DNA from: Proteromonas lacertae
Lineage: Eukaryota
Direction: 5' to 3'
Assembly: GCA_002245135.1 (NCBI GenBank)
Contig: NGBS01000295.1
Coordinates: 124,001-188,000 of the forward strand
Length of the DNA: 64,000 bases
The notes beneath the pieces are model-generated. The model had not been told where the DNA came from. It did no database searches and worked only from the letters and a program-made list of their open reading frames with translations. Shown in pieces: positions 1 to 64,000 of this stretch. Both the position numbers and the translations under genes were made by a program. Position 1 is the first letter of the stretch. Each line of letters opens with the position of its first letter.

Positions 1-2337
1 TACTAATTATCAACAATATACAAATCTTTTATAATTGAAGTATTATATTTTGTGAATATTCCTTCTATAACATTACGCTTTGTATAAATAGTATTTTAAA
101 TTCTCTGTTGATATTATTTTCACTAATTCTGTGAGTTTAGGATTCAAAGTATCAAACACATCTTTTAATACATTTGATGAGGAAATTACTTTAATGTATT
201 CAGTACTAATGAGTTATATATTCATTATATACGCTAAAGTCTTCAAATCTTCTAATATCTTTTTCTTCTTACTAATCATATTCTATAAGGCTATTATATA
301 ATCTATAATACATTGCATGTATTGATATATTTAGACATTGGATCTTTCTTTATATCTAGACTTTTCAATTCATTCAATTTACTTTCATATTCTGATCTTT
401 CTTTAGGATATACAGTAATAGATAATTCACTATTACAAATAAAAAATATATATATAATTGACTATACCATAATTGCATTGCTAAATGTAATCTTGATTCT
501 TTCTTTTCTTCCCATTTCTTATAGAAATCATTCTGAAATTCTTTTACTGCATGTAATATTCTTAAACCTTTATCATTGTGCAATTGTTCAATCACTTTGT
601 TTAACTCTTCATTCTCTTTTTCTACGAATTTTTTATCTTGTATTAATTCTAAATCGTGTTGAAGATTATATATTGCACTTTCCATATCATTCCTTGCTTT
701 ATCTGCTTCTTGAAGATGAGTATCATAATCAATTCCATCAATTGATTGTTCTATTGAATCAATGCAGATAGTTGATGTTATTAATTCCATTTCACCTTTA
801 AAATATTCATATCAATAACTTTCTTTCTTTATTGTCAATTGTTAAATCACTATATCCACATAAAAATTGAGATAAGTGATTATTCATTTCAATAATTGTC
901 TTCTTGGTATTTTCACTGTAATTTGACAGTAATAATTCATTTTCATCTTCGTCTATTACTTCATAATTCCATAAACCATTTAATATCAAACCATAATAAC
1001 TACAACCGATATGATATATGTTCATCCATATTTATTGACTTATTCAATCCACAATTCTTTTTCATTTTATCATTCAAATATGTTTGAAGTATATTCTGAA
1101 TAAATGGAATTCTACATGTTCCTCCTGCTATCACTATTCCAGAAACTTCATCCACTTTTATTTTACACTTTTTTACACATTCATCTAGCAATGATTCAAT
1201 CTTTTTACCATATTCACCCTTTTTTAATATAGATTCAAATATTTCTTTACTAAATGTAGATTCAAAGTCTTCAGCATCATACAAATCAGAAACGGTTAAA
1301 TTTATCTATTTTTATATAACACACAACAGAAATATACAGTACTAGCACCTTCAGCTGATAATTTTTCTTTCACAGAAATCATTGATTGTAATATTTTCAT
1401 TCCACATCTATTATCATTCTTAATCTTTTCAAAATCCTTTTTAAATTCTTTACTCTTTTGTATTTCTAATTTTGCATACTTCACTAACAATTTGTCAGTA
1501 TTTCTTCCACAAATATCTAAACTATATACATTTCCTAATATTGTACATTTGTTCTAAAAATACAATAAATAGTAAAAAAACAATACATTCTCATATTTTA
1601 CACCTGTTATACTAGCACATGTATAACCAATATCAACTAAAAACAATATTTCTGATTTATCTGAATATCTACTATCGTTTTCATATCCATAACACAAAGC
1701 ATAAGCTATTTTTTCATTCAGAATATCTTTGCATGTTATTGTGTTATTTTCATACTTAAAATTACACAGCATTTTTAATTCTTGCTTTTGTTCTTTAGTA
1801 TAATATGGAGGATAACTAACAATCCAACTTTGATCTGATATATTTTCATCTTCAGATTTTTTATATATAACAATATCTTCAATCGAATTGAAATATGTGT
1901 AATATATATCTCTATATCCAAATTTCATTTTATCTTTTATATAATCTGCCTGTAATATATATATTATTCAATATATACTTCAAAATAAGGTTGGTTATTC
2001 TTATCTTTTAATAATTTATACGGATAATAATCTAATTGGCAGCTTTTTAAACTTCTCCACATCATATACCATAGCGAAGAAGTCTTTTCCATTGACTACT
2101 GCATTATTTAGATCTTTAGCTGCCTAATTTAATGAAAAGAATTCTATACTAAAGTTTTTCCATTAGGATATCTTTTATTTTTCGCAAATGCAAAAAATGT
2201 ACTATTCATTATATTTTACATTAATACGGTGATAATCTTTTGTCAAGTTTATTTGATAAAACCTCCACAGTCGCATTTGTTTTATATTTTGATACTAAAA
2301 AGTAATATGATCCTAAATCTATTCCAATAATTGACAT
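1..2337 (-). CDS. Divergent Hsp70-superfamily chaperone (Hsp110/Sse1-like), multi-exon; 3' end runs off or ends near the window start
   Basis: Spliced start at 2337 reads MSIIGIDLGSYY..VEVLSNKLDKRLSP across 26-27 nt GT-AG introns. Later exons carry LVDIGYT, KEKLSAEGA, VIAGGTCRIPFIQ and LNKSINMDEHISY, which match Hsp70 NBD motifs. Confidence 0.85.
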
Positions 2338-2442
2338 TTATAACTTTACAGTTGAATGGATCAAAACGACTAGATTTATTGAAACATACAATGACATGTA
2401 AATTGACATATATTGACCTAAACTGTTTTTTCAATTTATCTC

Positions 2443-5400
2443 ATGTCCTTGTTAGCATCAGTAGCTAAAAAGGGTATATAGCAATGATATTTAAATAATA
2501 GATGATATAAATAGTTTTATGAAATCAATAGCTGAAGATAATGATCAACCTCAACAACAAGACTTGTGTTGGTATGATAAAATAGCTCAATTAGATGGCT
2601 TTATCTGATTTATTTTACTGGAAGCAGAGTGAAAGTGGTTTCAAAGAATCCAAGGATATAATGAAGAGTTGGGGTGATGAATCAAAATGGTTAATATGGC
2701 TAAAAAGTACAGAAACGCATCTTCAAGAGAAAAAAGAATTAAGTGTATTATTTCTGTAAAAATATACTTTGCTATAGAAATTGAAAGAAGATTGTTTATA
2801 TTCTCAGCAATTAGTAGATGAAGATGAATATTTATCCGATTTAATCAATTCAAATTATGATCCAGTAGAAAGAGAAAGAACAAAACACGAATTTAGTAAA
2901 ACAAAAGAAAAAATCTTTTCAACAGCTGTTTGTGAATATTCAGATATATGTAAAGAAGAAAGAGAAGAAACAGCTAAAAGATTAATCAGTTGGACTAATG
3001 TAGAATCTGAATTTGAATTTGGAAATAAAATATTGAATGATTTGAATGGTTTATTTGAATGTAATATAGAGAACATAATGAAATATCCACCATCATTATC
3101 AACAGAAAAACAAACAATGACATTATCATTAGATAATATCTCCTAGCTAATTTATCACTCAATCATGGAAACTATATGGTAATGTATATTCCACCAGAAT
3201 CACAATGTGATAATAATAATAATAATAATAATGAATGGGAAGTTGTGTATGGAACAAATGAAATAACGCCAATCAATCGATGTGATTGTCCATTTGGATA
3301 TGAAATGATATTAACAGCTAAATCTGCATTGTTAGACATAAATGATGATATTCAGATGATATATGAAATTATATCTCATTTGATAGATGGAATTCATCCA
3401 TCTGGTCGTTCTTTATATGAGATGATAATGGATAAACCAGAAGAATCCTCAAATTTATTAAAAGAAAGATTGAGTAGTTTGGGTTATATTGGAATTTATG
3501 AATTTGAATTGGGAAAATATGAGTATAGAAGAAAGTGAAACAAAATGTATTATATATATTATCTTTTACTATTGTTTTATGCATAGACTACAAGCTTAGT
3601 AAATACTATCGAATTTAGAGTAAGAAAGTATGGCAGATATTACTTTGAAATACATCCAGGTGTAACTGAAACAAATGATTGGATGGTAGGATTGACATGG
3701 AAAAAAGATGAAGTATGTAATTATTAATTATTTATTTTATTAACATAGACATGTCTATTTCCAGGATGTAATGAATATTCAATTGGATTATCATCAATGG
3801 GTAAAATATGGTTTAATAATACTAATAAAGTATAATTTTTCTGTATTTATTATTATGTATTAAATAGTATTATTGTCCAGTTTTAAGAAATGTAATGGTT
3901 GTTGGAATGTTGGTTGATCTTAATTTAGGATATATTTCATTTATTATTGATGGACATGATTATGTATAATAATAATAATAATAAATTATGTGATTATATT
4001 TATTTAGGGTTCTAGTATTGGATGGGGAAGTGAAACATTTTCAATTAAAGAAAGAGACATTCATATTGAAGCGTTAAGAGGTAAAAGTGTTTATCCAGTA
4101 TTTGCATTGAAAGGAGAAGTTAATTCAAGACTCAATACACCACAAACTCCAATGAGAGGTAGTGATGAAATTAATAAGAAAAATAGATATGGAAATCCAG
4201 AGTTTATAACTGAAGCAAGGTATTTCTATTATTATTATTATTATTATTGTAATGTTAATCTAGAACTGCTATGGATGAAAGTAAATTTCCAAGACTTTCA
4301 ATAAATTTTGGACTTTTTGATTTTATCTATTCTCCTACTGATGCTTATAGTTTTGATTATTATTTAGAGTTAAAGAAAGATATTGTATAAGATATATGTT
4401 TTATTTATTTGATGATAGGATAATCATGAAATAGTGAATAACCACATAACCAATTACATCCAAGAAATTGATGATAAATATAATACAAAACCAAAAGAGG
4501 ATAGTTTATATCGTTTTAAAACTTTAGTCAGTAAAATGCATTACACTAAGGAATCATTTTCTCATTTCCCATCAGAATCAGTTTTATTCTTCAATGCAGT
4601 TTATCTAATGAAAAGAGCAATGCAAAAGTTCAAACTCAGGAAAATAAAGAATTCAAAATATAAAATAAATAATATGGCTGCTATCAAAATTCAAAGATAT
4701 TATAAAAGAAATCATCAGAATGCTGTTCGTCATTATAATTATTATTCTACAAAGATTCAAAAGATATGGAAAGGATATAATGTTAGGTTGCATACTCACT
4801 TGTTATTGAAATATAGGATAACTGAAGAGAAATTAACAAAATTTGTGATAATTATGCAAAAGTATATATTGTATTTAAAGTAATTTATAATGTATAATAT
4901 AATAGAATTATTCGTGGGTTTTTGAGTAGAAGGTATTATAAGAGACAAATGAAAATATTGACTGAAGTTACAGCTTATATTCTTAAAGCAGTTATTAGAA
5001 TTCAAAGAAACTATAGAATGTACAAGAATAAGAAAAGAATTATTAACAATTATAGAATATATAGAAATATAATAAAGATACAGAGTATATGGAGGATGTA
5101 TAAACTGTCAAAAGAATTTAAAAGAAACAAATGAGAAAGAATATGAAAAACTAAAGAAACTAGGAAAAGATATTGTTAGAATTTCAAAATGGTCAAAGTA
5201 TTTAATTTATTTTGTTTATATATTATTATTAATAGATGTGCTGTTCAGATTCAAAGAATATGGAGAGGATATGATGATCGAACATTTGCTAGATTAAAAC
5301 GCAAACATTATATTAGAGCATCAAAGATTATATGGAAAGCATGGAGAACTCATAAATTATATAAATATGTTAATGGTCATTATGATTATGATAGTTCTCG

Positions 5401-5458
5401 TATAGTTATTAAAGCATATGTTTGTATGAAGTATATATTCAATTGGAGAAAGTATTAG
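2443..5458 (+). CDS. SPRY-domain plus multiple IQ-motif protein (multi-exon; apparent frameshifts near 2594, 3143 and 5125)
   Basis: Exons 3586-4100 give GRYYFEI..WMVGLT..YSIGLSSMGKIW..VVGMLVDLNLGYISFIIDG (SPRY). Region 4434-5458 has repeated IQ motifs (AAIKIQRYYKR, KIQKIWKGY, IQRNYRMY, IQSIWRMY, AVQIQRIWRGY). Whether the 5' part belongs to the same gene is inferred. Confidence 0.65.
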
Positions 5459-5605
5459 GTGTTAAAATTATCTCTTAATTAATTTATTTAAAGTATATTG
5501 TTTGTGTTTGAATGAGATTGAAGTATAAAATTTGAGTTTTATAAATTAAGCTTGAATGTCGATTTGAGAAACGAATATATTTTCAATAACACATTTTTGC
5601 GATTT

Positions 5606-7394
5606 ATGAATGAAGGAGAAGTTTATTCAATACTTGGTATAGGAAATAATTTTTATTATCAATTATGTTCCCCTGATACGCAAGTTAAACAACCATATGA
5701 AATACCTTTTTTTAAAGATTTTCAAAAGTATCACAAAGAGAGTGTATATTTTGTTAATATAAGTTTAATCAGATAATATATTTGGGAGCTGGACTTCATT
5801 ACTCATTAATTGAAACTTCTGACTTTGATATTTATATTTGGGGAACATTGCATGAAAGAATATACAAATCACCATCAATTCTTGCTTTTTCTTCATCTGT
5901 TCATATCAAAATTGTATTTCATATAGATTTTAATCAAATAGATATCTTGTGGTGAAAGGCATATATGTTGTATTGATGATAAGAATAATATATATTCTTT
6001 GGGATATGGTAAATATGGAAGACTAGGACATGGTAATGAAGATAACTATGAAAACCCAAAAAGAATAGAAATATTTGATAAACTCTTACAAAATGGTGAA
6101 TTTGTTGTTAATATAAGCGGCTGGAGGTGAGCATACAGTGTGTTATACAAATTATAATACAATATTTAGTTGGGGTCAAAATAAACATAAACAGTGTGGT
6201 TTAGATGATCCATTAAAACTATTGAGTATAAAAATATGGAAATTTAATATTTAAATAATATAGATCCAACAAAACTACCCTATATTATTTCACCAATAAA
6301 GCAAATATCGTGTGGTAGAAATCATACTGTAATACTGACACTTGATAATGAAATATATACATTTGGATATAATAAATATGGATGTTTAGGTATTATAGGA
6401 TCAACAAAATATGATTTATCAAATCCAACAAAAATGAAAAGTCTAAAATGTGAAAGTATATATTATATATTATTATTGTTATTGTTATATAGTTAATAGT
6501 GTAATAAGTAGTAGTAATTATAATTTTGCTATATCCAATGATAATAAAGTATATTCATGGGGTTATAATGAAGATGGTGAATTGGGATTGAGTAATACAA
6601 CAAACTGTTATTATCCAAAAGAAATACAAGAATTGAGAGGTAAAAACATAGAAAAAGTATTATATTATAATATAATATAATGTATTAATTATTTTAATAG
6701 ATTTTAAGTTGTAATTATCATTCAATTGCATTATCAAATAATCATTATGATTGCTATGTTTGGGGATATAATTTCAGTATAAACATTATATGATTTAATA
6801 TATATAATATATATTCTAATAGATAATGAAATGGGTATAAAATCTCAAACAATTCCTTGTGATTCTTTAGAGAATGGTAATTTAATTGTTATTCCAAAAA
6901 TTCTTCCGTTTTTCTATAAGATGATTGTATATAATATTGCATGTGGAGGAAATCATTTATTATTTTTAACCACTCCATATACACCATTGAATTATGATGA
7001 AATAAAGATATATAAAAGTGAGGATGTAGATATGATGAATGATAATAATTATGTTGCAGATTTGGATGTTTTTTATATTAATGAGACTATTAGAGCTATT
7101 AAACATGATGATTTTACTACTGTATATATATTATATATTATATATCTAATTATATTGTAATTAGTTTGTTAATATGCTATTTAAAGGAGTTGATGTAAAT
7201 AGTATTGATGATTTATGGTAATACATTATTAATAATTGCATGTCAATGTAATAAACCAGCAAATTGTGAGATATTTGATAAATAAAGGTGCAAATTTGTC
7301 GCTTAGAAATTTTAATGGATTAAATGCTCTTGACTGTAGTAAGTTGTATAAATTCAATGAAATTACTGATATTTTAACTAGTTATATGTTTTAA
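5606..7394 (+). CDS. RCC1-repeat protein with C-terminal ankyrin repeats (frameshifts at about 6119, 7213 and 7260)
   Basis: Repeats ISCGERH..YSLGYGKYGRLGHG, ISCGRNHT..YTFGYNKYGCLG, VYSWGYNEDGELGL, IACGGNH. The repaired tail reads GVDVNSIDDYGNTLLIIACQ..IVRYLINKGANLSLRNFNGLNALD. Confidence 0.85.
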
Positions 7395-7496
7395 TGATTG
7401 TGGTATAGGTTTATGTAATTTTTTAAGAATTATTCGCAAACTCTGTTCTCAAGCTTTTTTTCGTTTTTCCTTCTTTGTTCAATTTGTATAGATTAA

Positions 7497-8173
7497 ATGT
7501 CAGAAAATCAAACGAATTCTGGTAGTATGGAGTGTTGCATATGTTATGACAAAGTATTTTTAAATTTAAGAATGATTTAGGTGAAAGAACCTATGGTCAC
7601 TCCATGTGGGCATTTATTTTGGTATATTTTAATCAATATTTTTTTAATATAGTTATGATTGTATAGAACAAGTATAATTAGTTACAATATACGAAATAGT
7701 GGCTAGAAGATGGTCATAGCCAATGTCCAATATGTAAATCATTTGTATCAACAAATAATTTAATACCTCTTTACATAAATTCAGATAATGATAAAGATCC
7801 AAGGTATTTTAGTATTTTGCCACTTATAATAGAACATTGCATCATAGAAGACCTCCACAATACAATCAACAACAAAGACAACAATCTTCTCAACCACAAC
7901 AGAATGAAAGACAAAATTATGAACAACCACAACAACCAGGGTTTTTTGTATAATAAGTAATAGTTAATTGTGTATAGAACAGTATAATAAACAAAATAAA
8001 TAGAGATTTTGAGAATCTTGGTTTAGTATTGTTTGATTTTTATATAATAGGCGTTTTCTTTCCAAGGTATTACATCAGACGCTGGAAGAAGGCAGCAACA
8101 GATATCACAAGCACTTATCATAATTCCAATTGTATTTGTAGCACTTATACTAATAAATTCGATCTATTCATAA
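7497..8173 (+). CDS. C3HC4 RING E3 ligase with C-terminal transmembrane anchor (RNF5/RNF185/Rma1-like)
   Basis: Manual splicing gives MSENQTNSGSMECCICYDK|VKEPMVTPCGHLFC|YDCIEQ|WLEDGHSQCPICKS..LIPLY..DKDPR, then a Q-rich linker and a hydrophobic tail ALIIIPIVFVALILI. Confidence 0.85.
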
Positions 8174-8321
8174 TTTTTAGAGCATTTTATTTGTATATTT
8201 GTATTGAATGAAGCACCAATTTGAAAAATAACAACTTTGTATAACTCTACAAACCCCTGTTATGCAGAAAAATGAATAATGAGAATTTTCTCAAACAGGT
8301 TTGTGAGTTTTTTTATTGAAA

Positions 8322-9008
8322 ATGCCATCTGTTGATGAATTAAAGAAAATGGCTGCTGATAAATCAGTAAGCTATCTTAAGAGCGGAATGTGTGTTGGTT
8401 TAGGAACAGGTAGCACTGTATTCCATGTGGTTAACAAAATAGCTGAGTTAGTGAAATCAGGTGAACTTAAAGATATGAAATTTGCTTCAACATCAATTGC
8501 TACAACCAAACAAGCAAATTCTCTTGGTTTAAAAATTGATACTCTTGATGAATGTAAAGAATTTGATATTGCCATTGATGGTGCAGATGAAGTTGATCCA
8601 GACCTTCAATTAGTGAAAGGTTTTGGTGGTGCTTTAACAAGAGAGAAATTAGTTGAATTATGTGCAAAAGAATTCATTGTTGTTGTAGATGATAGTAAAC
8701 TTTCTCCAATTTTAGGAAAAAGAAGTGTTCCTGTAGAAATTGTTCCATTTGGATATACAATCACAATTAGTAGATTAGAAGCATTAAACTGTGAGCCAAA
8801 ACTTCGTATGGATGGAGATAAGCCATATGTGACTGATAATGGTAATTATATTGTTCATTTGACATTTAAAGATGGTATTTCAGATGTAAATAGTATGGCT
8901 GATAAGATAAAAGCTGTTCATGGTGTTGTAGAACATGGATTGTTTGTAAATATGGCAAAGAAAGTAATTGTTGCTAAACCTGATGGAATTGAAATAAAAG
9001 AAAAATAA
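8322..9008 (+). CDS. rpiA: Ribose-5-phosphate isomerase A, intronless
   Basis: Signature motifs GLGTGST, DIAIDGADEVD, KGFGGALTREK, VPVE, TDNGN and GVVEHGLF. Confidence 0.97.
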   Translation: MPSVDELKKMAADKSVSYLKSGMCVGLGTGSTVFHVVNKIAELVKSGELKDMKFASTSIATTKQANSLGLKIDTLDECKEFDIAIDGADEVDPDLQLVKGFGGALTREKLVELCAKEFIVVVDDSKLSPILGKRSVPVEIVPFGYTITISRLEALNCEPKLRMDGDKPYVTDNGNYIVHLTFKDGISDVNSMADKIKAVHGVVEHGLFVNMAKKVIVAKPDGIEIKEK

Positions 9009-9239
9009 AATATTCACTTTCTTTTTAATACATTTCTTTTTGTTATAATGAAACATTTAAAATATCAATAGAATATAAAAATAATAATATGATTAATTAT
9101 TCAATATTAAAGAATTGTTTTGCAAAGTATTTATTTTCTTCTATTAACAGATCATAGTATAGAAAATTGTTGATTCATATATAAATGATTAATTATAAGC
9201 AATATAATGAAATTAATATAAGTAAATTAATTCATTAAG

Positions 9240-9651
9240 TTACTGGTGCATACACCTCTCTGGATATTCTTCATATGGAGGTCTTGAGTATGAATAATTG
9301 ACATATACATTAGAACTTTCTCTTTGTTTCTCTAATTCTCTGATCTTATTGTTCTTTTCGTTCAGTTGATTGTTCAGTTTTTCAATAGCTTTATTCATTG
9401 TTTCTATGTTATTTTTAAGACTGCTAATCACATTATTCTTTTCATCTAATTCATTTCTTGTAGTAAGTAGTTTTCTTCCTGTTCTTTTGTTGCAAATATA
9501 CTGTTGATTAAGCTCTTCTTGTGCTATTCTTAATTTTTCTTTTTCTTCTTCTAATTTTAAATATAATTCTTCAATTGACTTCTAAATCAATAAAAATTGT
9601 TGTTTATACGTTAGTAGCATTTGAAGATGAAGGTAAATAGAATTTTGTCAT
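9240..9651 (-). CDS. Small coiled-coil protein of unknown function
   Basis: ATG at 9651, one short GT-AG intron, then a continuous E/K/N/L heptad-rich frame joining ORF 9240-9431. Confidence 0.55.
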
Positions 9652-9782
9652 TTATGTAAATTTGTTTTTTATGTAAAAACAATTCACTATTTCTCACTAA
9701 CATCATATAAGTTCAAAAATTATAAATAAATAACAAAATTTTATTTCACAATCATTTTAAGAGTTTCACTCATATATTGAGG

Positions 9783-12700
9783 TTAATTAGTTAAATACAT
9801 ATTATTATCAGCATCTCTATAAACAATTCTATTTCTCAACCTTAATATATCAGTATCTTCAACAATTGATGACATGTCACTCAACTCATTTGAATCATTT
9901 AAATCATCATTTATAGCTTTGTGAGTTACATCATCCTTATTTCTACATTTGCGATATAAACTCCACATACATAAACCTCCAGTTATGAATAACAATGCAA
10001 TGTATTGTTTTTCTGTAAGATTAAATAAAAAATTTTGTATTATACTTTTCCAGTTTTCTTCTTCATCATCTTCTTCATATTTCAATTCAGGAACCCATGA
10101 CGTAACTAACTCTACTGGAGGAGGATCAATAACCCTTTCAGATTCTATCATTATATTTTCATGCTGATTCTCTTGATTAACTTGTTCATTTTGATTATCT
10201 TGCTGTTGATCATTATTCTTTTGTTGACTTTCATGTGGATTTTCATGTTGTTGATTATTCACATCTCCATTCTGTTCATTCTCTTTTTGATTTTCTTCAT
10301 TTTGTTGGTTATTCTTTTCTCCAATCTCTTCTTCAGTATTTTTCTCATTATCTTCCTCATTATTGCTTTGTTGATTATTATCTTGACCTTCTAGTTCATT
10401 CTCATTTTCATTCTCATTTTCTTCTATTTTTTGTTGTTTTTCTTGTTGATTATAATCTTCTCCATCATTCTGTTTCTGAATTACTTCTTCATTATCTTGC
10501 TGTTTATCATTATCCTCTTGTTGATTTAGGTTATTATCCATCTGTTGATTGTCTTCTTCATTTTGTTGGTTCTCTTGTTGATTATTTTCTTCTTTACTAT
10601 CTTCCTTATTATCTTGTTGATTATTGTTTTGTGGATTATTCACTTCATTCTCTTGTTGTTGATTATCATTCTGTTGATTATTATTATTTTGAAGATTATT
10701 ATCTTCAGTATGATGATTATTTTCTTGTTGATTATTATCTTCATTATCTTGTAGGTGATTCATTTCCTTATTATCATTTTGATCCTTATTTTCTTCTACA
10801 TTTTGTTGTTTTTCTTGTTGGTTATTATTCTCTTGCTGATTGTCCATTTCCTCATTCTCTTTTTCATTTTGTTCATTCTCATTTTTTTCATTTTTATCAT
10901 CTATTTTCACTGGATTTTCTTTATTCTCTTCATCATTGATTATCTCTGGAGGTAAATCAATTATTATTCTAGTTACATTTTCATTCCCTTTATTCATATC
11001 CTGTATTAATGTGTTATTCTCTGTTAGATTCATATATGATTCTGGTATTCCATAATAATACTTCAATACTTCATCATCATTTAGATTAATAATAGTATCA
11101 TTATTTATCATCATACTAGAGTTATTATTCAGTTTATTATTCTTATTAATATCATTTTTCTGTGTAAAAACTGTTGGTTTATTGTTATAATTGTTATATA
11201 AATAATACCCACTTGCTATCAACATCAAACCTAATAACAAACCTAATAAAAGCTTTATTATTAGCTTAATATAGCTAAATGACTGTTTTTCTTCAATGTT
11301 TCTATTGTTATCATCTTCATTTTTATCAATATCATTATTCTCTTTGTTATTGCTATTATTGTTATTATTATCATAATCATAATACTCAGAACCATCAGAT
11401 AATTCATCATTCAAAGATTCATTATTTGTAGTATTAATTAAGTTTTTATCATCATCATCATCCAGAATAACTAATTCCATCTTCATTCTTATCAAATGTA
11501 AATCTTTTCTTCACTTTACTAAAATCATTATCATCTTCTCCTTTTCTTCTTCTTTCTTGTTCTCTTAATAGTTTCTCATTTACAGTATGATATGAAATCT
11601 GTTGTAATAATGACCTATGTTTTGGAGATTCAGAATAAAAGTCCTTACGCCCAACATGTGATTTAGCTCTAAAACTGAATTCTATTGATTCTGTATATTT
11701 TTCTCTTTTTTCTCTAGATGGTAATAGTATTTGCTCTATTTCTAATAATGTCCTATTTAGTAATTCTTTATCTTGAAATGATGTAAAACTAATACAATCT
11801 CGAAACATATCGATTATATCTTCCATGTAGAATAATAAATATCGTTCCATTGTTTCATCAAATAATTCATTCAGTTTTGTTATTAATTGAAATAAGCATG
11901 TTTTCTGTAGGTCAATTTCTTGTGATATTTTATATAAGAAAAAATGAGATATCTTTTTCAACGTTTTTTTTATAAATTTCTGTAAATTTTCTTTTGTTTC
12001 GATTTTTAATATATAATTGAATATTATATGTTTAAAATGAGTTGAAAATGTAGGTAAATCTCTACAAGGATAGACTAATAATTCATTTATTTCATTATCA
12101 TTAATCAGCTTATACCAATTATCGATTTTGTTATACCATTTCTCACCAAAACTCTTTATACAATATCTTTCCAATTTCTTTGTCATTTCTTTCATTTTAT
12201 CATCTGTTTTTTCTTCATCTGGAAGTGATTTAAATTCGTTATATTCTTTTATTATATCACTATATATTCTATCAGCCTTTTTTATTATTGGAATTTCTAC
12301 TTTCTTAATCTCATTATAAATTATTTCATACTTTTCATCTATTCTTTTTCTTATCTCTTCTATTATTTCATCTTTTAAAGGATCAACTATTATTTTAGTA
12401 CTATTTTTTGTTGGTGTAGAAAATGATACTTGGTATTCATCAGTATTCTCTCTCTTTATCTTTACATCACCAATATTTTTAACTGGAATTACCATTGGAC
12501 TTTGTATATTATTATTATTTCTATTATTATTATTATTATTGTAATAATAATAATTCTCATTGTCTGATTCATAAGGTGTTGATGCTGCACTACTGCTTGC
12601 ACTAGTCGTATTAGAAGGAGGCGTCATTGATGGAAACTTTGTTTTATAAAAGTTATCTAATATTCTTCTATATTCTTTTCTTGTTTTTACTTCTTTATCT

Positions 12701-13388
12701 AATAATGACATGTGGAATAGTTTGTATAATTTATCGATTCTACTCAGTGTTTCATTGTTATAATCATCAAGATTTGTAGAAGGTTCTTTACAACTGTTTA
12801 TATCCATTCTTGTGGGTGACATTATTAACTCTTCTAATACTGAATTATGTTTATCATAACTATAATTCAGATTTAAAAATATCTCTGGATGGGATTTTAC
12901 CATCGACATTATATCTACAGATAAATCCAATTGTTTTATCTCTTTTTGAAGGTATTTTTCAAGAATTACACAGAAATAGTACATGAATGATCTAGAGTTA
13001 CTTCCTGATCCAATTGGAAGAAATACTGCTCTACCTATTAGCTTGGATCGAGCTAAATCTTTCCAACAATCGATATTGGACATCCAATCCTTATCATATA
13101 GATATTCACATCGTTGGATTAATGCTTTTGCTAATATATGACCCATTTGTTTGTTTCTATTTTTTGAGGGTATTAACATGTATTGAGCTGTTAGTGAATT
13201 GAAATCAAAGGCAGATATTGGTGTTATAAATTTTAATTCTTCTCCAGATGTATTCTTATATTCTACAACAAAATCTTCTTCCTAAAAAAAGATGATCTAC
13301 ATAGATTTTATACTTCTGATATAATTGAGGTGATTATTGAGTTATTACTATAGAATTCATCCTTGGTTATTTGTGAATCATCAGCCAT
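9783..13388 (-). CDS. Large hypothetical membrane protein: helical N-terminal region, TM, N/Q/E-rich region, second TM (ORFs 11458-13179 and 9783-11495 probably one gene)
   Basis: ATG at 13388 plus one intron joins ORF 11458-13179. Deleting one G at about 11462 fuses it to the 570 aa ORF (..ISYS-DDDDDK..). Hydrophobic segments are LIIKLLLGLLLGLMLIASGYYLY and YIALLFITGGLCMWSLY. Confidence 0.6.
10140..10930 (-). repeat. Coding low-complexity imperfect repeat (DNNQQE/ENNQQ-type units)
   Basis: Recurrent TTGTTGATTATT(A/T)TC on the + strand, translating to N/Q/E/D-rich units. Confidence 0.8.
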
Positions 13389-13593
13389 TAATCAAAAAGA
13401 TTGATTTATAAAAGAATAAACAATTAAAAAAATTCAAATTTGAAATTCAAAAATCAAGCTTAATTCTTTTTTTATCTCTTCCTATAATGAATATATGGAG
13501 ATAAAACTGGCATATTATTCATTACTGATCTACATTTCATCATATTCATATAAAAAACAAAAGAATAAACAAATATATATATTGATTTATTAT

Positions 13594-16500
13594 TTATAAA
13601 GGAGAATCAGCAAATTTCACAGTCTGATTCAATGGTTGTGTAATTTGTTGCACCATCATCGTCAATCTTCTCTTTTCTTCAGGTGGTAATAAAGGAGCAG
13701 TTAATTCAAACACATCTTCATCATTGAATGTATATTCATTCAAATCTTGATCTAATTTATCAAATGCATTATCTAAATTAACTAATCTATAACACTTTGG
13801 TAATTTACATTTTTTCTCAAATTCTTCTTCTAAATGTTCAATCTTCTTCTGTTCTTCAGTAACAACATCACTATATACTGAAAATGGTCTATAATTCTCA
13901 CTTTCACTCTCTTTGCAACATAATATACAACATTTACAATTAGTACAGGAATTGTGGCACATATGCCCACAATTGTATAGTTTTATATCTAATGTTGGAT
14001 TCTCTCTATCATATACCATTGTTTTACCACATATTATACATACTTGACTTATAGGTCTAAATGGCATTATTTCATGGAAAATATTATTTGATGTTTTAAA
14101 CGCATCTTTTTCAATAATAGATTTAGCCACACCTACTATTCTAATATCATTGCTATTACCTTCCATTATTTCACTCACTATTGAACGGAATGGACCTAGA
14201 TTATCTTTACCATGTCTTCGTAATATATAATCCATAATATCTTTAATTAAAACATATTTTCTCATACACGTTAAGATTTTACCAATCACATTAATCAATA
14301 TATTATTGAATTGTGTTAATATTTCGTTATTCTTTATTCCTTTTATTATATTTTCTCTATTTTTATCTAATAAGTCTAACAGACTATACCAATATTCAGA
14401 ACTATCGTTCTTTTTATTGTTATTACTATCTTCATTATATAGACTTAATACATCTACTGCAGAATCGACACTATTTTCTAGTGATTTTATATTATTGGAA
14501 TTATCTAAATCAACATTCTCTTTATTCAATTCGTTGGATAATTCATCAATAACTACCATTATTTCTTGTTTTATCAATTCAAATGCTTCAATATATTGTG
14601 CTTTTTGCATCATTAAATAGATAACACATTTCTGTAGTTTATATTCTTTACATAAATCCATTACTTTATCAGCATCATATGTATGATGTTCTTTTAAATA
14701 ATTAGGAATTTTACTTTGATCATATTTACATAATAACTCAATATAATTATATTCCATTTCTTGACTGATTTGAAAATGCGTAGATTCTTTCAAATTAGTT
14801 AATCTCTTTCTCTGATCTTCATTATCACCATTTCCAACTATATAATTCAGCAGTTTACATTGTTCTTCACCATTCTGTAGTGAATCTAAAATAATATCTA
14901 TCTCTGAAGGTATTAATTGTAATAATAAAATGGTACTTTGGTACATATCTAATTCTAATAATTGTGACATATATTTCTTCAATATTCCTAACATCTTATC
15001 TCTAAACTGTTCATTACTTTCATTTACTTCAGACATTATAAATCCAAATACTTGTTTCTTCATTTCCATATCATTATTATTCAAATAACTCAATAATCCT
15101 TGAGTTATATCGCCTGTTTTTCTATGTAATAATGCTGTTACTGGTGATAAAGATAAGTTATTGGCTATTTCTATAATATGTTCTATATCATAATCATTGA
15201 TATTCCATTGTCTTATTAAGGTCAATAATATATTTTGTTTCTCTTGTAATTCATCTGTTGGATATGCATCAATTTTATAAAATAAACATTCCAAGATTAA
15301 CGTATAATATTTAGTAGATATATCTATTTCTCCACTAGCGATAGTCAAACCTAAGAAATGAATTACTTTTGCTTTATTATCAATAGATTCTTCTTGTTTA
15401 TCCAATATTTCAGAACATAATGATTCAAATATATCTTGTTGAGAAGGACAGAAGAAATGAAGTGGAGTTTTATTAGGATATTGAGTAATAATACCAAACT
15501 TATTAGGATCATTAAACACAGTAGATAATACTTTCAATGTATCAGTCAAAGAATAATTTATTAATAAATGTAATGCAGGATATAGTGTATTCTCTAACTT
15601 CCTTTTATTACATAAAAATCCAGTTATTTCAGCAATTAAACATGGTAATAACTGTGAATCAACATTTCCATCCGGATAACATTTACCATCATATAATAAG
15701 AATAAATAATCGAATAATATCTTAGCAATATCATCTCTATGAGTAACTTCATAGTTGTTAAGTAATAAAATGATTGGAGGAAAGAATTTCTTTAATTGTC
15801 TATTGAATATATATAACACGGCGTGATATAAATGGAAAGTGGAACAAATGTTGATCACTTCATCAATCTTTAACTTTGTTAAATCCATTTTAATAATGGT
15901 ATTTTCTAGTTCATTCTGTCTATCCATTGCTATCATATATTGTATAAATTTAATCAACATTTCATTGGGTAGATAGGTTATAGTTTGAGATTTTAAACCA
16001 TTTAATAAATATTTAAAAAATGTATGATATTGTTTTGTTGAATAAAATAATGGATATAATTTCTCATATAATTCATTCACACAATTTATATTGCTACAAA
16101 CACTAAAACAAGTGTTTACTACATTATCTAAATTCTCATCAATATGTATATTATTTGTATTATATAGTTTATTTATTCCAAAAGCACATTCTATATATTC
16201 TATCAACAAATTCACTATTTTTTGTTGTAATAGTTTGGCTTGAGTACTATATTCATCTCTTATTGTGGTTTCATAGTATGATGTATATAAAGCTAAACCA
16301 TTTACATAATTACCTTCTGTTATTTGTTCTTCTACTCTTTCTGTTACTGTTTTAATACTTCCACAATATAATATTTTTGGTTCTAACATATATACTTTAC
16401 CTTCTTTTCCATAGAATGATAAGTGATATGATACAGGAGTTGAACCATACAACATTTGATTAGAAACTGGAATTGATATAGGATTTATTGCTGTTAAATC

Positions 16501-17670
16501 AACAGTTTCAATTATATTTAAATAAGATAGATCAAATATTGATAATTGACCTTCTTGATCTAAAAACACAGTTTTTTGAGCCTCAAGCCAACTCAAGCAT
16601 AAAATAGTAGAGTTTGTTAATTGATCGAATATGGAAATCCAACGATCAATTGGACCATCTGCACAGTAAAACTCTAAGTGTCTATCCCATCCTCTTGCTA
16701 ATAATGGAACTGGATCTCTTGTACCTTGAATTATACCAAATGACCAGGCTAGACAGGGTATAGCAGATTGGTTAATATCAGCTGGTCTTGCCCATAGTGT
16801 TGTCTTACTTCTTCTCTGTATATTTGTTGATGTGTACAATATTGTGTTAGATAAAGAATTTTGAGCTACCAATGTAGTTTCATTTGGTAATGTTAAAGCA
16901 GCACATATACCAACACCATCGCTAATAGTTGGAAATTTTGTAGAAGTAACAGAAATAATCCACATCCTTTTCTGGATTTCAGTTACATATGTGACACCAC
17001 TAATATCTACCGACAATAGCAACATAGGATTTTGGTTAATAAATGATAAACTTGTAACAGAGAATGTATGAATATCACTGATCTCTTTAACTACTTTTCC
17101 TTTGGTTATATCCCATATTGTTATTTTACCACGTTGATTACTACTTACTAATAATTCATATGTCTCACAATATGCTAATGATGTTACTGGATCTGTATCT
17201 GGTGGTGTTAATAATTGAATTAATTCCTCTGTTAAGTCAAAGACATAAATACAACCTCTTTGAGTGCCAATCATGGTGTATTTTTTGAAATTTGAAAATA
17301 CTGATGCATCACCTTTATCACAGGACTGTAGTTTGGCTGATATACCTTCCATTAGAGATGTTGATAAACCAGCTTTTGTTGACATTTTAGCTTTTTCTAA
17401 TGTTGGAGGATCTACCATTTTTGTGGTTAAATCATGATCTTCTTTATCATCTCCAGCATTTAAGAAGGTATTTTCTTCTGTAGCTGATATTGGATCTTTT
17501 ATTGGTGGTTCACTCGGTTTGGGTGATGCTGGTGGAGGTGAAGTAACTTGAACCTCATGCACTGGTTCTGGAGCAGAATCAATAACTAAAGGAGCAGCAT
17601 CGAAAGACTGAAATGGATCAGGTACTTGAGGCTGATTTAAATCTGTATTGAAGCTAGCAAAAGGATCCAT
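13594..17670 (-). CDS. VPS8: Vps8-like CORVET subunit (WD40 propeller, alpha-solenoid/CHCR, C-terminal RING-like), intronless
   Basis: 1358 aa ORF. WD segment GKITIWDI, PCLAWS..LLARGWD, LYHAVLYIFNR, IELLCKYDQSKIPNYLK, and C-terminal CIICGK..CGHMCHNSC..CILC. Confidence 0.85.
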   Translation of the reverse strand: MDPFASFNTDLNQPQVPDPFQSFDAAPLVIDSAPEPVHEVQVTSPPPASPKPSEPPIKDPISATEENTFLNAGDDKEDHDLTTKMVDPPTLEKAKMSTKAGLSTSLMEGISAKLQSCDKGDASVFSNFKKYTMIGTQRGCIYVFDLTEELIQLLTPPDTDPVTSLAYCETYELLVSSNQRGKITIWDITKGKVVKEISDIHTFSVTSLSFINQNPMLLLSVDISGVTYVTEIQKRMWIISVTSTKFPTISDGVGICAALTLPNETTLVAQNSLSNTILYTSTNIQRRSKTTLWARPADINQSAIPCLAWSFGIIQGTRDPVPLLARGWDRHLEFYCADGPIDRWISIFDQLTNSTILCLSWLEAQKTVFLDQEGQLSIFDLSYLNIIETVDLTAINPISIPVSNQMLYGSTPVSYHLSFYGKEGKVYMLEPKILYCGSIKTVTERVEEQITEGNYVNGLALYTSYYETTIRDEYSTQAKLLQQKIVNLLIEYIECAFGINKLYNTNNIHIDENLDNVVNTCFSVCSNINCVNELYEKLYPLFYSTKQYHTFFKYLLNGLKSQTITYLPNEMLIKFIQYMIAMDRQNELENTIIKMDLTKLKIDEVINICSTFHLYHAVLYIFNRQLKKFFPPIILLLNNYEVTHRDDIAKILFDYLFLLYDGKCYPDGNVDSQLLPCLIAEITGFLCNKRKLENTLYPALHLLINYSLTDTLKVLSTVFNDPNKFGIITQYPNKTPLHFFCPSQQDIFESLCSEILDKQEESIDNKAKVIHFLGLTIASGEIDISTKYYTLILECLFYKIDAYPTDELQEKQNILLTLIRQWNINDYDIEHIIEIANNLSLSPVTALLHRKTGDITQGLLSYLNNNDMEMKKQVFGFIMSEVNESNEQFRDKMLGILKKYMSQLLELDMYQSTILLLQLIPSEIDIILDSLQNGEEQCKLLNYIVGNGDNEDQRKRLTNLKESTHFQISQEMEYNYIELLCKYDQSKIPNYLKEHHTYDADKVMDLCKEYKLQKCVIYLMMQKAQYIEAFELIKQEIMVVIDELSNELNKENVDLDNSNNIKSLENSVDSAVDVLSLYNEDSNNNKKNDSSEYWYSLLDLLDKNRENIIKGIKNNEILTQFNNILINVIGKILTCMRKYVLIKDIMDYILRRHGKDNLGPFRSIVSEIMEGNSNDIRIVGVAKSIIEKDAFKTSNNIFHEIMPFRPISQVCIICGKTMVYDRENPTLDIKLYNCGHMCHNSCTNCKCCILCCKESESENYRPFSVYSDVVTEEQKKIEHLEEEFEKKCKLPKCYRLVNLDNAFDKLDQDLNEYTFNDEDVFELTAPLLPPEEKRRLTMMVQQITQPLNQTVKFADSPL

Positions 17671-17748
17671 GAACTATTAATGGAGATAATAGAGAATATA
17701 AATCTTTCTTTTATCAAATCCAAGCCAAAAGTTTGTTTCAATTCTAAA

Positions 17749-18573
17749 ATGACATTTTTTATAATTTTGTTTTTCTCATTCATATTAGCACAAGCTGCAT
17801 CTACAGAAAGACCAGGGTATATTTATGCTGTCATATATTTAATAGGCATAAGGCTGTAACGAAAGTCTCATTCCAAATCCAACATTCAATAGGAAATAGT
17901 GTATGAATGAATAATTTATTATATTTTTATAGCAATTTACAAATTGTGGTCAAATTGAGTTAGTAATTTCACAGATATCAAATAGAAAAGACTTATCATA
18001 CTCAAATCTATGTAAATTAACTCAGTCAGATCAAGAAAGAATTAATGTATAATGTAGTTTATAATAGAATGTAGGAATTAGCAGAAAAGAATGATTATGT
18101 TTATATAAGAATATTACCAGATGAATACCCAAGTCCATTACAAGCATTTATTCCTGCATCTCGATTAGTTCAGTCAAACAATACTTTATCAATTCAATTC
18201 CATTTTTCAACAAAAGATAAATTAGTAGGGTTTGATTTGACACCATTATATGAATTACCAAAAGGTAAAAAAATCCCAGATAATACATTGAAATTAATAC
18301 CTAAACTTGTTACACCACAAGAGACAATATCGTATATTTTCTCATTTATATGTTATAATAGATTGACTGCACATTTAGATATGTTAGAAAGAGAAGAATT
18401 GAAAAAGAAGGTAGTTGATAACAGATCATTTTTCCAGAAATATGTATAATTTATGTAATATCATGGTTAATCATATATAGTGGTATTTAATAGTCATTTT
18501 CTTATTTATTGTAATGAGTGGAAGTGGTGGAGAAGAAAATCCTGAAGGACAACAAGCTCAAGCACAACATTAA
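17749..18573 (+). CDS. EMC10: ER membrane protein complex subunit 10-like
   Basis: Signal peptide MTFFIILFFLIHIS. The spliced C-terminus REELKKKVVDNRSFFQKY|WYLIVIFLFIVMSGSGG matches the EMC10 'SFFxKYW' TM signature. Confidence 0.75.
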
Positions 18574-18670
18574 ACAAATAAATATCAAATTAATACTTAA
18601 GCAGATATAAACTAAATATATTTTACCTAATTATATATATATATATATATAATATACATATATATTTACG

Positions 18671-20016
18671 CTATTCACAGAATTCATTTACAAAACATTT
18701 ACACTTTCTTCTTTTCTTCTTCTTACTTGGCTTTACATTACAAGCTCGTATATGTTTGATTAATAGAACTGGTTTTATATATATTTCTCCACATTTAGGA
18801 CAGGAGAATCTAGGTGGATTTGTATCATCAAATCTATTAATGTCATCTTCTGCTCTTTTACTCTGCAATAACCTCTTTAAACATCCTATACTAATCTCTA
18901 AATCAATACCTTTAGTCAATCCCCTCCAAAACCTAGCAAATCTACCTTTAATTGTAGAATCAGTAGAAACTATAAATAATAATAATAATAATAATTAATA
19001 CGACTTTCTTGCCAATATAAAATACCATTTAGTGTGATTTTTTCACTTGATAAAGGATCTAAAGTTTCGATATCATCATTGGCTTCTTTCTCTGTAAGCG
19101 GTGCATTTAATAAATTAATAAACAACGAATAAGTCTCTTTTCTTGTTAAATAATTCTTATCACTATGATCACATATACTAAAGAAGAATGTAAGTATTTC
19201 TTTCACTTCATTACACTATATAATATATAAAATAATAATAATAATATATATATACACCCGAGTAAAATCTATGTAACACATAAGACATGTATCTATTCGC
19301 AAATTTAATGTATTTTGTATTAAATAATTCAGTTTGTTCATGTGACAAATGGAATAATGTCAAACAAGAATCACCATATTTTGATTTAAATACTGCATAT
19401 CGTAATTCTTGTCTGTGCTTTTCCTCTAATTTGTAATGATGTAATATTAACCACATTCTTATAACAGATTGGATTTTTTGAATCACAATTAGTTTTATAC
19501 AATTACCTTCTTTGTGTTTTGTTAAAAGATCTACTTCTGCATTTGATTGCTGAAGTTTGTAGTATTTTAATATGTTGAAAAACAAAGATCTATAGGGATA
19601 TACTTTTTTAAATGCATTTAAGCATTCTACACTGTGGTATGTATTAACACACGTTAATGTACTAGCATTTATGCAAAATAACTGATGTAAATCATCAGAA
19701 AATGTTTTTGAAGAAGATTTAGTGAATTGAAGACCATTTATTATATGAGACCTCGATTTCTTAATTTCTCTACCTCCCATACTCATAACAAAAGGATCTT
19801 TATCTTTGGGGTTGAAATTTATATTGCCTGATGAAAAATGTGGCTATACCAAAATAATCATATTTATAATACTTTATAATCTTCAAAATGGTGATTGATT
19901 CTATTATGTCTACTCATTTTTCTTTTGAGGATTGAAGTAGTTGAAGGATTTTTATCTCCACCCTGAAGATACTGAGTAAAAGCTTTATCTTTCTGAGGTA
20001 ATACCTTTGCAGACAT
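18671..20016 (-). CDS. IQ + EF-hand + C2HC zinc-finger protein (paralog A)
   Basis: KIQSVIRMWL (IQ-like), FSICDHSDKNYLTRKE and TLDPLSSEKITLN (EF-hand-like), NPPRFSCPKCGEIYIKPVLLIKHIRAC. Start position is tentative. Confidence 0.6.
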
Positions 20017-20184
20017 CCTACATATAAGATAATTTCAAAAACGAAAGTTCTAATTAAAAAAATATTCGTTTCATTTCACAATAAAATCTTAAAACAACAC
20101 ACATACATACATACATTAAATTACACATAAAAAGTAATAAATTAACTATTATACAACTATTTTCAATCTAACATTGATGAAGGT

Positions 20185-20913
20185 TCATACAAAACATCTA
20201 TTCTTACTTAAAAGAGAATATATACTTAATATCTCTTTGAGTACTTCTCTATTTGTATTAGATAAGTCAGTAGATTCTAATAATGTTTTTGACACTTTTT
20301 CAATATGAATAAGAGTATCTAAATATCTAATCATTTTTATGAAATAACTAGATATACAGATCTCTTTCAAATATTGTATTATGCACTTCATCTACAAGAT
20401 CATTTAATTCACATAGTCTTGATTGAATACTACTACATAGTTTAGAGTATAATTCATCAAATCTCTATAATCATTAGTTATAATATATATATATATACGA
20501 TTTCATTATCTGCAGTCTGATTACTACTCAATTCCGAGTGGTCTGTTTCTACTGAGGCTATTACATTAAACAAGCTTATTAATTCGCTTTTATCTCCTTT
20601 AGTTAACAGATCCATATTATAATCACAATATACACCATTTGGTTCTAAATGACTAAATGCTAATTCAAAATTCTTTTTATAATCTGCTAAATTTGTCGAA
20701 TTGACTATAATTTGTGATATATCGACCTATTATTAAAAATATTATCATTATTATAAATACATCACCAAATATAATTTCAGTCAATAAGCAACATGCTATT
20801 CCATCTCTCAATTGAGCTACATCTTGATAATTATCTATAGTTTTTGTATTCACCCATTCTATTAGTTCCAATCTATAAAAATATTATATCAATTTAAATA
20901 TTTACTCATCCAT
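20185..20913 (-). CDS. Calponin-homology (EB1/Hook-type CH) domain protein
   Basis: ELIEWVN..YQDVAQLRDGIACCLLTEIIF is a typical N-terminal CH motif. Several short introns. Confidence 0.6.
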
Positions 20914-20975
20914 TAATGAAAGATTGAATGATTTTATTTTGATATTTGAAAATATTATCGTTTCAGGTTATAGAA

Positions 20976-21506
20976 ATGAATTTTTGTTTTTTCTTGGTAT
21001 TTGTTGCAGTTATAGTGTTTGCCGAAGTAAATAAATAATATTTTGATAATAAATTATGTAATAGGAAGATAAAAAATCCCTAATTGAGTCAATTTTAAAA
21101 GGAGCTGATAAAGAGTGTAAAGTCAAATTATATAATTCAATTACAAATAAAAAGAATGTTATTGATCCAGATTGTCTGAAGCAAATTGAACCTGTATAAC
21201 TCATTCAACTTACTTCTAGGAGTTGGAATTACATCAATATTCTTGGAATGACTTTACAAAGTTAGTGAAAATATACATAAAAGAAAGTAAAGTATTTTGA
21301 ATTTTTGTCCATTATGTTTAGGATGAAGCTATGATGAAAGAAGTTTTGCACAGAACACTTATAATAATAGGCCTGTTTCTTGTGACTATTGTTGGATTCT
21401 TCATGTATTTGTGATAATATATAAAAATTATAGTTATATGAAATATGATTATTCAAAAGAAGACAAGATTAAAGCCGAAAAAGAGCAAAGTAAGAAAGAA
21501 AAATAA
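20976..21506 (+). CDS. Small signal-peptide/TM hypothetical protein
   Basis: MNFCFFLVFVAVIVFAE, a GT-AG intron, an open exon, and a later hydrophobic segment LIIIGLFLVTIVGFFM. 3' exons are uncertain. Confidence 0.45.
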
Positions 21507-21906
21507 CAATTCTCTGGTGTAAAATCAAAGTTTTATTTTTCTTTTCTCATGTTATTTATTATTTGATGTACTAATGTTATTCATTTTTGTTTGAAAAATG
21601 TTTTGATTATGATAAATTGCAGTTCATATGTAAATTCCAACAAACATAAATACATATAATACATTCAATACATGTATTGAAATAATCAACCAATAGAAAA
21701 GCAGGATCTCAATCTCTATTATTTCTTATTTTTTCTATATATATAGCCTGTATTTGTTATTTATATAAGCTTATCCTTTATTAATAATTGTTATAAAGAA
21801 CACATCCCCCATCAGATACAGATAATATTCACATTTGTTTTTGCATCTTATTATTCTGTATGTTTTACCTAATATAAATCTTATGTCAATAGATTATCAT
21901 CTATTG

Positions 21907-22372
21907 ATGGCTCCTGCAACAAAAAAGTGTCGAAGAAAGAGCATTCCTAAAAGGTATTAACACTTTATCCTATTTAGTAGGAGTATTATGCCTGATACTG
22001 TTATGAAAAAGAAAGTTACAAAATATATATTGAATACTGTGAATACAAATGAGGTATTTTTGGTTAATGGTTCAAAAGGAGAAGAAGAGTTGTTGGACCA
22101 AGACTTACAGCCTAAAGTATATCAATACATTGCTATTATATAGGTGTGCTTATCCTGTGGAGCTATGAAAACTCCAAGATGGCACAGAATGGCTATGTAT
22201 CAACCAGGAGTATGATTTGTATTATATATTCATTTAGGCAATAGTTTGTAATGCTTGTGCAATAAGACTTAAGAAATACAAAAGAAAATGTTCAAGTTGT
22301 AACTACATAGTTAAAAAAGACATCAGCGTCTGTCCTAAGTGTTTTAGCTCAGCACTAGTACATGTCAAATAG
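21907..22372 (+). CDS. GATA-type zinc-finger protein with an extra C4 zinc ribbon
   Basis: Spliced VCLSCGAMKTPRWHRMAMYQPG|AIVCNACAIRLKKYKRKCSSCNYIVKKDISVCPKC. Not present in the ORF track because of introns. Confidence 0.75.
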
Positions 22373-22617
22373 CTTTTGAATTAAAGTTGTTAATATTATA
22401 AGTCAGTTATTAAAGATATTTAGTATTATAATATTGATGTGGGAAAATATTTACATAAATTTAAATCAAGTCATCTTATTATCGCTTGTTATGAATGATA
22501 ATAAACTAAAATGTTTAAAGTATATGTTTAATTCATTTCTAAGAGTTTCAAAATTATACTCGTTTTATAAATATGATTTGGCTTGAGATTTGAATTTTCA
22601 TTTTTCAAAATACAATT

Positions 22618-23325
22618 ATGAGTGATACAATAGCTCCAATATTTCAAGATATATCACAGAATATTATTAGGTATAATTATGATATTATGTACTATAGATT
22701 TTTAAATAATCATGAAGGTATTAAAAATGTACAATTTATTCAAAAGTTACCAATACCATTAATGAAAATTATTGATTGGGAGAATTTAAATGCTCCTTAC
22801 ACACTTCCAGAAGAATTGAAAGCTTTTTATTCAATTTCAAACGGATTCACTCTAAGGTGGCAAGTTTCATTTGGTCAAAAAGACTATAACTTAGGTAATA
22901 TGCATGTTGAATCATTAGAAGGATTAATACCAATTGAAATTGTCTCTCCATTCCCAAATTATGTTGGTGTATATGAAAATGAACATATAAGTCTAAAATC
23001 ACATCCAAAAGAAGTGAAGATATTTCAGTTAGATTCTTCATGTAATTGGGGTACTGTAGGATTAGTTTATATTGATACAACAACAGATCCACAAATATGG
23101 TTCCAAGACCTATCTCAAGAGTGGCATTATATAGCACCTAACTTTACAGATTATTTTAGGCTACTTGTAATACATTTGGGCATTCCTAGATGGCAATATG
23201 CATATACTCCTATTGGATTGGATCCTACCATCATACAGTGGTTTAGATTTATTAATCCAGAAAGACTTAATATTATTATGAATTATTGGAAATCAAAGAG
23301 AGATATTGATGATAATATGACGTAA
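22618..23325 (+). CDS. TPGS2: Tubulin polyglutamylase complex subunit 2-like (SMI1/KNR4 fold)
   Basis: WE..N..YTLPEELKAFYSISNGFTLRW, IWFQDLSQEWHYIAPNFTDYFRLLVIHLGIPRWQYAYTPIGL..QWF. One in-frame 27 nt intron at about 22671-22697. Confidence 0.85.
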   Translation: MSDTIAPIFQDISQNIIRYNYDIMYYRFLNNHEGIKNVQFIQKLPIPLMKIIDWENLNAPYTLPEELKAFYSISNGFTLRWQVSFGQKDYNLGNMHVESLEGLIPIEIVSPFPNYVGVYENEHISLKSHPKEVKIFQLDSSCNWGTVGLVYIDTTTDPQIWFQDLSQEWHYIAPNFTDYFRLLVIHLGIPRWQYAYTPIGLDPTIIQWFRFINPERLNIIMNYWKSKRDIDDNMT

Positions 23326-23469
23326 TTTAGTAAAATAAATAAAGATTAATATACAAAATATAGGTTATAGAATAAATAGTTTGTCTTTTTTAAGTTTCTT
23401 TATTGTTTAGTTTATCTAATATAATTTTAGTCTAATTAATATATTTTTTTCTCTATCATTTATTGTATT

Positions 23470-25028
23470 TTATTTTTCATTTACTTTGTACAATGTAGAA
23501 AACCATAAAATCTTTGTAAAATGAGCTAAACATTCAGATTTGGCTAAATTTCTTGGAGAATTAGTTGCTTTGAAATAGGCTATGCAATTATCCCATATAG
23601 TTTGCAAATCAGAATAAATATCACCAACAGAAGTATATATTTGTGATGAAAACTTATAAATAACATCTTCATAAAATACTGGTTCATTTATTAGTTGATA
23701 ATACTCATCATTATCAGGTGATTCTCTGTGTAATATTTGAAAATCACAAAGTGTAAATAATAAAAATATAATATCTTTACATGCTTCAAACAAAGGCGAA
23801 ACGTAATGATTCTGTAATTTTCTCAACATAAATGGGGGGTTTGAAAACATTTTCACACAATTTGGACATACCCATTTTCTATCAACATCATCATTATTCC
23901 TTAAGCAATTTTCATGATAAGACAAAGGACATGTGTCACATAGGAGTAGTCTACCACCATCAGTGCAAACAATACACTTAGAAATATGTTGATCAGATGC
24001 TAATGCTTCATACTCTCCGTTGGTAACATCATATCCATGAATTAATGCACTTTTACTAATTGGCATTCTTTTGAATCTATAGTGTCTGTTTCTTATTAAA
24101 TAATATATTCTATCATTGTTACTGGTTATATTATTATTATTAGCTGTTTCTATTAACTCCAAGTCTTCACTATTATTATTATTATTATTATTATCAGATG
24201 ATGATAATTCCATTTCATTATTCATTGATTTTATAGATTCATTTACTTTTGGTTTCTTTCTTGGATTTGCATTGTTCTTTATCTTTATTTCTAATACTTC
24301 ATTATCTTCATCATTATCATCATCATCAGAAGATGATGATGATGATGAATGTTTTATTATTGTATCTTCAGATAGTTTTCTTACTGATAAATGTCTAGGT
24401 TGAGATTTTGCTATACGATCTATTTAAATTATATATATATATATATATTATACAATGAGCTTTTCCTTCTTCTAATTTTGAATATTCTCCTGTAACAACT
24501 GTTTCCTCTGAATCTGACATTGGAGTAGTTATAGATGATAATAAACGAGGATCATTTGGGTTTAATGAACAATAATTACATTGACAAATATGCAAGCATG
24601 ATGGACATTTCTATATAATAATAATAATGTTTAAGTGTATATAGAAATACAGCAATATGAGGTAGATGAGATGTATTTTGAGGAATGTATTGTTTAAAAT
24701 GATTCAAACAGTATTGATGACTTGGTCTATAGAAAGGACAACATGAATAAACCTAAGGATGATATAAATATATTTATACTTCTCCTAATTTTTGACAAAC
24801 ATGACAACTAGATCTACAAATTCTCCTTATAGAAACATATGGTATTGAATTATATATTTGTCTATGTTTAGTTTGTTGGCAAAGAGAGGACTGATCAGTT
24901 ATACATTCCTCATCTTCATAAATGTTAGTACCCTATTTCTATTATCTCATATAGTCGCATACTATTCTCTCATAATTAAGGTTACCATCAATTGGGTTTG
25001 ATAAATCTGTCAGATCAATTACATCCAT
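23470..25028 (-). CDS. Chromatin protein: N-terminal Cys-rich finger (zf-4CXXC_R1-like), PHD finger and bromodomain
   Basis: SSCHVCQK..HQYCLNH..KCPSCLHICQCNYC; PHD CIVCTDGGRLLLCDTCPLSYHENCL..WVCPNC; bromodomain EYYQLINEP..YTSVGDIYSDLQTIWDNCIAY. Confidence 0.85.
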
Positions 25029-25046
25029 TGAAAAAACAAAAACAAT

Positions 25047-25059
25047 AAGCTTGGCTTGA
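25047..25059. promoter_or_regulatory. Candidate core-promoter element AAGCTTGGCTTGA in a 57 bp bidirectional promoter
   Basis: GC-containing motif between divergent ATGs at 25028 and 25086. Related motifs recur near many other gene starts. Confidence 0.55.
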
Positions 25060-25085
25060 CTCCTTTTTTGAATTTTATTTTTTTC

Positions 25086-25849
25086 ATGGAAAGTACAACA
25101 CATAATAATCCAAATCCATCACCTACGTCTTTTACAAGACGTAAGGTTGGTGTTCCACCAGTATATTAATGTATTAATTTGCAGATCGTAAAACCCTTTA
25201 TATATGGTTCAATATCACAATATTTGAATAAAAGAGCAACAGATTCTAATACACATGAATGGACTGGTATTTTTTACTGTATTATATGTATTTTTTAGCT
25301 TATGTAAGAGGTGTTGATGGAGAAGATTTATCTTATTTCATTAAGCAAGTCCATTTCATTCTTCACAGTTCATTTGCAAACAATGATAGAGTAGTTGCAC
25401 AACATCCTTTCGAATTAAGTGCAACAGGATGGGGAGAATTTGAAATGAAGATACGAGTTGTATTTAGAGATCCAACAGAAAGGCCAGTGGAGTTTTCTCA
25501 TTTCTTAAGACTTTATCCTCCAGGTCCATTAAAAGCATTATCAGATCAGCCAGTTGTATCTGAATTTTATGATGAATTTATTTTTAATGAACCTACTGAA
25601 GGTTTTTATGAAATATTGACAAAGTCAAATGTTCAATATCCACCAATTTTATCACCATATGTCAAATTTTACACAAAGTTTTCCGAAGAAGCTCAATTGA
25701 ATCAATTAATGTCAATCAATAACTATGTTGAAGAACAAATTAAGTGTATATATGACTATCACCTATTATTTATAGTATTAAGAACAAAATTGTTGGAGGT
25801 GGATGAGCGAGAGAAAAGGATAAATGAAAATCATAATATTATTAAATAA
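25086..25849 (+). CDS. YAF9: YEATS-domain protein (Yaf9/GAS41-like)
   Basis: KPFIYGS..THEWT|YVRG..DLSYFIKQVHFILHSSF..HPFELSATGWGEFE..HFLRLYP..VVSEFYDEFIFNEP, followed by a C-terminal coiled coil. Confidence 0.92.
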
Positions 25850-26071
25850 ATATATTATATATATTATTTTGTTGTTATGTGGAATAATTATCTTGATTCT
25901 TCTTATACAGTAAATTATGAGTATTATTAAACACTATTTCATTATTTATATAAAATAATGTAAGAATTATTCTACAATTAACATAACAAAAAAGCAAAAT
26001 TGCGAAATACAAAAAAATGTATAGTAGTATATATATATAAATACTATATAGTTAAACTATAAATCTATTTA

Positions 26072-29000
26072 CTAAAAATTACTATTAACTGTACTACTTG
26101 TCTTAGTAGGCTCTAATTTAAAAGTCTCAATTGGATCTAAGTGTGGAGGAGTTCTAGCTTCACACATATTATTGGCTGTTGTTGTATTTTTTCTATATTT
26201 TGTATAACTGGAAGAAACAGTTCTAGCAGAATCGTGAGGAGAATTTGCTCTTGAATACTTCGATGTTTGACTTGTATTGAAAATGTTTAGATGAGAATCC
26301 ATTCTTGTTGGAGATGTATTATTAGGGTTAAATGGATTAATACGACGAGATGAATGGGGAGTTTTTGATGTTACTACATAATTCACATCATTCTTTGATG
26401 ATTTAATGTCTTTATAACTCAACACTTTCATTGGTGAACTAGATGGAGCAAATTGATAAGTTGGTGTTGGAGAAGTTACTTTGCTTGATGCTGTTGCTGA
26501 TAACATATGAGCAAATGCACTTCCTATAATTTGTGTATTCTGCATAACAATTGTATCATGCGTTTCACAGTCATTTCCTTTTTCAAAATGATCTTGTGTT
26601 GGCATTGTATCTGATGAAGATCCTTCTCCTGATCCATTATTCTCGTAGAAATCGTAGAATTTTGGCACATATATAATTAAGGATTCTATTAATACACCAC
26701 CCAATATCACTATTTAATTATAAAATAAAAATGCATATGTAATACTTAACATCCTGAACCATACAACACCTCCAATACTATCTTTAAATAACGCAAAATC
26801 AAATGGTATTGTAACTGCTCCAATAAATAGAATTGTTCCAATTGATAAAGATAACATTATTGATTGATTGAATTCCTTTTGTATATCTCTTGATTCCCAC
26901 GATATTATAATCCCATATAATAGCATTATTACTATTATACTAATATCAACAATTCTATTCAAAAATATAACAAATCACAATAATATACTCAAATACCACA
27001 TTCGATTCACATTGGTATAAGTTTTTGTGTAATGTTAAATCTGGTGTTGTTGTATCTGTTATAACCACTTTTGTTGGAGCTGATATTTCCCAAATTATGT
27101 TGAATATGATATGCAAACCAACAATAACTAAAATAATTTGTGATAAAAATCTATTTGTTATGGTTCTCTATTCATGATAATTTATATATATATATATATA
27201 TATACCTTTTTCAATGCAGGATTTCTGAATAATGCTTTCAACCTCCAACACTTTGTAATTAACACTGCATATAGCAACACTATGCCATTTCCTATTCCCC
27301 ATACTCTAAATCTACATACCCATGCATTCTTTGGTACTGCTGTTATTGCAAATGTTGAAGCAATAATAATCCACAATGCAATCATAGCTACTATTAAGAA
27401 ATTTAATGAGGATCTTCTAACTGTTGGCTTATTTCTATTCATTACTAAAACTACAGCTACAATAATCAACATCAATGTCTCTATAATAGCAATAATAAGT
27501 GTTGTGGCTTTAAGAGATACAGAATTCTCATATATTTCATAATATGGACCGAAATTACACTCACCTCCAAAATCATATGGTTCTAAAAATGATACGTTTG
27601 ATGATGTAGGGAAAATCAACTGAGATTCTCCTGAATCTGACATTCTGTAGAGATATGTTGATCTTGCCATATAATTGTTTGATCTTAATATAGCTCTTCC
27701 TGATGGCAACATTACTGTTTTATTTTGTATTGTCATTAGTATATGTCTAATAGTATATCTACCTTTTTCTAAATATCTGTCACTTTGATACTGCATGACT
27801 GATATTGCTAATAGCATTGCAGAATAAACCAATTCTATTCCTTCATTTAAATTCTTTTTACCTATCAATTTATCAACATCTGGTTGAAATCCCATTGTAT
27901 CTGTCGATGATATATCAGACATAAAAGAACTTACAAGATAAACATTATCCAATGAAGTAATAGTTTCTTTATCTGTTGCATATACATCGACATTATAATA
28001 AATCTGTCTGAATTTGTAGGTGTTATATCCTTTTTTCCTAAATAAAGGATAGAAAAATTTCAATTCGTATGAAGATAAAGTGTTTATTATAAGCAATTGC
28101 TTCTGTATATAGTTATCTAAATAATCAGTCATATTCTTTACTGAAAATGATATATTATACTCATCATACATCAATGTAAAAATTGGTATTTTAACCTTAT
28201 AATCATTATGAATTACATTCATTACTATTTCTTTCTCAGCAATACCATAACTTGATTTTGAATGGATTAGCACATAGTAATCAAAATCACTTTCTTTAAA
28301 ATAACTCAACAGTATTTTAGTCTTTTGATATGTTGTGCTTGATAATGTTATTAACTGTTCGTTACATCTATTATCATTACTTTCACCAGTATAAAACAAT
28401 AATTTCTTCCATTTATCTAAATACACTAATACAGCATCTCTACATTTAGTTGAACTACAACCGATAAAACAAAATAAACCTTCATCAGTTTCTATACTTC
28501 TTTGAATATCATAATTTTTAAGATCTTCTAACCTATATATTGGATTAACAATATAATATTCTGGTAAGGTATATCTATAGTTAAATCTTTGGAAATACAA
28601 CTCAGTATACAATGTCAATAACCTTGGAGAAGATTCAGTTCTATTATCTGAACTATATATCAAAGGCATAGTAACAAAACCTCTTGAACCACCATCTGTC
28701 ACATCACATACATTATTTTGTACATCTGAATTAAGTGAATTGCTATGATGATCTGGTATTGAAATATCAGGAGAAACCATATCAGCTATAAATGTAGCCA
28801 TCATGATCAACTCTCACCATATACAAGTATCTTTCTAAATACAAATCAATATCTATCTTTATATATCCTCCATGTGTATATAGTGATATTCCACTTTCTT
28901 CTTTGAAGAAAAAATACTGTGATATAGAATTGTCAGAATACTGATATGCATATGATAATAATTGGACTATTATATAAGCTGTATCAACAACTGCACTTAG

Positions 29001-32000
29001 TGATAGAAAATCACCAAATAAATTATCCACTATTTTTGATATTACTTCAGTTTTTGAAGTTAGATGACTATACATATTTGATTTTAATTCAGTAAATGAC
29101 GGTGTAATTGTATATATTGGACTTTTTCCATAGTATTGATTCAATTTTGTTGTTGTTTCATCTAAATAATTTGCATATATAGTAATGTTTTCATTATCCA
29201 AATAATGATTCACATCTAAATCTTTTAGTACACTTTCCACACAATTCAAAAATGCAAAATAAATAATACATTTAGTATTTGCACATAACGACAAAACAGT
29301 TCGAAAATATCTTAAAATTTGACTTTCCACATCTACAATTTTTGTGCATGTTGGCAATTGGATAATTCTTTCCACTTTGTATCCATAAGATACTAATGAT
29401 GTTATCATATAATTAGTTAACTCAATAGAAAATTCTGCTTCATTATTTATTATAAATACCAATCCTTCAAAAGCAGCTGTGTGTAGAATAAACATCTGTT
29501 TCAATTGGTTAAATGATGGTCCAACTGATATAACATTTTCACTACAAATAAAACCAGATGATAATGATAGAAAGTAGAATATTACATCTGTTCTATTCGT
29601 TTCAGAAACTAAAGAAATGAAAATATTCTTTTCTTCCAATCTCAAACCACCAACAAATATTTTTATTTCATTCTCTTGTAGTAGTCTTCTTATCGTGTCA
29701 GTATATATTTGATCATTTGAATCAGTATTATATAACATTAATTGAAAGAAAGGAAAAGAAGGATCATTATCTTCATAATGATGTAGTAATCCAGACATTA
29801 TTTCAAAGATCATTCTTCCTTTTGCACCTCTTTTACCAGTGAATGGAAGAACTAAAGCAATTGGTATTGTTGGAGAATGGAACAATACATCTCCATTTTC
29901 TTTATCAACTGACCAATCACAAAAAACATTGTCATATTCATAATTAACTCCAGGATAATATGGACTTGGAGATAAATTATGCATTGCATTAATAATCATG
30001 TGATATTTCCCATCTTTGTTATAATACAAGAATAAATCATGTGTCATATGATGATTTGTATTGAAATGAATTCCTTCTTCTGTTTCAATTCGATCATTTG
30101 GGTAAAAAACAGTTTTATATATGGCATTTCTTAAATCATCAAAATTATAATCTGTTAGTGTCAACAATGCTCTCATATAAATATTTACGGAATAATACAA
30201 ATATAGCATATCAGCATTTACGAAAATAGAATATGGAATTCTATTCTCTACTTTTTCTGAAAATATTTTAAAATTAACTGAAGATGAATTGTAGCTTCTT
30301 ACAAATGAAAATTCTTTAAAATGAGTTTTTGACATATCATTTGTATTATCAACTCTCATATCAAAATAATATAAGAGAAACTTCTTTTTAATCTTATCAA
30401 ATGCATCGTAATATTCTTCTAAATCGTCAAAATGTAAATCAACTAATATATTCACAACAGAATAGCTTTTATATTCTTCAGCATCATTTTCAGCATATTT
30501 TGTATAATTCTCGCCTCTATGACATGCTATAAGCTTGATATTAAAAAATCTCTTCTTTAACACTCTATAGAATGCTTGTACTTCAGGTCCATTTGTTTGA
30601 GTGTATAGTATATAATAAGAATCTTTCAGAGGATTATGATTAAGATTAAATGTCGATGTAAACATTCGATAAGCCATATGAGAATAAATACCAGCATAAA
30701 AAACATTATGATGACATGCTTCACCTGATGATGGTGAAACAAAAAATATTAATTTCTCTTTCTTTTCACATAATTCTAATATTTTAAATCTTTGATCATA
30801 TAATGAAACATAATCACCTGCAAAGAATACAGCAAATGTATTCTCAACATCCATTGCATCCTCTATCTCTTTTGAACTGTTTAATGCAAAGAAGTTAAAC
30901 TCTCTTGTTCCTATTTTATAAGTCGATTTTGGAAAGACTATTGAAATAAATAAATAATATATATATATATATATACATTCTTCATTTAGTTCATTAACTG
31001 TCATATCCAATATATCTATAATATTTGGTGTATTATTATAAATCAACAAAACATTAAGTAATATATATTCATGTTTTTCTACACTTTTCCCATCGAAATA
31101 ACACATATAACCAGGTTCATGATACATATTAAATATTTCAGGCATAATATATTCATTATAATTAGTTACAATTTCAAAATTATACTGAGATTTCATATAA
31201 GCCATTTGGAATATCCAAGTGGGAGAATTCTGTTTTGTATATTTCAATCCATCCATCACTTTAATATCGTCTTTCATTGTTCTATTATACAACTGTTTTG
31301 GAGTAGCTATTTTATTGGTTTCTTTATATATCATTTGTATTTGATATAAAAACAAAGTAATTGTACCATAGGCTATAATTTCTCTCAGCGAAAGTCTATC
31401 AATAGCTCCATATTGAGCTAACATTTTGTATAGTGAAAATGTCTTATCATCAGTCATAACAGAATGACCTAGAAAGTAAAACTTTGAGGCAGAAACTAAT
31501 ATTTTCTTTGCATCATCAAAAAATGGAGAAAAAATAGGATAAGTATCAAAATTCCAATTCTTTTCATCCAACATATTCAATATTTGAACAAATAAATCAT
31601 TTGGACATAAGAATATCAATACTCTACGTTTTTTATTTGAATTGAAATACTTCTCCAAATAAACATAATCCACTGAAGTTTTTAAACTAGATACATTATA
31701 TATATAATTACTTTCTAAGATTGAAACTAACACATTCTTATAAGATACATATGGTTCAAATGTATTATAAAAGATATGATAATCTATATAACCTTTATTT
31801 AAGAAAAAGTTTATGGGAGTAGAAAATAATTGATTTGGCAAACCTCCTCCTATAACAACATTATCAAAACAACTACTTCCAACAAAATGACCTTCATAAT
31901 ATAGACATCTTATCATGACCAATTAATTCTACTATTCTATTTAGTTCTAAAGTAGAATTTCCTGCGAATATATAATCACAATGATAGTTATATAATGCAG

Positions 32001-35000
32001 TATCAATACAATATTCATAATTAGATTTACAGTCATATCACATGATACAATATTCTGATATTAGAATTTGAATTCTCATTAAAATAATCAAACAGTGACA
32101 TTTCAGCAACTCCTACATAATAATCATGTGATGCTCCAACACTTGAAAATGAATGTAATAATAATACTTCTACAATTTCAACATCTAAATTCCATATAGC
32201 CTGTGTTTCATAAGAGATTGTCATTGTAAATGGTTGAATTGATTTATATAACAAATGTAATGACATGTCCTTAGAAAGAGAACCACAATAAAGAATATAT
32301 ATATTTTGTGTCATAAAGTTATTTCTATCTATTGACTGTAATCCTGTAGCTGTCTCAACCTTTAAGCTTTTTATAGTACTTACTATATCAGATTTAACAA
32401 ATGAATTGGCTTTCTTTAAACCTTCAACAAAGAATAACGCAGAATTATAAATATTAATTGAATATTGAAATAACTGATTATTTGTGGTATTAAAATACTG
32501 TTTCATATTATTCGACAGCATTTTAAAAACTGAAGTATTTAAATTCGAATGTGATACTGTAAAAAAGAATAGATTGCCAGTGAAATGAATTTCTTCATCT
32601 GTTTCAATAATATGCTCATCGTAATGTCCAAAATGTATAATATTCCAATTTCGATAATTTAATTTCTTCAGACTTCTTAAATAATTATATAAATATTCAT
32701 CATTTAACAGCGAAATTACTGTACCATTAAAATACACAAAATGATTTAACATTATTCGATTAACATTATCCAAATCACTATCTTTTTTTATTCTAAAAAT
32801 CTGATATACAATATATCCATATTCTTTAAGTTGATCCATAAACATTAAAGCTGTTTCTTTAACATATGGCTGATCACCAATCAATATATAAACAGGAGAA
32901 TAACAATTATGAATAATCCATCTACAACAGAACGGAATTAAAGCTTTCATATAAACATCAAATGTAAATTGATTATCCAAATCAACACTACTTTCATACA
33001 CTGTTCCAATATTCATCGCAATAACATCTTCAAATTGAGGTAATCTTGCTGAATTACATGTATAGCCGAATATGAAATGAAGTCCCTTTTCTTTTATTGA
33101 TCTTTTCTATCTTCTCCCATTCATTCTTGAGTTTCTTCTTCAGATATTGGGAATAGAATTGTATCAAGGTATGTATTATTCACCAATATTCCTCTATTAT
33201 ATTCTTGAATTGGTAATAAAAACATAGAAATTAGTAGTGATTGATAAGTACCAATCGTTTTTGAACAATAAATATATCCAATTTCATATATCCTTTCTTC
33301 TTTTTCTTTTATTTCTTCTTCTTCACCATCATCATCAATACCAGAACATCCAGTATAATATCCATGTGCAATTAAATTACTTGCATTATATGGACCTTTC
33401 AATTCAACTTTAGTTACTGTATTACCATCATTTTCTAATTTCAATAAATAATTTCTATAAGATAACAATCTCTGTCTCAACAAAATACTTTCACCATGAG
33501 GTAATTGAAAAGTATGCTTATCATCAAATAATGGTAATATACTGGAAGGTAGATATGAAAATACCTGTTTTGTAGTAAGATCTAATATCCTTATTGCTAC
33601 AAATAACAGTTCATGTCTTGCTAGATCAAAATCACCTTCTCCTAGCATTCCTTCTATCCACATCATAAAATTTCTATTTTCATAACTATTAGCTGCTTGA
33701 GAATAATGAGTTGTAGCATAAACATTTGGTAAAGATTTTATGTTTTTCAAAGTATTAACATCTGTTAAAAGGAATATATGTTTCTCTAACGCAGTCATTA
33801 CCTCTCTTCCAACATTAAACAGTTTTACCTCATCTGAATTCAATGAGATTAACACCAATCCTCCATTTGGCATATTTGTCAAAACATGATTTAATAATGC
33901 ATATGTATAAGTCTCCTCAGATAAAAGAACATTTCTCATATCTAAAAAACTCTTCACTGATACACCAATAAATTGTAAATTTCTCACACAATAGTCTTTA
34001 ATTGAAACACTAAATCGATTATCACTATTATAAACAACTATTAAATCATTCATATTTTGAGTATTCCAATAACTAATACTTGGATCTACTATCTGATATA
34101 TATTTGGACCAACTGTTACTCTAACAAAAATATAAAAATACATTTAAAAATACATATTTGAAAAACATTGTTTTTCATCATGGTTGAGTCTTATATTCCA
34201 CAACAACATATCATTTTTCATTAACTTGTTATTAAACTCTTTCTTTAAATCCAAATTGATAATCAAATGCAAATATATGAGTGACATTAGATTCTATCAT
34301 ATCATCAATGAGTGATTCTAAGTTGACATTTCCATCAAATACATATTCTGCGATAACTTCATTTTCACCTAAAATATCATAGCTCTTATAATATAACATT
34401 ACTGCTGTTTCATAGAACAACAGAAAGTTATGTGATGGATATGGTTCTGTATATTTCTGAACTGCAATCTTATGTTTTCTTACAGCTGCTAGTATATTTT
34501 CTTCAGTACAATCACATCTGACTTCAGCAAATGGAATTTTTACTTGTGGAAATGGTAATGGCTCAGAAATAACATTAACTACTTCTCTTCCATTATATTT
34601 ACTAATGAACCAATTCTTTGAGATGAAATTATTCTTTCCTATATATGAAATGCCATCAATGAATGATCGAAATGTTGTTGAATACAAAACACTATACATT
34701 TGTTCATTATCTAAAGTAGAAAGTTGAGACAGAGTAACTCTCTTAAATACAATAGAGTTAAAGAAATTTGTCAATGTTGATACTTCTGAATAAGTTAGAC
34801 GATTATAATATATTCCCATTTCTCTTATAAAAGTGGTAAAATCAGATACTGGTTTAACATTATCAAAATATGGATATGTTCCCATAAACACTGCATTTTT
34901 ATACAACAATGGATCTAATGACATATTATCAAAACGATAGTCATTCAATGTTGTTACAGAATAACCATTCAAATTCTTTGATCTAATCAATTTTAATATA

Positions 35001-38000
35001 CTTCTAAATTCATCAGCATTGAAAAATGTATAAATCAAACCTCCATTTGGCATTTTTTCATGAATATAATCAACTACATCTTCAAGTGTATGACTATTAC
35101 AACATTCAATTTCTCTATCTTCAATATGTTCTTCTTTAAAACTTCTTTTTAATTCCTTTACATTCTCAGCAGCACTATTCCAAAAATCATTTCCTTCTTG
35201 AAGTATAATAAACACATCTCCAAATATTAACATATTCTTCATATAAGCTATTGGTCCATATGTTGATTTATAATTACCAAAATAAAAGACTAAATTCGAA
35301 CATACAGCAGTATGTGTATCAAAACCAACATAAATTGGAATATTGTAATAATCTGCTATTGGAATTAAAAGATTCAATTGATCAACACTATAATAACAAA
35401 TACATAAACATATAAATAATATAAATAAATACTCTTCTGATGAATATATTGTTATTACATGATGCTTAACTATAAAATCTTCAACATCATCAACTAATTC
35501 ATCATGTTTATTAGTATAATCCTTACCTAAAACATATGGTATAAACAGGCATTCATTAACTCCGTGATATATTGATATGTAGTTTATCATTGCTGTTAGA
35601 TATTCCAGTGTATCTTTATACTTAATTTCATCCAATACAATTAAATTGAAACATATACTCATCACAACCATTTCTGTTGATTCTATTTAAACATATAAAT
35701 AAATGAAATAATGTAAATACCTATATCATCAACAAAAGTAAACTGATATCCAGCTTCAAAGAATGCATAAAATGGTGGATTCATTACTACATATTTACCA
35801 CCATAAACTACACTATCATCATCATTTGCAGCTAACTGTAATATATTTATATTTGACATTAGATAATTATCACTATTGTACATTATAGTTCCTGCTATTC
35901 CTTCAATAGTTTTATGTTTTAATAACACAGATAAAGCTGTAATGTTACTTACACCAATTGATTGAATTACATTACCAATTAATTTTGTAATATAATAAGG
36001 AAATACAAATACATTATTGACTGTAATTGAATTATAGTATCTATCATTCTGTTTATCTTCAAAATCAAAATCTGTATATTTTGTTGCTTTACTAAAGTAA
36101 TAACCAAATATAAAAAGTCCATCATACATCTGAGGGGTTAAATATTCCTTTACAATCATTTCATCCAACGTTGTACTAAAAACTACAAACTTATGTTGTT
36201 GATTAATTGGATATAAACATTTCAAAAACCGAATTGAATTTTGTCTTGTCATAACCAATAAGATATTACCACCTTGTTGTGAGTATTCACTTAATAAACC
36301 CTGTACAGTTTCTTCAGTTATAGAGTCAAGGTAGTAGTAACCTTTAAATGGAAAATCATAATTCTTTCTATATATTAAAGTATTCAATATTGACTCATTG
36401 GCATAAAGCGAACCATCATATATAATAAAAGGATTATATAACAGTCTCTGATATTGTAAACTATCCAAAATAGCGAATATTGTATATCCAGCATTAAAAA
36501 GATATGAATAACTAGATGCACCTTCTTGTGGTGCAATATGAATAGACAATACTTTCTTATTCTTCAACTCCTTAATCAATATATTTTTGTAATCACTATT
36601 ATCATTAAAAAATATCATATCACAATGATATAGATTGACCAATTTCTCCAAACATTCTTTAAATTCAATTTCATTAGTATATGTCAATGAATAATAGAAT
36701 AATCTCAATTTCCTACCCTTGTCGTAGAGATTAACATTTGTTCTAAATATAGAATATTGAATTGCTTCTCTTGTCACAATTGTCATTTTTCCTGTATAAC
36801 AGTTAATATTGAATATCAAACCAACTTTTATTACATTCGCTACATTTATAGTCTTTTGACTTGTATAAGAAACATCATACAACTGTGTAGCTAAATGATA
36901 ATCAGTTGGTTGAAGTGTAGGATCAATTGTTTGAAACTTATCAAATATTGTTTCATTGGTTACTTTATTGAGAGTAGTAATAGCCAATGATTTGTATATA
37001 TATTGTGAATCTAATAACTTATATCTACCATACTTTGTTGATTCAGTTAATGTTGTGATTATATCCTTCAATATTGATAATTTATATACGTACAATGTTT
37101 TATATTGTTCATATACACTGTCTAGTATGTAATGCATATAATATCTATTCAATATAATATAATATATAAATATATAAATACACTGACATTGAAACATCAT
37201 CTATTATTTGATCTGGTAATTGATTTTTAATTTCATTCACCATTAGATCACTGTTAATCATTGTAGAGACACAATAAATGTGATTACTATCAGGATTATT
37301 TAGATAATATAAATCTCTAGTGTCGCAATTACCCATATTATATAAATTCCAGTTGTTCAAGTTTCCTTTCATCTATAATATCGTTTAGTAACTGAATATT
37401 TCTTTCTGTAAATGGTAATAAATTGATTATCAAATTGGGAGTTCTAAATACTGATGAAAATGATGAAATAGGTGTATTTTGTATTATTTGCTGATATTCA
37501 GATGTTAATAATTTACTTGAATTATATACTTCATATTCTACATTATATTGCGTTAATTGTGGTTCAATGAAAAGCTTATATATATTTACAGTGCTATCAT
37601 CGATCCATATGTGTATTTTTTTGTATACTAAGCATAATGGTGCAATACCTATTAAAATATATCATAGAATAGCAAATACTAGTCATGTAGACTGAATTAG
37701 GTTGTGACATGAAATACAAACTAGATGAAAAAGATAATGTCCTTCTAGAAAATGCAAAAAAATGTATATTGAGTGATTTGATCATAGAAACTACTTCATT
37801 TTGAACAACTTCATAGGCAAAGATTATAGCAACATTGACATGCACATTACCTGTTAAATACTTTTCCAAAGCAGTTGTATTATCTTTTCCATCATACACA
37901 AAGGGAGTAAGAATACTATAGTTTAAATTATTAGGATGACCTAAATCCATAAATACATCATGCACTATTCCACGTCTTATATACATATATTTATCAAAAT

Positions 38001-38094
38001 CACCATTGTCGGATAATATGTCTATCTCACCAACATTTATAATATCTCCCAAACAATAAATAATAATGAAAATATATATTACAAATATCCTCAT
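26072..38094 (-). CDS. Giant class C (7tm_3, GABA-B-like) GPCR with about nine tandem type-1 periplasmic-binding/Venus flytrap domains; broken by short introns and about 8 apparent +1 frameshifts
   Basis: Signal peptide MRIFVIYIFIIIYCLG. Repeated PBP1 motifs, e.g. IPIALVLPFTG, FIGCSSTKCRDAVLVYLDKWKKLLFY, VISVGPSFNQ, LPSGRAILRSNNY. 7TM region with RNKPTVRRSS, CRFRVW..LITKCWRL..F, SRDIQKEFNQS and IYVPKF. S/T-rich cytoplasmic tail. Confidence 0.85.
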
Positions 38095-38138
38095 TTCTTA
38101 CATAAATAACATGTAGCAAATGAAAAAATAAACAAAAC

Positions 38139-38153
38139 CGAATGAGCTTGGCT
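38139..38153. promoter_or_regulatory. 15-mer CGAATGAGCTTGGCT upstream of the GPCR gene, identical to 55226-55240
   Basis: Exact match at two loci 17 kb apart, each just 5' of a minus-strand gene start. Confidence 0.55.
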
Positions 38154-38584
38154 CGGTTAGATCAATATTGTTATTCAAGAATTTTTATGGAATATAGGAG
38201 ATTTTTAGTAACTTTAATGCTTATAGCAATTATCTACTCAATTATGTGTTGAAAATGTTAAGTTTTTATTTTATAAGTGCATTTTCACAAAAACAGAACA
38301 AGTACATTTTATCGACAAAATGAATAAATGATTTGAATATTTTTCACAATTGAAATTCTTTAAAGCTTCTATTTTATCCTTCATCCATACACAAAATATT
38401 TTATCATCTCCACTAAGTACACTTTCAATTAATGAAGGTTTAAACATATCACAATTAATATTGGAAGGGAAATACAAAACAATTTCATAATTTAATCATT
38501 CTATCATATTCTCAGCCGTACTTTGTCCTCTGACTGCAAGTTGATGAAAATAGCCTGCACATAATGAAATATCACCATATAAAT

Positions 38585-38716
38585 ACCTTAGACACACTTA
38601 TCTCAGCATTCTGTATATAATTATTATAAATCAACTTAAAACTTTCACCAAATCTTAATGTATCAACTGTTTCTTCTTCATTACATTTTGCTCGACTATA
38701 ACATACTGTAACTCAT
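38585..38716 (-). pseudogene. Kinesin motor-domain C-terminal fragment
   Basis: VTVCYSRAKCNEEETVDTLRFGES resembles the kinesin 'N.EET..TLRF(G/A)' helix. No upstream P-loop or switch motifs are visible. Confidence 0.4.
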
Positions 38717-40304
38717 GTTTTTCATTAAAGTGAAACGGTTTTATTTTTTAATATATTTTGATTTTTCTTTTTGTGAAGATTAGAATGAATGAATTTGTTG
38801 TATGTTGCTAACTAAACATTTACATACAATAATATAATCATTACAGCATATTTATTTTTACAATACAAGTTTAATTTGAAACTAACCTAAGTTTAAATTC
38901 TTCATTTAAATTGAATCTAATTAGTTATAATTGTTTGAATTATTTTCTTTATTATATTTCCTTAAAGAAATAAATTGTGATTCAAACATTATTAATAAAT
39001 AAACAAACGCCAAGTTCTTTGCATCATTCCATTGCAGATAAAAGAAAAAAGGAACTCAGATTATCTCAACAATATGCTCCTCTTGATTCCTTCTCTCTAT
39101 TACTATTTAATCTTTGATTATATTTTTACATAAACAGATGATGTATATTTTACAGTTTACATCCATGCTACTCAATAAAACAGAAAAAGATAACGTTATA
39201 CCCGTAAAATGATGATGGTTGTACTTTCTTTAGTTAAACTATGTACAAACATAGTCATCGCTTATTAGGATGAAAAATTGCCAAATAATCAATACATTAA
39301 CTGATGATATTATGAATCATGTGAAAAGTATGATAGTTAACGCAAAGAATACCATCATTATAAATGTCAATAAGTAGAAACGGTGGATATATGTTAGCTG
39401 ATAATAGTAAAATAAATGTTGTGCGCCGTTGAGCGTTAAGAAGACTTTTTTCAATTCTAATATCATAAACGTAACCTCTGGCCCTTCAATATTACTAATC
39501 AACACTTTGTTTTCCAAAATAGTTACGTTGGCCTAATATCGTATAGTCGTGTTTAGGTTCCTGTGCTGGAAACACTTTTTATTTTTATATTATTTTAAAA
39601 GCTTATAACAATAGTAGACATCGGGATAAAGGTTTTAAATAGAAAAAGAATACCTACTTATTGCATTTACCTACTTAAAATTTATTTTGAAAAAACAGGC
39701 TTGAATGAGGCTTGAATAGATTTTTTATTTTTTCATTTTTAAGAGTCTTAACATCTAAATATGTGTGATTTAATTGCTTAAACTAATGTATTTTTAACTC
39801 TAGTAGTGATTGAAGCAAAAAAATCAAAAATAAAATTATAATTGTTTTCAATATGTTGGGATAAAGTTCAAAAATATATATATCGCAGATGTAGCTTATA
39901 TGACAAAGTAAGATTATATTTGCATATAACTCGCCATCAAACCACACACTATCGTATGTATTTAACTCCACATAAAATGCACATGCAATAATCAGATCCT
40001 TTTAATTTTAATATATTATTCCAATAACCTTTTTGTGATTAAACCCCAGTCTTTCTAGTTTATTAGAATCACGTAAAATTATTACTTCCTTTATTGCTTC
40101 AAGTGGTAAAACTATGTCCCTATAATCAAAAAAGAAAAAAAAGATTTACTCAAACCTGCAGCCTATAGGTAAAACCTATAGGTCGTGATTGATTCGTACA
40201 ACCCTGGTTTTTAATGATAATTAGCTCATTCAAATAACTCAAACTATTTGGGGTTAAATAAATAATTTTTCAAACACCTTAACTTTAAAATATTTATTAT
40301 TAAA

Positions 40305-43300
40305 ATGACAAGCTATTGGATTAGCATTATTGTTGCTGTTATAGCAATAGCTCTTATTCGTAGCTTACTTCGTTGCATATTCAAAAGAATATCTAAGGAA
40401 AAACAGACATGTGAGAATCTATATTATGAGGTATTGTTAATTGTGTTAATAAGTTTAGGCAAGATTAGCAGAGGATAATAATTCATATATGTTTAGTAAA
40501 AGTCTATATATACAGTCATTACTTTGTTTTTATTCTTTAACATATTCCTCAAGACAATCAAGTTATAATACCCATTTAAAAACTATCGAAGATATATCCA
40601 CCAAATTAAAATCTATAGAAGACTTAGCTAATTATGAATTCTATTCTGTATAACTAAAATTGAAAATCGCCTATAATATATAGAATAGATTACCAAGTGA
40701 TAATGTAACCCCATTAAATATACCAGTGAATTACTTGAAAGCTGTATTTTGTGTGGAATATTCTCAAACATTATCATCTGTTGGAAAATATAGAGAATCT
40801 CTGAGATTATTAAAACAATCAAAGAAATTATTCGAATCAGTTAATAATTTATCAATAAATGAAGAGTAATACAATGTTTATGTATATTATAATAGAAAGA
40901 ATAAAAGAGATTATTTAGAAATTATTAATTCGCTAGAAAAAGCTATTCCTTCTAATGACAATTATCAAATAAAAGAATCTAATATTATCGATAATGAAGA
41001 AGTATATATAGATATAGATATTTAATTATTTAAATATGAATAGTTTGACATATTAAAAGAATCAAGTAGAATAGAAGACATTAACATTCCATTATTCTCA
41101 AACTATTCACTTTATAATGAGCAATTCGATTCAAATGAATTATTTACAGATAGTTTTGATTATAGAAAAAATGAACTGTTTAATATAACCGGAATATGGA
41201 AAAGACCACATGAGGTTTTTAACAGAATACCTGAAGTTGCTTATAGTTTTCTATCTCCTTCAGTAAAACAACTACAAATTGGTGATTGTGTGAATATTGC
41301 TTCAATAATGGCAGTTGCAAATCATATGAGTTTATTTGGATCTTCATTTCTAAAAGATATGATATATCCACATAGCAAAGAAGGATTTCCATTATATAAT
41401 CCATATGGTAAATATATCATAAAGTTATTTATAAATGGTGAATTTCGAAGTATAACAGTGGATGATAGGATATTAATTCATTCAAATTATAATATCAATT
41501 TATTAGGTCAGTCCTTAATATCAAATGAATTATGGGTTACTCTTATTGAAAAAGCATTATTGAAAGTATATTATACTGATCATACTAGTTATTATGGATT
41601 GTCTGGTTTAACTGGTTGGTCAACTAGATTATTTGAAAATAGTGAGATAAAAGAGAATATGAAAGATATATGGAATGAAATATATGAAGATTTTAAGTAC
41701 ATATATATTATTTTATTATTATTAGTAAAGGAAATATAATTGCTACATTATCATCAAAAGAAGATGGTGTAAAAGATATGATATATAAACATCGATATGC
41801 AATACTCAGTGTATTAATGTGTTATTATTATATATTAGATGAGAGAATATAAGAAAGAGAAATGGATATTAGTTGGTAATTCACATGGAATAGAAGGTCC
41901 ATGGTTTATTAATAAGAGCAATATTTGGGATGAAAAGCACCAACATGTATAATATAATATAAATTATCTTTAAATAGTATATTGGATATAACAATGATTT
42001 AGGTGAAGTATTTAAAAGTGTGAATATGGCATGGTTTTTGTATAAGGAAATTATTGATGAAATAGCAGGAATGTATAATATTTTATCAATATTATGCATA
42101 TGATTGTATAGTGAAGTAGCTTATAGTCCTGATTTATATCCACATATCACTACCTATAGTTTTATGATGGCAAATATTGTACCAAAAGATGTTTACTTTA
42201 GAAACCAGTATTATATAGAAGTAGAACCAATAAGATGGGAAGGAGAGATATTTATTCATTTTGAAAGACATAATAGATATAAAGCTGATACAAATGTTTC
42301 TGTTATAACTGATATTGTGGATGTAAGTGATGAAAAGGTGAAAAGATTAGTGTCATATTCTTCTGTATTAATTATTATTTGTTATTATCATTTTTATCAT
42401 TATAGTTACACACAAAAACCTCAACAAAAACGTGGGGACAAAGATTGAAGATAACCAAACCATCAAAGTATATATTAGTAACTTATTTGAATCAGAATGT
42501 CATTAATCCATTAGCAATAACAATGAAAATGTATTATAAACAAGTAACCATCGCAAATCATCCAATACCACTTCAGAAATATGATAATGTTTATAAAGAA
42601 GATATAAAATGGATAAATGATTATAATATGATGGGAGAATTACATTATCTTAGACCTCAAATTAAATTCCATGTTTCTCAACCATCATCAATATTTATTC
42701 AAATATCTAGTAAGAATCATCAATTAGGAGGTAAATTATATAAAATAATGAATAAAGAGAGAGTAATATGTGATGGAGATGATGTGCTAATAACAGAATT
42801 ATCCAATGCAATATGAAATATGTGTTGGTGAATCAATTATTGAAGAAGAAGGTGATTATGTCTTTATTCCATACTTATATCTTTTTTGTTATTTATATGA
42901 ATATTTAAATGAACTTATATATTTCTTTAACTTCATTTTTCTGTAAGTTCAATGCAAATGATGATATAATTCATGTTGAAATACAATCAGAAATAAGATT
43001 ATCATTAATATTATTACCACCAATTACAGATTTTAAAGTATCAAAGTTGGAAGGAAATGTAAAAACATCCAATCAAAATATGTATTATATATATATAGAT
43101 TTTACATAATAGAATTCCTGAAATTTATCTTCAATTTCCTCAATATCAAATTAACATAAATGAAAAATCAACAATTCTGTTGAAATCTATGGATTATTGG
43201 ATTTATGACATGATATTATTTGATTCAAAAGGTAATCCAGTTATTGATTCAAATCAATACAATATTTCATCAATAAGTCATTGTATTATAGTTTTTATAT

Positions 43301-45057
43301 ATTATAAATCATAGCTATATATAGTTATGCATTCAATGTTAATGCTGGTTATTATACACTTGTTTTAATTCCATATCTTTTTAGTGTTTTGCGAAAGATT
43401 ATTGATTTCTTAATTCACTTTTTTTTACTGTTCAAAATGTGATAATGAATTCTTATAAAGTTCTTTTATGGTATAATAGTAGATTAAGTGCTGGTGTTAT
43501 TGATTTGAATAATCAACTAAATAGCTATTTAAAAATAGTAAAAGAATAATCCATAAGTTCAAAAGGAGTGGATGTAATAATTGTCCATCTGTTGATCAAT
43601 GGAAATTAGAAATATTAGACAATAATTGTATAATAAGAATTCAGATTAATGAGATTAAAGAAATGAAAGAAATACAAGTAATTAACAACAAAGGCAATAG
43701 AATATTTAGTTTTGGTGAAAATGAAATTATATATACATTTAATTTGAATAATAATTCAACATCCTCAGTGAGGTTTAATAAAGGTGTTTATACATTGTTA
43801 CCAATATTTTCGCAGTATATTACAATATATATATAATGTAAACAGAGAAAATACTAATATGACACCTGAAATGAATATAGATATAAGTGGTACAAATAAA
43901 TTTCAATTATCATTGATCAATAATTTCTTTAGTTTGAGTGTTGAAGGAAAATGGAATAACAATAACAATGATGGTCATAATCATCACACAATTACTCCCC
44001 AATATCAAGTAACATTATTAAAAACAACAACACTTTATATCCACTATACCACAACATTACCTGATAATGCAATTTGTTTAAATATTTATAATCATAATGG
44101 CAGAATATATGATTATGATGATGAATTGAAAGATGAAGATAGAATTGAAAATACTAATACCTACAAGTATTATTCATATGATACAGTTAAATCTAATTTA
44201 AAACCAGGTAATTACATATTTGAATTACTGATATACAAGAAAGCAAATGATGGTAAGTATATCTTATTAATCGAAAGTGAAGATTCATTTGAAATGAGTA
44301 GAATTAAAGAGTTAGGAGAATTTAAGAATCATTATAAATATGATGGTGGATGGTATAAACGTGATGGAACTGCAGCAGGTTGTATAAATCATAAACAATA
44401 CTATAATAATCCAATGTATAATGAGTATTTCTATTATTCAATAGAATTCCATTAGAGATAATGAACGATAATACAGATATTCAATGTGTTTTGAAACATA
44501 AATACTATGATCGTATTGGTACATCTCTTGACATATACATCGATAATCTAGTGGAATCAGGCAAAGAACAGTTAATGAAATATCCTAAAGCTATATATAA
44601 GATAAAAGATCAATACTTTTCTGGTATTTTACCAATAGTTGGAAAGACAAAAACATTATCTAAAGGTAATTATTTCATTGTTCCTTCAACATTTGATCCT
44701 TTAGAGACAGGGTATAGTGTTGATTTATATTCATCGAAAGAGATTAAATCTGATTTATTAAAATTGCAAATGCCTGATGTTTACAAAGATTTATGGGAAA
44801 TAGATGAAAAATTATTACTTAGTTCTAATTTATTGTATTATTCAAACAATCATATTGAAGATTTGGATTTAAGAACAGAATTGAGAATTAATGATGTAGA
44901 ATATCTAAAATCTTCACTTTATTCTGTATTAGCACATTCAAAGAAACAACAAGAAGTGATAAATGATCTTGAAAAGAAATTAAATATAAGTAGTGTTGAA
45001 AATGTAATAGTAAAAGAAGAAAAGAAGAATGAATATCATAAATCATTTAGGAAGTGA
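40305..45057 (+). CDS. Calpain-7/PalB-like cysteine protease with N-terminal hydrophobic anchor, CysPc domain, several calpain domain-III-like units and a coiled-coil tail
   Basis: IWKRPHE, VKQLQIGDCVNIAS (Cys codon 41287), YNPYGKYIIKLFINGEFRSITVDD, ELWVTLIEKALLK, LTGW, KHRYAIL, LVGNSHG; domain III motifs GGW..GTAAGCINH..YYNNP and GNYFIVPSTFDP. The middle exons are hard to splice by eye. Confidence 0.8.
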
Positions 45058-45134
45058 GTTCTTAATATTTATTTATATATTTCTATATATATTTTTGGGG
45101 ATTAAATAAAAATTGGAATAAGAAATACAAATTT

Positions 45135-48100
45135 TTATTCAATGTTATAAAATTCTTTCATTAACTCTATTTTTTCTTTTGCTGATATTCCACCAAGCTT
45201 TATTAATCTTACTGTAGAAAAGCAATCCAAAAATGTCTTTAATTCTGATTTATCTATATTTTCTTTCACTGTTATTGATAATTCATCTAATTTATAAAAG
45301 ATTTCTTCATTATCTATCATTAATCTTAACTCTCTTTCATTTAGCTCATTTCCTTCTATGTCAATCTTTTTTAATTGTTCATAACCTTTTAATCTTTCAA
45401 TTAATGTTTTTAATCCCTTTTCATTCATTCCCACATCTATTCAAGAAATAAATTATGTTACTTTTATATAAAATACTTGATAAATTCAACGATATTTTCT
45501 TTCCATAACAATCTACTTTTACAAAGCTGTTAAGATTATTACATATAATCTCTATTCCCTCATCTCCAATTTCATTACTACATATCGAAATATGTTCATT
45601 AAAATAATGCACTGAATGATCTTTTAATTCTTTTAATCCATTACAACTAACATTATTATTGGATAAGTTTAGGCTTTGATATCCTGTTCTTTTTATTAAT
45701 GAAATATGAGAATCATTTAAATTTAAATCTATTTCATTAGAGAAGTATAATATATACTGGAAAAATCATATTCTCCATGAAAACCAACACAATTAACACA
45801 ATAATCCAAATAATACTCCTTTTCTTCAGTAGTCCAGGATGTATTATTCATTTTTATGAATGGATTTCTGTATTTTTTTAATGATTTTTCACAAATTGAT
45901 TTTAATCCATTCATTTTTATGTTATTTCCTTTTAGATTTATTGCCACACAACTTCGAGTTTTACTAAATCCATCTGCTAACAACATAACACTTTCATCAT
46001 CTATTGAAGTATTACTCAAATCAATTTCATAATCACCATTCATTACCATACATATTCTATCTAACAATAACTTAAATCCACTATTACCGATAGGATTATC
46101 TAATATTAAATATTTCAATTAATATACTATGAAGGAACAAGAAGTCAATATCTATATTCTTCACTAAATAATCTATTCCTTCAGCATCAATATTATTGCC
46201 ACTTATATCAATCAGACCATAATTTCCACCACGTTTTTTTATAGCATCAACTAGATATTTTAATCCAATTGATGATAGTCCCAATTCTATTCAATAAATA
46301 GAAATGATTATTACTATACCAGAACAATCAATCATACCCGTCTCAATAACATAATCATAGTCTTTTAATAACATAAAATGTGGAGACAGTATTTTCATCC
46401 CTTCATCTCCTATTTCATTGCCTTTTATATGAAGTTCTTCAAGTCTTGGAAATGAAGATAAATTGTTAATCAGCACTTCAATACTTTTATATGTTAGTTT
46501 ATTATCTATAGATAAGATAAATAATTATTTTATACTTATCAAATACAGCTTTTGTATTTCCTTGAATTCATTCGATCCTTAATGAAATGAATGAGTTGAA
46601 AAAATTATCATCAACTCCAAAATTAATCATATCGATTACATAATTCATAGTTACATCTCTGTCTTCAATATATCTTACTAATTCTGGAATTTCTTTATCT
46701 ATTAACAATTCTTTACATGATTCACAATAAATATGCTGACATTTGGAGAACAATGCTTTTATTGCTGTAGAATGAATATTTTTGTTTCTTTTGACATATA
46801 TTTCTTCTAGATTTGGATATTTATCTAATTCTTCTGATAATGATATTATTGATTTATCATCTAAATTCATTTCTATTAGATTTAAGTATTTGTTTCTCAT
46901 TAATAATAAGTGCAAATATGGTAGTAATAACATCAAGCCTTTTGAACCAATTGGATTAGCTATATCAGAGTAATATATTATAAAAAAATACATGACATAT
47001 TCACATGTTTCAATTTCATGAATGGAATTGATGAAATAAATGACTTAACAAAATGGAAAGAAAGACTTAGGTTGGATAAATCTAGTTCTTGAAGATTTGA
47101 TAACTTTGAAAATAATGATCCAAATAATGCATGACACTTGAATGGTATAACCATTTCTGTGATGTTATAATTTACTGCTATAGTAATATAATCATTTGAT
47201 TTATACCGAATATAAGTTTTACTGAATTGATTAGTTTCAATATTCTAAAGAAATAATCCATCCCTTCTTCACATAAACAAACACAACTATTGTCAATTTT
47301 AATCATTTCTTTATCATGAACATCAATACCAATATTAAATACCATTCCATCTAAATGACATTGTCTAATTTCACATTCATGATGGATTTGAAGCTTCAGT
47401 TTATCTATTATTGTATAATCTTCTTTGTATAATTTCATCATCAATAATATTGATAATACTCTTTCATTTGGTTTATTATTGTAGCATTTTATCATATTAT
47501 CTCGAATATCTTCATAACAATCATTATTAACATAATACTTTGAAGGAAACACCACTGGAAGTGTATTATTATTATATAATATCTCTTTTCTTACAGCCAA
47601 CATGTCTATAATATTCTTATCATCTTTTACTATTTCATTCATCTTTGTCATTTCTTTCTTCAACTCTATTAAACTAATTCTATCTTCTATCTTCAATTTC
47701 AACATTCTATCTATCATTTTTTTCATCATGTCATTATCACATTCTACATCAAAACTGTATTTACATCTCAGAATGTTATTCAAAGTTTTATTCATATTTT
47801 CATCTTCATTAAATGGTAATTTCTTGTTTATCATTTCATACAATATACATCCAATTGACCAAATTACACTTCTCTCATCACATTCTAATCCATTCAACTC
47901 TTCTGGGCTTTTGAAATTTATGTCATATATTCCCATATTTTCAGCACCTTTTTCTCTTAATAAATTCAAGAATAAATCACATAGCTTTATTTCACTATCT
48001 TCTTCATATATTATGTTACTACTCTTCAAATTACCAACAACTATATTGTGTCCAATAAATATCATCATAATATCACAAATTGCACATGTTACATTGGTTA

Positions 48101-48476
48101 TATCACCTTGAGACAAGGATTCATTTTTAATCAACTCTTCTATATCTCTATCGTAATATTCTCTTGATATTGATATATATTCATTGTATCCATTCAATTG
48201 AAACATTTCAGATGGATAGATTGATGATTTACAGCAATCTATCATTAATAAGTTGTTTTCACACAATTTCAATATTGTTTCTTCCCTTATTCCACTTATA
48301 TTCATGATTTTAACCATACTGGTGTTATTCTGATGTAATACAATCACATCTATTTCTTTATCACTCTTCTCTACTCTTTCTTTTATCTATAAAAAATAAA
48401 TTAACTTATATACGTTAGTATTTTGTGGGAATTTTGAGGATAAAACATCATCTACAAAAGATTTTAAGCAATTCAT
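45135..48476 (-). CDS. NEK-like pseudokinase fused to a long RI-type leucine-rich repeat region
   Basis: Kinase C-lobe IVVGNLKSSNII, IKLCDLF, FKSPEEL, IWSIGCILYEM..PF (HRD and DFG lost). Then many LRRs, e.g. LEELHIKGNEIGDEGMKIL, IDISGNNIDAEGI, IDLSNTSIDDESVMLL, NPIGNSGF. Confidence 0.8.
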
Positions 48477-48652
48477 CACAATCTTTTATGTAAAACTATC
48501 CGTTTTGTAATTAATGTAATTTTCATTTACATAAACATTTTACAATTACAATTTACATATATGTAATATTCACCTAAAACCAATTAAACATTTATAGAAA
48601 TATATAGAAATAAAATATCATTAATTTAATAAACAAAAACAAATGAGAATAA

Positions 48653-49777
48653 TTAAAACGGCCTTTTTACTATCATAACAGCTCTCTTTTGACTCATTGG
48701 AGGAGTTACCATCTGTCTACTCGATATAGCTGGAGAAGCACCCTGTCTTTGGCTAATCGAAGGTAAAGTCAGATTTGGTAATTTATTGTTATTGCTTCTT
48801 AATCCTAATATTTGAAGAATTAAACTAGTTAATCCATCACTCCCAGCTTTTATATTATATAAAAATATATTACCATTCTCAAGTATAAACTTAATTCTAG
48901 TATCTTCTAAATCAGGAATGCTATTGGTAGCTTGTTTGATCCTCCAAGCAGATGCTATTGTATCAGCTGTTCTTGCACTTCCTTCTATTATAATTAAAGG
49001 CATTTTAGCTTTTACTGCATTAACTGCTTCATTTACAGTTATTGAACCACCATTCACTAATATACCACACGATTTTACTGTTTGCATTAAATATTTTATT
49101 ACTCCAAACATTGTACTTGTTTCTCCACCCCATTCACTGGATTTTACTAATACAAAATGACTATGATGAGGTTCTAAATCAGTTAATTCATCAAAATTTA
49201 CTCCATTTTCATTATCATATATTTTACCAGGATATTTCACTAAATTCTGAGGACAAATTCCAATCAGTTTCATCTTTCTCATTAATTTACCTTTTCCTCT
49301 ACCAACTATCTGCATTATTCCACTGTCTGTACCCCCATCGATCATTACAGCACCACTTTCTTTACTTGCATTCATCACGCCTTGATCTATTAAACTACGC
49401 AATATTGGCATTAAAGTAGGATTTAAACCACTTGCACCACCAAAGGTACAGATTAAATAATTGATATGGCTGACTTTTATTTGGAAAGAATTTAATATTT
49501 TTTCACCTATTAAAAGATCTTCATCATCTTTCAATGGTGGTTCAGTCCATATTGCAATTGATTTTTCTCTATTATTATTAGGAAATACTATTGAAAATGG
49601 TTCATATTCTTCATTGATTCGTGGAGATTGGAAATTGACTGATCTTTTACCAATATTTCCTATATCACTGGTTGAAGATGGACTAGAAGGCCTTGCTGAA
49701 GATACAAATCCATCACTTGTAGCTACACTCAACATATACTCACTTTTCATTCTAGATATACCTGGTTCTAATAACAT
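48653..49777 (-). CDS. SLOG domain of the TRPM/LSDAT type; probably the C-terminus of the upstream NACHT-WD40 gene
   Basis: FGGASG, GAVMIDGGTDSGIMQIVG, LIGICP, LEPHHSHFVLV..WGGET, ILVNGG..EAVNAV..PLIIIEGSARTAD. No channel TM segments follow. Confidence 0.85.
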   Translation of the reverse strand: MLLEPGISRMKSEYMLSVATSDGFVSSARPSSPSSTSDIGNIGKRSVNFQSPRINEEYEPFSIVFPNNNREKSIAIWTEPPLKDDEDLLIGEKILNSFQIKVSHINYLICTFGGASGLNPTLMPILRSLIDQGVMNASKESGAVMIDGGTDSGIMQIVGRGKGKLMRKMKLIGICPQNLVKYPGKIYDNENGVNFDELTDLEPHHSHFVLVKSSEWGGETSTMFGVIKYLMQTVKSCGILVNGGSITVNEAVNAVKAKMPLIIIEGSARTADTIASAWRIKQATNSIPDLEDTRIKFILENGNIFLYNIKAGSDGLTSLILQILGLRSNNNKLPNLTLPSISQRQGASPAISSRQMVTPPMSQKRAVMIVKRPF

Positions 49778-49784
49778 TGAGTTT

Positions 49785-52700
49785 TTATTTGAATCTGCTT
49801 TGTTTTATTACTGGAGTGATTAATTCACTAAGTGAAGTTCTTTTCTTTATTATTGAAGATCTTCTTCTTTCATTATTACTATTGCTATTATTAATTGCAT
49901 TATTATCTTCACTTTTGTGTCTGGGAGTTACCATAGGTGATGATAATTTCAGTGGAGAAGGACGAATTGATTCACTTCCATTTCTATTATTCACACTCTT
50001 TCTATTTCCCATTTTAGATTCATTTACAGTATTTACTTTTGATTCATTTAATTTTTGTTCATTCAATGGAGGTGGAGGTGCTGATATTGGATTATTACCA
50101 TTCGCATTATTACTATTACTATCATTATTTATTCCTTTCTTCTCTGTAATTGCTGGACTTGGTGTTGGTTTACAAGATTCGTTGAAATTCTCAGCTCTAT
50201 ATTCTTCAATGATTTGAGGCTTTTTCAATTTACTCTTTTCTACAGCAGGTAATCTATTCACTTCATCACTGTCTTTGTATTTATCTAAATGTTGTACTTT
50301 AAGTATATATAATTTACCAGTTGTATCTCCACAACCAATTACACTTTCATCAGCCTTTTCTTTTTCACTATAAATATCACTACAAGAAGCATCACCAAAT
50401 GTAATAAAACTACCAATTATTGTACCTTTATTATCACCACTTATACTAATAGCATATATTGTTTTATCTGATAATGAAGAAACAACATAATCACAATTAT
50501 AACTAATACTACCACTCAATGGTTCAGCAGAAGGATTTAAATCATCAGGGAAAATTACTGGAGCTTCAATCTTATGATATCTATCATAGAATTTAACAGA
50601 TCTATCTTTAGAGATTGCTACAATTCTACTATCACTCTTCATTAACCTAATTCCCATTATTCTATCTTTACATCCACTCAATTGCATAATTAACTTCAAA
50701 TTCTTATCCCACACCTTAATAAATCCTTTTATATCAGCTGTAACTGTTCTTTGATCATTAGTACAGCGAATTGAAGAGATTTCTTCATCATGACTGAATT
50801 CTTCGTGATCTTGAATATCCATTTGTTTACCATCAGCAATACTGAACTTTCTTAATTGACCATCTTGATAACCAGCTACAATGTAATTATTATCACAACT
50901 TACTTCAATACAAGTCAAACCATATACACCATCACTTAAACCACTTAATACACCAGCAGCTCCAAAATCAGTTTCAATCATCATATAATGTTTAAACTTA
51001 TCAAAATACCACAACATGATATTACCAGCTTTATCAGCAGTCATAATAGAAGCATCATTATTAAAGAATAAAGCACCATTCACAGAATCAACATGACCAA
51101 TTAAAACTGCTAATTCTACACCATCTGGAACAGTCCATATTTTAGCAGTTAAATCTGTAGAGCCAGTAATACAATATTTACCATTATAACTAAATCTAAT
51201 AGTATTAATTGAAGAAGTATGTCTACCAACTGGACTTGCTTCTATATCATCCATTATATCTCGATTAGCTTGTCTATTTAATTTACGTCTTTGAGCTGGA
51301 GTGATTGAATCAGGTAATGCAACAATTCTTTCAACTGCAGCACTAGTTGGATGCATTAATAACAATGGTGAAAATGTAATATCCCATCTCTTTATTGTAC
51401 CATCATTAGATGATGTTAATATCTGCTTTCCCTCATTAGCAAATTGTGCGCAAGTAATAATATCACTATGACCAACAATACTGAATATCTTTTCTTTTGT
51501 TCTTGTATTCCATATATATACTTTATTATCTTTACCACAAGATGCTATTACATCATCACCTGGACTGTAAGTTAGATATGTTAATGAATCAGAATGTGCA
51601 TTGATTGTATCAGCAATAATTGGACCACTCTTTTGTAATTCATCTGTTGAAGGCAATTCCCAATATTTAATTGTTTTATCATCACTTCCACTGATCATAT
51701 TCCAACCATGATGACTGAACGCTAAAGCTTGAATAGCTTGAGAATGACCATGATATTTGACTAATTCAACCATACCTAAGCTTGGTGTTCTAACATCCCA
51801 AAATATGATATTTCCATCACTACATCCTGTTGCTAATACACTTGAATCTTCAGTAAATGCTGCAGATAATGCTGGTGAAGACATCCAATCTTTAATCCAT
51901 AATTCAACAAATTCTAATTCTTCTGTCTCAGTTAATCTCAATGAGAATAATCTCAAAGACATATCCAATGATCCACTAACAACAGTCCATTTCTTAAGTG
52001 TAGAATTTGGTGTAAATAATGCAAATGTAACGGATCGGACATGATCTGTACAAATCCCAAGTCTAGTTCCACCAATAGCATCCCATACAATTATACTATT
52101 ATCTTTACTAGCTGATAATAATTTAGCACCATCAATATCATAACTTAATGAGGTAATTTCATCACTATGTCCTCCAGCAATCATTTCACGAATCAATTCA
52201 CCTGTTATACTGTCAATTACTCTCAATGTACCATCACAACAACCAACTGTTAATGTTAAACCATCAGGATTTAAGCCAATACAAGATACTTTACTATTAA
52301 AACCAGCAAATTCAGCTACTAATTTATTTTCTGTTGGTTTGTTCAAGAAATCAATCCATGAGATTGGAGCCCAGCCATCTTGAATATATCTCAAAGCAGC
52401 AACATATGGTGCAGATGTATCTGGTTGATTCAAGGCAATTTGGAATATCTGTTCAGGATTGGCTTGTAATTTTGGCTTTTGACTGGAAATAAATATTAAA
52501 AACTCTGATAACCAACCAAATAGATGATCTTTATCTGTATGATATTGATTTAATACATCTTTCATCAATGCATAATTGGAATCTTTGAAAAATGATTGCG
52601 CATCTTGATAATCTCTCATTAAAGCTTCAATTGAAAAAACACCAAGCTTACATCGAGCTTTGATGAAATTTAAATTTCCTAATGTTTCTTGTAATCCTTG

Positions 52701-55151
52701 TAAATCATAAGATTGGAAGTAAAAATATGGTAATTCCTTTAAAGCATTACTATATTCACCATCCCATGATAAATCACCTTTTGGATCAGCTTTTAGTTTA
52801 TAATAACTCGCTAAATTACCACAAATATGAATTCTCATTTTACTACCTCTTAAATATCTATTCTTAACAGCAACAGCTAATTGTCCATGAAAGAATCCTA
52901 AAGTTCCTTCACCATCTTCACCTTGTGGTCTTAAATACAATTCCAATGATCTAAACAATCGAGCCCAAATGGCTTGAGGTAAAACATCTTTACCAGGTGG
53001 TGCTAATAGTTCTAATAATTCAGCTTCTTTCATTCCATGTCTACTACACTCAATATAACTTAGTGCATATTTTACTAATGTGCTACCTAAATATAAGGTT
53101 GGATCTGTATCACCTTCTATTTCATCCAAATTAATAAAGTTATTGTTAGTGTTATTACCACTATCAGAGGTGAAATCTTTAGCCCATGCTTCCATATCTC
53201 TTTCTACACGATCTAATACATCTGCAAATAGTTTAGGTATTGTAGAAGGCATTGCATTAATTTTATTATCAATTTCTATACCATCCATTCCATATAAACC
53301 GCAGAATCTCAATTCTTCACATGCTATAAGTAAATATAATGGTTTTGAACTATCTCTTTTATTCATTAATATTTCCATTTGACTGGGTGTTAGTTTCTTT
53401 CGATAAGTACTTAAATGTGCTCTAACGATTTCTTCTCTTTCCTCTAAACTCAATGCACTGACTATTAATTCAGGAGGATGTCTTTCTCTTGCTCTCAATG
53501 ACTTTAATACTATAATACCAGAACCTTCTTCTGTAGTGGATATAATACATCTTATATTTGGTGGAAAAACAACTGGTAACCAATCCATACCATGTGCGCC
53601 AAACGTAGAATCAAATTGATTAACACCATCCATAACGATTAACATCTTTTGATCAGAATCAACTAATACCTTTGAAAGACTTTGCAATGCTGCAAAGAAT
53701 GCATTTTTGATTGATACATAATCTCTAGCTTCAGGAATACATTCTAATTTATATTTATTAGCTATTTCTTCAATAAATCTTGATAATGTAAACCTTATAT
53801 CAGTTGATTTTGGACTTGCACCAACTACATGTGGTAATACAAACGTATTAGGATGAGAGATTAAATATCTCTGTGCAAATGCAGTAACTACTGAAGATTT
53901 ACCACTACCTGGATCACCTACTACTACTAATGGAAGAATACCACCTTCACTATTCAGTCTTCCCTTCTTTAATGATCCTTCAGCATGTAATTCTAGATTC
54001 TCTAATAGTTTTTGCCTTCCTATGAAGTTATTGTATCTATATTCTATAAAATGAGTATGGTATGATCTTTCTTCGTCTAAAGGAGTAACGATTTTGTTTT
54101 GCTTAGGGAATTCAAATGCAATTGCTTCATATAAATCATCTAATAACATTTTACTAAACTCTTCTAATTGTTTCACATGTGGTTTTCCTTCTTCATCTTT
54201 ACCACCATATACACAATTATATTCTCTTACTTGACAATAAGGCTATATATATATATATATATAATAAAATAATAATACATGATTCTTTATTTCACTAATC
54301 AATTTATCTTTCTTAGCAGCAGCTTCTGAACCTGGAAAACAATCTACAAATATATTTCTCTCATCTGGATCAGTGATTTGAGATAAAAAACTTGGATTTC
54401 TTAAATAACAGTAAGCATGAGTAGGATGAAAAGGACATCGTAAAAATCCATAATATACTTCCATTGCTGTGATTGAATTACCTGGTTCAAAGTCTTTAAC
54501 CCACTCATATTGAGGTGCATTGGATACTCGGTAATTTGGTGGAATCCAACCGTAACGATTACCTGATAACATTACAAAAAATGGCCTTGATCGATCTATC
54601 TCTATTAGACAGTGCTCCAAGGCTCCAAGACCTTCATCAGAAGTATCTTCTTTTGTCAGTCCCCAACGGAGATCTATTGGTACTACTCGAATATTTCTGT
54701 CTTTTAATCTTTGGTTTAACTCAGGAAAAACTGCACGAGTTATTATATCTCTTTCACCATGCATATCGTTAAATGTACTTGATATAAATACAGAGCATGT
54801 TCTAATAGCACCTTCACGAAGATTTCCCCACCAAAGTCCTCTCAAACTATCCCATTCTTCTCTCTAGAAAATAGATATTACAGATATTGAATAATTAAAT
54901 ACTTGCATTTGTAATCTCTCTCTTTCTTCCCTATCTCTTTCCAATTTTTCATTCCTTGCTTTATTATTTTTCTTCTTTCCTTTTTTCTGTAATGCTTTTT
55001 TCTAAACAATAAAAACAAATCAGATACATCAAACATATTCTTTTTATCTATTTAAATATAATTATATAAAAATATATACTTATATCCACTAATATTAGGC
55101 TTTTTATGAGCTGAATCCCTAATGCAATAAAGATAAAGAAAATATATACAT
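49785..55151 (-). CDS. DUF4062 (TIR-like)-NACHT-WD40 protein (TEP1/NWD-like STAND NTPase, no TROVE domain)
   Basis: VFISSTFNDMHGERD..IDLRWG..CLIEID..GNRYGWIP..SITAME (DUF4062); Walker A VVGDPGSGKS; Walker B LIVMDGVNQF; KPLYL; more than 10 WD40 repeats (GHSDEITSL..SASKDNSIIVWD). The 5' exons are tentative. Confidence 0.9.
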
Positions 55152-55225
55152 TAATAAACTCTACAAACAGGTTGCTATGAAAGATTAGTCTAAATCAAAA
55201 AAATATCAAAAAAAGAAAGATGAAA

Positions 55226-55244
55226 CGAATGAGCTTGGCTTGGC
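55226..55244. promoter_or_regulatory. CGAATGAGCTTGGCTTGGC element between the NACHT gene and the WWE gene
   Basis: Shares a 15-mer with 38139-38153 and the GCTTGGCTTG core with 25049-25058. Confidence 0.55.
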
Positions 55245-55523
55245 TTTTATATTTCTAAAACTCACCATTGAGATAAATTATATGATTTTACACTCATAAT
55301 AAGTTTGTATCGTATTACTGCAATATATAGTTTACACACAAATCACAAAAACGATCTAATAGAGGAAGTTATGTCTTGATATGCTTGAATTACTAAATCT
55401 TGGATTGAATAATTGAGTTGTTGTTTAAATATTATCATAGAATTCATAATAGCGGTTATAAAGACATTTAGTGTATCAAACCTGTTTGATTCTTAATTTT
55501 TTTTATTACTCGCTTAGATAATC

Positions 55524-56268
55524 ATGAAGAGTATAATTTAATTTTTATATTTGTAGTATATGAAAGATATATTGCTGCTGAAGGTTACTGGGAACCTTTC
55601 GATGGTGGTATCATTTTTACTTTTACAGTGATATAGAATCATCAAAAAGTATTGAAAGACAAATGAATGGGCCTAGTCGTCATGCTGAATTTGACTATAA
55701 AGGAGAAAAGTATAGAGTGGTGTAAAATCTAATTTATAGATGGATCGTAGAAGGTGGTTATATTGAGATTGATATAATAAACAATAACTACAAACCAGTG
55801 AAATATGATAGAAATACTAACAGATTCTCATATTTCTATCAAGGACGTTGGGTAGAATATGATGCAAGTCATTCTGCTGGAATTAAATCGATTATTTGTA
55901 AACATAGAACCATATAATTTCGAAAATGGAGGAATGTATAAAGAAATTCATTTTAATATTCTAGAGTATATTCTGTGCGATATTCATTAATCTGCAAAAA
56001 GGCTGATAATAGCTTTATCACGTTAGCAAGAGCAACAGCATACTCAAGTGATGCATATAAATGGCAAACTGATGGAAATGGATATGAATTATACTTCCCA
56101 GAAACTTGTTTGAGAATGAGTAATGCTAGAAAAGATAGAATAGCTAATATAGATAATAGAACATTATATAGAAATGTTCATCCGCTTGTTATTGACATGA
56201 ACAATTTAACTCAAAGATGTAAGTCAAGTGGACATACAAGAAGAATAGAATTACATGCAACTTGTTAA
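55524..56268 (+). CDS. Tandem WWE-domain protein (about three WWE units, no catalytic domain seen)
   Basis: Spliced MKIYERYIAAEGYWEPFDGESSKSIERQ..KGEKYRV; FSYFYQGRWVEYDASHSAGI; YKWQTDGNGYELY..VIDMNNLTQRCKSSGHTRRIE. These match the WWE consensus W..Y....S..IE / Y.ID...M.Q....G..R.I. Confidence 0.7.
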
Positions 56269-56358
56269 TTAATTTCATTTGATATTATAATCATAATTAT
56301 TTTTATTTTTATACACACACAATTTAACAAAAAGAATAAAGGAAATCTAAAATTAAAC

Positions 56359-57590
56359 CTAATTTAGCTTACTATTCATACCACATTCTTTAATATGCTT
56401 AATAAGCGGTCTTACTAAAGGAAAAGGTGAATGACATATAGGACATTCAAAATTTGGAGGATTACACTTTAAATACTTCATAATTGTTATTCTTAAAAAA
56501 TGTCTTTGTATGCCATGTAACAAAATCATTCTAATAAATAAATAATTATAATAAAATATACTCTACATAATCATCATTATATGTATTTGTACATACTTTT
56601 CTTAAATAATTAAACGATCTATTAATATATCCTAAACAAGTATAACCAACTGGTCGATGAACAATAATCCACTCAGTAAACGAATTAAAATCGATTCTAT
56701 CACTACTAACAGGTGTTAGTAGTTGTAAATCTAATAATAATTTATCCTTCGATGTTGGTATTTTTAGTACGTAAATGATCAAAGTTAAAAACTGTTTGGT
56801 TGTTAAAAATCCATCATGATTTAAATCAGCAATATCAAATAACACACTTAATGTATTTCTAAAAGATGGAGAAGATGCCTATATATATATATATATATAT
56901 ATAATTAATAATAATAATAATAATTAATACATGTAACGACAAATTATTCAATAAAGGATCAATTTTTTCTTCAAATCTCTTTATGAAAAATGAACGGTTT
57001 TTGTATAATACTGTTTCAAATACGTTAATATTAGCAGTGTCAAGTGATACATCATGCTAGTAATACACTCTAAATTTTGCTATTTCAAATATAAATGTTG
57101 AATTATATACTAACCTTGTTGTTTCTTCTTTACATAGGCGTTTCATTAATAATTTCCTCCTATAATGAGCTTGTAAAGACATTATTGCTTTGATATTCAT
57201 TGTATGTCTATTTGATGGAGTAGATTCTTCAGCAATTCTATTATAGTCGACTAATGTAGGAACTGCTATTCTACACATCTTTCTTTCTCCTTCGACTTGT
57301 GGAGACATGGTTGGAGTGATTAATGTCAAATCTTTCCATATAGATGTATATTTTGTTGATGTAGCTGAACTAGTAGAACTTTTTCTTGACTTATTAGTTT
57401 TAGAATAACTATCTGGTGTACTGATATTAGCTAAACATGCAGGTAAAGAGGACCTTCGTGATTCAAGATTCTATGCATATATTCGTTCCAATATACAATT
57501 TTGGGAGTATATAAATCAGGATCATTCAAACTATGACGGTATGGTCTTGAACGAACAACCTAGAACTAAATCAATGATTCATAAATACGA
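56359..57590 (-). CDS. IQ + EF-hand + C2HC zinc-finger protein (paralog B)
   Basis: AIMSLQAHYRRKL, FDIADLNHDGFLTTKQF, SSDRIDFNSFTEW, NPPNFECPICHSPFPLVRPLIKHIKEC. Start not resolved. Confidence 0.65.
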
Positions 57591-57831
57591 GAGTTATTGG
57601 ATTACTTGATAAAGCTAGTTATTATAAATGAGAGTAATATACCAGGAAAGATTTTTGACATACAACAAGGATAAATATAAAATGAATAACCGAAAAACAC
57701 CAAAAAAAAAATTCAAAATAAAAATAACAGAACATATCTGCTTTTATACAATTTTAAAAAGTAGAATGAATTATACTACTTCCTCTATTGTTATTACAAA
57801 AATAAAAAAAATAGAAAATAAAGAAAGATCT

Positions 57832-58397
57832 TTAAAATTTAATGGCAAATTTATTAACAGGCTTGGGTTTATCTGTAGCAGGTACAGTTGCAGGAGCTGA
57901 ACCCAGATTTATTGCAAATTTCGGTTTTGGTTTTTCTTCAATTTTTTCAACTTGTTTAACAGAATCAGCTATATTTGTAATATTAAATATATGTATACGA
58001 GAAGTCTTACCTCCAGTTCTTATAGCATCTTTCATTCTATCTCCTAATGCTGTATATAAATCTTCTGCTGTGACATAACCTGGTATATTTTCATTCCCGT
58101 TCTTTAAAATTGTTGCATTTATATTATCACCATCTTGTATACCTGTTTCACTCAAAGGTGTCTTGTCACCGTCAGCTAATTCTTTATTCAATCCAAATGT
58201 TAACTTTAATGGACTTTTAGGTGATAAACCTAATTTTGAAAACACAAGATTACGTAACTATAACATAAGATGAATAAATTAATCTCAAATACATCTTGAA
58301 CTGTATAATTTGAATAGGCTATAACTAAAAAATCTCTAGTGTCATCATTAACTGTAGGAAATGTAGCTAATAGATTCAAAAAATATTTTTCTGGCAT
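57832..58397 (-). CDS. Small protein with a ubiquitin-like domain
   Basis: YTVQD|LRNLV..LKLTFG..KELADGDKTPLSETGIQDGDNINATI is a beta-grasp/Ubl pattern. One intron. Confidence 0.6.
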
Positions 58398-58449
58398 ATG
58401 TAGGCAGTTAACAAAAAAAGAAAGAATCAACTCAAGCCTGATAGTTTGA

Positions 58450-60950
58450 ATGCCTAAAAGATTAATCGATTTTTTCGTCGTAGTTGGGGTAGATAGAACT
58501 AGTATATATTTTAAATAAAATGCATAGATCATTCTATGACACCTGCTACTGCAGAAGCTAAAGTAGTTGACAGATATCCTGAAACTGATTGGCCTGACTC
58601 TGAATTTCCTACTGAAATATCTATGGTATCGTGACTAAAATGTTATGACATAGTTTTGTGTTCCTTTAGGTGTTGATGTTTCTGATTATTCTGTAGAAGA
58701 GAGAAAACCACATATATTTTCTTTTACTATAACTGGATCGTATATATATTGTAATTATATATTTAATGAATAGTAATGGTTTAAGAAGATATGCTTATGC
58801 TTTACAATATTATGAATTATTCCAAGGAAAACCAGATGTAGTAACTATTAATGAAGATAGATCACATTCAAATCATGTCAAACTATATGCACCAATAACT
58901 CTGTGTATTATATGTGATAATCCTTTCTTTGTATTATATGAAAAGATATTAAGAGAAATATATAACTATTATATACATGATAGTGTTAATTATAAAGAGA
59001 ATGAGAGCAATTGCTATCAATTTGATGTTGTCAATAAAAATAGTAATAAAAATATAATAGATAGAAATAATAATAAAAAAATACCAATAGAAATATTATT
59101 ATCTAATTTATTCAATAATACAATGAATATACACAATAGTGTTAATTTATCTGTATATATATATTATATTATTATTAATTATAAATAGATTAATTTTAAT
59201 TCAAAACAATTTTCTCAAATAATCCCATCAACGAAAGATACATTACCATTTGTATCGGATGAATCAGTTCTGACATTATTCAACTGTTTAACCTTAGAAA
59301 ATATCATATTATTATATAAATGTGTATTACTGGAACAACACATTGTATTACACAGTAAAAAGGTAGAAAAATTAACAATGTGTTCAGAAGCCCTATTATC
59401 ATTATTATTTCCATTTAAATGGGTCAATCCTTATATATCATTACTACCTATCTCAGTAATAGAATGTTTAGAAACACCAACACCTATATTGGTAGGAATG
59501 CATAGTTTTTTCTTAGAAACTGAATTTGGTAATGAAGCTGCACATAATGGTGTGTTAGTATATTTAGATACAAATCAAATATACATTCCTGAGAAGATTA
59601 AACCGCATATTTATTCATTACCTTTATCAACAGAAACACAGCTGTTTAATGATATTAAATCGTTGACAATTACATCAAAATGTATATATATATATAATAT
59701 AAATTTGTTATTACATTTTTAATAGATAAAGTAATTGATTCATCAGAAGATAATAATTATTGTTTATATGATATATCATTTGGACCAGGCCAAATTGGTA
59801 TAAGATTTCAAACAGATTATTGTATGCTATGTGAAGATTCATATCCTGAGAATTGTTTAAAAGTGAAAATATTTGATAAATTGCCAAATGGAGAAATTAG
59901 TCCTGCTGAGAAGAATGGTCATGTAGTAATTGGCAGTCATTTAGTTGGTATAAATGGTGAATCAGTGAGAGGATGGACTTATGAGAAATTAGAGCATGAT
60001 TTAAAGACACTAGCAAGGCCAATTACATTGAGATTTCAAGTATTTATATATATATATGTATATATATATATATAGAATGGAATAAAACCAATTCAAATTA
60101 AAAGTGTTGTATCAAATTTGATAAAAACTACTTCATTGAATGATAATCCATCAAGACATACATCGTATAATATTAGTATATTATATTGTATAGATTGACA
60201 CCTCAGAGTAAGTTTTATGATGATTCATTTATAGATAAAGTAAGAGTTGCATTTTTACAATGTAATATCAACCTTTTAGGTGATTATAAAGACTATATTG
60301 TTAGAGAATCATCTGATTCAAAATATCCATTTGATAAAGAGTTTTACCTTACTTCATTGACTTATTTGAATGAAAATGATAAGAAATTTATTGAAGCTTT
60401 TGTTCAGACTCAATCTTTTTTTAATTTTATACAAGAACATGAAATAGATTCATGTAATGATGATTCATTCAATTATTTTCAGAGAGTATATGAGAATCTT
60501 AAAACAAAAGGATTGTTAATTAATTATCCTAGATGTTTTCTATCTGATCAAATCTTCTCCATGATTAATAGATCAAATTGGAAAACGGATAATGTTACAA
60601 TTCCTGATTCATTTATAGATAACATAGAAAAAGAATCTATTGTAGAGAATGATGGATTATTTCCAAGATTTAAATACACAAAATTCATTCCATTAAAACC
60701 ACCAGAAATAGAAAGAGAATCTTCACTTAAGAACAGTGTACAAGTAAAGAATAATGAAATTAATATAATATCAACATACTCTAAACCTAATCGTAGAAAG
60801 AGTGTTAAATCAATCAGATTCTTTCAAGAGAATTTGAGTTTTAAAGATTCAAGTGATTTTTGCAATATAAATGGCACAGTTCCGAAATTGACTAAAATAA
60901 AATTACCACCAACAGTTGAATCACTTCCTACATCTCCTGATGATGTATAA
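58450..60950 (+). CDS. DENN-domain Rab GEF with a PDZ domain inserted before dDENN
   Basis: uDENN RLIDFFVVVG..VVDRYPETDW; DENN CVLLEQHIVL..LLSLLFPFKWVNPYISLLP..LETPTPILVGMH; PDZ FGPGQIGI..SPAEKNG..LVGING..RPITLRF; dDENN FIEAFVQTQSFFNFIQE. Confidence 0.9.
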
Positions 60951-61075
60951 ATTAAATTAATTAAATTGTTTGTACTTTTGTCATTCTATATCAGTTGTTA
61001 TATTTTAAATAAAGTACAACAAAAAGAATTGAGATATATAATATGTAATATTACTATAATTTAAGTATATATAAT

Positions 61076-61757
61076 TTATGAGAATTCATATCTAGCAGAG
61101 GCTGGTCGCTCAGTTGGATATTCACCAGTTCTACCCATTATTGCATCGAGTCTTGTCTGTGGATCTACTCTCATCGATTCTACTTCCATACATTGTCTTT
61201 CTAATGTCTGTAATTGTTGTTGGTGGAATACTGTTGAATTAGGAGAAAATCTTTTGCCTGGACTTGCTGATTGTGCTCTCTTTGGACTTGGATATAATAA
61301 TTTACTTACATCAGCTTCTGGCAATGAAGGATTTAATTTGGTTGATGCTTTATGTTGTGTTTTAATAGGTGATATAGCAACGGTTGGCTTTTTTGCCTCT
61401 GTAACTGTAGAAGGGAATCTAGAAGCAGAATGACCAAAAGTTATTTCATCAAAATCTGGTTCATTATATTTTAGAGAATTGCCCATCCATATTCTACAAT
61501 AATATAAATTTATTATAATACGGTCCATGATATAACGGATAACGAGGATTGTGATGCATTCTATCCCATTTTCGTTGTAACTAATATATAAAAATAAGTA
61601 AAATATACTCCTGCATCATTTGCAGCTGCGTTAACTAACCACACTTCATATCTTCCACGATCATAATCTCGATGTCTAAAAATAGATATTTACAACGATA
61701 CGTGTGTTCTCTGATGTATCTCTCCTTAAACATTAAGGAGTCATCGTTATATGACAT
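61076..61757 (-). CDS. Hypothetical S/P-rich protein
   Basis: ATG at 61757 and short GT-AG introns leading into the 150 aa ORF. No recognisable domain. Confidence 0.5.
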
Positions 61758-62067
61758 ATTATGAAAATAAAAAACGAAAAAACAGTTAAATTCGAGCCTC
61801 TTCCAAGCCTGATAGATTCTTTTGTTGTTTATAAACACTGTAGGTTATTTTAATTATGAATTATAGTATATTCATTTAATGCTTCGTTTCATTAATAGAA
61901 AATCAAAATATAACCTTATTTCAATCAAAACACTCTAGTTTTTCATATATCTATTTATTTTCCTTATATATTGATTGAAAAATATAATAATTCTTTCATT
62001 GATCATCTAACATAATTGTTATAAATTCACTAATGTCAAACATAGAATCAAGCCTTTTTCATTTTTA

Positions 62068-62681
62068 ATGTATTACGAAGCAAATAACGGTATAATAGCT
62101 CTGTAATATTCATAGAATCCAAGTTTCAACAGTTATTAAAGAAATTATTGTTTAAAAAATGCGGACAAGTGTTTAATATAGCAGCTATCCTCATTCTAGT
62201 GATTTTAAACATTTTTCTAACAGTATGGGGAATAATCAATTCAGATAAACAATATGTATATGTGTAAATCAATTATATTGCCATATAGAAATATTTAACT
62301 CCAATTATACTTGAATATATAATTAATGTTATTTTAACGTTAGTATTGATAATAAGGTTTATTATAAATGGAAGTGTATATTGTTATTTTTATTTAATAG
62401 TCCTTTTTTATGTTTGTATTGAATTATGTTGATATATTTTGTACAGCTGGAACTGTTACTACATTAATAATGTATAATAATCTTTGTTGTAATCTATATT
62501 GGAGTATAGAAGTGAAATTTTTAGATTAATTAACAATGAAGATCAGACAATAGCATTTGGAGTTCAAATATTGTGGCACATCATGAGAGTCATTAGAACA
62601 TTTGTGTTCCTTCATTGGTGGTCTATCACATTTTCAATTATTGAAGAACATCAGTCAGAATATTTAATAAGCATAAAATAA
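62068..62681 (+). CDS. Hypothetical multi-pass membrane protein
   Basis: ATG at 62068 follows the TCAAGCC motif. Several hydrophobic exons are separated by short GT-AG introns. Confidence 0.45.
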
Positions 62682-62735
62682 TAAAAATTAAAAAAAAATT
62701 AATAACATATATAACAATAAAATAAATAAATTAAA

Positions 62736-63749
62736 TTAATTTATACTTGAATTTGAACATTCATTTCTTTTGGATGAATTTTTAACATTAGACATAATAG
62801 AAGTAGCATTTTGATTCATCCATGTTAAGAACTTGGCTTGTTGTATTGGTGACAAGATTTCCATTATCTTGACCATCTGTGAAGTCATAGATTCTAAAAT
62901 TTCTTTCACATTTTTAGCTATTGTGTCCATTGTCGTTAAAGCTTCTGCTAAATTACGTCTCTGTTGCTTAACAGCATCTCTAAACCCTATAATCTTGACT
63001 TGCTGCTCTTTTGTCAAATTGATAGTATTAACTAAAATATCCCATATACTTCCCCCGTGGGTAGCATTGTTTAAAGTTACATCATAAAACTCATCATCTT
63101 GTTGCAAAGACCATATTGTCATTTTAGTTAATTGAGCTGGTAATAATACACGTTTTAATTGATTCAAATGCCAAATAATTTGTTGATTTCTTACTTCACC
63201 GAATTCACTCCAACTCTCGTAGTATGATTTCATTATTGATTGAATTTCTTCAGTAGCAGGTTTATCTGATGATAATAATTCTTCTAATTTTGCTAATTTT
63301 TGTCTTTGTCCATCTTCTCTATTTTCTCTTACATTATTTCTTTCTAGCATAATCTTTAGCTCATTATTTTTCTGCCTTAAACATTGAAGCTCTGCTTCTA
63401 ACTCCAACTGTTTTTCTTTCTTCTTTTCTCTACATTTCCTAGCTATTTCACGATTTCTTTGTAACCTTTGTTTCTTTTTTTCCTCTTCATCATCAGGAGC
63501 GTTTAATTTTCTCTTTATTGATACTTCTGGCGATTCAGGAACTGATTCTGGAGGTGGTTCTCTTGGTTGCAAAGATTCCATCGGCATAACATCCATGCCA
63601 TTCATAACCATCCAAGAAATCATATCTATTTTTAGAATTAAAGAAAAGCTAAACATACCACTCTCCGAATTTGATAATTTAGCTTTTTTCTTTCCTGATA
63701 CGAAGGATAATATGTTATTATATTTTTCATCTGGATTTAATTCATCCAT
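62736..63749 (-). CDS. bZIP transcription factor with a helical C-terminal domain
   Basis: KKKQRLQRNREIARKCREKKKEKQLELEAELQCLRQKNNEL basic region and zipper. One probable in-frame intron near 63627-63656. Confidence 0.9.
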   Translation of the reverse strand: MDELNPDEKYNNILSFVSGKKKAKLSNSESGMFSFSLILKIDMISWMVMNGMDVMPMESLQPREPPPESVPESPEVSIKRKLNAPDDEEEKKKQRLQRNREIARKCREKKKEKQLELEAELQCLRQKNNELKIMLERNNVRENREDGQRQKLAKLEELLSSDKPATEEIQSIMKSYYESWSEFGEVRNQQIIWHLNQLKRVLLPAQLTKMTIWSLQQDDEFYDVTLNNATHGGSIWDILVNTINLTKEQQVKIIGFRDAVKQQRRNLAEALTTMDTIAKNVKEILESMTSQMVKIMEILSPIQQAKFLTWMNQNATSIMSNVKNSSKRNECSNSSIN

Positions 63750-64000
63750 TGCTGTTTTATAAATATTTTGTGTTTGGACTCTGAAACGATCAAATATTTA
63801 GTTAATGTATCCCGCTTTTTAGTATAGTAATTATTCTATAAATTAATCATTCATCAGCATGAGGTATTTATTTCTTGCTCTATAGCTTCTTTTTAATTAT
63901 TCTTTTTTTATTTATTTTTTTCTTACTATTCTACACACATTACTCTCCTTTTTTATATCAGAAAATGCTAATCTATTTAATAGTAAGTTAAGTGGCGATA

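Follow-up and report, generated by a model that had tools for sequence, protein, structure and literature searches.

Does a run of minus-strand open reading frames (ORFs) in the 64-kb stretch of DNA analysed here (the window) encode one very large class C GPCR, and what could such a receptor sense? An earlier note on this DNA had proposed a single protein of about 3,800-3,900 aa. When the ORFs were joined across seven one-base breaks and nine introns, all GT-AG, they gave 3,894 aa, a length within the range that the note had expected, with no internal stop; with the nine introns (31-45 nt) spliced out, the coding length is 11,692 nt, and each break is cured by skipping one base. The protein starts with a hydrophobic N-terminus, continues with nine Venus flytrap units of the UrtA/AmiC type and a class C seven-helix domain (7TM), and ends in a Ser/Thr-rich tail:

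26072..38094, minus strand: complete gene with 10 exons, predicted to encode a class C GPCR of 3,894 aa
38047..38094, minus strand: hydrophobic N-terminus, predicted signal peptide (hydropathy; orthologue P0010 has the same start)
36843..38046, minus strand: unit 1, the most diverged flytrap (16 bits; hhalign P 84.7%, E 6.7e-6, 301 collinear columns)
35677..36840, minus strand: unit 2 flytrap (90 bits; top Foldseek matches of the orthologue's model are urea-binding proteins)
34498..35674, minus strand: unit 3 flytrap (74 bits; hhalign 98.8%)
33309..34495, minus strand: unit 4 flytrap (76 bits; hhalign 98.6%)
32194..33306, minus strand: unit 5 flytrap (80 bits; Pfam Peripla_BP_6, E 1.4e-5)
31076..32191, minus strand: unit 6 flytrap (89 bits; hhalign 99.2%)
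29891..31073, minus strand: unit 7 flytrap (86 bits; Pfam Peripla_BP_5; fold model)
28696..29888, minus strand: unit 8 flytrap (137 bits; model compared with UrtA 8HIC)
27526..28693, minus strand: unit 9, membrane-proximal flytrap (135 bits; Pfam Peripla_BP_5, E 1.5e-9)
26656..27520, minus strand: class C seven-helix domain (Pfam 7tm_3 in three collinear pieces; PDB matches mGlu and GABA-B)
26072..26655, minus strand: cytoplasmic tail, 194 aa, 29% Ser/Thr (composition)

Hydropathy of the full 3,894-aa protein placed hydrophobic stretches at residues 3-21 and 3456-3697 only, in agreement with the single N-terminal leader at 38094 proposed before. The gene is conserved piecewise in related genomes. 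Orthologues cover 3,451 of the 3,894 residues, with unit-by-unit identities of 45-80%; no single relative within this orthologue group covers all nine units, and a search for homologues of equal length found none. The exon structure rests on the following introns:

37649..37679, minus strand: intron 1, 31 nt (absent from P0010, which is collinear over the junction)
37145..37181, minus strand: intron 2, 37 nt (P0010 collinear over it; P0006 starts here)
35683..35720, minus strand: intron 3, 38 nt (GT-AG, restores frame; ends of P0006 and P0010 coincide)
35388..35432, minus strand: intron 4, 45 nt, in frame (stays open in the ORF; P0073 has a matching insert, read through)
34121..34153, minus strand: intron 5, 33 nt (matching insert in P0003, read through)
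30938..30976, minus strand: intron 6, 39 nt, in frame (open in the ORF; P0003, P0004 and P0005 end and P0001 and P0002 start here)
27168..27205, minus strand: intron 7, 38 nt (P0001 and P0002 end here; 7tm_3 collinear)
26955..26988, minus strand: intron 8, 34 nt (GT-AG prediction; 7tm_3 pieces collinear)
26710..26745, minus strand: intron 9, 36 nt (GT-AG prediction; 7TM alignment)

Intron 3, in the link between units 2 and 3, is the sole junction supported by splice prediction alone. No relative's protein crosses it, and P0006 and P0010 both stop there, as would be expected if the locus held two or more genes, with a secreted protein of units 1-2 beside a seven-unit receptor. We regard this as very improbable, since intron 3 is an AT-rich, frame-restoring element too short for a promoter and a hydrophobic leader was not found after it. 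The intron style presumably resembles that of Blastocystis-like stramenopiles; the 3′ motif of such introns was seen 4 times against 5.6 expected, so without enrichment.

The seven breaks fall in six intervals:

37340..37372, minus strand: break 1, +1 base (P0010 gap-free across)
34232..34293, minus strand: break 2, +1 base (P0003, P0008 and P0038 continuous across)
33056..33179, minus strand: breaks 3 and 4, +1 base each (P0003, P0004 and P0005 continuous across)
32033..32041, minus strand: break 5, +1 base (P0003, P0004 and P0005 continuous across)
31894..31922, minus strand: break 6, +1 base (P0003, P0004 and P0005 continuous across)
28782..28813, minus strand: break 7, +1 base (P0001 and P0002 continuous across)

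Because orthologous ORFs of other assemblies (45-72% identical) cross all seven sites gap-free, assembly errors are the most likely source of the breaks. The single-base slips described previously are present in the sequence, but they are absent from the orthologues and therefore not a feature of the gene. Homopolymer over-calling was rejected as their cause, six of the seven best-scoring placements of the extra base lying outside runs. That placement would also suit a young pseudogene in this genome that is functional in relatives, as would the number of breaks (seven per 11.7 kb), which is somewhat above that of neighbouring genes (p 0.095 for 6/10,956 modelled coding bases here versus 8/34,687 there; p 0.059 when all seven breaks are counted). 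Decay of this kind seems unlikely, however, given that all seven breaks are single insertions (a probability of 1 in 128 if both directions are equally likely), that the 3,894 codons hold no in-frame stop once the breaks are mended, and that breaks of this sort occur in other genes of the window, for example within an RCC1 repeat. A rate test also found no acceleration in the four valid triplets out of five; the fifth was lopsided (315 versus 63 sites), most simply because its two relatives are more closely related to one another. The common direction of the seven shifts could point to programmed +1 frameshifts or RNA-editing sites, which we find scarcely credible as the orthologues lack every break and the sites have no motif in common.

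To detect the flytraps, we used a family profile made without this protein, for which the control maximum was 1.9 bits. All nine units were detected, units 2-9 at 74-137 bits (hhalign 98.6-99.7%) and unit 1 most weakly, at 16, and their borders agree within about 60 nt with those drawn by the earlier note. The tandem repeat of about 1.1 kb reported there stands as nine profile-defined units, but self-BLAST of the 3,894-aa protein is blind to it, detecting no repeat, and pairwise identity between units is only 9-17%. Likewise, Pfam matched Peripla_BP_5 or Peripla_BP_6 as well as 7tm_3, but Pfam alone found flytraps in no ORFs other than those of units 5, 7/8 and 9. A phmmer search of unit 9 against the PDB returned chance matches only, and the two ORFs tested against NCBIfam gave no match. 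The cysteine motif attributed to most units was found in units 3, 4 and 6-9 but not in units 1, 2 and 5 (1 and 5 by eye).

For units 2-9, the PBP1 fold is closest to UrtA/AmiC by profile, hhalign and the models of units 8 and 2, which upholds the UrtA/AmiC-like assignment made before. The unit 8 model aligned to UrtA 8HIC with Z 34.4 and rmsd 2.6 over 338 residues, and that of unit 2 is likewise UrtA-type. For unit 1, the sequence profile points to a putative PBP1 fold, and the orthologue model had pLDDT <50. Both fold runs included UrtA-like rows in their input alignments, and therefore the fold matches are not independent. A two-unit model of units 7-8 (pTM 0.79) suggests that their packing is defined. 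Of 59 eukaryote-type units that could be scored, 50 carry both members of a cysteine pair that is likely a disulfide staple, six carry one and three carry neither (Fisher p 0.0096; 20 units were skipped and the statistic ignores kinship); among 56 single-domain relatives, both cysteines are missing from 46.

The 7TM had been anticipated at about 26650-27510, matching its placement here. Pfam 7tm_3 runs over three consecutive ORFs (profile positions 6-104, 113-173 and 171-245; best E 4e-13, above the cut-off), and the alignment retains the class C hallmarks set out in PMC3727952: the cysteines of TM3 and ECL2, a K and an R in TM3, the acid of TM6 and the PK of TM7. The type I flytrap ectodomain of class C GPCRs is present in nine copies. 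A nine-cysteine domain, typical of the mGlu/CaSR/taste subfamily, was not found between flytrap and TM1; unit 9 joins TM1 directly, ending in a single conserved linker Cys. Together with the PDB matches, the 7tm_3 match, the hallmark residues and the flytraps confirm the class C identity claimed for the protein.

We next considered what the units bind, using the eight conserved UrtA urea-site residues named in PMC10392092. Every unit of this protein retains only 0-2 of the eight, which makes UrtA-style urea binding improbable, and the receptor probably does not bind urea in that manner. In P0007, a single ORF of 3,745 residues with nine units and nine UrtA (TIGR03407) matches, five of the nine units keep 8/8. 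Outer units keep up to 8/8 in P0007, 8/8 in P0061, which also exceeds the TIGR03407 cut-off, and 6/8 in P0115, a chytrid family member with two units; their membrane-proximal units keep 2/8, 1/8 and 2/8, respectively. For a urea-sensing GPCR, P0007 offers a direct candidate.

These relatives place the protein in an apparently undescribed wider receptor family. Among 150 representatives, 42 have at least two units and 25 at least five, and 17, P0007 and P0115 among them, combine 2-9 units with a class C 7TM. Membrane-proximal units of several paralogues cluster in the unit tree (support 0.95). Because position-specific units are common to paralogues, we take the array to be old and not a recent expansion. 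The UrtA matches and intact urea sites of P0007 suggest that the family likely originated as urea sensors. Searching metagenomes with the orthologue alignment yielded no locus; with P0007, the 80 loci kept of 422 were all single-unit ORFs without a 7TM. Such genes are easily overlooked because short introns and deep divergence conceal them from Pfam.

The pocket data bear on whether the array senses small molecules at all. Pocket columns are conserved among orthologues at 107/171 (63%) versus 4,227/7,294 (58%) elsewhere, hardly above the rest, and the nine units carry 29 N-glycosylation sequons. With the loss of urea residues, this would fit a real gene whose array serves chiefly as a rigid antenna, or as an adhesion or protein-binding stalk, most or all units being free of small-molecule ligands. 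We consider that role somewhat doubtful: P0007 has several intact pockets simultaneously, position-specific unit identity across paralogues exceeds what a spacer needs, and pockets rise above the rest in units 5, 6 and 8, the sole units to do so (74-78% versus 58-64%).

We therefore favor, as rather likely, a single gene for a class C GPCR with nine tandem UrtA/AmiC-type flytraps that acts as a multi-solute sensor with a relay to the 7TM. In this model, outer units whose pockets have been re-tuned away from urea would close on ligands, closure would pass along the flytrap chain, likely stapled by the cysteine pair, and the degenerate membrane-proximal unit, probably ligand-free, would relay it to the 7TM, with predicted output probably to a G protein. 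More tentatively, the family may have arisen when a bacterial UrtA became fused with a class C 7TM and was multiplied up to ninefold, P0007-like members being multi-site urea receptors and the present protein a one-chain panel with several new ligands, one 7TM and a long-range mechanical relay. Class C activation is known from receptors with a single flytrap per chain. The natural series of 2, 3, 5, 6, 7 and 9 units could test how ligand closure far from the membrane can drive a 7TM, whether units act additively, as gates or cooperatively, and in what way one chain gains new specificities.

In the literature searched, we found no tandem UrtA-type flytrap array on a class C 7TM. Class C GPCRs of chytrids, gut fungi, diatoms and Dictyostelium join a 7TM to diverse bacterial-type binding domains, with N-termini of up to 1,667, 1,600 and 730 residues; the parts of those papers covered name BMP, OpuAC, LysR, SBP_bac_1 and ANF domains, and no UrtA-type domains or tandem arrays (PMC3251606, PMC5168858, PMC3727952, PMC10445921). 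GABA-B and mGlu receptors resemble this protein in the class C 7TM, where the conserved cysteines, the K..R of TM3, the TM6 acid and the TM7 PK recur, and in a type I flytrap ectodomain, and GABA-B also lacks the nine-cysteine domain. They have one flytrap, however, whereas this protein has nine in a 3,450-aa ectodomain, and their flytraps are of the ANF_receptor type rather than the UrtA/AmiC type (Peripla_BP_5). UrtA and AmiC, the best structural matches of the unit models, are single soluble bacterial domains unlike the nine-unit receptor, whose units have lost most urea residues. The flytraps of the BvgS sensor kinase have a type II fold. BvgS is bacterial and has two domains and a histidine kinase output, unlike a nine-unit GPCR, but its tandem flytraps, a mobile membrane-distal one and a closed membrane-proximal one that strains the membrane helices, as described in the part of PMC4352136 covered, provide a working model for the relay in this receptor.

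The window is AT-rich (24-32% GC per 2 kb) and eukaryotic in character, with short introns. The receptor gene lies beside two genes that are unrelated to it:

23470-25000, minus strand, PHD-bromodomain gene
25259-25849, plus strand, YEATS gene, ending ~220 nt from the receptor stop
26072-38094, minus strand, receptor gene, predicted class C GPCR

Elsewhere in the window, a long WD40 protein (48653-55036, minus strand) is apparently joined to a TRPM-type SLOG domain that scores best with the prokaryotic model, and a one-base break lies at the junction near 49800.

Reading from 38094 to 26072, the receptor gene contains nine GT-AG introns of 31-45 nt, the removal of which leaves 11,692 nt. Seven breaks interrupt the frame, and a long continuation is regained at every one of them if a single base is skipped. 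Translated with X at these positions, the gene yields a protein of 3,894 residues with zero internal stops, bearing out the proposal of the earlier note that consecutive minus-strand ORFs join through short introns and single-base slips into one protein. The single 7TM that it described was also found, as Pfam 7tm_3 gave collinear matches in three consecutive ORFs and the hydrophobic stretches are confined to residues 3-21 and 3456-3697. Peripla_BP_5/6 matches fell in the ORFs that encode units 5, 7/8 and 9 (numbered from the N-terminus), and a Pfam search with pieces of units 1-4 returned no Peripla_BP_5/6 match.

Searching other assemblies for longer relatives yielded orthologous ORFs that are 55% (P0001) and 53% (P0002) identical to the receptor over residues 2322-3553, 72% over 880-2309 (P0003), 70% over 292-767 (P0006) and 46% over 40-754 (P0010), with P0004, P0008 and P0005 at 66%, 65% and 45%. 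None of those found spans the whole protein on its own. Combined, they account for 3,451 of its 3,894 residues, and all seven breaks are crossed without a gap 12 or fewer residues away. Their ends and starts coincide with receptor intron positions. Introns 1 and 2 are missing from P0010, which is collinear over both junctions; inserts are read through at intron 5 by P0003 and at intron 4 by the relative P0073. Of all the introns, only the third, between units 2 and 3, is placed by splice prediction alone.

We considered whether the breaks mark a young pseudogene in the Proteromonas lacertae genome. Under a simple gene model of the window, shifts number 6 per 10,956 coding bases inside the receptor locus and 8 (6 insertions, 2 deletions) per 34,687 outside it (p = 0.095, or 0.059 counting all seven). 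Four triplets gave no acceleration of the window protein (42 vs 53, 77 vs 95, 71 vs 67 and 32 vs 37), and a fifth was lopsided (315 vs 63), for which the simplest explanation is that P0001 and P0002 are mutually closer. An RCC1 repeat in the window is split by a one-base break with Pfam matches on both sides; the break in an Hsp70-like gene has a match on one side only. We conclude that assembly error is the best reading of the breaks, and that a young pseudogene is improbable. One-base breaks were also seen at 810 and 1010 (minus strand), 5090-5130 and 6120 (plus strand) and 11461 (minus strand), and the genes affected outside the receptor include Hsp70-like, IQ-motif and RCC1 genes among others. 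Such breaks in several window genes suggest an under-polished assembly.

The earlier note had read the ectodomain as periodic, with about nine tandem flytraps. Profiles built from relatives, with the receptor and its orthologues excluded, recovered nine consecutive domains. Units 2-9 scored 74-137 bits and unit 1 scored 16, while the highest of 21 control sequences reached 1.9 bits; the relatives behind the profiles were gathered with the units 2-9 alignment, leaving only unit 1 free of that selection. The unit 1 result was repeated in P0010. Nine tandem flytraps are supported by these profiles, with unit 1 the weakest, and the periodicity holds at the level of profiles but not of self-BLAST of the receptor protein, which detected no unit repeat (pairwise identity 9-17%). 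In leave-one-out profiles, units 3-9 scored above all shuffles (~300 each), while the scores of units 2 and 1 were reached by 4 and 59 of 300. By profile-profile alignment, units 2-9 reached 98.6-99.7%, and unit 1 reached 84.7% across 301 collinear columns. AmiC and UrtA were the best matches of a unit 7-8 model (pLDDT 76.7, pTM 0.79), in keeping with the UrtA/AmiC likeness of motifs in the earlier note; unit 8 matched UrtA 8HIC at Z 34.4 (rmsd 2.6, 338 residues) and the sweet-taste receptor at Z 29.5. In a P0010 model, unit 2 matched urea-binding proteins and unit 1 had pLDDT <50; the alignments behind both models contained UrtA-like rows.

Among the best 150 of 157 representatives of the wider family, 42 carry at least two units, 25 carry at least five, and 17 couple 2-9 units with a class C 7TM. 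The relative P0007 is a single intron-free ORF of 3,745 residues in which Peripla_BP_5 and the UrtA model TIGR03407 each match nine times, and it also has a full 7tm_3; its PDB matches are, in order, UrtA, AmiC and then GABA-B2. From the chytrid Phlyctochytrium bullatum comes P0115, a hypothetical protein per its source, in which two units accompany a 7TM. A quick tree covered 85 of 156 domain rows; in it, units 6, 7 and 8 cluster with the same-position units of the paralogues P0036 and P0092 (support 0.98, 0.97 and 0.93), unit 9 clusters with other membrane-proximal units (0.95), and conserved units of P0007, P0061 and P0115 fall among single-domain UrtA-like proteins. This tree is long-branched and unrooted, and it does not point to a particular donor. 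The single-unit relatives P0034, P0048, P0065 and P0069 carry a hydrophobic stretch at the N-terminus and, at the C-terminus, a cysteine like that of the eukaryote-type linker; three sit beside the eukaryote-type P0020 with weak support, and a giant-virus metagenome contig (L001:3-1304) encodes an 83% relative of P0034, hinting that such proteins were captured from a host receptor. In P0023, P0037 and P0111, two intact UrtA domains flank a middle part with HEAT and NB-ARC/STAND-type matches, and a 9-kb stretch of one metagenome contig (L017:10001-18905) contains two UrtA-like ORFs, separate from each other.

Eight conserved urea-site residues of UrtA are named in PMC10392092. Located by motif spacing, 0, 2, 1, 1, 2, 1, 0, 0 and 1 of these are kept in receptor units 1-9, and the receptor fails this eight-residue test. 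In five of its nine units P0007 retains all eight, and it is, from its sequence, a candidate urea-sensing GPCR; the membrane-proximal unit is degenerate in the urea site in P0007, P0061 and P0115 alike. Pocket columns of the receptor are 63% conserved vs 58% elsewhere, and this small difference counts against a multi-ligand reading. An array serving as an antenna or adhesion stalk would fit pocket columns that barely exceed the rest, but units 5, 6 and 8 are exceptions to that pattern, and we consider this role rather unlikely. We favor, with some reserve, a multi-solute sensor with a relay. A first-lobe cysteine and an inter-unit linker cysteine are found as a pair in 50 of 59 scorable eukaryote-type units (20 units skipped, kinship ignored), and neither cysteine occurs in 46 of 56 single-domain relatives (kinship likewise ignored). 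The receptor has the pair in units 3, 4 and 6-9 and lacks both cysteines in unit 2 and, by eye, in units 1 and 5; the last linker cysteine stands directly before TM1 throughout the family. The pair probably forms a disulfide staple, and a multi-solute sensor would relay along its flytraps in the manner of BvgS, in which distal flytraps are mobile and proximal ones closed (PMC4352136).

In surveys of non-animal class C receptors, the longest N-termini have 1,667 residues and the binding domains are of other kinds; their accessible text names no UrtA-type or tandem arrays (PMC3251606, PMC5168858, PMC3727952, PMC10445921). A single GPI-anchored flytrap is described in PMC12965686, and a term search of the main text of Blastocystis genome papers found no mention of GPCRs. 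The claim that this architecture was not known to be described agrees with our literature search, which covered accessible text and few subscription papers and gave no description; two-domain chytrid forms may sit in figures or supplements. All class C GPCR tests that were run gave a positive result for the receptor, and the nine-cysteine domain is absent from it as it is from GABA-B. We conclude that the receptor is a real, new architectural variant among class C GPCRs.
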